A DNA stretch of 55,740 nucleotides, filler included, from Sphacelaria rigidula (Eukaryota): assembly GCA_964200075.2 (NCBI GenBank). It is 5 parts of 5 records of this genome, joined end to end, with 100 filler letters (N's around TTAATTAATTAA, not from the genome) between each part and the next. Parts side by side here need not be neighbours in the genome. Positions count along the whole stretch, not along the records: positions 44,674 to 55,740 come from CAXNAA020005444.1; 4 more parts are not named here. One strand, 5' to 3'. Positions 1 to 55,740 of this stretch are shown here, piece after piece (position 1 is the stretch's first letter; the number at the start of each line of letters is the position of its first letter). A program made the position numbers and the translations under genes. The notes under the pieces were generated by a model. The model saw only the letters and a list, made by a program, of their open reading frames with translations, was not told where the DNA came from and ran no database searches.

Positions 1-230
1 AAAAAAAAAATCCACGATTTTTTCGGCCTGATTGCCCAGCATTGAGAAAATAGCTGATCGCTGGTCCAAGGAGTATCCACGCAACTTTTGCACCATTCCA
101 CGTGTCTGGGCTGCGTGTACCTTCGTTACAACGCTGAGAACAAAGCATAGGGATCGATTCGTACAAGTCGAATCACTTATATTATAACCAAGTAATTTCC
201 AGACGAATCATTATTTGTCCGACCCTTGGT
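1..230. repeat. Dispersed repeat at contig start, second copy at ~25615-25846
   Basis: Colinear similarity by eye: 'cacgtgtctgggctgcgtgtacc...caacgctgagaacaaagc...agacgaatcattatttgtccgacccttg' vs 'cacgtgcctgggctgcgcgtacc...caacgctggtaacaaagc...agacgaatcatcaataattcgtccgacgcttg'. Confidence 0.75.
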
Positions 231-309
231 AGATTGTCGGTTCACAGCGTATTACATATTGCACCGAAGTTGATGAGGTGCTTTGTTTAAGGGCTGAGAT
301 CTTTTACCA

Positions 310-1030
310 ACAGAGAATCCTGAAGAATGAGGTTGGACACTACAACGGGGTTCAGGTGACCTTCCCAAACGTCACATGTTACGTGAAACAGTTTTGCAAA
401 AAACAAACCACTGAGTGTTTTGTTTGTCGGTTAAAGCTGGCCCCAGCTTGATTTGCCGCGCATGGTTGCTCCGGTGCCTATAACTCCTGTAGTACATTCG
501 AAACGACTCCCGCCAGGTGAGGGAAGGTGCTGTTCATTGGATTCCCTCATCTTAGAAGAATGATGGCGCCGGGGTTTTTTTCGAATCCTGAGAGAAGTCG
601 CAAGGGGCAGGGAGTTTCCCACCTATGAAACTTTCGATTTTTACATCTGTAGAACGTTTCCGGCAAGGGCAGTTCTTTCTCGAAACACCCGCGGCGGCAC
701 TCCACTTCTCATGAAAGTATTATCTCTTTTATCATTTCGAGAGAGTTCGAAATAACTCCGGCAAAAAAATGATGAAACCCGGAGGAAGCCGATCAAAGCG
801 TCTTCCTCTCACCTGGCGAGAGCCGTTTCGAATATACGAAGGAGATACATATGACTCCAGACACTGGGGCAACAGTGCGCAACAAGGCAAGCTAGGGAAA
901 GGTTCAACAGGCGAATAAATCCTCAGTTGGTTGCTTTTGCAAAACCGTCTCACGTAGTATGTGACCTTTTGGAAGGTCACTTGAACCCCATTTTAGTGTT
1001 CGACCTCATTTTTCAGGATCCCCTGTTTAA
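310..1030. mobile_element. MITE-like element with ~110-bp imperfect terminal inverted repeats
   Basis: The 315-416 stretch 'atcctgaagaatgaggttggacactacaacggggttcaggtgaccttccc...gttttgcaaaaaacaaaccactgag' is the near reverse complement of 922-1021 'ctcagttggttgcttttgcaaaac...ggaaggtcacttgaaccccattttagtgttcgacctcatttttcaggat'. No coding content inside. Confidence 0.7.
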
Positions 1031-2249
1031 CCTTACCGGCCCACATGTGCCATACAAGGCGCATTTTCTCTTGACCTTACAAAAAGCTCGCTGCCCCCTT
1101 TCGGGATTTCATCCCCGCCCCGCTTCACTCCCCACAAAGCCCTGAATCCAAATAGTCACGCCCTTAAGCCTGGAGCGGCTTTCGGTTCCAACATGTTGCT
1201 GAACCACAGCCTACACGAGCCGCCGCATTTTTCACACCTGCTCAGCTTGTCGAGGATAACCCCTCTCTTCTATCGATTCCTTTCTAATAACCGCAGGGGC
1301 CCAGTACAACTTCCGCTGTGCGCTGGAAAACCCAGACGGCATTATTGGCCCCTGGTCGGAAAGTCTGGTAATCGTTGCCCCGATGAAATTAGGGCGGAAC
1401 GGGGAGGCAGATGGAGACAACACTTGCGAGGTTGGCGCCAGCGATGATGGTCACCGTTCATGTTCGCGGCGTAGGTGTCGACGAAGGCCTTCGCACGGGG
1501 CATCAGAATGCGAAACTATTGATCGAGACATGCCAATCGCAGGGCCATCGCACACGTCGTCGACAGCACACTTCGATGTCGCTGTTCCTGCGTTGATCGA
1601 GGCCTTTGCGGCGGTTGCGGATGCGACGCGAGAGACTCGCGAGGTCGATGCCGCTGCGTACACATCACCACTACCACCGCCGCCACCACTATCCGCAGTC
1701 CGATGCTGACCCTTTCATTCGCACGAGCTGGGGGAATTTGCCGTAGGATTCCTTTGTGCGTGAAAACCAACGTACAAAACATTCACATAGGCAGAACATT
1801 GGCGAAATATATACTGCTTGGGAGCGGCGTCGACGCGCGGTCGTGGAAATGCCCTCTGGCACCCCTCAGAGCCTGCTTGCAAAGTTGACCACCACGCTCG
1901 AGCATCATCAGGCATCGACGTTAGTGCATCATACCATCCCTATTGCCACCACCGCCACCGCCACCATGATGATCATGATGGTCATCGTCATCGCCAGTGC
2001 ATCGACATGTCGTTTCCTTGCTCTGGGCGCAGTGCAATGTAGCTTTTGAGGTGAAAAAAGGACGTTTCATGCTGTTGTGGACTGTTCTTTGCTCGAACGC
2101 ACGTGCGCCCGGTGTACTTAGGGGCGTGTGGGAGTCACCGGCGGCTGGAGTTCAACAAACGCTGCCCCTGTAGAACCTACGAAGGTACAACATAGTATAT
2201 GTTCATCGTACACTACTAGCGGTATATTTCATCGATACTAGACAGAGCG

Positions 2250-3050
2250 TTACATTCAGTGTACACCAAGAGTCGTGTGTTTGATCCATGGACGTACGGG
2301 AGACTGGACACCCCAGTTTTTCTCATTCCATTCGCGCCCATTCAACAGCGGGATCTGATTCCTCCATTCTTCGTCGGATCGGAGCAAGTCGGGATTTGAA
2401 GCGTGGTTTGAAGGATTGTTTTGGTCTTCAACTGCGCAAGATCTATGTATACATAAATAGACGTACAACACCGGTTGGCGTGGTTCGAAAACGTCGGATG
2501 TGTCCGTACCAGCTCTGTTGGTATTTACTGATCAGGAACATTTCCTCGTTGTTGCGTGCAACAGTTGAGAGTACCATTAGCGACTTCGTCAAACAGAAAG
2601 AAGCGGGGCACATTATTTCGTGAGATTGCCATGGGGACACCGGACGTATCGTCGAAGTGATAACATTTTGCCAGTAGAGATGGGGGGACGACGGGGAGCA
2701 GGAGGGAGGGCCATTGCCTACAGGTACAGGGCAGCTCTCCTGCGAATGGCCTCGCTCTTCTCGATGAACGTTACACTGGGGCACTTGAGCAAATCAATAT
2801 TTAGGGGAATAAAGCAAAGTGACACAATTCAGTCAAAGTCTGATGAGAACCAGTGTCATAAAATGGACACATCAGTAGCAAACACGATTTGGAAATCAAG
2901 TCGTACATCCCATTGAGCCGGAAGAACTCATGTAAGATGTCCCGGCGAGGCGTTGACAAACCGGACGTGACGCTGGTCAGAATCTTGTCGGTCTGCGCGA
3001 CCGCCGACCGGAAGGACAAGTGATCAGCCTCGCTCAGATGTGGGGTTTCG
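2250..3050 (-). mobile_element. Possible highly decayed Ty3/gypsy pol (RNase H end / integrase zinc-binding) remnant
   Basis: The minus frame, interrupted by stops, reads LHEFFRLNGMYDLI ... LLLPVVPPSLLAKCYHFDDTSGVP ... RFFLFDEVANGTLNCCTQQRG. This loosely resembles the 'LVVP..L...HD...GH' and 'C..CQ' integrase N-terminus. Pattern recognition only. Confidence 0.25.
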
Positions 3051-3577
3051 AAAACTGCGGCCGGTGTTGGAGAGTAGCAGCCACAAATATCGGCTGTTTC
3101 ATGTGATTCTTGTCGAGCACAGAGTCAAGACCGCAGAGTAGTATGTAGATTGATTGCCCCGTGGTAACAATTACATACGGAGACGGTAACCTTCATGTAC
3201 GAGTGATGACACGGTAGGGGTGCACGTTTCAGTGCAAAAGGTTTCTCAGACTGCACACAAAGGTCCATATATTTCGTCACCGAAAGGCTCCTAACTCCGA
3301 AGAGCTCAAGAAAAAAAGTGAACCCCTACCGTGGCATTGCTCGTCCAGAGATCGAAGAGACCGGTGCTTACAGCGACGCTCTACCGCGATGTGAGTGTGG
3401 CCCGCAGCTCACTCGTGCGTCGAACCCTTCGAACGCAACCGAATCTAGCCCGTATGCTGCTGACGGTGTTTATCGCACCAAGAGTTCAGAATCATGCCGA
3501 CTCCACGGATCAAATTCCCTCACGTCAAAAGATCCGGGACGTGCCAAACCCAACTTTCCCTCCCTACATACGAGCTG

Positions 3578-6500
3578 TCATGCAAGGCTACAGCCGCAGC
3601 TGGGTGGCTCTGGTTCTTGGAAGTGCGGTACTGCCCGCTTCACGGCGTTCCAGCGGTAGAAGTTCCAGCATTTGTCGGCGTCTCGGCTGACGGAGGAAAA
3701 TCCGAGAAGTTGCACCTGGTTTTTACCAAGGCAGCAGTGTTCGGTGGAGCAAGTTTGATCATCATTCATGTATTCTACGCAAGGCCTCCGAGAAGTAGAT
3801 TCGGACTGCAAACACAGCATATTTTACTGGTAAAGTAGGTAAAGAAGGAGTGCTCTACCGCGCACAAGCCGGTCCTTCGGGAAGGCGTGCGGTTACGGCA
3901 CCACGATGGCGTGATGTAGTCGAAAATATCGGTCCGCGTGCTTCTTTCCCACCTCCTCACCTCAGACATGGCAAGCTGAAAGAGGAAGCCTTCGTTGGGC
4001 ATCGCCACCATCCTGTGAGCCCTCACGTGAGAAAATGCAACCTTGAGCCTTATCCGGTGCGTCTCCATGAGATGCAGCAAAACCATGGAAACTGAGCGAG
4101 AACACCTTTGGGATCACAAAAAAAACACACACACAAAGATCAACGACTTCAAAACAAGTCGACAGATCCTTTAATTGTTGACCCAGTGGCGGCGATCGTT
4201 AGGGGTTATGTTGCGAGAGGGATATACATCATGTACTATCCTCATGTTTTGCCAAGTACCACTACCCTTCTCATCTCCGTCGTCAGGGCGTTGGGCCTAG
4301 TAACGCCTATTATTATGCGTAGGAATGCACGCAGCAGAGACCGTTCCGCGGAAAAAACAGAGCATTTCATCATTTTATGACGACCCAGTATTCTACGGTG
4401 AGATGGCGTCTCCACCGCCCCCGTAAGGATTTCTCAGCTCTCTCTTCAGATAACTGAACACCTGGATCACTAGTGAGAGTCGCTTTCAAACCCCAACAGA
4501 CCCACGGTGCCCGTTCCCGGCTCCACATGCTGCCACTGCTCCTTCAGCATAAGATCTCCATTTAAGGAAGCGTCCTGGGTTACGTGGGGTACTGGATATA
4601 CTCTACAATTGGTTGCGTGTCTAGTCCCAAGAATCCAAGCTACCGCTAGGCTGGAAACACCTCGTGCAAACAACTAGTGGTACAGGCGGGGTGGCAGTGG
4701 TGCGTAGCTTACCCTGCGACGCAGTGCACGAGGGCGCGTCCCCCGCACTTCTCGACATGCGTCAGGAATCTCAATGCAGGTTTGCGAAACGGTTCCAAGT
4801 CTTGCTCTAGTGTATCTGACATCCATCGTTGCGCCGTGTGTAGGCGGGGAGAGAGGGGTGGGGAGAGGGAAAATATGTATTGCTTCAACGCGTTCAAAAC
4901 CACCGCCGCCTTTCAAGAGGATATCGGATCATTATCATTTAGGTTCGACAAAATCGATTCCTTCGCGTTCGGCGGGGGGTCACGGTCAGGGTTAATGTGT
5001 CATGATGTCGAAATGCCACCGTTTGTGTACATGCGGCGAGGGCACAAAGTGAAATTGGCACACTGAAAAAACATCGTCGTTTCCTGTAACAGCCCTCAAG
5101 ACAACTTCAGCTATGTCTCTTCTGCTGAAGTTGGGCTACCGGGTCTCCTTTTCACAATACTGATCTCCTACCCTAATTATTGTCGTTGTAGCTTCAGCTT
5201 GTGTGTCCAGTTGTCCCAGCCTCTTATGAACCGTACGTCTCTCAAACGTCTCTTCACAGTCTACACAGGGAGAAATGACGGGTTGAAAAAACAATACATA
5301 TGGTAGTTCTAATACACATACCAAAAAGGACTGCATATGGACCCGCTCTCCAACAAATCGAATCTTTCCTGTGAAGCCTTGCAACACCCGTGTATCTGAC
5401 CTCAACAGGCAGGCCCGCATAAGAATATGGCGCATGCTCGCATGTAAGCTCACCCATAATATCTAGCTTCTCGTGGACAAAATCTTTCCGATGGGCGCTG
5501 TGCAACTGCGTGGCGCAATTCAGTACGTGTGTCACTCCCAGATCCTTCAGTCTGGCAGCGTCTCTGGAGTCTTCTCTTCCACCGATGCAGATATGCGGGC
5601 TCACGAGGTTCGGTCCACGCCTTTCCCCCAATACAGCGTAGACAAACGGCAAGGAGAGAGAGAGTTGAAGAAAGAATGGATGAGAGGAATTTCGAAACCA
5701 GTATGATCTCCCTGTCTTCAGCGCGCACATAAATCCTGAAAAAGCGTCACGACAAAAGCACATGCAGTCGAATTAATCAGGGAGCTGCTCCACCGCAATC
5801 ACGTCTCCATGCATTGGCAGTGTTCGGTTGTGTCAGTCGTTCGCAAACCAAATTTCATACAATTACAAGAATATAGCTCATTACAAAGTCCTTCGGTAAG
5901 GCACCCTGTGAATATTCGAAACACTGCGTCTTACCTCTCCATCTTCAGCGCCCGCATGGTTTCTGACGCAGTCGCATTTGAGACATCCCTCAACGCTGGT
6001 CCCGGATGCTCGGTTCTCGCGTCCTGCTTCTTACCAAATATCCAACCACAGTCATGCCCAAGAGTACAACGAGCGCAGTCTGAGCATAATCGCTAATACG
6101 ACTGGAACACTATCACTGACTTTATTTGAGCTGCACATTTCCCTGGTAGAATCCTGAGGCGCTGTATACAAAGAATCAAGCATCGATGAAATGTGGAGCT
6201 GATTGGTCCACTATGGGCTAGTTGCTATGGTAGCAAGACAGACATCCACAGGTGTAATGATTCCCGTGCCGTGTTCACAGCGTATCGCATGCAGCTATCG
6301 TGTTTCACGGCTACTGTCACGCGCGGCCCTGCCGGTCATGACATGCCATGGGCTCAAGCCCTGACCCTTCTCACATGCGCCCCGGGGCGTTCTGGGGAGG
6401 TGTCCGTGACAAACAAGACCAAACACCACCTGGACAAAAGCCGCAAAAACAGTGTTACCTTAAAGTATTTGGGGAAATATAGTCTTTGTGTTTTTCTATA

Positions 6501-6872
6501 TACCTTTGGTAACTCTTTGGATTTTTTTTTTCTAGAGGGTCAGGAATAAAACGATTAGCAATATTGAAACTGTCTTCAAACTGTGCTGTGAAGGTGCGAA
6601 CGATACGATATCTCGGTCGAAAGTGTAGAATACCTTGTGGTTCCCTTACAAACATTAATATCCAACAGTGCGTGCAAAATCCGCTGAATAGTTACGTGTG
6701 CATCACTCTTCTCTACCTGTCGCTTCGAAATCAAAGCGGCTTCTTCCGTGGAGCCCACCGTGGGCCCTTCTCCCAAACCGCGATCGGCACTGGCGCCAGC
6801 AGGTAGGACTGAAATCCTCTCCAACAGCGATACATCTCGCTGGCTGTGCTCGCTTCCCATGCCGGAAAGCGT
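3578..6872 (-). CDS. Dual-specificity protein phosphatase (DUSP/MKP-like catalytic domain), spliced; 5' exon(s) uncertain, possibly up to ~8100
   Basis: Phase-compatible AG/GT exons: 6872-6717, 6023-5935, 5620-5454 (RGPNLVSPHICIGGREDSRDAARLKDLGVTHVLNCA...KLDIM), 4815-4713 (DTLEQDL...GGRALVHCVAG), 4105-3961 (CSRSVSMVLLHLM...MPNEGFLFQLAMSE), 3715-3578 (...EPPSCGCSLA*). Splicing reconstitutes the CX5R loop HCVAGCSRS. The GVTHVLN and PNxGF motifs of DUSPs are also present. Confidence 0.9.
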
Positions 6873-7311
6873 CTGAAACGAGATAGTTCAAAGGTACGGT
6901 ACTTGTCTTTGTCGTTGTTCTTGGTGGTGTTGCTGCTGCTGTTGTTGTCGGGTGCGGTTCTAGACGAAGGGGAGCCAACCGTGCTGGATACTACTTCTAG
7001 GGGAGTTCGGTGCCTGCATGTTACAGATGGAGAAGAGAGATGCGATGTACGTAGCGCACAGTGGATTGGCAGATACTCCGATACTTGCTATGTCATCGGT
7101 ATCCGAAAACGGCGCCCGTTTAAATTTTCGAGGAGACGCAACCCTCGTTCCGAGGCAGAACCATCCTGCCATAGTCTTCCTATAGTCTAGGACCAACTTG
7201 CTTTGCTGGTTCCCCGCCTTGGTCCCTACGCAGTGTAGATGGTATGTGCTTACATTGACTGCGTAGGTGCGTGCGCCTTATACTCACCTGCTGCAAAAGC
7301 AAACAACAAAC

Positions 7312-7569
7312 GACACTTCCTACGATAGCCGCCCCAAAACATGTGCCTGGTTTCGGGAGGCAACGTCTTGACGTAAATCGAAATGGAAAAAGCCGAGCAC
7401 AGCGAGCAGCTGGAAATTCCCACGCTTGAGTTTGTTCTCGCCAATGTCGGCCATATGAGGCGCTTCATGTAGCCTGAACCCAAACACCAGGCGCTGTAGC
7501 TCTATGGTCATTTTTTTCGTGATACTTTTGGGCTGTTTTTTTTGGGGGGGGGCTATCGTAGAAAGTGTC
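7312..7569. mobile_element. Short element bounded by ~28-bp inverted repeats with a CTACGATAG core
   Basis: 'gacacttcctacgatagccgccccaaaa' (7312) vs 'tttgggggggggctatcgtagaaagtgtc' (ends 7569). A solo similar end lies at ~48060-48087. Confidence 0.55.
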
Positions 7570-8149
7570 AAACGCCTTCTCCACCCCCACCCCGAAACAT
7601 ATCTCCCCCTAAAGCACCACACCTGGCCCACTCACCACCCCTCCAAACACATGAAAATATCAACCTTTACACCGGAGGATCTTGCCGCTTGAGATCTCGC
7701 CGATGGCGGCCGCGTAACCGTAGACCTCCCGCGAGACGGGACTTTGGCCAGAGGCGATAGAGACCGCTGTGTGCGACGGTGGGTGCAAACACCGGGGAGC
7801 ACGGTTAGGTTCTTTTCTTCTGCCCTCTGTCGGCGCCGAGATGCGCCCCCGCCTCCCCTTCCTCCTTGTCCTCCTCCTCCGCCACCGCCACTGCCGCTGT
7901 TGCTGTGGTTGTTTCTGCTTATTATGTCGGTGGTGTTGCCGCCAGGGCAAGGTGAGGAGGGTGCAGATGGGATGGGAGTGGTCGAGGTGCTTTCCCCGCG
8001 CTGGGTATTTACAGATGAGTGACCACCAGAGTGGCATGTGGCAGGACGTTCGGACATTGAGAGGAAACATAGGTAAAGGGTGGAAGGACGTTTGGAGTTG
8101 AACATGAATAATCAACAGTGAAATAGCTGACTACTGCATAAAAAATCGT

Positions 8150-8900
8150 ACTACTGCAGTTTGCATGCCTCTGTCTACGGGCGCAGATGCTGCTTTTCAT
8201 TATGAGCTGGGGCAGCCTAAAAAGGGAGCAGTTTTGCAGCTCAAATTTGAGAGTTGTGCTTCGAGATCTGGCTTTGAGAATGGCCGGGGCATAATAAAAC
8301 GTAAAGGCGAACATCGAATTTTTTTCACGAGTGAAGGACAAGCACAAGATCCACTTTCCCAAAAAATGTCATTAGCTCATGGTCAAGACAATCTCAATGC
8401 CCCGCAAATATTCTTCTATCGTGCCCTTGCGATCATACGTGCCAAGTTTCAAAGCACAACTCTCAAAACTGGGCTGCCGAATCCAGGCTTACTGTATTCA
8501 GTGCAATACCTTGAAACTAGTATAGAAAAACAAAAAACACAATTACCTCCCGATATATATTCATATATATATATATATGTGTGTGTGTAACGAACCAGGT
8601 GAAGGCGGTGAGGGTGTTGATCGTTTCCCCATGCCCAAAGGAATGTTCACGCCAAAAATCAGCACCTTCCGCCGACTACGTTGTGACAGGGTTTCGTCTA
8701 GACTTTCGGATCGAGATATTTCCGGACATCACGGGATCCACTCGACGTGGTGTTTAACCAATGGGAAAGCATTCGACCGGGCTGTTGAGCAGGTGTGCAT
8801 CTGCCCCTCGATGAAACAGTTAACACGACGAGCGGATCACGGCCCGAATCATCTGCGCCGATCAGATATAGCGAGGGATCCTGAAAAATGGGAAGGACAT
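8150..8900. repeat. Dispersed repeat modules shared with 23780-24400
   Basis: 8325-8490 matches 24226-24395 in the same orientation (caaaa(aa)tgtcatta.ctcat ... ttcaaagcacaact..caaaactg). 8590-8860 matches 23780-24045 as reverse complement (gaccgggctgttgag vs ctcaacagcccggtc; gtgagggtgttgatcg vs cgatcgataccctcac). Confidence 0.65.
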
Positions 8901-9039
8901 TCGTCGATGGGAAGGAACTGAGGTCGAATAATTTGTATGTGGAATCGCATCTAGCACTAGGTAACATGCGCCTTTGAACGGTTCAAAAAAACGTTTGACC
9001 CCCTACCAGTTGCAATATTATATACATGTATATATATAT

Positions 9040-9210
9040 ATTGACCTCGGTTCGTTCCCACAGGAAAACCTCGTCCCCGTTCTGTAGGGTCGCGTCTTTC
9101 ATGACTGACAGCTTAACCCTTGGACCGCGGTGCGGGTAGTCCATCTGGATCACGCATACTTTTTTCAAGTCGATATCGATGGCGATTCAGCAGGTGACCT
9201 ACCCTCGCAC
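9040..9210. repeat. Dispersed repeat, inverted copy at ~34550-34650
   Basis: 'cccttggaccgcgg...tctggatcacgcatacttttttcaagt...gattcagcaggtgacctaccctcgc' vs 'gcgagagtaggccatctgttgaatc...acttgaaaaaagtatgcatgatccaga...cgcggtccaggggc'. Confidence 0.65.
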
Positions 9211-11069
9211 TACCTCACACTGTGTCGCCGATCACTGTAACACGCCGGAGCCTTGATGGAACCATGACCCCACACCGAGCACTTGCCACATATTCTGTAC
9301 GTCCCTCTACTTGTGTACTATACTCTGAAAAACGACTGCTCACCCGCTCCATCCCAGAGCGCTCGCTGGAACGGTGTCGGCGCTCTCGCGTGGCGCTGTC
9401 CAGCCCGCTTCTCGAAGTGGTGAAAATAGCGAAAGATACGTGCGGAGATAACACTTATGAGGCACGGAGAGGCGCAATTCGAAGGTAATGAAAATCACGC
9501 TTTTGAACGGAAGTATGATATTAATGTACTCCGTCGTATGCGTCGGAGCACGGTAGCAGCCGTTGCATGTCAGTACAATTGCGCCGTCTCACCCGTGTCA
9601 TCTGACCGCTTATTGTGCTGTTCTTTGACAGGATCGGTGCTCATATGGAGACGCAGCTTCTTTCTGTAAACTACAAGGCAATCGCAGTACTGCATCAGCG
9701 CTGAGCGAAATGGTCGGGGCGCTTCGCCACTACAGCCCTTTGCTCATTCGTTTGTGATGAAGGATGTAAGCACGCTGCGGTCAAATAATCAATTTCTCTC
9801 GCAGCACAACTGGAAGCTCTTCCTGTATGTACGCAGCCAGTGCAAGAGACAGGAACACTCCCCTATATAGTCCAACATCGTAAGCCCAAAAACGAACGGC
9901 TACGCTGTCTTGGGGACCGCATCGATACCTGTATTCCACGCCGATGAACACAATCACATACCTCTCGAGTGGGAGCACTGTGTTCCGGAACGGCAGCTGT
10001 GGCGAAGACTCGACCATGATCAAACCCTGTAGATTTTCCCGTAAATGTCCTCCGAGTTGGCTCCATCCACGATGGAGTATACCGCAGAAGGTTCTTCTTA
10101 ACGTCGACACCCGGCCTACGTACTCTACAAAGCGTAGCTACAGTCTTCAAGACCGTCAGGCTCGGTAGCTTCCATCCATATCCAATTTATCACGAGAGGG
10201 CATCAGGTCGGCTGTTGCGGTCTTGCAGTCCGCAGCATTTCGCGGTGTTGCATTTAGTATCGTTAGCTGGGAACAAAAGATATCGCGATAACCAGAAGTG
10301 TATGTACAATGTCTACCGTGGTAGAGTCCATCGATGTTAGAAAGTGATAACTCTTCCCCGGCGTTTGTGTAATCGGCTGTCATGGACTGCTGACATCGCA
10401 GCAGGGTTGATGGGTACCATCTCCGTTTCGCCGCGTTCTCCGGAGATGTCCAGTTTCTTCTGCCTTCAGTTGATCTTGATCCCAAGAAGCGCAATATCCC
10501 TGAAGCATTGCGATACCTACTGAACCCTGTGGGCAAGGCGCAAAACAATGCCGTGAATCAAATCGCATAGGGATCTTCTCTCCCCTTTCTCAAAACTGAT
10601 TTAACGGTACCCACCATGACATGGAAACCGTCAACAAAGGGGACGGGCAATAGAGTGCTACACATACTACGGAGGGACGGAGTGCTACTCGTACAACATT
10701 TAATTAGTTTCTTCTCGTTCTTCGGAGGGTATGCCCTTGTACAATATATTGAATCGAAAGACATCTGTACGGAATATACGAGCTGGGCCAGCTGACAGTG
10801 ATTTTTTAATGTTTTCGGGCCCGGCTGCGGGTAATCCGAGGAGTTAGGCGCTGGAATTCTTACACATTTTTATAGGCTTTTGCTTTTGATGCGCGCATAT
10901 AACTCGCATGAATAATGGGTTCTTGTTTTTCGGTCTTCAAGACTAAAATCAAGTAATTGTGATGCCTCGGCGCGCGGGGTTTCCGCTTCAAAATAACCTT
11001 CTTTGAAAGAGACTGTAGCCAAAATACACCAAGGCGTAGTAAATGTAGCATGTAGGATCCTGGATGATG

Positions 11070-11169
11070 NNNNNNNNNNNNNNNNNNNNNNNNNNNNNNN
11101 NNNNNNNNNNNNNTTAATTAATTAANNNNNNNNNNNNNNNNNNNNNNNNNNNNNNNNNNNNNNNNNNNN
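11070..11169. other. Artificial contig linker N44-TTAATTAATTAA-N44
   Basis: 100-nt spacer with stops in all six frames, identical to the other three linkers. Confidence 0.98.
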
Positions 11170-11399
11170 TGGATCATGATCTGTCCGACGTGTGGGAAGT
11201 GTCATCGGATCAAGTGAGTGGTGTGATATCTTACACCATGAACAAATGCAGCAGAAAAAAGTGCACTCTGTAGAGTATTCAATTTACCGCCTATTGCGAA
11301 GTATCTACAAAATGTAGCTCCTGGATCTTATCGGGGGTTGTATACCCTGCATCCGTGCCGTTCAAAGCGAAGTGTAAATTATCCCGAGAACCCAAGCGC

Positions 11400-12200
11400 A
11401 CGATTTTGGTAACAGCACCGCCACCACGCTATTTCTGTCTGATATCTTGGTGAATATGCGCCCAAAGTCAAACCAAGACCAAAACGCGTGTGACAGCTTG
11501 TGAAACGTACACAAGTGAGGTATCGGAGTGTTGCAACTTGCTGAACAAACGTACGTGCTGTAGGCTCGGGAACGGTGCCGTAGAACGGGATGGGGGAGCC
11601 TCACAAACGACCTGAAGCGCGTCTTGCCGGCTGGTCGTGAGTGCAAAGAATGGCACACGTGATTAAAATCTTCCGCGCTGGTCCAGAATCTCAAGAGAGT
11701 GCATTCATTCAAGCATACGTCACCGGTCACGGTTAGTACTACACCAGTATCATACACAGTGTTGTTCCGTTATCATTAGTGTATTCCGGAAGGTTGGGCG
11801 TTCAAACACAGCGCACGTGGCGTCTGATGACACTGAAACTTCAAGTATGTGTAGATTGAGGCCGCCGGTAGCTTTTTCTCAACAGTATCGGCTGCCCGAG
11901 GCGGTTTGTACGCTGCATGCGTGGGTTGGAAGGATGATTATGCACCATGCTGCCCCTTCGCTCGGAAATATTTTCACCTTCGAACGACGGTTATTAAGGG
12001 CACCACATCGACGCGGAGGCAGCGACCAGCCTGGTTGTTCAGGTTGCACCACATGTCGGTTGACGCTATGCTCGTAGAAACACAGATGACGATCACTCGT
12101 CAGGCTTCGTCGCACCGTTGAGGCTGCCACGTATGTCTCGCGCAAGATGTGACCACACAGCCGAGTGGAACAAACAATGTGCTACAATATGCCAAGGACT
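11400..12200 (-). mobile_element. Degenerate hAT-like transposase relic
   Basis: Fragmented minus-strand peptides in the expected order: SAVWSHL (BED-finger start), AGRCLRVDVVPLITVVRR*KYFRA ('D.RPF..V....FR'), YKPPRAADTVEKKL ('Y.PPSR.TV'), VVLTVTGD, HVCHSLH (CxxH-like). Many stops and frameshifts. Confidence 0.4.
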
Positions 12201-14206
12201 GCCGTGAAGCTGTCGAGATGGGAATAAGGTCCTCCTACAGACAGTACCAGGACTTGCGTGGGCGATATCACGACAGACTCACCACTGTGGTGGCGGTTGC
12301 TGGTGTCTTCTAGTCCGGAAAATCATAATCAAGCCGCGAAGTTTGTCGGGCAGCCTCCCAAGTGGGTATCTTGAGCTTTTTCCGACATACACCTGATCGT
12401 TTTTTTTGCATAGTTTTCCCCCGTTTGACTTGCTCTCAAAGTGGCATCGAGAGCGCTCGTCAGTTCTAACGGATTGGTAGCTGGAATTCCAGCTCTGCCC
12501 AGATGTGATTAACGTCGTATAGTCAGTCCAGTCCTGCCGGCCCGAGGTGCACAGTGCCAATTTCGTCGAATTTTCGCGTGGGATGGTACAGTCCTCTTAT
12601 ATCAAGCGCTTCCTCTGTACATCTTGAGATGCGTCCGTTGCCATCCGAGCGCCGTAGCCACCGGTCTTGCCTGCAGCTCCAGTTTTCCGTGGTGGTGTGC
12701 ACCCCTCTCCTCCGAGAACGCGTGTCCCTCTCATCTCAGCACATCTCACGCTGTGAAGTATGACCGTTCGATATGGAACCGGCGCCCTAGATACGAAAAA
12801 ACCCCTGAAAGGTTTGATTGAAAAGGAATAGACTGTACAGCATGGAGAGAGGTAGTAAGGCTCAACGCAGCATGACATCGTACCGCGCCATACAGTATTC
12901 ATGTGCCCATCTGTATCTAGCCCTTCACCGACAGATGTACCTCCCAGCAAACAAATCATGGCAGCAACGACGTATCTTGGGGGGTGATGTCCAAGAACAA
13001 GCGTACGGTACAGTACACTACAGTGAATGTGCGGCAGGTATATCATCGGAAGCCAGGTGCACACTATCGTAGACTTGTGACCAATAGTTGCTGGCGGCCT
13101 TTGTTCCCGATCACGTTGCTACTGGCGGTACGAGTGGCAGCTTGTGTCATTGCTGAGCGTTGCAGCGGTAGCGTTCCCTCGGTCCGTGTGATCTCTCAGC
13201 TGCTTGTCAGTGTTGGTGCATAGACTATGACTTGTGTCTACTGAGGGCCAGCCTGCTTTGCGGAGGGTTTCCGCAGTTCTCAATATCCATTTGAAAATGA
13301 ATCTAAACTGCCCAGCAAATTTCGAAGTGTTTTGTGAATAAACATGAAGTAAGATATACCCCGGAAAGGCTCAAATCCCGATACAACATCCGTGTCTTGT
13401 TTGCACAGCCTGGATAATGACAGTAGATTGCAATGTAAAAAGTGTACTGCGTACAGTACGAAATATGTTGTCTATTGCATAAGACGCAATCATCGATTCT
13501 GTTTGCAGTACACGTTTTGACCAATGATCTTTTGTTCAGGGAACGCTTGTTTGTCTCTCCGCGTGGAATTACTTGATCATTACACAGAGCATGATCTCCC
13601 CAAGATATGCTTGTCGCGTATGAACTAAATATTAGCTGCCCGTTCGTGGTCGATCGATCCCGTCTTGATCATATTTTTCAATAAATGTACGGTTTCATTT
13701 TTCTGAAATTCTGCCTACTCATTGCATCACGGCCAAAAAACTGTGTTTCACGGTCAATAACACCCTCCTGATAAACGGGGTATTTATTCGTTTCGCCCGA
13801 TAACACCAACTAGCACTAACTTGGTTACTGTGTTTCGAGAATGATCTATTTTGTTATACTAAAGTCTACCGACGCTAGCAACTTCGAGTTCTATCGAACA
13901 GTAGTACGCGAGGAAAACCCCAAAACACCCATGAAAAGTTAGACCGCCCACTACAGTAAACAAAAACACAATGGAAAGTGGTCTGGTTGGCAATGAAAGT
14001 TCGGGCTGTTCACCAGAGATTGCAGACGTTTACCACTGTCCCACTGAGATTTTTTTGTCTGATTCTGATTCGATTGTCGCACCTCAACTGAGGTCACGTG
14101 ATATTGACTGACGTTGGCAACAGAGTCATTGCTTTTCTGTACAGCACTCCTGTGCAACACATTTGCGCGGTATTTTTTAAAATGGTGATGAGAAACCACA
14201 GGGAAC

Positions 14207-14476
14207 AACGTTTTCGTGAGATTGAGAGTAGAGCACCGATTGAGAGTGGCTCTGATCAATCGCTTCAACTCGACCAATTTTTCATTCCGTGTATGCTTTT
14301 CTTTGCCTGTATCACTGGCGTGTGCATACAGCTATACGTCGATATCCTACTCAGGGATATCAAGAAATCATATCGGGCCTCGGGGAGGTGCATTTCGGAA
14401 CTGAAACGATGCATTCACTAACTGAACGCTCTTCACTCTCAATCGTTTCCTCTACTCTCAATCTCACGAAAACATT
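14207..14476. mobile_element. ~270-bp MITE, copy 1
   Basis: TIRs 'gttttcgtgagattgagagtagagcaccgattgagagtg' and 'cactctcaatcgtttcctctactctcaatctcacgaaaac'. Confidence 0.85.
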
Positions 14477-15479
14477 ATTAGGGATAGCAATATTTGCGCG
14501 GGTCTTGTTCGGACGGGAACGGGAGCGGGAACGATTTGATGGAAGTGGTATTCTGATCCATTATTGTAACGTTCCATTCACCAACTGCTGTGGTTTTGCC
14601 AAGGTGATTATACCACGAGAGGAAAAATAGCGAAGTGAGCCCTGGTGACTTCGTAATTTCGCAGATGGTGACGAACGTTGTGGGATTTCAAGTTGTACTC
14701 TGCACCCATGACCCAGGTTTCTTCTGGGGGAACTTCAACGCGCAGTGAACGTGGGCGATTTCGCCAAATAATGACATGCACAACATATACAAAGAAGAGA
14801 ATGAATAGCGCTTTTATACCTGAGTTTGTTGAACCATCGCCCAGGGAGTGTTTGGTCATGATCCAATTCGCGATACGAAAATGTAAGGCAAGTATGGTGA
14901 AAAAGAGGGAAGAATGGGTTGATCCCTCCGGAACATGGACTCGTCTCGAGGGAGGAGAAGATGTGGAAGCTAGAATAACAAATTCGTAGATCGACACTTG
15001 GGAGCCAAATGACATGGCGTGGGACGAGAGAGGGCCGAGTGTGTCCCTACCCTTTCCCCCCCCCCCCCCCCCTCTCCATCTACTCGCCCGTGCAATGACC
15101 AACTCCTTTTTGTTGCGAGAGACTGCTCCAGTCGCTCAACGTCGAATACCTCGACTAGTCTCCATGTTACCCTGAGAAGGTGGACAGCGATGCCGATCCT
15201 CGCGGCACTTCGCAACAGTACTCCAGTCGTTCGGCAGTTTCACAATTGTACTCCCTTATCTCACCCCAGGAACTGACTGGCTGTTTAGGCCGGCGGTCCG
15301 CACGTATAATCATGCGTCTGCTCTCAGCGCATTAACTGATCGTCGCTTCGATCTTCGGTATAACTGGCAGAGCCATCCGAAGCACTGAGCCCTTCAGGTC
15401 CTGTCCAACATTCGTCATCTCAAACAAAAGATTACTCATGTGAAAACAAGTGAGTTCAGTTGGGGAAGAGAAGAAGAAG

Positions 15480-15551
15480 AATAATAATAATAATAATAAT
15501 AATAATTATAATAATAATAATAATAATAATAATAGTAATAATAATAATAAT

Positions 15552-15591
<40 letters not shown>

Positions 15592-15592
15592 T
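15480..15592. repeat. (AAT)n microsatellite, ~37 units with few interruptions
   Basis: Directly visible. It explains the poly-N and poly-I ORFs. Confidence 0.97.
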
Positions 15593-15699
15593 AAAGAATG
15601 GGGTAGGAGAAGTTATCCCGCTCCCACGAATCACGTATATCCTCGATCGTCAATATTTCGATTTGTACCCAGCTTTCGAGGTGGTGCATTGATTAGGTT

Positions 15700-18635
15700 C
15701 CGCGCAAGGAGCGGGTATGGGGGGCGGGAAGCATATTTTTTTAGAGTCAACCACCCGCGAAGGTAAGTGCCAACGAGGATTGACAACGCCAACCGGCAGT
15801 ACCCCGGGTCCTCGTCAGTCAACATACCATGTTGCCGGTTGTCGAGCACGGACGCCTCCTCTGTATCCATATTTTATCTGGTTCTCCCAGGCTTTGAATA
15901 TACATACACGCTCAACTCGTGGCTGCTGCAGACTCTCTTCTACTTTTCTCGAATAACGCATGCTTCAACATCTCACAGCTCATTCCAATGGGGTTCTTCT
16001 CCAGGTTGCTTGTGCCCCCCAACCGATGCCTGTCCTACGGCACGAGACGCTCCCCTCGCATTCCAGCTTTCCCTAATCACGTGTAGCTTTGAAGTATCTG
16101 AATTCGATCTCCTTTTTTTCTGCACTGCATCAGGCGATGCTCCTTTTGCTGAAAGTTGAGTAGCCCTGCCGATACGTGAAGAGTATAGCACGTACTCGTA
16201 GGAGTCCGCTCCCGCCGCCGTTATCAACGTTCTCAACGCTTTCGATGTTTTACCCTGGGCCATCCAGGCGGCCACCCCATCGCCCCGTGTACACGTCATT
16301 AATAATGCATCCCGAGCCAAATCCCGCGTACAAGGAATCAATGTCACTACAACGTAAGTCGCTTCCGGGTTTGGAGCCCGCCTGCTATCACGACAATGAT
16401 TCTCGCCGCGTTCTGTACTTTTAACCATCACTCTCCGCCTTATCTGTTCGCCTTTGATGGTACGCAAGCGCACCTCTACACAGACGGCCGAAACACATGA
16501 CGGCCACTAGCTTTGCCGCTTGTCGTGAAGCAATATCACATGTTCGCGTCACAAACAATTTCAAGTATGTCCTCGATCGGTACTTTTAAGCAAATACTTC
16601 AGGTTCCCGAGCCAACAAGAATTTGGGCACTGCAAGACATGAAAAACGATTCTCGCCTCCAGCTTCCCACAGCAACGCCACGTGTCGAGCCGCACACAAT
16701 GCCGTCCAAGATACTGGCGGCCGCAACCGGGGCTGCCTTTCTGCTTCTAAGAAACTACGCTCCGATCTCTTATGGCAGTCCTCGCACCGACAAGTGTCCG
16801 AAAGGAGAATCCATTTATTTGGTCCCAATACCTCGTGGATATTGCGTCACAACTCATGGGAATATTTCACAGCTACCATATCGTTCGCGGCTGTGTTGGC
16901 TTGTAAGCCGTGCACTGAACAAGCATGTGACGCGGAAGATAGAAGTACCTTCACATTCTCCATGCCCTTTTCCCCCGGGCAATAAACCTGGGCTGCTCAT
17001 GTCGTGGCGGAAGCGAATGAGTAACCCGATGTATCCCTGGGAAGTGTGGTTAAACGATTGCGCGATGGGTCTTTCACGGAACTCGAATTCAACCTGTGGG
17101 AATAAAGCTGGTGCTCCTGGTCCCCTTATCCTCGTTCATACCATAGAACCCGGGGACGCGAAGCAATCAAATCGGTTGCGATAGAGTTCCTCGGCTACCG
17201 CGGAATACCGTCTGCTTCATCATCTAGTGCACCAGGGACTCGTTTGGCTTCAAAACAACATGCGCAAGCTACTTCGAGTACCCGAAATACGGCGTGAGTG
17301 TTCCTTTTCTCTGTTCGTTGTCCACCCGACAACTTGTTGATGCACTACACGGTGGAGCTATCATCTCCCCGTAGCAACACGCAATGCTTGATATCATTTT
17401 GTTTTTTGAGAAAGATCACGATCGACCATGCAGATATGACCATTCCCGCTCATCCGAGCACATTCGTCCGAATTTCATTTCCGTGATGGTTTTCGTGGCC
17501 GTGAACGAGCTGTCGCTGGTCGTGCAACGAATCATATCGTCGCCAAATTGAGGCTTTTGCGCAAACCGCCGATGGCCGACGCTGATGCGTCTGAAGAACA
17601 CGGTCGTGCTGGTATCCGCGCCAACAAATGCTATGTACGGTCAAGTATCCGATCTCCAATTATTGTTAGCTCATCGGAGGCCACCCATCTCCGGAAACCC
17701 GTTGAATTCGGAGCTGAGCACACGGCGGATTCCCACATTTTCACGCCGGCCTTATGTGCCGTGGACAACTTCACAGATTGCAACCATCGTCGTACAATGA
17801 ATTGTCCTGGTCGAATCACGAATGATATGTGCAATACAAAACAAGTAAAGGACACATGTTCTATTACGGTGGCATATATACCGTGAATCAGCGATGCAGA
17901 CGCCAGCCCCCGACATCGGTTCCCAGTTGACAGGGAGCAGCATAATGTCCCAATCACGTGGTTTCGTGACCGTGACCCCTCACAACGCCGATCGGCCGGC
18001 ATTCGATGCACGAGCACCGCAAACATACGTGGTGAGTGTTCATGCGCAGAGGGCGCTAATGGCCAAGCCAGATACCCAACCCACTCCGCCGTCATACCTG
18101 CAGCCGGAGATCAGACACCACTGCATCATTCATAAAATGGCCAACAAAAACGTCGCCCGCAGGGTCCACAGGCACGTGTCGGTATTCTTCACTCGCATAT
18201 TTCCTACTTACTACGGGACACTTAGTTCCACCCTGGGACCGCCGCAGATGCGAAATTCGCAACTTCATATTCCCAAGCACGTGGCCTACTTCCACTAAAG
18301 GCGCACGTGCAGAATCTGTGTATGCATTACCACTCGTGGCCCCATCGGGATTATTCTTCACGTCCGGGAATAAAAGATCATGAATGGTACGAAATGTTTC
18401 TTCCCCGACTCCCACCGGAGATGTATGTTTCTGATCATTTTCGTTGGCGCGTGTTTGTCAAAGTCGATCGCTTCGCCATTAGTCGCATCTCTTCTCGCTT
18501 TTAACCGCAACTTGTGGCCATGCGGGATAGTGTTGTGCGATTGCCGTATTCCTCTGTCGACATCTTGTTGTGAACCTCCTCCACATCCATCCTCACCCCT
18601 GATTCCGACGTGCGCAGTAGTCGATGTATCTTGGT
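15700..18635 (-). mobile_element. Degenerate DIRS/Ngaro-type tyrosine-recombinase retrotransposon (RT - RNase H - YR), 5' truncated
   Basis: Minus-strand motifs in DIRS order: RT 'RKYASEEYRHVPVDPAGDVFVGHFMNDAVVSDLRLQ' (~18095-18200); 'FVLHISFVIRPGQFIVRRWLQ' (~17775-17845); RNase H 'SDASASAIGGL' (~17560-17595); recombinase C-terminus 'YVLYSSRIGRATQLSAKGASPDAVQKKRRSNSD' (~16090-16195, cf. HSxRIGGAT...GRW.S). Multiple frameshifts and stops. Confidence 0.8.
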
Positions 18636-18640
18636 CAACA

Positions 18641-18904
18641 ATGTTTTCGTGAGATTAAAAGTAGAGGATACGATTGAGAGTGAAAAGTGGTCAAGGAGTG
18701 AGTGAATCGTGTCAGGCTTGAAGTGTCCCTCCGCGCGGCCTGGTGTGCTTTCTGTAGTAGCTTGCCACTGAGGCCCTTGATATTACTCAGTAGGATGTCG
18801 ACGTGTAGCTGTGAGCACACGCCAGTGATGGAGGCAAGAAAAAAAGCACACACTGAATGGACGATTGTCCAAGTGTGAATAAGCGCTCTACTCTCAATCT
18901 CACG
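18641..18904. mobile_element. ~270-bp MITE, copy 2, inverted relative to 14207-14476
   Basis: Same TIRs. The internal 'cttgatattactcagtaggatgtcgacgtgtagctgtgagcacacgccagtgat' is the near reverse complement of 14310-14364. Confidence 0.8.
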
Positions 18905-19847
18905 CAGTGTTATACGCTCAACGTCGGTATGCTGTGGAAAGTGCGAAGAGCCAACATTATGAATGAAACGGTCGATGATTCCTCCCTTGAGCGCCAGTGG
19001 GTTAAACCCCACCCATGGGATCATTCGTATTTGTTCTACACCGTACAGCAGGCTAAGCTGGTGTTTCCAACTTGCGATCAATTCAACACTCCAGGCTGAT
19101 GTTCGCAACATGTGATCAATCTCAGCATGTCACGAGGAAATGTGTAACCCCGGAACACTCTTCTCCCAACGAGTAGTCAGGTGATTCTGTACGCACAGCG
19201 GTTTCGCGAGCCCCCAACGATCCTGTCAAGAGCGACGCGCGTTCGCCGATGGTCTGGCTTGCCTGCATCAGCGCCTTTGGAGGTAGAGGATTGAACGCAC
19301 GAGCAATACCGAAACGTGCGACATTGCTTCAGCAACCTACGGTGACCATGTGTGACGACGACAAACAAGGGAAAACTCTTGAAACAAGAGCGCACCGCCT
19401 CAGCGAGTGTGCTCTCGCCAATTCTGAATATGTCACGATTCAATTTCTGTCCGGTCCTGATACAAAGTACTCAGCCGAAAGTGACCGGAGATCGAGGGGG
19501 AAAACTACAACACAGCAAAGAGAGAGGGCATGAAGCGTATTGATTATCTTGCATATAGATGGCAGCCTTCAATGAGTTGCTTTATTTTCTGGGATCGCCA
19601 CTGCCAGAGATGGCCACGGGTGACACACTGCCCCACCATGGGTGTCTCGGGATATAAATACTACGTCGTACCAGCATCCCGTTTGCGCGGATTTTAGGTT
19701 CTCCCACCCTGCACAACATGAACTACCATCATGGTTACGCCAAAAAGAAATTGAGCGCGGAAACAATAGGAACCTATCTAAGTAGCCTACACAGTGAGAG
19801 GGAGGCAGGGTTTACACCGTCGTTGCCAACCGACGATAACATTCCAA

Positions 19848-20328
19848 TGGTAGGTCGAGTAGAGTATACTCAATACTCAGTACTTTCGAAGAGTCATACT
19901 TTTAGTATCCAAATTTTGAGTTGAGTATTTGAGGCCGTACTCAATCCACCCAAATATTTAGTAGAGTATTGGAGTCATACCCGAGTGATACTCTATACTC
20001 ATGTTTTTCTGGGAGTACTTACTCAGTGTTTGAGTAGAGTATTGGAGGTCATTCTCACCGTACTCAACATTTGAGTAAAGAATCCGGGGCCGTACTCAAC
20101 CTACTCAATATTTAAGTAGAGTAGCTGAGGCCGTACTCGATCTACTCAAAATTTGAGTACAGTATTGAGGTCATACCCAAGTGATACTCTATACCCAAGT
20201 ATTACTGAGAGTGCTGACTCAATATTTGGATAGAGTATTGATGGTCGTACTCGATCTACTCAAATTTTAGGTAGTGTTTGAGACCTTACTTGACCTACTC
20301 AAAAGTAGATACTCTACTCGACCTGCCC
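19848..20328. mobile_element. MITE/foldback with GG(T/C)AGGTCGAGTAGAGTA termini and internal ~40-bp degenerate subrepeats
   Basis: Left end 'ggtaggtcgagtagagtatactc', right end 'gatactctactcgacctgccc'. The interior is an array of 'gagtattgaggccgtactcaatctactcaatatttgagta'-like units. Confidence 0.8.
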
Positions 20329-20344
20329 TTATAGCCCTCGAAAA

Positions 20345-21010
20345 AGAGGGGGGGTTTGCTCATTGTTTTCTTGCCTTCGTCGATTGACTGTTGACCACGC
20401 ATCCCTCATGAGACGGAGCACCCATAGAGGGGGGGGGAGGCGTACTCATTTGTTGCTTGCCTTAGTCGTTTGACCATGGCCCACGTATCCCTTTCGAGAC
20501 GGAGCACCGTTCCTTCTCCTAATGGAGCCACCTCTAACATTCCGGCGCCCATTACGTCTCTTCCATACATTACACAAGAAGACTTTTACATGTCTTATCC
20601 CCGTCATGTTTCGCCGTCTCTGGCCACCATCTATCTCCTAGTTTGGCCATTGTCTTCTCCCTACTGTCTAATGCATCAAACGATCCATGCAACCTTCGTT
20701 CACGGCCCGCATTTCCCTCTCTAGCACCTCCCGTTCCTCCTGTTATAGTTCATATTCTGCTCCTAAATGACTTCTGCTCCTATATGACTTCTGCTCTCGG
20801 TTGCTTTGCCACAGGGGCAGTTGTGACCATGTACTTCCTCCTCCTTTCGACGACTGGTACATCTCTTTCTTCTCTCTGGCAGGTCCAGGTCCCCTACCCG
20901 AAATCGTAATTTCCTCTTTTTCGCAGCGTCCATTGGGCCATGCAAATATGCTTTCATCCCTATCCACTCTCTCAACCACCCGTATACCTCCAGGCGTGCT
21001 TCCATGGGGG
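20345..21010 (-). mobile_element. Non-LTR retrotransposon (LINE) 3' fragment with a second, tandem 3'-end remnant
   Basis: Minus-strand peptide IGMKAYLHGPMDAAKKRKLRFRVGDLDLPERRKR...CPCGKATESRSHIGAE (zinc-knuckle-like), then LGDRWWPETAK after frameshifts. The terminal ~80 bp occurs twice (20345-20422 and 20428-20508). Confidence 0.75.
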
Positions 21011-22237
21011 AGGGGGCGGACACTTGACCGAAATCGCTGTCGACTGTAGAGACCAAACCAAATGTGACATTTTGATTTTCTGCTACCGGTTTGGGCGATT
21101 ATCCGTGCTCGACCTCCTGTATGATCTAATTCTTTTCCTTGCTTCCGTTTTTTGTAATTGAACCACCGGGGGAGGGAGGGCGTTGGTCGTTTTCGGTTGT
21201 TTCGTGTTGTATCAGCACTGTAGACACCCCGCGTGCTTCCTGAAGGATAACCTCATTTTATCAACTCTTCATCCTGACCGTCGACCAGAAACAAGAAATT
21301 CAAACCACGAGCATGGTGACAAAACGAGCCTCGAGGAAAATGACTTTTCCCAATGCTTAGCGTAACCCTCGCCTCCGAAGAGAGCAGGTCGTGAACCTTT
21401 AGGGTCGGTGATTCTTTTTGTTGGGTGAGGCCATTTACAACTCGCGAGTTGTACATATCTACTTACAACTCGTGACTGGTAAATAGGTATTTACAACCCC
21501 AGCGAGTGGAGTAGCTGCGCGCTTTCGTCCCGTGTGCCTTACACCAACACAACAGCAGCTGCAATACACTCCTACGAACCGTAGCCATCGGTCAAGCCAT
21601 CGCAGGATACAAACGGCCGCGTGGCGGGCGAGAAATGCGCCTGCTGCATGCAGTGCCGAAAAATGTGCCCCCCAGACTGGAGTGGTGAATAACTATTTAC
21701 AAGTTTAGCGACTGCGGAGAAACTGCAAGCGTTCGTCCCATGTACCTTGCATCGACACAAGAGTGGCTGCAATACACTCCTACAGTCCACAACCATCGGT
21801 AAATCAAGCCGTTGTGAGGTGCAAGCGACCTCATGTCGGGTGCGAAGCGCTCCCGTATCTCACGGTTGCACGAAATACCAGTGCACCCGACTGGAGTTGG
21901 ACATGGCTTTGTCAACGACACGCGACGCAGCAACTTGCAACTTGGATATAAGCTATGTTATGTGGGGGTTGGCTTCCATGAGAGCACTTGGTCATGTGGT
22001 CGGGGTTGACAGCGGCCGTGGTGTAGACAAGAACGCCAACAGGTGATTGCCGCTAGTAAGTATATTTTACCTGCATTGTTCCGCGATGCACTCAGGTTTC
22101 ACGCAGGTTGAGCATGCATCTAAAGCCTCCAATAAACCAGATTTTTGAAATTACAGCCGATTTGAAATTTTGGGGTTCAACACTAAAATGGGGCTGAAGT
22201 CGCATTTCTCTATTGCAGGGAAGATACGAAAGAGTAA

Positions 22238-22337
22238 NNNNNNNNNNNNNNNNNNNNNNNNNNNNNNNNNNNNNNNNNNNNTTAATTAATTAANNNNNNN
22301 NNNNNNNNNNNNNNNNNNNNNNNNNNNNNNNNNNNNN
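22238..22337. other. Artificial contig linker
   Basis: N44-TTAATTAATTAA-N44. Confidence 0.98.
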
Positions 22338-22360
22338 CTCTGTCTCCCCGCCAGCAGACC

Positions 22361-22393
<33 letters not shown>

Positions 22394-24451
22394 CAAGAAA
22401 AAATGGCGGGAAATTCGAATAAAATGGTCATGAACGAAGGATTTCCATCTTTTCGAGCTCCGTGTTTCCATCGACAAGGATCATGCCTTCTCGGACACTG
22501 CCGAGCTACACGACAACGTGTATCCGGCGCTTTACGGTAAAAAATCGTGGGAAAGGGTCAAAATGGCCAATGATTGGGTAATTTCGACCCAACAACTCTC
22601 AACAAATTTTGCTCATATATATTTATACCCTCGCCTGCGCATCCCCGTAATTTTGTGTTTAATGAACGTTTCTGTGGCATCATAAGCACCTCCATTACAG
22701 AGATACTGTATGTTGCATAGTCCATGACCAATCCAACTCATGGGGAAAATCAAGGAAGCCGAGGAAAAAGAGAACAGAGAAGAAACAGGACAAAAGCAAC
22801 AGGCATGCTCCGTCCTACCGGGCAGGAGTCCCGGCCACTCAGAGTTGACGCTTGCATGTTTTCATCTCAATACATTCCTTTGAGAAAGGCATACTAAGAA
22901 AAGGCGGGCGAGAATCGTCAGTATCAAGATATTAAGGGAACACTCTGTACGACTGTAAACTGGAGAAGGTACAACTCACGTGTTGTTCATCAACTACTCG
23001 TCCCGTCAAAGAAGGCATGGCTCAAAACATCATTTACTCCTAACATTTATTTCGTACAACAAGTGGGCATGCTTCGAAGTATAAATTCTCGGAATTAGTG
23101 ACGACACGAACAGTCTCCCTCATTTGGGGAGTGTATGTGGGAGGAAGCTGCCATCCCCGCCTCAGCCTCCGTGGTCACGCAACGCCACGCTTATGCAAAA
23201 AATGTTGCGAGCAAACCATCCACTATCTGCCATTCATTCAAACCTAACTTATTCAGCGTGAAACAAAGTACATGCTGCGTACGATGAGCTGCAGGCTACA
23301 TAATTTTAACACGGGACAATGATTACCATGACCTCTCGATGGCCTCTGCCGACAAAGCCTCGTACCACCATAAGGAGCTCGTTTACGGAAAGATCCCTAC
23401 GACAATTTGTTTTTGGCGTGGCGTGGCCGCCGCAACTGACCAGAAAACATAGGCTTGATTCGCTACCATCTCGGATTGTGTTTTGCTAAAAACCTAATAC
23501 ACGGTACTTATGGTTTTGCGGGTTGAAACGCTACTGACAGACACACCACTCAGCCAGTCACCATTCAGCCAGTCGCTCTAAACGTTGAATGCGGCAGAAT
23601 GTCCCTCGCACCATCCATAGATTTACACCCCTCATTTTCACCGTTGACCCCGAGCACTCGCCATGCGTGCACTGACGACTTGATCCGAAGAGCGCATTGT
23701 GCTTTACTGGTGTGCTATGCTACACTACTGTAGGAACCGGGCCAGCCTGAAAGCGGACTTGAGTCGTCACAGCCATGTCTCATCGACACAGACGAATTGG
23801 CCGGTGATTCGCACATACGCCTTGTTAATCGTCTCATCAAGGAGCAGATGCTCATCTACTCAACAGCCCGGTCTAATGATTTCTTGTCGAGTAAATCCCC
23901 GTCATACAGCAAGGAGGATATATCTTGATACCGAAGCTTATACGAAATCCCCCCGGAAAATCTGCACAGCGGATGGCACTGAATTTTCATGTCAGCATTC
24001 CCTGGGGGAGGGGGTAGCGATCGATACCCTCACGTTCCCTGAATTCCTCATCTGTCGAGAGATACGGCACACAAAAGATGCGACACCGAATAAAAATATA
24101 TTATATGGCGAGGTACTAAGTATGGGTTTCTTGTCTCCATCTCGAGATATGTACTCTGAAATTTGGTACAGAGTACAATGCGTATCGCAAGCGACAAAAA
24201 ATATCGTTCGGCACACCGGGAGATATTTTCTCATGAGTTGCGAAAACAAGATGAACTTTTCACCAAAATGTCATTAACTCATAAAAAAGAATATGCACGT
24301 CGCGATGTGTCAAATTTTATTATTACTGTGCCCTTTCGATACGCAATACCAATTTTCAAAGCACAACTGCCAAAACTGAGCCGAGAAATCCAGATTCAAT
24401 GCCTCACACGTTTCAAGGCTGGCCCATCACGTCAACCCAAAGACACTCATC

Positions 24452-24742
24452 CGCAAAACTTCACGCTGTTTTTAGGAGCTAGACCCTGACATTTTGCGCA
24501 ATTTTGCTGTGGTTCATTAAGCAACTTTCGACGGTCGAGGTTTTCTACTGTTTTTACTTTTTGAACCGTTTTTCGGGGGTCCCGGGTTTTTTGGGGAAAC
24601 TTGCATCCCGTCGGACCCCGAAAAACGGTGAAAAAAGTCAAGACATTTGAAAACCTCGTCCATCGAAAGTTGCGTGGTAATCCGTATCACTTTTGCGTAA
24701 AGTTTTAGGGCCTAACTCTTAAAAATGGCGTAAAGTTTTGCG
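24452..24742. repeat. Long imperfect palindrome (foldback), ~130-bp arms
   Basis: 'cgcaaaacttcacgc...gcaactttcgacggtcgaggttttc...accgtttttcgggggtcc' pairs with 'ggaccccgaaaaacggt...gaaaacctcgtccatcgaaagttgc...gcgtaaagttttgcg' around a ~30-nt loop. Confidence 0.8.
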
Positions 24743-26880
24743 CGTTTGTGTGATGATGTACACTTTCAACGTACATAATCCTGACCACTTGGTTTTGGTC
24801 AGAAAACGTCCTCCGTGGGTGCATTTTTACGTCAAGGCGATAAAGGTTGTACTGGTATGAGGTTTTCGAGTTTCCCGACCAAAAATTGTGCGTACGTTCC
24901 TTGAACTACCCTGGGATGCACCCTTTGTTTTTTTTTTTATATTGAGGAATTCTGCACCATTTCGGGGGTCTTCACCCTGGGACCCTCGGAAGTCGGTAGA
25001 TCGGAGAATCTTAGCAATATCGTGAACAATACAATCCTTCCATTTGGAGCATCAATATCCACGGAACTGCCAAGTTTGAGGGCACTCGGAGACTTTTCTG
25101 TGACATATCTGAGGGAAACCGTCACAAGGCTTCGTGCGTAGCATTAGTGACGTCCCCCATAACCGAAACACCACGGTTTCGGGTATATTTCGACTCCGTC
25201 GTGACCATTCTCAAATATATTTTCTCTGTTTATTAGATTCCCGAGCTGATGGCGGTTGATACTTTTTGAAGCATATGGAGATTAGGTGAATATTGGGCTT
25301 GGAACTCGAATGTTCGATTTCAGAACGATTCGAAGGGCGCTGATTGGTCGAGGTACCTCTTCGCCCTGAGCGCCACCACTATGGCCTTCAACACGAATCT
25401 GGTCATGTCTTGCTCTTGAGCTGTCGACGGTGATCGGTATGGTATGACATAATGTATGCGAATATTGGGCAGGTAGTGCGGAAGGCATTTTCAGATGACA
25501 CAATTTTGGGTGAAAAGCATGGACCAGCCGGTACGCCTGAGCTGTTCTCCTCGTAGACCTCTGGAAACCAAACATTTCACGGTTTGGACAAATCATAGTC
25601 GGTTCGAATCACCAAATAAATCCACGATTATTCAGGTCTGGTTGCTCGAAAAAGAGAAAAACAAAAGTTGACCGCTGGTCAAGAACGTTTCGATGCAATT
25701 TTTGCGCCATTACACGTGCCTGGGCTGCGCGTACCTGGGTTGCAACGCTGGTAACAAAGCTTGAGGATTGATTCGTATGGCACGAATCGATTTCTCTAAA
25801 ATCAAGTAATGTTTAGACGAATCATCAATAATTCGTCCGACGCTTGAACATTTCGTGTAGACAATCGTAGTCGAGACTATACCGCAACAAAGGTACCTCA
25901 AGTGTGCTGTCTATACCTATGTGATACCAGCCTAACAAACATGGCGCCGACAACGTTTTGCACGTATGACACGGAGAGGGGGGCAAGCTGACACCCATGT
26001 TCCGACATCGTCAGCGGCGATTACGCTGGGTGCAGAGCAAGCTCCTATTTTGCCATCAAGATCGCGCATGGACATGGTTTTTGGGTGATAGAGGTGCTGA
26101 GGGCGCGCACAAGAAAATAATACAGTCAATCTACAGTACGCTTAATCACGAATGTAGCTAACATCGTACAGCGGAGTGTTTCTTCATATTTTCCCATGCG
26201 CCTTCCTTTCCCCCGATCCTCACTGCCGCGCCATACGCAGCTGCGTTGACCGTTCGCCACAATGCTGTGATGGCTGCGCATCCCACTCTCTACACAAGAC
26301 TGCAGTACTACTGTACAGCACCGCTTTACCGCCTTGTCCTATGCCGCCCTGTGGTGTCCTGTCCGACCGTCTGTGTGTACTGTATATACCTCTGCATCCA
26401 TCACCCATATCTATCAGATTCTCTCGATGGTATCTTTTCGACTAGTGGAGAGATAGGAGTCCCATGGAGGAGAGGGCGGGCTGATACAGCCACTCACTGT
26501 GTGGTCAACAACATCATGTTTTCGGTATCACAAGCCCAACAAGGATCGCGCGATGCATAGGGGTGCCTGCTGCTCAAAACTGGGGTACCCTATTTGATCC
26601 CCTATCCCCGGAAGACCGACCAAAAAACATGCCAATAATGCACATCTGTTGAAGGTGTATCATCTGAGATTCGATACTAAAATCAAGTAAAAAGTCCCAT
26701 CCAGGGTCGCAAAAACCGCACCCGCGGCCGACACCACCCTTCAAAGAGTACAGTTTTTTTTGTTTTACTCAATTGATGTGAAGAAGCAGACGCGAGAGGG
26801 CAACCACCACCCTAGTAAACAGTCAGTACAGTCACGAAGGCAGGGAGACGCAACTCATCAACACACAAACCAAAACGACC

Positions 26881-29800
26881 ATGAAGCTCGCCGTGGTTGC
26901 CGTTGCTCTGTCCGCGCTCAGCGCGGAAGGGTTCGCCCCGTCTTCTGCGTTCACCGGTGCCGGCGTCGCGCGCAGCACGCACGCGCGGGCGGCATCCTCT
27001 AAAGTTGAGATGTCTTTATCAGAAGACTTCAAGAAAGCGGCCACCGGCGCTCTTGCAGTGTTTGCGGGGCTCTCTCTGTTTGTTTCCGCACCGCCAGCGG
27101 AAGCCATCTCCCGGGAGACTCTCGACTCCCTATCGTACACGCAGGTGAAGGGGACCGGGCTTGCGAACCGATGCCCTGAGGTGTCGGGCGAGGACAGCAT
27201 CACTGTCGGAGGGTCGGGGAAGATCGTTGACATGTGCATCGAGCCCAAGCAATTCCAAGTACTGTCCAGGGTGAGTGGTTCACTCTGATGGTGATAACGA
27301 CGGTGGTGGTCGCTCATGAGGGATGTTGAAACAGGATGGGGGAGACGATGATGGACATGTGCTTGCATGTGTGTGTCTTCGGCCTGTGTCGACATGCTGA
27401 TCTTGTGTTTCAAGTCTTGCTTCGTGGGTGTCATGTGGTGCAGTTGGACGCGAGATGCGGGGTCTGGAAGCGTGTCATATTGTGCTGGAAGTACCTGTAT
27501 TTCTATGTGGGTACTCGGGAGAAGTCAGGGAACCTCCTGAAGTATGATGAAGACGACAGGAACACTGTTCATGTTTTCGCTGTGTTTTGTCACGGTAGAA
27601 GGACACCAGACATTGCTGCAAAACAGATGTGCTTGAATTGCTCGTGCTTTTCTATATGCCAGTGCCCCACACGAGGATGACTGTACTCTTCTCTCGATCG
27701 TCTTGCATGGTGCGTTGTGCATGAACCCGAGAGTTCGTTCACATTTGAAGCGAATTCTGGTCGAAAGTAAAACCCACCAAATTTGTACAAGGAGGGTTGA
27801 CATCCATGCACCCACCCCTCATTTGTGGGACATCCTGGACGGCAGCATGATACTTTTCGCCCCATCTGCCGAACCAAATTACTGCGACTCCCGATGTGGC
27901 TCGCCTGGCGCGTGTACAACCGCCGTGGCTCATTTCACGAAAGTGAACATGTTGCACTAGCAGATGACACTCGACAAATCTCTGCATGATAATAATCGTG
28001 GTATCATCTGTTGCACAAAATCCCAAACAGGCTGCGTCAACACTCGAAGCAACTCCTCGTCTCCTGTACGTACGTGTTTTTATGTCTCCACAGCTACCAT
28101 CAACCGACTCTCATGAGCATTCCCGTCCCATGACGAACGAAGGGTGGCAACGGACATGGTACTACGCCCATGTCACTGTGATTGCAGACAACGTCATCTT
28201 GTGTCTTGGTTTGCATGGTCACATGCTAGACGTGATATCTGTGCTGTCCTGGCGCCCGGACCTCGAACAACAGAGCTGCCCTCTTTCGTCGAGCATATTC
28301 GAGCACAGCCCTTGACAACGGACTTTGCTCCTGGTACCAAGCGGTGTTCCTCTTCCAACCGCAACAGCAAGAGTTTCAGATCACCGTAGCGCCTTGTACT
28401 GTGTACGTGTCACAACCACATTCTTGCTGTCGTACGAAGGGCAACGTCCACACTCTGAAACGAGGACGGTTGGGCCCTCGCTACAGGCTTGTATTGCGTG
28501 TATTGCGTGTCGTCTGTGTTTTCCTGGCGGAGGTTCCGAGGTTTTCGTGGAAACTTTGTGTAATATATGACTATATCTTGCAGGACATTCATGTACCGCA
28601 CGTCTTCCAGGGAATTGTACCTCGATGGACGCCGTTTGATATGAATCAAAACTGTGGCGTTTTACTGATCGTGTGTGCGTCAGGTGGCACGAGGGGGCAA
28701 CATGGTGCCGCAATTTGTGGACTCGAAGCTCATGACGCGTGAGACGTACACGTTGTACGGTGTCGAGGGAGACTTCAAGAGCGATGGGGGCAAGCTCACC
28801 TTCACCGAGAAGGTGAGTTCCTCCACATGGAGCAAGTGTAGGTTGAACCTATCGGTAGGTACAAAGAAAGGCCTTGGGTGAATGACGGAACCTTGCTGAT
28901 GTCATGTTTGCTACCGATGTGCCCGCGTGGATGAGACGCCCAGGTAGTGAGGCGAAAATATCAGATGATTCGGAGGTAGCGGCTGCTGTTCACCACGTGC
29001 GGGAAAACTACATGTCGTACTCCTGCTGCTTGCGCAAAGCAAGAGACCGTCGGGTTCCGTACATGGCGCAGAGTGCCAAAACAGTGACTCACAACGCGGG
29101 AGACCCCTCGCTTAATTATAGCCCCTGTAGCCATTATTTTCGTTTGGAGTTGTTTAGCACGCTAGTCGAGGGGGAAAGTGGTCGGTGCATATCAGTGTCC
29201 CGCGGTCCCGATACTCACAGGACAGTCGTCATACTGTTCCAGGAAGTACTGAGTGAATACAGACGCCTGTATTCACGATCATCGCGCATGTTGGATAGGC
29301 CGTGATGATCCTTACCACAATTATGGGTGACGGCACCAGAAATGTTCATAATGTGTGCGGAGGTGAAGGTGGGGCGACTGCGATTTATTCCGCTGCCTGC
29401 CTGATTTTGTACCAGTCCAGGTGCGGCGTCTGGCATGGTCATTTATATTTCTGATGTGCCCTTCAGAAATTGTACTATTCCAGCTTTTCATGATGCTTAA
29501 CCACCCCCCGAGTCTTTAACATTACCATCATGACGAAAGATGGAAAGCTTCAACATGGAGAGATGCAGCGGGGGAGGCTGGACGTGCTAGCGGCAGACCT
29601 GAGCATGTTTGTACTCGCCAGCAATACGAGCAGCGCGGAAGTGTCTTGATTGCAGTGTTGCGTTTATTCGCGATGTATCACGTTTCCTGTGGACCGTCTG
29701 TTGTACGCCACCGCATTGAAGGCAAAGACATGAGCGGAGACTTCGTTGTAAAATGACACATGAAAAATTGGCTGTATTTTGCACCTGATTGTAGCCGAAA

Positions 29801-31787
29801 TTCCTCCGCGTCGAACATGAGCTTGCAGCGGAGTCCGAGATGACGCTCGGTATCATGTCGACAGCATGCTGCTGGCCGGGGAGAATCTTGCACACACATG
29901 AGAGTACTCGTAGGTCGAGGACGATGTTTTCCCAACGTTGCACCCCGTCTCTGACCCCTGGTGTCCCGCATTTTTTGTACTTTCTCCCCAGGACGGTATC
30001 GACTACGCCGCCACCACCATCCAATCCAACTATGAGCGTATCCCGTTCCTGTTCACAGTCAAGGACCTCGTCGCCAAGGCCTCTCAAGGAGGTAACCAGG
30101 TGAAGCCCGGCTTCCAAATGGGCGGACCCTTCCGCGTGCCATCCTACCGCACTGGCCTTTTCCTTGACCCCAAGGGCCGCGGTGGATCTACCGGTTACGA
30201 CATGGCGGTCGCTCTACCCGGACTCCAGTCTGGTACCGAGGGAGACGCTGAGCTCTTCAAGGAGAACAACAAGGTGAGAGCGCTGCTGACTCGTGTCCCG
30301 TGCGTTTGATGTCTGTACTTCGCAGCGGGAAGCCGCGAGAAGTGAATGATGTAGCCGTGTCGGCGACGAAACAGCGTTTCATGCGCTCTCCCACGGTAAG
30401 GGGGCTTGAAAAGCGTGCTGCTCTCGATGAGAGCCGCTTGCTCACAGCACATTTGTACTGTCGAACTCTTCGTAGTAGGATGTTTCGAACGCTTGCCTTG
30501 GAAACTGGCATTTCCACCTTCTTTCTTCACGGGCTCGCTATTTGGAATTCTCGGTGTTATCGTTTGTTGCGGTGAACTGACGCGAGGTTGCCGAAAAATT
30601 GCTCATTCTTCAATTTGATGGTATATTTCATTGGACTCTCAACTCCTGTTGCTTATTCAATGTGGATGTGTGCAGGTGTTCGACGTAACGGATGGACAAA
30701 TCGAGTTCGAGGTGAACCGGGTGGACAAGGAGGCTGGAGAGATCGGCGGTGTGTTCGTGTCCAAGCAGAAGGGTGACACTGACATGGGCAGCAAAGTCCC
30801 CAAGGACATCCTTGTCAAGGGTGAGTCCCTTTCGTGTGTTATGTCATCAAATTTGGTATTGAGAGGAGGATGTGACGTCAACGATCTGCTTGTACTAGTC
30901 GATTCATCGTCGCACATTTACTTATTCCCGAGGGATACAAGGCGGCGATATGACAAATATACCCGATACGAACTCATCAGAAACACTGAAGAAAAGGAAG
31001 GTGAAGCGGTGTAGAACAGAGACATCAAAAAGTGAACAAAAAGACGAGACTACAAATCACGAGGAAAAATAGCAAATATCCGGCCTCTGCAATGTCGCCT
31101 CGGTGGAAAATGACTTCCGCAAAAGGTCACACTCGCGTTCAATATTGGGAAACATGGAGCCGCGTCGGACCATATCTCGTATGGGTGAGGAATTAATATT
31201 TGGAACATCGACGCCCAAAATCGGCGTTGTAGGAAGGCGAATCGGTCTTGAAAGGCAGGTCGAGTAAAGTGAACTCAATTGCGGGGTATTTTGAAAGAAG
31301 TCCTCGGGGTACTCGAATGAGGGTGAAGTGTTGGAAGTTGTACCCGAAATATAACTGGAAAGCGATCCCTGAAATCCCCCATCCTCAACTTGTGTACTTC
31401 GACTGCCCCTTTCAATATACCCCGCAATTGAGTATACTCTACTCGACCTACCCTTATTGGTATTGGAAATGGAATGGGAAATTGAGATGAAACCACGGTC
31501 CCGAACGAGAACCTCTCGGAAGAATATGATCGAGGGTAAAACGTCGGTCTCTCGGAGACGTGCTTGAGGGGGTGGCGCGCAGCCCATGATATCCCCCACG
31601 TCCTCGTGCCGTGTCGAATCATGGTGATCTTTGATTGCAGTCGTGTTTTTCCATGATTGTGCCAGTCTCGTGCCAAACGAGATTGAGGCCCGACTGAGTT
31701 TCGCGCATGTTGCGCCTCCTCCCCCCTCCCCTTTGTTCTGTTGATGTCCATGGCTGTCCAGGTGTATTCTACGCTCGCATTCAGTAA
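26881..31787 (+). CDS. psbO: Photosystem II oxygen-evolving enhancer protein 1 (manganese-stabilising protein) precursor, 323 aa, 5 exons
   Basis: Exons 26881-27270, 28684-28812, 29992-30273, 30676-30820 and 31762-31787, all GT-AG and phase-compatible (972 nt). Hallmark motifs: [77 protein letters not shown]. The N-terminus has a signal peptide with AEG-FAP (ASAFAP-like), a transit peptide, and a hydrophobic lumen-targeting segment ending AEA. Confidence 0.98.
31254..31453. mobile_element. 200-bp MITE in psbO intron 4, same terminal family as 19848-20328
   Basis: 'ggcaggtcgagtaaagtgaactcaattgcggggtattttgaaag' vs 'ctttcaatataccccgcaattgagtatactctactcgacctaccc' (~44-bp TIR). Confidence 0.85.
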
Positions 31788-33074
31788 TGTCCTTACGGAA
31801 GTTGTACGTTTTTGTGGGCTGAATAGTTTGGGGATGGGGCAACACGGGGAGGGCATTTAGGATGAGTGAAGGCGAGGCATGGTGGGGATATCGGTTGGGC
31901 TGGAGAGGCATCGAGCTGGAAGCCAAGCGATAATAGGCGCTTGTGGTGGCTACCCGGCACATCGAAAAGGCTTTAGAATAATAGAAATGATCTGTTTGCA
32001 GAGCTGTCTTTTCTAGTTTTAACATGTACGTTGTTCACATGTCCGTTCCTGGACTTGCTGGGCTTGCTGGGCACGTACAAGCACTTGGACAAGCGAAAAA
32101 TGTCGTGATGAAGTTGAGAACCAGACCGCTCCAAGTATATCAGGAGCTCTCGTCACTGTGCCAATGTTCAACACGTCTGTCGTTGATTGCACGGCAATCG
32201 CCCTCTCTCTTCGGTTTCTTGCCTTGGTTTGGGTTGGGAGGGTGATTTTGAGGCCGTTCTTGTGAGTGTTTTCGGTAACACGGTCTAGGAGTATCTGCAC
32301 TTGCTGTCTTTCATCGGAACTAAGTCAACATTCAACCTCTTGCATGCCTTTCGAGGCGTGCGTGTAGGCAATTCCGTGTTGGATTGGATGCCTCTGAGTC
32401 GGTACTTGGTGCGAAATCCGGGCTCTCCGGGAACTGATGAGTTTGAATTGAGACGGGAAATCCGAAATTTTTTCAGTCCGACATGTCCTGTCTGGTGATC
32501 GTCTTCGATGTTTGATTCTTTTTTTATCCTCTTCCGGTTGGGATGGGGAACCTAACGCTTGTTATCATTCCGTCGCCAAGCAATGACATGGCAAGCGACA
32601 AAATACAACACAGTCGAAAATTTTGATACAACTGCAAATGATGGCCACGCACATTCGTCTCTGCTCGGAATACTCGCGATCAAAAGGTGGGAGGATGATA
32701 TTTTCCCGTGGCGTGACTTGACCGCGCGGGCACGTCCTCCCGTCAGAACGTGCATGCCTCCTCTTCCTCGGGTGGCCCCGTTCTTTCATTCAAGATTTCG
32801 CCGGGAGTAACGCCTTCAACAAACTTACCGATGAATGAAATGTCGAAAATTCGGATGGACGTACCCAAGTGTGTAATTTAGGCACGTCATGGAGGCAGTC
32901 GAGCGGTTCGGGGTAGAGGTCGTGACCGTGGAGTCAGGATTCTTCTTTTTGGTGAGCGATGATCGAAAATCGAGGTACCCACTATGAGTCGATGGATTAT
33001 TACGCAGCTTCACTGCCGGAATGCTCCTGCGGGATCCCTCATGCTTCTCGTGGTCTGCGTTGGCTAATAACAGT

Positions 33075-33405
33075 GGATCATCTATGTTGATGGAGATTTT
33101 CATTGAGGATGAGAACCCGGAGGATTCAAATCTTCGTATCAACACCACGTCTTCGAAATGCGGTGTCATTTATTTTTTTCTTAATACCCCACCTTCCTTC
33201 TGCGGTGCTTCCCTTTACTTTTTCTCGCGAGAGGGGTTCAGCACTCCCTTTCCCACGTCGACCGTTCAGTCGACTTTTGTGTACCCACGACATGGCCACT
33301 CTCCACCGTTGTTGGAAATGTAAACAATCCACACCCTGGATAAAACAGCCGATCATCTATGTTGAGGATGGTGCTTTTGATTGAGGATGAGAACCCGGAG
33401 GATTA
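33075..33405. repeat. SINE-body-related repeat with a duplicated ~50-bp segment, ending at the contig boundary
   Basis: 'ccttccttctgcggtgctt...tcgcgagaggggt...cgtcgaccgt' is shared with 37165-37240. 'gatcatctatgttga...ttgaggatgagaacccggaggatt' occurs at ~33076 and ~33351. Confidence 0.7.
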
Positions 33406-33505
33406 NNNNNNNNNNNNNNNNNNNNNNNNNNNNNNNNNNNNNNNNNNNNTTAATTAATTAANNNNNNNNNNNNNNNNNNNNNNNNNNNNNNNNNNNNNNN
33501 NNNNN
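33406..33505. other. Artificial contig linker
   Basis: N44-TTAATTAATTAA-N44. Confidence 0.98.
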
Positions 33506-33790
33506 ATGAAAAATAAAGGCAAGCACCGCACAAGGAAGGTGGGGTACTAAAAAACAAATAAAAAAGAAAAAGTTTCTGTGTTGACTTTCCTCCTGTGTGA
33601 CCCCGGCTGATTCGCCCACATATACCGAAAGGTGTAGACTGGCGTCGAGAATAGATGGGACGACAACACACACACCCAACAGAATAGGGACAAAAATGCG
33701 TCCATTATCAGGTGAAACGATTCTTTCCCGGCTGATCGGCCGTATGGTAAAAACGGTGACGATGGTATAAACAGGGTTTTCAATCAAAAA
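33506..33790 (+). repeat. SINE body fragment at contig start
   Basis: 'ttcctcctgtgtgaccccggctgattcgcccacatataccgaaaggtgtagactggcgtc' is the near reverse complement of 37067-37127. Confidence 0.75.
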
Positions 33791-34213
33791 TTGCCCGAGG
33801 CAAACTATAAAAAGGTGTTCACAATCGAACACAGTTACGAGCCTGTGTAAACCCCCAAAGAAGCTAACGCATGGGACAGAGGAAGTATGCATGTCTTATA
33901 CCAGGCCGATTGTTGGGTCTGAGGCATATCTACTGAAAACAGGTGAAAAAGTGCGATCGGTTCGAATTAATCAGCACATCGGAAGAAGCCACGTCATGCC
34001 GGCTTATGTGAGAATATTTCGCGGGGGGCTGACGGAGGATTCGTTTCGATACAACAATTTCGACGACAAAGCAGACCAAAATTCATGCGCTTTCCCGAAA
34101 CTTTGAAACTTTCCGATATGGTCCGTTTGCCAACAGCTAGAGTGGCACGTGGGAAGTAACAATCGAACATAGGTAACAAAATTTATATTCGTTTCACTCG
34201 CGAAGTCTTTCAC

Positions 34214-35504
34214 CTCGGGTGGGGCACCGCGCAGAGCTAATCCAGTCTCCGCCGTCAAATTGCGGAGGAAGGAGGCCAGCTGATCGTCTGTGGGGGGATC
34301 CCCGGCTTCCTCTTGGCTCCTTACGAACTCCGCCTTCGTCTTGAACAGCTGCTTCAGTGCCTCCATTCTGCAGCACGCAATAAGTCGAGGGGTACGTGAT
34401 GTCATGGATATGACAGCTGCTGGTGCCTGCCACGTTCGGAAGGACTACTTGTACAACTACTCATACACGCAACCACGGATACGGATCACTGTCTGTAGGT
34501 CAACCGAGGCCGCAGGAAACCAATCTCAGTTTTTAGTTGACCCTCAGACAGCGAGAGTAGGCCATCTGTTGAATCGGCATCAATTTCACTTGAAAAAAGT
34601 ATGCATGATCCAGAAAAACTAACCTCGCGGTCCAGGGGCTAACCTGCGACAGACTACTCCAATATCACCGCTTATTGCGGAGCGGGGTTCATTTCGCGAG
34701 GGAAATAAGAAAATATTAGGTTGGGATTCTTACCGCCCCCATGCTCATTAACGAACGGTGAACACCCTAAAAATGTCCGGGTGCTGCTGTCCATTGTACA
34801 GCCTGTGCTGTTGCATTGCACTACACTGTACTGTTGTCTTCACCATTCTCTGCCTGTACAAGTACTACAATGTATGAAAAAAACACCTCGTGCCATGTAC
34901 AGTTCGACGGGGTAGCAGAACGGCATGACCACAGGAGGCATCACGTTAGGGTAGTTGAAAGTAGGGCTATTTTTTTTTCAGAGTTTCCCGACTCTTTCGG
35001 GAAAAAAGATATCCTCCCCGAAAAACGCGACAGCAGATTCCTCAACCATGTCAAGGAATAGAACACTTTACGCCTGACTACATTTTGGTGTACTTGGAAA
35101 GTCTGGCGTTGGGTTCTTCATTTTTGTTTTTGAGAAGTCGGAAGTTTTCCCGAAAAAATCGAAAAAAATTGAAAAATAAGTTACGTGAATAACGACGCTT
35201 ATACTCGACGTCGTCCGTATCAGTCTGCAACGGCATGTCACATACAAACATGCCAGGCGAAGAAGGATGAGCACCAACACGTAGGGGCAGGGCAGTTTGT
35301 GGGCTCGGAATTGGGGCATATCGCATGTTTTTCGCTGTCTGGATTTCACGGCCGCAGCAACGTAAAACCGATGGCAGCTCAGCAGCCCCAAGCATACCTG
35401 TATCGTGTGTACATGATCGTGCACATATACTGTAATATCAATACACTTGCACGGGCTCTTTGGGCAATCTGTGTCAGCTCATCGAGGTTCTTCAGGCAGA
35501 ACAT
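34214..35504 (-). CDS. Possible 5' exons of an unknown protein gene, running off the contig
   Basis: Exon 34367-34214 (ctgcag|a ATG EALKQLFKTKAEFVRSQEEAGDPPTDDQLASFLRNLTAETGLALRGAPPE|gtgaaa) is protein-like and phase-compatible with 35504-35398 (MFCLKNLDELTQIAQRAR...RYR|gtatgc). No family recognised. Confidence 0.35.
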
Positions 35505-36309
35505 GGGCGGAAGAACGCTCCAACCGCCGCTCGCTGTCACAATCCAGTTTCAATCACAAATCGTAATTCCTCACCTCATTTTTGTACCAGCTGTTGCTGT
35601 TTTAACCGACATTTCACTTGCGAAGCACTTGGTATCACAGAATGTATCGTTGACTGTATGTTGGTGAGCCCACATCAACATCAATTGAAGTAGACGTGCA
35701 GATGCTTATAATGCTCCATTACAGCAGCATACGAGTAGTGAACTCAAAACCCCGTCACACCCAGAGCTCAGTGGTTAGGCCCACATGCACTCACTATGCT
35801 GCTATAAAGACACAACAATGGTTGAGTCTCCAGATACAAGCATGGATTCTTTGTTCTGTTGCCATCGCTTGCCATTGAATTTGGTGTACTCGGTGCTCCG
35901 TGCTCAACAGCCTTTGCACGGAAGCATATACCGCACGATCACATTACGCTGTTAGCAATAAACCTTGCCTCACCTTCAATGTCGTTTCGCACGGTACAGT
36001 ACGGTAGTTGTTCTGTCTTGTGTGGCAGGGTCAACATGCCATGGTGCCATTTGTGATCCGAGAAAATTTGGATAACGTTCATTGCTATGTATCGGATAAT
36101 GGAACATGATAATGGGTAAAACATATTATACACAAAAGTAGACAACTGAGCGGAGTAAGGTAGCCGTTGCTGCCGCGTGTTCGTGTCTTCCCGACGACAC
36201 CATGTGCTAGATGCAATCATTCTTTTGACTACCCTTCGAGTTTTATCTCAATCGTCTTCGTTAGGCTCGGCAACAGGACCACTGTATAGCTCGAGAACAT
36301 TGAAACTAA

Positions 36310-38111
36310 ATGTCGCACAGGGCGAAAGATCCCCACGAGTATCCATCCGTTGATCCTGGGAGCAAGGTCGAAGATTTTACCACATCCCCTGGCTACAAAC
36401 CTCTGCAGCAGAACGGGCAGGCGAGACGCCTATCGCAAAATTGTCCTAGCTCTTCCGGTGCAATCATCGAATCCTCTGAACGAGAACTAGAGGGTACAGA
36501 GGCGGAGGATGCAGCACATTCATTCAACGATGACAAAAATACTGAGCTGGTGTTCCACAAGCAACTCACACATGAGGTCTCTGTGGCGCGCGAAGGCAAT
36601 CGAAGCCTCGAAAGGGCCCTTGGTCTCATCTGTGAGCGCATGCTGAGACTTGAGAAGGTCAGAAAACGACAACAATACCACTTAGCAAAAACATGTGTGG
36701 TGGTGGTGTACATTGTACGCCGATCGTGCCATTCTGGATGGGTTGTGCAAGTCCCGACGGTGGTGTTTCTGGACAACCCCGCAGATGAAGTTTGAAAGGG
36801 CCCAGTGCGGCGCACAAACTGTGCTGTGTGAAGGAAGAACCAAGCACGTGTGTGTGTTGATTGATAATTACTTTTGATCGATTGTCGCACTTTAACTGAC
36901 CCCCCCAGGATGCAGCCGTGGTCACATGATAGACGTACCCAAGACAAAACTAAACTAAAGCACTCGCTTACTGTAGCCGCAGAAAAAGGAGAAACATATA
37001 CCGTAGAACGAAGCAACATTGTAGAGTAAGGCGTAAGAATTGTGTGATGTCGCCCAATCTACTCTGGACGTCAGTCTACACCTATCGGTATATGTGGGCG
37101 CATCAGCCGGGGTCATACAGGAGGAAGGACTGCACTGGAGTTGTTTTTCTATTAAGAGTACCCCGCCTTCCTTCTGCGGTTTTTGCCTTAATTATTATCG
37201 CGAGAAGGGTACGGCATTTCCGTTCCCTCGTCGACCGTGAAGGTGAATTTTGTATACTCGCGACATAGTCGCTCTCGACAATCGGGCATGGTGTGAGATA
37301 AACTCCCAGATCGTGTGACTTCAGGGAGATTCGAACCCACGACCAAACCGTCAGAAGTTTTCGAGGTTACCACCTGAGCTACCGGGGCAACCAGCTATAC
37401 CTGCACATCTATTTTAACTGCAAACTTGAGTTATGATACTCCTGCACAATAGTTTGCCCTACAAACCGTGAAGTTGCAGTCATGGCTCCAACCTTGCATG
37501 CGTTGCACGTATGAATGGTACACGACGAGGTGTCAGCGCCACACCCCGTTCACCAAGTGAGTCATCCTACGATAGGGGGGGGGGGAGGGGGGGAACGTAT
37601 TTCGGGCCATTTCTTGAACAAAAATGCCGCTCCCAATCGTCGTTGGAGCCACAACTTTGGTTCGGACGCGCTTGGTACCAATACGACACACTGCTTAGGG
37701 CCCCGTTTTTCAGACGAAATCGAGGACATTTTCGGGCAGTGTCTACTTGTCCTGGAAAATGCGAGAGCAGGTTTCTCAACCAGATCAGGCAATTAATTGA
37801 TGAATCCAAGACTGGCCACAGCTTGCTCCGAGCATCCAGCGTCGAATTTTTTCGAGAAGCCGGGAAAATTCCAATTTCTCCGACGAAGACCGAGAAAGTC
37901 TTGAGAAAAAGTCCCGTTATTAAGAACCCTTCGAGGCATCTCAGACTAGAGGATCCCGGTAAATTCAACTGTACATTGCTGTTGCATATACCGGGAGCCT
38001 CGAGTCTGAGATACCCATTTTTTATACTGCTGACACCGTTTTCACTCAAACACAAGTATCTGAATGTTGGGTCGTCTGAAACACCTATGAGCCCGTACAT
38101 TTCGTGTAGTC

Positions 38112-38147
<36 letters not shown>

Positions 38148-41100
38148 AGCCAACCACCCACCTCCCCCAACCCACACCAACCCACCCACCNNNNNNNNNN
38201 TGGGTTGTTGGGTCGCTAAAACCCCCGAGGCGCCCTCCTTTTTTTGTGCGCCCCCCCCCCCCCCCCCCCTCCCCCTCACCCTATCGTAGGGTCACTCCAG
38301 TGAGTAAAATTCAGGGCAAACAAGCCACCCTTTGTTACTTTGTCGTGCATGCGCTTGCAGGAGCAGGAGAGTGCCGAGAACAGATACCACGAGCTACGAC
38401 GAGAGTCCCTAGAATGTGAGCGAGAATTCTAGGTGACAAACATTCTACACTAACAACTAACAGGTGATATATTTGTGGTGGCAGCAGTCAAGGGACTCAC
38501 TCCTGTTAGCAGCCCCAGAAATTTTCAATGACCATACTTCCTCCGAACAATGCCAATGCCGCGCGACTGTCTAGATGAGTGGCACAAAAAAGATTAAGTG
38601 CACCGGCGATCGGGTTCTGAAGGAACAACGCTTCCTAGCGAGCAATCCTCAAATATTCCCAAAAACAAGTGAATGCCAGCGACGATTCAATTTTGTTTCG
38701 CCGCAATGTGGTAGTACTCTCTGTACCGGGTTGAAAACAACTGCAGTCAGGTCAGGTACAGCGTCTCGAAGCACATGGATGTGTCTCGCGGTGTTATAAT
38801 AAGGGAGCCAGGATTGTGACACTCTGGTAGCCGTGGTAGCTACAGCGGTCAGGCAGGCGTCGCCCCTCACGATCCATGATAACAACAAAAATATTCAACG
38901 GGGACCTGCACTTTTTCAAAGTGTGGCTGTCTGTGCTGGTGTAGCTACTGACAGATCACTGTTTGGGTATTCCTACTAGAGCACTCAAGAAATAATCGTG
39001 CCAACGGTGCGCCACGGAGATTAACAAACGTTGTGCTACAGAGAATAACAAAATGTGGTGCGTTCGCTGTGCCTTGACAGCAGTGTTGTTGCACCGCTCT
39101 TCTACTTCCAACCGCAATGTATTCACTTACGTAAGCTTCGATACGTTTCGCTACCAATACCGTCAAATACTGCGACATATGGTGAGACAAAATTCGGATT
39201 CGGCGCACAGGAAATGACTACAGTCCCTTTCCAAAAACAAACTGGGAGAAGGATAGCTGTCCCGAGATATAGTCTTGTCGTTCTTGGATTTGACGTGGTT
39301 GTTCAGGTATCACGTGTTTCGTCCCGTGAAGTAGTCTCAGCACCATTGGTAGACACCAGTCATTGCGCTATTACGAGTGATTCACGACGTACACAGCGCT
39401 CTGAGTAGGTGCAACGGACCTGGAAGGTTCGTGTATGCCGATACAAATACGGAATATCAGGACCAACGTCGGTCGCTTGACTGCCTGCAACTACTGTGCG
39501 TATATCAGATACGAGGAAAGGAGTGAGCCAGGACCTGCGCGAGCTGACGGCACGAGTAGATTCGATTGACAAGCTGATGTCGACGAAGGGGGGGTACAAG
39601 CCGAAAGCAACTGCAGATAGCTTCCAAGAGGAACTAATGAGACTCAAGAAACGGGTCGATATTGTCTCCGCAAACGTTTTGGGAACTGCGGAGGAAGTTT
39701 CGTACGATGAGGATGGTGTGGATCTGGCCATAAGGTGGATGGAACTTCCAGTATCCCTCTTTGTCGTATCCCACAGACTGATTCTACCGTCGATTCACCT
39801 CGAATCACCTCGCAGCTATTGTTAATAGTCAACTTACCGTAACCGAGAAATTTCAAGTCTGTTGCGTAGGTCTAGGTTAACCACAATTGTGATGACGCGC
39901 ACAGAGTGCTTATATGTAGGACAGGGTTGACGTATTACTCTAAGCGCACATCACGGACTTTTACTGAAATAACCCAAAGACAGGTGAAAGTTGAAGAACC
40001 ATAGTTGCGATTCTCGTGCAAGTTATTCCCAAGCACCTTGGTCTCTTCATTGCATGACTGCAGGTATTCCTGAGTTACTGATTGAGATACAAAATGATTC
40101 CCCCTTTGGTGTAAGCCCACCCCATATAGCGCTCAGGTGTGTTCATCCGTCCGATCGATATCATCTTCACTCGACCACTGACTGCCAAAGGTAGTTGTCC
40201 AGTTGCGGGCGATTAAAGAGTTTCACGGTTTGAAGTAAGGTCCATGGACAGGTAATTTAGCTGCCCAAAAGCAAAACCTTTCAATCGCACATGTAACCCG
40301 GGCAACCCCGATGCTCCACGTCCTACTGGAAACATATGTCCTCGTTCTCTACACAGCATGCCAGGCTGCACACAAACTGTTGAACCACCACCGTTCGAGC
40401 CGCCGGTCGTCGAAATGGAGGAGAAACGATCGGGGAGTGACGGTGCACCAGACTATTTTAACGACACCCTAGCGGGCGGTATTAAAGATGCCACTCTACT
40501 ACCCGGAGATGCCGTGCAGATCCCCTTTTCCTTTACAATGACTAATAACAACAAAGATCTGGAAAGATCAGCCTCTGTACACCCTACAGAATGTTCAGCA
40601 AACCTTGCTATCGGGGACGACGGTGAGCCACACAAAGCGCAGACTTCCGAAAATCAAGTGGACAAGCAGATCATGGGGGCCCTGCAAGAGCAAGACCCTA
40701 ACTTGGTTGCAAAGCTGAATGGTTTAATGAAAACCTTCGGCGTGGATGAGAGCAGAGATGTATCGGGTCTAGAGGAAACAACGTCAACCGAGTCAGCATC
40801 AGGAGGGAAACAGGCCAAAATAATTGCAATGTCCCCGCGACGGGCGCGTGCCAAAGGGAGGTGGACGAAAATCCGAATGAATCGTGCGTTTTTGGTGAAG
40901 AAGATCCGACGGCAGGTGTGTGTATGTGTACGTCGCGTGCGATCATTTGTAGACCTTCCGATCGATAAACACTCCTGGTTCTGCACAAAGCTCGGCTTGC
41001 TGATGTCCACAGTGCTGCACTTGAACGTTACCTGGGTCTCTGCGTTCATTATGTAATGCTTGCTACGTTTGAACGCATTTGTAAGGTGAACGTTGTGTCT

Positions 41101-41546
41101 GAAAGTGCGGCTTGAGATAGGCACGTGGCATTTTTGCTTGCCTGCCACCGAATTGTATAAGTCGATGCATCCCTCTTGCTATAGCGCGATTCCCTCCGAG
41201 TACACTCACACTACACCTACTTTAGATATTTGCAAACGTCCATCTGTAACGCAGAAAATGTCGGACCTAATCTTCGAATGTTCGGTCCATCATAGTACAG
41301 TGAACACACCACTCGATTCCTGCACAGGGCCTTTCTTGTCTACTCGGAAAAGAATATCCATATGTTCAGGAAGTGATATGACGGTGGGAATACTCTCCAT
41401 CCATTCCGGTGTGTATGCACACGAGTAGTCAAGAAACCTGTGTGCTTGTAACCGTTTGGGCGACGTTCGCACCGATCAAGGCGATGACAGAACGCAAGGT
41501 GCAGCAGTCCGAGACCATTGTGACCAGAGTGGAACGCCTTGAAGAG
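36310..41546 (+). CDS. Hypothetical multi-exon coiled-coil protein, 3' incomplete; probable further exon 44057-44250
   Basis: Five consecutive phase-compatible GT-AG exons: 36310-36657, 38361-38415 (EQESAENRYHELRRESLE), 39509-39734 (DLRELTARVDSIDKL...FQEELMRLKKRVD), 40357-40915 and 41481-41546 (AMTERKVQQSETIVTRVERLEE). Heptad-like segments are present but no recognisable domain. Confidence 0.75.
37045..37394 (-). mobile_element. tRNA-derived SINE in intron 1 of the coiled-coil gene
   Basis: The minus-strand head 'ggttgccccggtagctcaggtggtaacctcgaaaacttctgacggtttggtcgtgggttcgaatctccc' has Pol III A-box (TAGCTCAGGTGG) and B-box (GGTTCGAATC) motifs. The body is repeated at 33180-33290 and 33506-33670. 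Confidence 0.75.
37559..38297. mobile_element. ~740-bp non-autonomous DNA transposon with GAGT(C/G)A(T/C)CCTACGATAGGG + poly-G TIRs
   Basis: Left end 'gagtcatcctacgatagggggggg'; right end reverse-complemented 'gagtgaccctacgatagggtgaggggg'. Flanks aagt/cagt are a possible decayed 4-bp TSD. Confidence 0.7.
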
Positions 41547-41554
41547 GTGAGCCA

Positions 41555-41960
41555 CGCCATGGCAGTAATAGCCGCAGTCGTAGTGACAGAGGCATTGCAT
41601 GGGCATGCTACAGTCTCGTGGTAGCACAACGTTCTCACGGTACCTTCAATGATGGCGCTGTGTGACTACCATGACAGTATCACGAGAGTCCATGGTGCCC
41701 TCACAAAGGCACCACATCAACCAGTCCTATGGCAAATTCATGAAGGTTTTGTGTCGTAAAGGTGCCATGCCGCTACCTCTTCGAGGTTCTTGTCGTGATT
41801 TTAGTACGGCACTGCGATGGGCTGCACTGTCGTGGCACGACTCAGCCAGTGTCGTGGTACATCCATGACACCACTATGACACAAGGCTGTCACAGAGCAG
41901 AACCATCATCGCCCCCGGCAGGAGTACCACAATCTTACCACTAGAAGCTTCTTTCATGCC
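41555..41960. repeat. Degenerate CCATGGCA/CATGAC-rich low-complexity repeat (intronic)
   Basis: Recurrent ccatgg, catgac, cgtggca and gcactg words. Confidence 0.4.
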
Positions 41961-44505
41961 GCCGCGCACATGTGCAGTTGGTGTTTTGCCCCTAGCAGCC
42001 TTCCTTGCTAGTGTGACTGTATATACGGTGAGCCCTTCACGATCTGCCGTCGTTGGGCTAGGGTCAGGGTTGTGGTCACGGTTGGGCTCGGTTGGGTGGG
42101 ATAACTTGGGATAGTCGAACGCAGCATAGCGGATGGTGTTATATACAGGTGGTGTAAGCGCGGATGGTAGAAACTGTGCTGCATGTGCGGATGTTAAAGG
42201 GTGGTCCCGGCCACAAAGAGGCCATGTGACTATACTTATTTTGTATCGGGTTCCACGGTAGACGTAAGTGTTCCATCCTGATCCCATCGTGCTAATGATC
42301 ATGGTTCCATCGTCCTAATGTGGTACTAACATGCCCCGCCGCGAGATCTGCGTCGTGGTGTCGTGGGAGGAATTACGATTGCCGCTGAGATGGTCAGTGC
42401 CCCAGGTGGACGCACAACCACTCTCCTAACGGGTACAACATCTTTCTCCCTTTAAACTGCCTAGTAGTGAAGTCGTTCCCGATATGGTGGCGCAGGGCAC
42501 ATCCGACAATCGGCATCCCGCAGCCCATATCAAACGCACGTAGAGCCAGTACCGGATCCGAGATCGCTAGCGCTTAATGTGCTACACAAGCTATCTACGA
42601 AGGTCATACAGAGCCCAACCTCATTACTCTGTTGCAATCATGATTCGAATATCATGACACGGCAGATATTTGTGTTCAATGGAGATCGCCGCGGAGCACA
42701 TTTCTGGGATCCGTGCGTAGATCAAAACAACCGTTCACCCGACGAAGATCATCGTACACCGTGTCACTTTCCACCATCCGTTTGCGTAGGCGCTAGGGGT
42801 TAACGCCTATACTACGGGAGCTGGTCGGCTCGACACTTTGGCTCGCGACATACGGTGTTCGATATCTATGCTCATTGAACACCAAGTCCGGGCCGCGAGG
42901 TGTGAAGCCCTGTTACCGCTTTTTTCGTCCCCGAATAGGAGAAAATTCAACATCGCGCTTCATCATTGTCTGTTTCTCCCACCGTGGCTCCTCGTAAGTA
43001 CTGCCCTTTTGAGTGGTGAACGAACAACCTGCGTAGCCCACGATACCAGCAAGTCCCGAGCTGCGGTCTTCAGCAATCAATCGCTTGCTGAGTTTTTCGG
43101 TGTGAAGAAGTTTCGTTCCTTAACTGTGACAAGCGTTAGAGACGATTATTCTCGTGTTTTATCACGGCTACATCTTACCACTACGTAGTTCCTACCCTTG
43201 GAACATGCCCGTCACATCAATCTTATTCGTCTGTTTTGCCGCGTTCCACACGAGGCACGCTTCATCATCTTCGTAACGCACGTGCACATCCTACGCCACA
43301 AGTGCCTCCATCGCCGCCTTGCTATCTCATAACAGTACCTCGTCCCTTTCCTCTACCTGCGCACGCAGCGATGCGTTCTCGGCTCCAATTTCTTTACTTC
43401 CTGCACAGTGCACGGGCCCTTCCATACTTCCTCTAGCGCTGCCTGCAGCTACTGGCGCAGACCATGCACAGGAGGTAGGCCCGCCAGCATCCCTTGTCGA
43501 TGATTATGGGAGCAGCATGGGAGTCGGAGATGATGGGAGACACAGAGGGGAAATGAAGAAGAGTCATTTGGGCGGGGGTGGGGACGCCGGATGGATGTGG
43601 ATGGCCGAAGATGTTGGCCACTTGTGTGTGGACTTACTGCTGGCGAGGACACTGTCCGAGTTGGCGGAGGGTCTCGCCTTCGCTTCTAGGTGCTAGTCCA
43701 TCGAGTAGAACAGTGACGCGCCGACGCATTAATTGAACTTTGTCAATTGCTTCCGGGCTTCACGCCGATTTTTCCGAAGTCCGACAGAAGATGCCAACTT
43801 TCTCAAACTCAGTCCCATGCCACAGTATAGCTGACAGATAGACAATTTTCGCGGAAAATGCCTTTACTGAAGGACCACACCTGGTTTGACATTCAAATAC
43901 CGTGTCCCTATGCTAGACAGTTGAGACTTTCGATGATACGCAGGGTCCCATGCTCCATGGTCCTGAATGTAGCGCGCTGTGGATCGTCGATCTTACGCAA
44001 ACCACGCGTGCTGTCCTCTTGATCGAGTGCGAACAGTCATGCTGAGTATTTGGCAGTTAACGCCGGCACTCCACCCCTATCTCAAAGACCCACCGACGTT
44101 GGGAGAAAGCGCGACAGTTCAGGTCAAGCTGAAATTAGGGCAGAGATTGAGCACATGCGGGATCGGTGCGAGAGGCTCGGTGCTTTGGTGATCGAGACGG
44201 GCCGACGCGCGCCACTGAGCTATCTCGGCGAAGGCGTTTCGATGAACACGGTGCGAGTCACACACGTGCTGAGAGAGATGACGGACTGCATGACGGGACA
44301 TGTTTTTTGAACGGCTACCGTACAACCCTCGAAAACAAAGTCGGGATGAATGGTACCCTGAGCGGCCTTCCTTCCTCCCTTTCGAAGGAATCGTTCTTTC
44401 ATGTTCATACCTCATCGAGTACCAGTTATACCGCTCTCGGGAGAGAAGCGTGACACACAAGACGCCCCGTCCTAACACGTATATTTGCTGCGTATACTTG
44501 TACAT

Positions 44506-44573
44506 CGGTTGCCCCGGTGGCTCAGTTGGTAACCTCGTAACATTCTGATGGTTGAGTTGGGGGGTTCGATTCC
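44506..44573 (+). mobile_element. tRNA-like SINE head truncated by contig end
   Basis: 'cggttgccccggtggctcagttggtaacctcg...ggttcgattcc' matches the SINE head at 37325-37393. Confidence 0.75.
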
Positions 44574-44673
44574 NNNNNNNNNNNNNNNNNNNNNNNNNNN
44601 NNNNNNNNNNNNNNNNNTTAATTAATTAANNNNNNNNNNNNNNNNNNNNNNNNNNNNNNNNNNNNNNNNNNNN
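44574..44673. other. Artificial contig linker
   Basis: N44-TTAATTAATTAA-N44. Confidence 0.98.
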
Positions 44674-46980
44674 TTTGGGAGACCGCATGTAGCCGCCACG
44701 GGGGAACACAGAGTTTCTCCTCTATGAAAATGCCAGTCTTCCTAACTGCAAACACTTTCGTGCTCGTTGGTTTCTAATAAGAACATTAAATTGTCGATTT
44801 GTGATGGTACTGTACTGATTCGCAGATGCCAATGACAGGAAAGATTCATAGTGCTGTTCGACAGTATCTTCGAACGCTTGAACGGACCCAAAGCGAACAC
44901 TTTCTTCTGTGAGTCAACGGCAACACCCAGTTTTCAGGCTTCGTCAAAACGCCCTCATCTCACGAAAAAAATAAAACCTTCATGTGCTTCCCACGATTTT
45001 TCATGTTGCCCCATGCATTACCCACACCAGATATTGGCCTGCGCATCCGCCTGCAAACGGTCGTTTTCCCTCGTGCTACCTAATTTTTCGAACAATTTCA
45101 TACCACCTTTGTTCAGTCTTCAGCATTTCCCCCACTGGCACGATCCATCCTCTTGGATAGTTTGCATTTTGCCAGTTCAACTCCTCTCTATTCCCTTGCC
45201 ATACGGTGGGCAGTTCTGTCCAGCTACTTCGCGGCTAGGCAAGACCTTTCGTGAGGCCGGGCTGATTTGAAAACATCGCTAGACTCTCGATAATGATGAA
45301 AATTCTCCTCCTGTCGGGGGCCAGTCCAAGATGAGACTTCAGAAAAATTCAAATGTGAGATTCCGGTGTTTGAAGGGGCCAACATCTGGATACGGTAGCC
45401 TTGACAACCAAGTGACAAATGTCTTAAAAATGTGCGGATAAAGGTTCGATGACTCCCTTAGAGGAAACGTTCATTTCCTCAGACGGATACCCTTTCTCAG
45501 TTTTCGCTAACCCGTCACCACGGAACGTGTCCAGGTACATGCCCGGTACAAATGTAGTGTGCACATCTCGGAGGAAAGATTTTCAGTGTGAAGAAAAAAT
45601 CATCTTGAACCTCGGGAAAAAGACCACCCTTGGAGTTCCGTGCAAAAATCATGACCAGCGCACCGCCGCAGAAGCACACATCTGTGGAATGCCCACATTG
45701 TTACATTTGCGTGTTGATCGTGTTTTCGGCTCGAGAAGCGGGATGTCATCGAGTTCTATATTGCGCTTCATAAGTAGCCCTCATTTCATGTTCAACAACG
45801 GACCGACTGTTTTCGTGATATTACCGTAACCTACAACCTCATTGAGAACCACAAAGAACAAACTTCGTTGGGTCATCCCTCGGCCAAGGCCATTTTTCAT
45901 CAGCGACGGCTGCTACCCAGTACATGTAAAAAAAGCAGTCAAGTGGCCGCAAGGGCACGTGCTGGACTCCAACCCGAATTATACAAGTTTCTAGCCCCCA
46001 AAGCTTCCACCACCTAAAACACACGCACGCCCAAAATATTTCACGATTTTTCCAACTCCCGTGGAGTAAGATGGCATTCACTAGAATTGAACGAGGTATT
46101 AGACAGGAAGTGATCATCTCACAGGGAGACGCGTCTTACTGCACGCCAAAACCCGTGTTGGAAGTCCCACATACGATGATGGAATACAGAGCGTCTGACT
46201 GGTCAGTTACTAGGGAGGGGGCCAAGATAGAAATGTACCAGTCCAACCCGAGCAGCACATACGCATTTTAGCATGAAAGAGGGGATCAACAGATTCTCCC
46301 GTCCCTTCCAAGACTTCCCTCACCTCCCATCATAGTATGTGTACTACCTGGCCTGGTGACGGCCCATTTCGCTACAAAAAACGTGGCGACCGATAATTCG
46401 TGCAACCTCGCCTCGCGTTACACCGGGAAACCGCTCCCCCTCCCGAACCTCCATCATCCGACCCTACTCTTCGTCTGTATATAATAGACCTGCCACACCC
46501 GCGGCTCATTTTCGTAGACATACGCACGAACCCGCTAAACTTGAGTAAATTACATACTTAACAACCAGATAAAACCCAATCGACACCCAGCTTCCAATAA
46601 CGTACCCTCGAATGTGGGTGGGGACATGTACTGATCTGACTTTCATGCAAAAATGCGAATGTAGCACGACGCGGCGTTTCACGTCTGCTGAGGAGATTCA
46701 AAATTCACCAAACGAGGCAAATAGAAGACCTACTCGGGAACTTCCCCCTCATCTTACCTGCACACATTTTCCATAACGTTTTCCAACATCCAAGGACGTT
46801 TCACATCCGTTCACGAGAACACACATCATTAATTAAACGCGGACACAACACTACAGAGGAGACGGAAGAACAAAACCGAGAGGGACTCCTCTTCACTACA
46901 GCCATCCTCTTCTATATACTCACTACACAAAGATGCATTTTGGTTTAAACGAAAATGAACTGAAATACAAACGTCCATGG

Positions 46981-49900
46981 TTAGTTTCGTGCTGCGTGGA
47001 CAGCGAATACACCGGCGGCGATCGCTGCCAAGGTGACAAAGCTCCCCGTGGAAGACGTAGAGGGTGCAGCCGAGGAGGAAGCCACCGGGGGGAGCGTGAA
47101 GTCTTCCGAGAGACCAGGAGGGGGAGTGGATCCCGATGTGGTGGGAGCCGCGGATCCGACGGCCCTGGAGCCGGTTGTCGGAGCCGCAGAGTAGCCGTCG
47201 ACTAGTCCATCAACGCCAGTGGGGGCCGCGGATGGGGCCCCGGTCCCGAAGTCAAGATCCCTGGAACCGGTCGTGGGTGCCCCAGTGGGTGCGACAGACA
47301 CCATGGCCGCGCCAACAGCAGTGGGGGCCATGGAGAAATCGATCGCACGGTCACCGGCGGTAGGTGCTGGGGTAGCGCCCACAAGGGGGTTGACGGGGGC
47401 CACTGCGGGCGCGTCAGTGTACGTACCGTTGACCATGATACAGGGAGCTGCCACTCCTTGCTCACACATGACGCCGTCGGCGAGGATGTTCGCCGAGCAG
47501 CAGTCCGACGCGCCCGCGGTACCGAGGATGGAGCCGCAGCCCTCACCACCACACTGGCCGCACGGCTCGGCGCAGCAAACCTCCCCATCTTGCACACCAG
47601 CGAGGCCGTTTGGGCACATGGACGGCGCGTACTCTGGAACGTGCCGACACGAAATGTAATTACACAGGGTGCATGTGCAAGCAACACATACGAGCGGAGT
47701 GCCGTGTCAGGGGAGAACTGCGTTTGTCAGGCGAGTCGTCGCTGGTCGCAACGAGTGCACTTTGTGGATGTTTTTCGAAACCACGACTTTCTTGTATAGT
47801 GAGCAGTGACTTGAGTGCTTGTCCCACTAATTTTTCCCCAACGAACATCCTTGGCGATGGCTCCTCTTCAAAAACCAGCCCAAACGTCGCAAAAAAAGTG
47901 ACATCCAGCGCCTGATGTTCAGTTTTAGGCCGCATGGAGCGCCCCACATTGGCGACAGTGGCTAGAACAAACTCACGCGTGGGAATTGCCAGCTGCTTTT
48001 TGTGTTCATGTTTCCCATTCCGGTTCACGTGGACATTTTGCTTTCCAATACCATGCTTTCGGGGGGGGGGCTATCGTAGACAGTCAAAACAAATACGAGT
48101 GCCACGGGTCACACTCGTGATCATCCGACATATGGAGAATCTAGAGTGATTGCGACTAAATAGAATAAGACGCATGAAAAAAGCAGTCACACTCCATCGA
48201 TATATTCCGCCAGCGCGGAAAACTCACCAGGAGCAGGTAGTACACATGGAGCCTGGGCGACATCTTCACATTGATCTCCGAAACTCGCGATCGTCCCAGA
48301 GCAGCAGTCGGAGCTGGAAAGGCCAGGATAGTCTCCACAGCCAAGCCCACCGCACGTGGGGCAAGCCGGGTTGCAACAGACGCCCTTGATCGGGTCCTCC
48401 ACTCCCTCATAGCCATTGGAGCACGTCGTGTTGCTTTGAGCGACTGTACAATTGGATTCCGCGTATGCGAGTCGTACATCAATTCGATTGAACAAGTTCT
48501 AAAAATTGCCGTCCTACCCGTCTTTGACCCGGTCGTGCAACGGTGGTCAAAGCAATGAAAAATGCGTCCCATGCCAACCTCGCAGAATAGGGGAGTGTTT
48601 TCGGTCCACAAGGGTCGGTTCGAAGCAGGAATACCGCGGTATAACATTTCCTTAATTTGTGCTCAGACCGAAAACATAACGCGAGCTCAAAAGACCATGG
48701 AGCAAGACTACGGTTGATAAAAAGGGTGACTAAGAGCTCGTGAGTAACGCGTCACCTGTTGTGTCGAAGCACGGGGCCTCCATCGTCACTGCGCAGTCGC
48801 GTCCAGAGTCGATGATCGACTGATAGCAGCAGTCACTGGGGCTAGTTCCAACAATCGTTCCGCATCCTTCTCCACCACACTCGTCTCCGCAAACAATGGG
48901 ACAGCACACATCCGAACTTGGGTCCTGTACTCCGGTCAACCCGTTATCGCAGGTGGAATTGCTGCTAGCAGAGGCTGCACAGTCGGGACGGAGAGTCGTC
49001 GGTCGAGTCGGAAAAACAGTCGTAAGCAGTATTCTCAACTTGGACCGACCAACATGGAAATTGTGGAAATCTCGCGAGCCATGTCTGTCGACACTTCGGA
49101 GTGGCGCTGGGCAACAGAGTCACCTATTCAAGGAAGTCTACAGTATGGCGTCATTCTCTGTTGGCCTGTTGAGAAATGGGCCGAAATCGTCCTGTCCGCT
49201 CCTCTCGAGTATTCGCACCTGTGAACAAACACTATTTCACACACGGTACGCTGAGCAAAATGGCATGCACACGTGCATACTCACTAGCTTCCAGGTTGCA
49301 AGGAGCTGCCCCCGATTCAGAGCAGAGTATGTTCGACGCCTTGATTTCGGTCACGCAGCAGTCGAAGGGTCCGTTCGTCGTGTTTTGCAAACCACACTGA
49401 GCCCCACCGCAGAAGCCGCACTCGAGGGAACAGCACACGTCGAACGAAGTTGACTCGAGACCGGGTGTCCCGTCGGAGCACTCTTGCGTCTCTAGTCGAT
49501 GATGAGGTACACGTGCATCGTCGTCGGCAAAACAAACGCGAAAGGTTGGGTGGGTTGGGGGTGTTACGTGCAGATGCATGACTGTGATGTTACGCAATGG
49601 ATTCCCGAGACGCACATGACAATTTCAATTACTGCAGGATGTCAGAATTTGTTCCGATTTGTGCCATTTCGTCGTCTAAAAGTGTCCCCAGACAGCGTCA
49701 AAGGAGGGGGCAGTAGCGTTGTGCCGACAATCAACTTCCCACGAATACGGAGCGGGGCACGTACAAAAAACAGTCAACGGTAGTTGAGGGGCGGAAGTCC
49801 CGGGCACGCGGGCTCGGTACAGCGCTAGCTTATGCGGTGTACAGTTCTCGAATACAGTCGAAGCGACCAAGGATTGTCATCTTGGGGTGAGAATGAATGT

Positions 49901-50386
49901 TGGCGCTTGTCAGCAGGAACGTGTAGGCGGGTACGTTCCACACTGCCCAAGGCACAGTGTACTAACGTACGTTGGTTCAAAGTAACGGGGGTCTGCGGAG
50001 ATAAGAAGCTGCCCAGTGATGCGCTCATACGTCAAGACACTGCGGCAGTTCGGATATTCGTTACAGGCAACAGTCCGGGTGCAGCGTACGTGACCAAGAG
50101 TGACGTCAAGGAGGCCGGGGGTACAGATGATCGAGGTATCCACCTGTGCAGTGAGCAGTTCACTGCCATCATTCGATGTACATAATTCCTTCGATTGGGG
50201 TGCGTCCATCCAGTAAAATATGGAACGATTGTTGAATGACTTCGTGTTTGGTGTGAATGTTCAAGATACATTCCGATAGTGGACAACAGTCAGTAGGGTC
50301 ATCGAGATGGGCTCACCGGCTGGCGTTGCCCATCCGACCACAGCAAGAGCTCCGATGAAAGCAGCCACGTTCATTCTTCTTGGCAT
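46981..50386 (-). CDS. Secreted, probably GPI-anchored cell-surface protein with four 8-Cys repeats and an Ala/Pro/Thr-rich stalk, 454 aa, 5 exons
   Basis: Exons 50386-50317 (MPRRMNVAAFIGALAVVGWATPA, signal peptide), 49491-49285, 48974-48756, 48443-48228 and 47633-46981; all four introns are phase 1, total 1365 nt. Each of exons 2-5 carries C-x-(N/D)G-x2-G...VCC-x3-C-x2/3-CGG-x2-CG-x7/8-DCC-x3-I-x6-C-x4-APC. The C-terminus SSSAAPSTSSTGSFVTLAAIAAGVFAVHAARN* has small residues followed by a hydrophobic tail. Confidence 0.92.
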
Positions 50387-53300
50387 CGTGTTGCGTTCTT
50401 CGAGTCACCTGAAAAAAACTGGAAGGGAGGGTGTGGACCAGGGGGCGGTGAGCATCACGAACGAGAAAAAATTGGCGGCAAAAAGGCGTTCCAGTAGTTT
50501 CAGTTGTGTTGTGGCCCCGGCTGTACTTCTTGCTCATGGGTGTTCCATCGTCTTTTATGAATGATTCAGTTCGTCCCTCATTTTGAGAAGTGGTAATGAC
50601 GGTCGACGACACTCGACACCACCTTGCGCCGACAGCAGGACGAGGGGAACACATGCGGCGAAGGCTAGAGCGGCAGCGCGGGAAAAAATATCACGAGCGG
50701 TTGGTAGTTTTGGATTGACCGGGTCGACACGTGTGGAACAGGCAGGTAGACGGATATATGGCGTAAATGGTCAACGTACAACGCAATAACACTGCCAGAT
50801 GACTCGAGAGACAAATCGTTCCATTGAAGAGTCTTCACCGCGCAGAATACGAACAAAACTGGGGCAGCCTCATAGGCGGGAGTAAGGCTGCACAAATAGC
50901 GGCCCGGCGACGCATCGTTCAAATTGCATGGGGTGAAACAATATCCCGTGTACAGCACAGCATGAACACAACACGGCCACCGGGCACTGATCGTGAACGG
51001 TTGGGGAAAATGCGCTGGAGGGAATCAAGTCATGGTCAACCGGCTGTGGACAGGCATGCTATTATTTGCGACGGTGGTCAACGCCGTCCAATGACAACCC
51101 CACCCATGCGGTGTATTGGACACGACCAAGCCTGACGGGGCGAGACAGGACATTATGTGAACCTCGCCAGCCTCCTGGAAAGGGAAGTCGAGGACCCCAC
51201 CACGATAGAACTAAAAGTGGCACACGCACATTCAACTTCCACGAGTAGAACTGCCGCCAAAAAGAAGTGTGTGGCGTAGACTGTCGGGTTTTCCTCGCGT
51301 TCTAGAGAACAACAGGGAAGAAGACGAGGAGCAACAGCTACTCCGTTAACAATTGCATAGCTGCCGCCACGGAGAAACCATCCTCAGCTCGAAGCTCGAA
51401 ACGTATGACGGGCTCTCACCTTTTCGCCCAAGGAGAAGCTGGGAGTTGTATTGCTTTAGGCCGGTAGGTTGGACGATGTGATGATTGAAATTGTGTTGGC
51501 ACGGGCGTGGTTGCCGCTGCTGCTTTAGCTCGGTATTCCGGTATGGGTGGTTCCATAATTTGGGGGAAAGACGCGAAATCTCCTCTTTCCTGTTTTTTAT
51601 CATCAACCTGCAACAAGTCGAGTCCTTTCGACTAAAGTAGGAGGGTCACGATGTTTGGATGCCGCGACATTCGTCAAAATGGCGCGTTGCCAGGATGACC
51701 AGGCCGTCAGTTGCCACGAGAGACGAGGTCTTTCGAATGTCTTCATGGATGTGTATCGACTGAAACCTTGCTTGTCGCCGCCAGATCTCTACTACTTCTC
51801 TAGATAATCGCACTGGGTAGGCGACCTCACCCAGTGGGTTGACGGGGTACTCAGGAATCGATACCTGCCGTAAAGTATGCTCTCCCAAGAGACCCCAGTT
51901 CAAAGAATTAAAGAATTTGAGAATTTAAAATGTGACGATATGGTTCCAGAATTATGCCGACATATTCGGCATAACAGGTCCGACGACCTTACACGACATC
52001 ACATACAGTCACCGCAACACGAACCGGCCGCATACAAGGCGGTATCTACGCTGTATAGTGAGGAAGTGAGGATATTGTGGTTCGTGTGTTTTTGTGGGCA
52101 AATGGGAGAACTGATATTTGTCTGTGTGGATGGTTACTTGTGGTTTGAGGGTACGTGTTTCACTATTTTGTACCAAGGAGAGGCAGCGTCGATGGATTTG
52201 CTGGGCGCCTCTTTCTTTTTGGTGCCTACTTTTTAATCTGAGGACAACAACAACGAGGTGCAGGATGGGTTTGTATTTGTTTACTTTCTCGTATTTAGTA
52301 TCGACTATTGTGGTCATTGGAGGTATCACAAACTCAAGATTCAAGATTACCCTCATCTTTCAGTGCTATAATGAGGCACAAGGTACTTTGTTATCTGTAC
52401 CGTGCGCACCATCTGTTCTGTGGGGGGATTGCAGATGAGCGTTGGCTTTTGTCGAAAGAGTTATAACCACCCTGTGTTTGACATGACCACACGAGTGAAT
52501 CAAGCATCGTTCCCAGGTACACATCTTCTGTTGTGGAGTATTTCCACGACAGTTTGGATCCAGTTTGTCTCGAAGATGTGTCTCCACGGAACCACATTCC
52601 ATAAATCGCTTTCATCGTGAACAAATGTGAATGCTGCCCAGAGTCTTACTGGAAAATCCTACTTTACACTTCAAGCAACAGGCTGCAAAATCATCTTGTC
52701 CAGACACAAGCCCGATATACACATGGTAGCCCTTCAACGCTTTGTCGCTCGAGGTGTGCGGTCTGTGTTTCGTAACCATTCTTCGAGAGAAATAAAGGAT
52801 GCCAATTCAACATTTGGAAGGGTTAGTTCTTTCACTCGAGCGTCACCTCGGAACAGTTTCGCTGATAGAAGGGGTAGTCAGTAGTTGCATTACATGCAGT
52901 GCTGTATACAACCGTAAACTCAGTCTTGAATCGAATTTGTTTTCAAGTGCGCATATGTGTGAACCCTCATGTAGATACGAGTAGCCTTCGAAGAATCATC
53001 GTGTGATATTTCATCTGGAATGTCCCGCGAAGTAGACACAGCTCAAGCGGGCAGCGAGCCCACGACGAAGGAGTGCCGGTCCGCCCGAGGAGGAAACCTG
53101 CTTCAAGACGTGAGCGTCCAAGACGGGAGCATCTGTGCTAAATTGTGATTTAAAGGTGACAGTTTGCTGTGTTCGGTGACACGATTAGTGTTCTTCTGTG
53201 CGAGTATTGGTGCCTTACGGACGCAGTGGTTCGCCGACGTGTGGCGGCCGCGCTAGACCATCTGGCCCCCCCACGATGCTTACGGAGTAGCCCATGATGT

Positions 53301-53977
53301 ATAGGGTTCATCTGAAAAAGAACTATTATACTTTATGCCAAAATTGTTCTTGCCTCATCAGAAACGCAAGACAGAATTGTCTGCATACATCCTTGGTGGT
53401 GAAATTGGACGGTATGGAAATTGAATACTGCACGACGGTTTTCACTTTCAAACCCCCAGTACAGAACACCGCACTGCTGTTGTTGTATACCGTACTGTAG
53501 TACAGTGCCAGTCCAAGGTTACCACTGCACACTGCACTGACTGTCGAAACTTTCATGGCACGGTGGTTGTTGAACAACAGACAGGCAGATCACGCACGCC
53601 AACACCGATGCCCTTGAGCTGTAACACGCGTTGTACCCAGCACCGCCCCTTTGAAAGGCATCGCCTATGCTGCAGATTCTGGGGGGGGTGTGGCGTGATT
53701 GCTGTTCGTTGCGACTTTCCTTCGTGCGAACACTCATTCAGTGGATGATACAATCAGCGGTGTGCTCGCGCCAGTTCAAGCATTGCGTAGGTAGCTCATG
53801 TTTTAAGCCTGTATGTCTATGCCGGCGGCATGTGATGATAATACAGCCTTATCGGTTGGTCGATGATGCCAGTGCCCACCGGCGGCCATCTTGCGTTCGA
53901 AGGATGGTTTCATCCCTTAGGGCGTGTCTTAGACGGGCTCTAATGGGAGCCGTTCAGATTTTATTTTTCAAAAAAAT

Positions 53978-54125
53978 TGAACAGGTGGTCACGAAACCGA
54001 CGATTATGGAACAAAATCATCAAGATTTTGACCCCCAAAATTTTCGACGGACCCATAAAAGTGCAAAATTTTGGCCAAGCGTTCAGAATCGGGTGACAAT
54101 TCTGAACGCTTGAGCACCTGTTCAA
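53978..54125. mobile_element. Small inverted-repeat element with an internal perfect 14-bp hairpin
   Basis: 'ttgaacaggtg' ... 'cacctgttcaa' ends. Stem caagcgttcagaat (54076-54089) pairs with attctgaacgcttg (54099-54112). Confidence 0.55.
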
Positions 54126-54409
54126 AAGTTGGCACAAGAAGTAAAATGGGACATGTCATGTCTTGTACACCAGCGCACGCATACGGCTCTTTCATGTGCT
54201 ACACCTGTCACTGCACAATCGTGTATTTAAACTTTGCCAAACCTGTCTGGTCTCTGCTGGATTACCTGAGCCGCTGTACTACTATTGGATTCCGAACAAC
54301 TGCAGTTGGCAGGCAGTGCTGTCTTGCCGAAGTTTGAAATGCGATGGTGCCGACACGAAGGATAAAAGTCACGTGACTATTCATGGGCGCACAGATGGTT
54401 TCCATCGCC

Positions 54410-55290
54410 AGCAGTAGCCACGCGTGCGAGACACACTCGTCGTGCACAGCTCCCACAGAGAGGTGCGCACAGCTATATCTCCCAGCACTTCGCCGAGTGA
54501 GCAAGTATGGGTCCATCGGCGGGTAGTATGAACTAGCGCTTTCCAGCACGGTGGCTATCACGCGCAAGGTGAGTGGGCGTTGTCGCATGATCGAAACGCG
54601 GACCGTCTCTCGCACGAGGAAAAGCAGCAACGGCAGTATTGACACCGGTTGATTGAGACCCACCCACAGCCGCACACATCTACTGGCAATAAAGCTGCTG
54701 CTGCTGCTGCTGCTGTTCATGCTTCTTCTCCTTTTCGTGTGGTGGACGCGGTTAGAGTTTCGACCCGTGACAATGTCCACCACCCAGCGCGTTATTGCCT
54801 CTCTACTTCCCATCAAGTGTCGTTGTCACCCCCACTGCATTTTCAGTGCGTATCACTTGTTTTTCCTGTAGTGGACGCTGGCTTTATTCACATCAGCAGC
54901 GATAACAGCGCGTGTGAGACACACTCGACGTGCACAGCTACCACAGAGATATTCGCACTGCTGTTTATCCCAAAACTTGGCCGAGTGAGGAAGCATGGAC
55001 CCATCGGCGCGTAGTACGGGCTAGCGCTTTCCAGCACGGCGACCATCACGGGCAAGGTGGGTGGGCGTTGTCGCACCATCAAAACGCCGACCATTTCTCG
55101 CCCGAGGAAGAGCAGCAGCAGCAGCAGTATCGGCACCGGCTGATTCAAACCCACCCACAGCCGTACATATCCACTGGTGGTATCGCTGCTGCTGCTGCTG
55201 CTGCTGCTATTGCTTTTTCTCCTTCTCGTGCGGGAGGCCGTCCGCATTTCGACCGGCGACAATACCCATACACCCTTACGCGTGATTGCC
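54410..55290. repeat. Tandem diverged duplication with ~490-bp period, each unit with a (CTG)n tract
   Basis: 'gcgtgcgagacacactcgtcgtgcacagct...ctagcgctttccagcacgg...cccacccacagccg...ctgctgctg' occurs at ~54422 and again at ~54910. Confidence 0.85.
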
Positions 55291-55740
55291 GCCCTACCTG
55301 AGGTCGCTGGTATATTCGTGTGCTGTTTTCGTCATGACATCACTCGCCTTTCCCCCTACGTTGGAATGGCGTGTGATTTCTCGTGAAAATGAATTTGTGA
55401 ACTGTCACGTCACCATCACTATATACCTGTATCACGAAATGATTATCACCTTCCTTGTTTCGTCAAAATGCCGCCTTCTGATATATATTTTCTTGGGGTG
55501 CTGTTGTGGAGATGCACACCTCCTAGGTCACGCCAACTTGAATATCCATGTACAACTCCAAATTTTAGGCCATAATAGTGTCCATTTTGACCCCGGTTCA
55601 GAATCGTGGCGGAAAAAAAACGTGTTTGAAATTCTTGAATGAACTGTTGAACGGCTTCCATTAAAGTTGGCCAACTCTTCTGGTGTGTGTGTGTTGTTGT
55701 GTTGTCGTCCCATTTATTCTGGGCACCAGTCTACACCTTT

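Follow-up and report, generated by a model that had tools for sequence, protein, structure and literature searches.

A real, expressed gene of Sphacelaria rigidula was identified in the 55,740-nucleotide stretch of DNA analyzed here (the window), and the 10-Cys module that its product carries in four copies represents a large unnamed family that is mobile among protein architectures. The whole reading that we prefer, and that we regard as evenly balanced, is that the product is a lipid-anchored, arabinogalactan-protein (AGP)-like linker between wall and membrane, the modules of which would bind the wall matrix.

The gene is on the minus strand (50386-46981) and has five coding exons. Its spliced translation of 454 aa is identical, letter for letter, to a deposited S. 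rigidula "unnamed protein product" (P0004). The first of these exons (50317..50418; gene model and RNA contigs) contains the ATG at 50386 and the signal peptide (coding part 50386-50317, 70 nt) and ends in phase 1. It is followed by intron 1 (49492..50316, 825 nt), the module 1 exon (49285..49491, 207 nt, residues 24-93), intron 2 (48975..49284, 310 nt), the module 2 exon (48756..48974, 219 nt, residues 93-166), intron 3 (48444..48755, 312 nt), the module 3 exon (48228..48443, 216 nt, residues 166-238) and intron 4 (47634..48227, 594 nt). These three internal exons, each a multiple of 3 in length, were delimited by module alignment, gene model and RNA contigs. The last exon (coding part 47633-46981, 653 nt) begins with module 4 (47428..47633, residues 238-306; module alignment and gene model) and continues with the stalk (47056..47427, residues 307-430; composition and orthologue alignment), the C-terminal tail (46984..47055, residues 431-454; hydropathy and conservation in orthologues) and the TAA stop codon of the gene model (46981..46983). 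All four introns between the coding exons are GT-AG introns of phase 1.

The four joints (47633|48228, 48443|48756, 48974|49285 and 49491|50317) were present in contigs of all four sequencing runs, which belong to three studies, and read CT..AC on the plus strand. In run X5 the joint 48974|49285 is written as 48972|49285 with two letters between, which is the same junction. The runs are labelled 'RNA?' or '?' and none is on record as RNA; the exon-exon joints show that they contain spliced RNA. In X1, X2 and X10, the three runs of high depth, word depth was 185-2500 in exons and 3-47 in introns; within intron 1 it was 6-17 in these runs, with none in the low-depth X5. The first-pass annotation, which had described modular exons with all introns in phase 1, is borne out by the gene model and these joints. 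It had also stated that any of exons 2-4 can be skipped or duplicated in frame. The exon lengths agree with this, but no exon-skipped joint is listed among the run contigs, which drop rare variants and isoforms.

The gene exceeds the interval first noted (46981..50386) because a non-coding 5' exon and a 5'UTR intron (50419..51419, 1001 nt, GT..AG) lie upstream of the ATG exon. Contigs of X1, X2 and X10 have a loose end at 50420, 51422-51451 is the one place to which the loose letters map, and a canonical GT is found at 51419, directly after the 5'UTR exon in transcript direction. The 3' end of this exon is at 51420..51451 (minus strand, RNA contigs); the loose ends are up to 255 letters long, so the exon reaches further upstream. 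The 3'UTR goes on below 46900, where RNA contigs cover the low end of the stretch examined. An ORF at 49910-50260, within intron 1, was rejected as an exon because the joint 49491|50317 skips it and its Pfam matches are sub-threshold, and the other ORFs of the 11-kb contig gave no Pfam match above the cut-off.

The four modules are about 68 aa each, acidic and 36-39% identical to module 1. Their alignment has 20 invariant columns, 10 of which are Cys in the spacing C..CC...C..CGG..C....CC....C....APC. Thus, the repeat, first labelled an 8-Cys repeat, has to be renamed, and the alignment and gene model support the remainder of that description, a secreted protein with four homologous modules of the disulfide type. 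When the four-module profile was run against all six frames of the window, it matched only these four places (E 1.3e-31 to 2.7e-29). The next-best place had an E-value of 0.16, and a gap of this size puts the repeats far beyond chance. Ten Cys are present in 472 of the 497 family modules examined, and five disulfides per module are expected. In the same 497 modules, the mean net charge is -5.4 (88% are negative) and aromatic residues average 1.4 per module, none of them conserved. Apart from Cys, conservation is mostly at Gly, Pro, Asp and Ile, which are structural residues, and no Ca2+-binding consensus was identified within the module itself. Sequons are located ahead of the first Cys in module 2 (NST, N-x-T, just ahead of it) and module 3 (NTT). 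AlphaFold2 gave a confident single-module model for module 4 with a 46-row alignment (pLDDT 88.0, pTM 0.74). The full-length model with 16 orthologues (pLDDT 41.4, pTM 0.20) is unusable for inter-module geometry.

No match to Pfam-A (24,736 models, E≤10) was obtained for any of the four modules; the set scanned should include the WSC, EGF-like and hevein-type families, and EsV-1-7 only if it is modelled there. Multi-module homologues such as P0001-P0004 likewise have no Pfam family, either in the scan or in precomputed annotation with a newer Pfam. When the module profile was aligned by hhalign with the WSC segments of six family members, the probability was 0.4% (positive control 99.9%). The earlier failure to match WSC, EGF or chitin-binding type 1 domains was therefore upheld, and CBM1 and the other Cys-rich domains in Pfam gave no match either. 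Structure and profile comparisons were equally negative against the PDB: there were no matches of the module profile to PDB sequences (E≤10), none with the module model in Foldseek (E≤10) and none in VIA-align against 48,161 chains (Z≥2). This does not prove a new fold, because searches of this kind give low scores for small domains rich in disulfides. The ESM Atlas gave no usable match for module 4.

A search of algal viruses had also been suggested. The four-module pattern with tblastn gave 72 pattern matches in IMG/VR viral contigs, none of which was confirmed, and a resemblance came from two uncharacterised giant-virus proteins in BFVD (Satyrvirus A0A3G5AEX5, E 0.07, TM-score by query 0.56; Tupanvirus A0A6N1NJ43, E 0.6, TM-score by query 0.53). 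Both are weak fold matches over 55 columns with 27-31% identity, below the significance line. A metagenome locus from a single-module search (L001) was a false positive (GC 0.71, best profile E 0.068), and no relative was confirmed in prokaryote genome contigs queried with an environmental sedolisin-plus-module protein (P0110). We did not find the module mentioned in print, although papers on C5-epimerases and brown-algal AGPs may describe a Cys-rich module on MEP proteins, and the orthogroup may be among those in the supplements of the Phaeoexplorer preprint.

The family comprises 1088 representative proteins at E≤1e-3 and 272 at ≤1e-10. In addition to brown algae, the module is found in Tribonema (Xanthophyceae), in the transcriptome of the diplonemid Rhynchopus, in MMETSP transcripts and in environmental eukaryote proteins, and the idea that it evolved independently in a multicellular stramenopile is not supported. 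A second homologue search with the modules of Tribonema P0171 added only two proteins, and the range outside brown algae is thinly sampled. Among 150 members scanned, 35 contain another Pfam domain, from more than 15 families, which answers the question, raised at the outset, of whether the module is fused to other domains. Carbohydrate-active or carbohydrate-binding domains are present in 19 of these 35 (19/150). They include beta-helix/NosD domains of the mannuronan C5-epimerase type (6/150, one named MEP12), WSC (7/150, one also with LPMO_10 and CBM_1), polysaccharide deacetylase (CE4, 4/150), alginate lyase (1/150) and GH26 (1/150). The remaining partners include LRR (7/150), kinase (2/150; in P0048 one module is upstream of the kinase domain), CAP (2/150), VWA (1/150) and proteases (2/150). 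P0113 is a long tandem array with up to 14 matched module stretches. The LRR, kinase, CAP, VWA and protease partners suit a generic extracellular building block equally well; 115 of the 150 members have no partner domain, and no sequence or structure match hints at a function.

Twelve proteins from Ectocarpus, Pylaiella, Cladosiphon, Nemacystus, Choristocarpus and Discosporangium share the signal peptide, four modules, a PAST-rich tail (Pro+Ala+Ser+Thr fraction 0.44-0.65) and a hydrophobic C-terminal end. The four-module layout is present in the early-branching Discosporangium and Choristocarpus, through to Ectocarpus (orthologue CBN78970.1). In the module tree, modules of the same position group together (5 label changes compared with 27.1 in shuffles), and the module 4 clade has a support of 98/99. 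With a fixed layout and grouping by position, the window gene is therefore stable, and "shuffle-prone", as it had been called, does not describe it. The introns of the window gene show no similarity to each other by blastn, and thus there is no trace of recent exon-plus-intron duplication.

Symmetric phase-1 exons are a hallmark of exon-shuffled extracellular modules of animals. The window gene has the features of class 1-1 modules: the introns flanking a module are in the same phase, the exon lengths are multiples of 3, every module boundary with an intron has a phase-1 intron, and the module occurs in unrelated architectures (the 35/150 members above). As in animal class 1-1 modules (EGF-like and others), there is one module per exon, and the signal-peptide exon also ends in phase 1. 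The differences are that the present module has about 68 aa and 10 Cys, has no Pfam EGF-type match and belongs to a different lineage, that this orthologous group always has four modules, and that P0036 and P0037 have two modules in one ORF without an intron between them.

The predicted signal peptide (residues 1-23, MPRRMNVAAFIGALAVVGWATPA) has a basic n-region, a hydrophobic core (hydropathy peak 2.7 over residues 7-17) and a small-residue c-region, a layout kept in orthologues. An equivalent N-terminus was observed in 14 of 15 other aligned proteins, the exception (P0014) being truncated. The stalk starts with an NGT sequon and contains repeated APT(T/A)GSR motifs; its PAST fraction is 0.59, with 11 AP and two TP dipeptides and no SP. 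It had been called mucin-like, and its Ala-Pro/Thr-rich composition is closer to that of AGPs. The AGP definition includes a PAST-rich region (>50%) with AP, SP and TP dipeptides and an N-terminal signal peptide; the stalk agrees with the former, and hydropathy, composition and conservation point to the latter. The stalk is probably O-glycosylated, like an AGP backbone. The tail consists of the small-residue stretch STSSTGS, the hydrophobic FVTLAAIAAGVFAV and the terminal HAARN, with a hydrophobic stretch of about 14-17 residues in the window protein. The signal peptide and hydrophobic tail noted earlier are thus present and kept across orthologues, and the pattern of a GPI signal (small omega-region, spacer and hydrophobic end) is conserved, although the window protein itself ends in HAARN. 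The proteins of Choristocarpus and Discosporangium, and some paralogous ones, are hydrophobic up to their very last residue, in agreement with a C-terminal signal of GPI type. Most likely, the C-terminal hydrophobic signal is exchanged for a GPI anchor.

The overall layout resembles that of plant fasciclin-like AGPs, in that folded domains of adhesion type follow a signal peptide and precede a PAST region rich in Ala-Pro and a hydrophobic C-terminus. The folded domain here is unrelated to fasciclin, the stalk has no SP and few TP dipeptides, and hydroxyproline-linked arabinogalactan glycans and the GPI anchor are predictions. Two papers (PMC8307928, PMC11468063) report chimeric AGP-like proteins in brown algae, and both cite for this the work of Herve et al. 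from 2016 on brown-algal AGPs.

In our preferred reading, the signal peptide would be cleaved and the protein secreted, and a GPI anchor would hold it at the outside of the plasma membrane. From there, the four modules would project on the stalk into the wall, where they may attach to a matrix component, the likeliest being the alginate/Ca2+ network or some other polysaccharide of the wall. With its modules in the wall and its stalk anchored, the protein would therefore act as a wall-membrane linker or a wall sensor. In other proteins of brown algae, and of some further marine protists, the module is a mobile non-catalytic accessory on wall-modifying enzymes and surface receptors. It is from the fusion partners that we infer polysaccharide binding, and in view of them the module qualifies as a good candidate for a new family of wall-binding domains. 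Like the carbohydrate-binding modules (CBMs) of CAZymes, it is non-catalytic, often tandem and located N- or C-terminally on polysaccharide-active enzymes (C5-epimerase-type beta-helix, alginate lyase, CE4, GH26 and LPMO_10). Unlike them, it belongs to no assigned family, is acidic without a conserved aromatic platform, and its binding is putative. Acidic, aromatic-poor modules do not resemble classical CBM binding faces and argue against wall-glycan binding; in electrostatic terms, they would be poorly suited to bind polyanions such as alginate or fucans directly unless Ca2+ bridges are formed.

WSC (PF01822) is a Cys-rich putative carbohydrate-binding module that is abundant in brown-algal wall proteins. 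Both WSC and the 10-Cys module are small Cys-rich extracellular modules found on C5-epimerase-type enzymes, CAP/PR-1 and LRR proteins, and the two share polypeptides in the seven members counted above. They are not related in sequence (neither by Pfam nor by hhalign), and WSC has up to 8 Cys in a different spacing. Fischl et al. in 2016 are said to have treated the modularity of Ectocarpus C5-epimerase.

It is extremely improbable that chance accounts for the repeats or that the locus is a mis-assembled or non-expressed pseudogene, because the profile matches (E 1e-29 to 1e-31) are at exactly four places of the window, spliced contigs occur in every run and homologues number in the hundreds. 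The question of anchorage is closer. The same ectodomain could be held permanently by a single membrane pass that leaves a cytosolic tail of 2-5 residues, as polar residues (AARN, ATRN) follow the hydrophobic stretch at the very end of the window protein and of many orthologues. We consider this somewhat unlikely, because the stretch is short and Ala/Gly-rich (about 14-19 residues), the preceding small residues (S, G, A) suit an omega site, and the terminal position of the stretch, as found in the paralogous group and in Choristocarpus and Discosporangium, is usual for a GPI signal.

As for the modules, they may be generic structural or protein-protein units in the role of EGF/cbEGF, possibly Ca2+-binding, that space and stiffen extracellular proteins; the role of the four-module protein, in the matrix or in adhesion, would in that case depend on protein contacts. 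The acidic, aromatic-poor composition, the conserved Gly, Pro, Asp and Ile positions, partners such as LRR, kinase, VWA, CAP and proteases, long arrays such as P0113 and the phase 1-1 exons known from animal matrix modules all speak for this. We nevertheless consider it rather unlikely, since most partner-bearing members (19/35) carry carbohydrate domains, including C5-epimerase-type beta-helices and alginate lyase, and the module has no identifiable Ca2+-binding consensus. Still another possibility, to which we give little credence, is a recognition domain for surface immunity or wall-integrity sensing (e.g. of oligo-alginates), with the GPI-anchored four-module protein as a co-receptor. Fusions to LRR ectodomains, to the kinase of P0048 and to CAP/PR-1 agree with it, as does the exon shuffling by which brown-algal LRR and TPR receptor candidates evolve (PMC3341825). 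Against it, the enzyme partners are mostly wall-remodelling, and copy number and position of the four modules are conserved across brown algae, unlike in fast-evolving receptors. A bolder form of our preferred reading, which we put forward as a speculation and think is probably not correct in full, is that the module has an undescribed fold and founds a new ochrophyte CBM family. Via Ca2+ bridges rather than aromatic stacking, it would dock not only enzymes (C5-epimerases, alginate lyase and LPMO) and receptors but also this GPI-anchored AGP-like protein onto the alginate/Ca2+ gel, and it would have spread among the extracellular proteins of brown algae by phase-1 exon shuffling, convergently with animal matrix modules.

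Brown-algal walls (alginate and fucans) underlie the mechanics of kelp forests and an industry. WSC aside, there is to our knowledge hardly any information on what targets wall enzymes and surface proteins to this matrix or on how such proteins sense it. A module with 1088 representative clusters, no Pfam model and no solved relative, which sits on C5-epimerase-type enzymes, alginate lyase, LPMO and LRR or kinase receptors, is of interest here, as is a probably GPI-anchored four-module glycoprotein that is kept throughout the brown-algal tree. If the proposed binding is true, the module would provide a new CBM family and a labelling tool for brown-algal wall polymers. In addition, the phase-1 exon structure offers a clean non-animal case for the study of exon shuffling of extracellular modules.

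The stalks of one paralogous group (P0010, P0012 and P0244) contain dockerin-like Ca2+-loop repeats (DxNGDGxxD), which would fit a Ca2+-rich alginate environment. Finally, [G/S/C/R][E/K] was observed 4-6 residues past the last Cys in 21 of 41 A2 short-ORF modules and 8 of 27 Logan/ENA modules, compared with 7 of 163 modules in spliced gene models. This indirect read-through signature (N|GTRAG expected) suggests that other genes, too, have a phase-1 donor 4-6 codons past the last Cys.

The feature on the minus strand at 46981-50386 is an expressed, conserved gene for an arabinogalactan-protein (AGP)-like surface glycoprotein of 10-Cys modules, which is probably lipid-anchored. The observation of the first-pass annotation was confirmed with small corrections, and its interpretation was partly supported. 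When the minus strand was read from 46900 to 50450 and the frames were assembled by script, five coding exons were obtained: exon 1 (50386-50317), exon 2 with module 1 (49491-49285, 207 nt), exon 3 with module 2 (48974-48756, 219 nt), exon 4 with module 3 (48443-48228, 216 nt) and exon 5 with module 4, the stalk and the tail (47633-46981, ending at the stop codon). All introns are GT..AG and phase 1. The 454-aa product matches the deposited 'unnamed protein product [Sphacelaria rigidula]' (P0004) at every residue, which makes the window brown-algal, as the first pass had supposed; the same gene model is already present in the deposited annotation, and 46981..50386 runs exactly from ATG through stop.

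The four joints (47633|48228, 48443|48756, 48974|49285 and 49491|50317) were found in Logan contigs of 4/4 sequencing runs from three studies, which gives the junctions RNA support; the run records carry no RNA label, and it is the exon joints that indicate spliced RNA in these runs. In the low-depth run X5, the third joint is offset by two letters in notation and the junction is identical. Word depth was 185-2500 for joined contigs versus 3-47 for intron contigs in the high-depth runs (X1, X2 and X10), with X5 far shallower. No joint skipping a module exon was listed among the contigs of the four runs, a type of record that cannot reveal rare isoforms. A loose contig end at 50420 (three runs) was placed at 51422-51451. 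Once a two-letter ambiguity was resolved, a canonical GT..AG 5'UTR intron of 1001 nt (51419-50419, minus strand) was recognized outside 46981-50386, separating the ATG exon (start 50418, minus strand) from a non-coding 5' exon. Thus, the gene is longer than the annotated coordinates. Upstream of this 50419-51451 region, loose ends of the non-coding first exon reach 255 letters. An ORF within intron 1 (49910-50260) was considered as an exon and rejected on the Pfam scan and the RNA contigs.

The four module exon translations show 36-39 % identity to the first, with 20 invariant columns of which 10 are Cys, and a spacing of C-x14-CC-x3-C-x2-CGG-x2-C-x11-CC-x10-C-x7-C, the last Cys lying in A-P-C. 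In the six-frame translation of the window, a profile of the four modules recovered its own four sites (E-values 1.3e-31 to 2.7e-29) and nothing further, the next match standing at E 0.16. As proposed in the first pass, there are four homologous modules, one to each exon, with phase-1 introns throughout. The spacing had been given earlier with ten Cys under the title '8-Cys', which should read 10-Cys; exactly ten are found in 472/497 family modules. The 497 modules have a mean net charge of -5.4 (88 % negative), and those of the window contain 7-11 D+E and 0-1 K+R. They are poor in aromatic residues, none of which is conserved.

In the first pass, the module could not be matched to WSC, EGF, chitin-binding type 1 or EsV-1-7 repeats. 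Pfam gave no family for any of the four modules even at E ≤ 10, a newer precomputed Pfam column shows '-' for multi-module homologues, and a profile search of PDB sequences returned nothing at E ≤ 10. In profile-profile comparison, WSC segments taken from family members scored 0.4 % probability (split-half control 99.9 %). AlphaFold2 modelled a single module (46 rows) confidently, with pLDDT 88.0 and pTM 0.74; the model contains two strands and two helices, all of them short. Against the PDB, Foldseek matched it to nothing at E ≤ 10, and VIA-align, run over 48,161 chains, reached Z ≥ 2 with none of them. Because searches of this kind tend to underscore small domains rich in disulfides, a new fold is not claimed. 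Weak fold matches in BFVD were the uncharacterised proteins A0A3G5AEX5 (Satyrvirus, E 0.07) and A0A6N1NJ43 (Tupanvirus, E 0.6), spanning 55 columns at 27-31 % identity. On the modelled structure these giant-virus proteins are possibly distant relatives of the module; no relative was confirmed in IMG/VR.

The word-indexed search yielded 69 proteins with the module, and when 1.84 billion cluster representatives were searched exhaustively, 1088 passed E ≤ 1e-3, of which 272 reached ≤ 1e-10 and 24 reached ≤ 1e-30. Brown algae predominate among the named members. The module also occurs in Tribonema gayanum and T. minus (Xanthophyceae), in MMETSP transcripts, in environmental proteins (JGI, ENA, Logan) and in the transcriptome of the diplonemid Rhynchopus euleeides (a 2487-aa protein with eight domain matches), where it may be a contamination. 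When aligned to the profile, distant copies retain the core CC-x3-C-x2-CGG-x2-C ... CC ... I ... C ... APC. The proposed independent origin in a multicellular stramenopile was thus not upheld: brown algae did not invent the module, although they have amplified it greatly.

A signal peptide, four modules, a tail rich in Pro, Ala, Ser and Thr (fraction 0.44-0.65) and a hydrophobic C-end are common to 12 proteins from Ectocarpus, Pylaiella, Cladosiphon, Nemacystus, Choristocarpus, Discosporangium and one Logan transcript; the E. siliculosus orthologue is CBN78970.1 / D8LG71 ('expressed unknown protein'). In a maximum-likelihood tree, the 48 modules grouped by position (M4 clade support 98/99), with 5 label changes versus a mean of 27.1 in shuffles (0/200 shuffles as low). 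The four-module arrangement is therefore old: it dates back to, or before, the separation of the early-branching Discosporangium and Choristocarpus lineage from other brown algae. When the introns of the window gene were compared mutually, no similarity was observed. The domain had been called shuffle-prone; from the layout across the 12 proteins and the grouping by position, this particular gene is stable.

Introns at module boundaries in other genes were sought in protein text, where unspliced short Logan/ENA ORFs read past the module end. Many of these show Gly/Ser/Cys/Arg then Glu/Lys just past the module, as expected from read-through of a phase-1 donor (N|GTRAG). This signature lay 4-6 residues past the last Cys in 21/41 modules of the short single-domain set, in 8/27 modules of Logan/ENA proteins from the word-indexed search (the rest being mostly last-exon 'stalk' orthologues, for which no intron is expected) and in 7/163 modules of spliced gene models, which, as an inference from protein text, favours a phase-1 intron conserved at the module 3' edge in other genes. 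Two ENA/Logan ORFs (P0036 and P0037) carry two consecutive modules per frame with no intron between, followed by 'PGEF' of the read-through type; either some module boundaries in the family are intron-free or the RNA was partly spliced. In Ectocarpus, exon shuffling was described for LRR and TPR exons, in a genome-wide screen that, in the available text, demanded successive exons identical in length (PMC3341825). Exons of the window type (207, 219 and 216 nt) would fail such a screen, if those of the Ectocarpus orthologue are likewise unequal.

Fusion of further copies to other domains was borne out by a Pfam scan (E ≤ 1e-5) of 150 family members, comprising 55 hand-picked, mostly long proteins from both match lists and the 95 remaining listed proteins of ≥ 200 aa. 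Another domain was found in 35 and no recognisable partner in 115; among the former, 19 proteins belong to carbohydrate-active or carbohydrate-binding types. The partners are WSC (7 members; one also with LPMO_10 and CBM_1, one with GSDH and one with LRR), LRR (7), Beta_helix/NosD of the mannuronan C5-epimerase type (6, one named MEP12), polysaccharide deacetylase (4), protein kinase (2), CAP (2), and alginate lyase, GH26, VWA, sedolisin pro-domain, reprolysin, multicopper oxidase and dockerin-like domains (one each). Ankyrin and FNIP (one each) may be gene-model fusions.

Outside the modules, the signal peptide and hydrophobic tail proposed earlier are present as layouts and conserved in orthologues. 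The N-terminus MPRRMNVAAFIGALAVVGWATPA is kept in 14/15 other aligned proteins (P0014 is truncated), and its exon terminates, in phase 1, near the expected cleavage site. A Phe after the cleavage site is the motif rule for plastid targeting; it is absent here, so there is no hint of such targeting. N-x-S/T sequons occur at N60, N98, N170 and N306, two of them directly preceding the first Cys of a module, and many homologues have N-[SD]-[ST] at the same site ahead of the first module Cys. The stalk (residues 307-430) is 59 % Pro/Ala/Ser/Thr, with Ala-Pro occurring 11 times and repeated APT(T/A)GSR motifs. Its composition is of a glycoprotein type and appears nearer to an AGP backbone than to a Ser/Thr mucin; a mucin-like stalk had been proposed. 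The motif APT(A/T)GSRD(L/F)(D/E)F recurs in the stalk (47056-47427) and is kept across species, which would not be usual if the linker were only disordered and glycosylated. The final 24 residues consist of a small-residue stretch, then FVTLAAIAAGVFAV-HAARN. In Choristocarpus, Discosporangium and the paralogous group the hydrophobic stretch reaches the last residue, the usual form of a GPI-attachment signal. For this C-terminus a GPI anchor is favoured, with a short-tailed transmembrane anchor as the less probable choice.

In the proposed mechanism, each module would contain five disulfides, the surface protein would be N- and O-glycosylated and GPI-anchored, and the modules would attach to a wall component. 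Across the family the module co-occurs with wall enzymes and surface receptors, and the alginate matrix is pointed to because the partners include epimerase-type, alginate-lyase and WSC domains. The acidity and scarce aromatic residues speak against direct binding to this matrix; if polyanionic alginate or fucans are bound, Ca2+ bridging is the plausible mode. The stalks of paralogues P0010, P0012 and P0244 contain dockerin-like DxNGDGxxD repeats (Pfam Dockerin_1, E 5.5e-07 in P0010); a surface protein of brown algae thus carries repeated Ca2+ loops, in keeping with a Ca2+-rich setting. As the main rival to wall attachment, the module may serve generically in structure or protein interaction, perhaps with bound Ca2+, much as EGF modules do in animals. 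A role in immune or wall-integrity sensing is also a possibility, in favour of which are the LRR, kinase and CAP fusions.

Fischl et al. 2016 reportedly deals with the modularity of Ectocarpus epimerases. That work and Herve et al. 2016 (AGPs) lay outside a full-text literature search in which the module and the Ectocarpus accessions were named nowhere. The available sections of the Phaeoexplorer preprint (10.1101/2024.02.19.579948), an ECM gene paper (PMC11468063), an ECM review (PMC8307928) and an oomycete protease paper (PMC10084794) do not mention the module. The brown-algal PR-1 paper (PMC12879055) lists, in its available part, WSC, lectin and CBM as CAP partners and not this module, whereas 2/150 members scanned here fuse it with CAP. 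Accessory modules rich in Cys, exons of phase 1-1 and chimeric AGP layouts are all of known kinds; the 10-Cys family itself appears to be an unnamed, widespread extracellular family, undescribed before.

Spacers of N lie at 11070-11169, 22238-22337, 33406-33505 and 44574-44673 (period ~11,168 bases). As the five separate contigs of ~11,067-11,069 nt are N-joined, there is no true linkage across the spacers, and the gene has only 44674-55740 (11,067 nt) as its true genomic surroundings. Spliced contigs run 576 to about 1900 letters beyond 46900 (records of 1530, 2793 and 3313 letters), by either a long 3'UTR or merger with an adjacent transcript. Over 47059-50357, X5 ('organism B') has the same gene and junctions with 7 single-base differences, all transitions, and appears from these to be a close strain or sister species. 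On the plus strand, ORF 54918-55298 falls short of the Pfam cut-off (17.1 bits, cut-off 27.7; E 0.0036) in its match to glycoside hydrolase family 9. The match could be noise, or the ORF could belong as one exon to a cellulase-like gene nearby.
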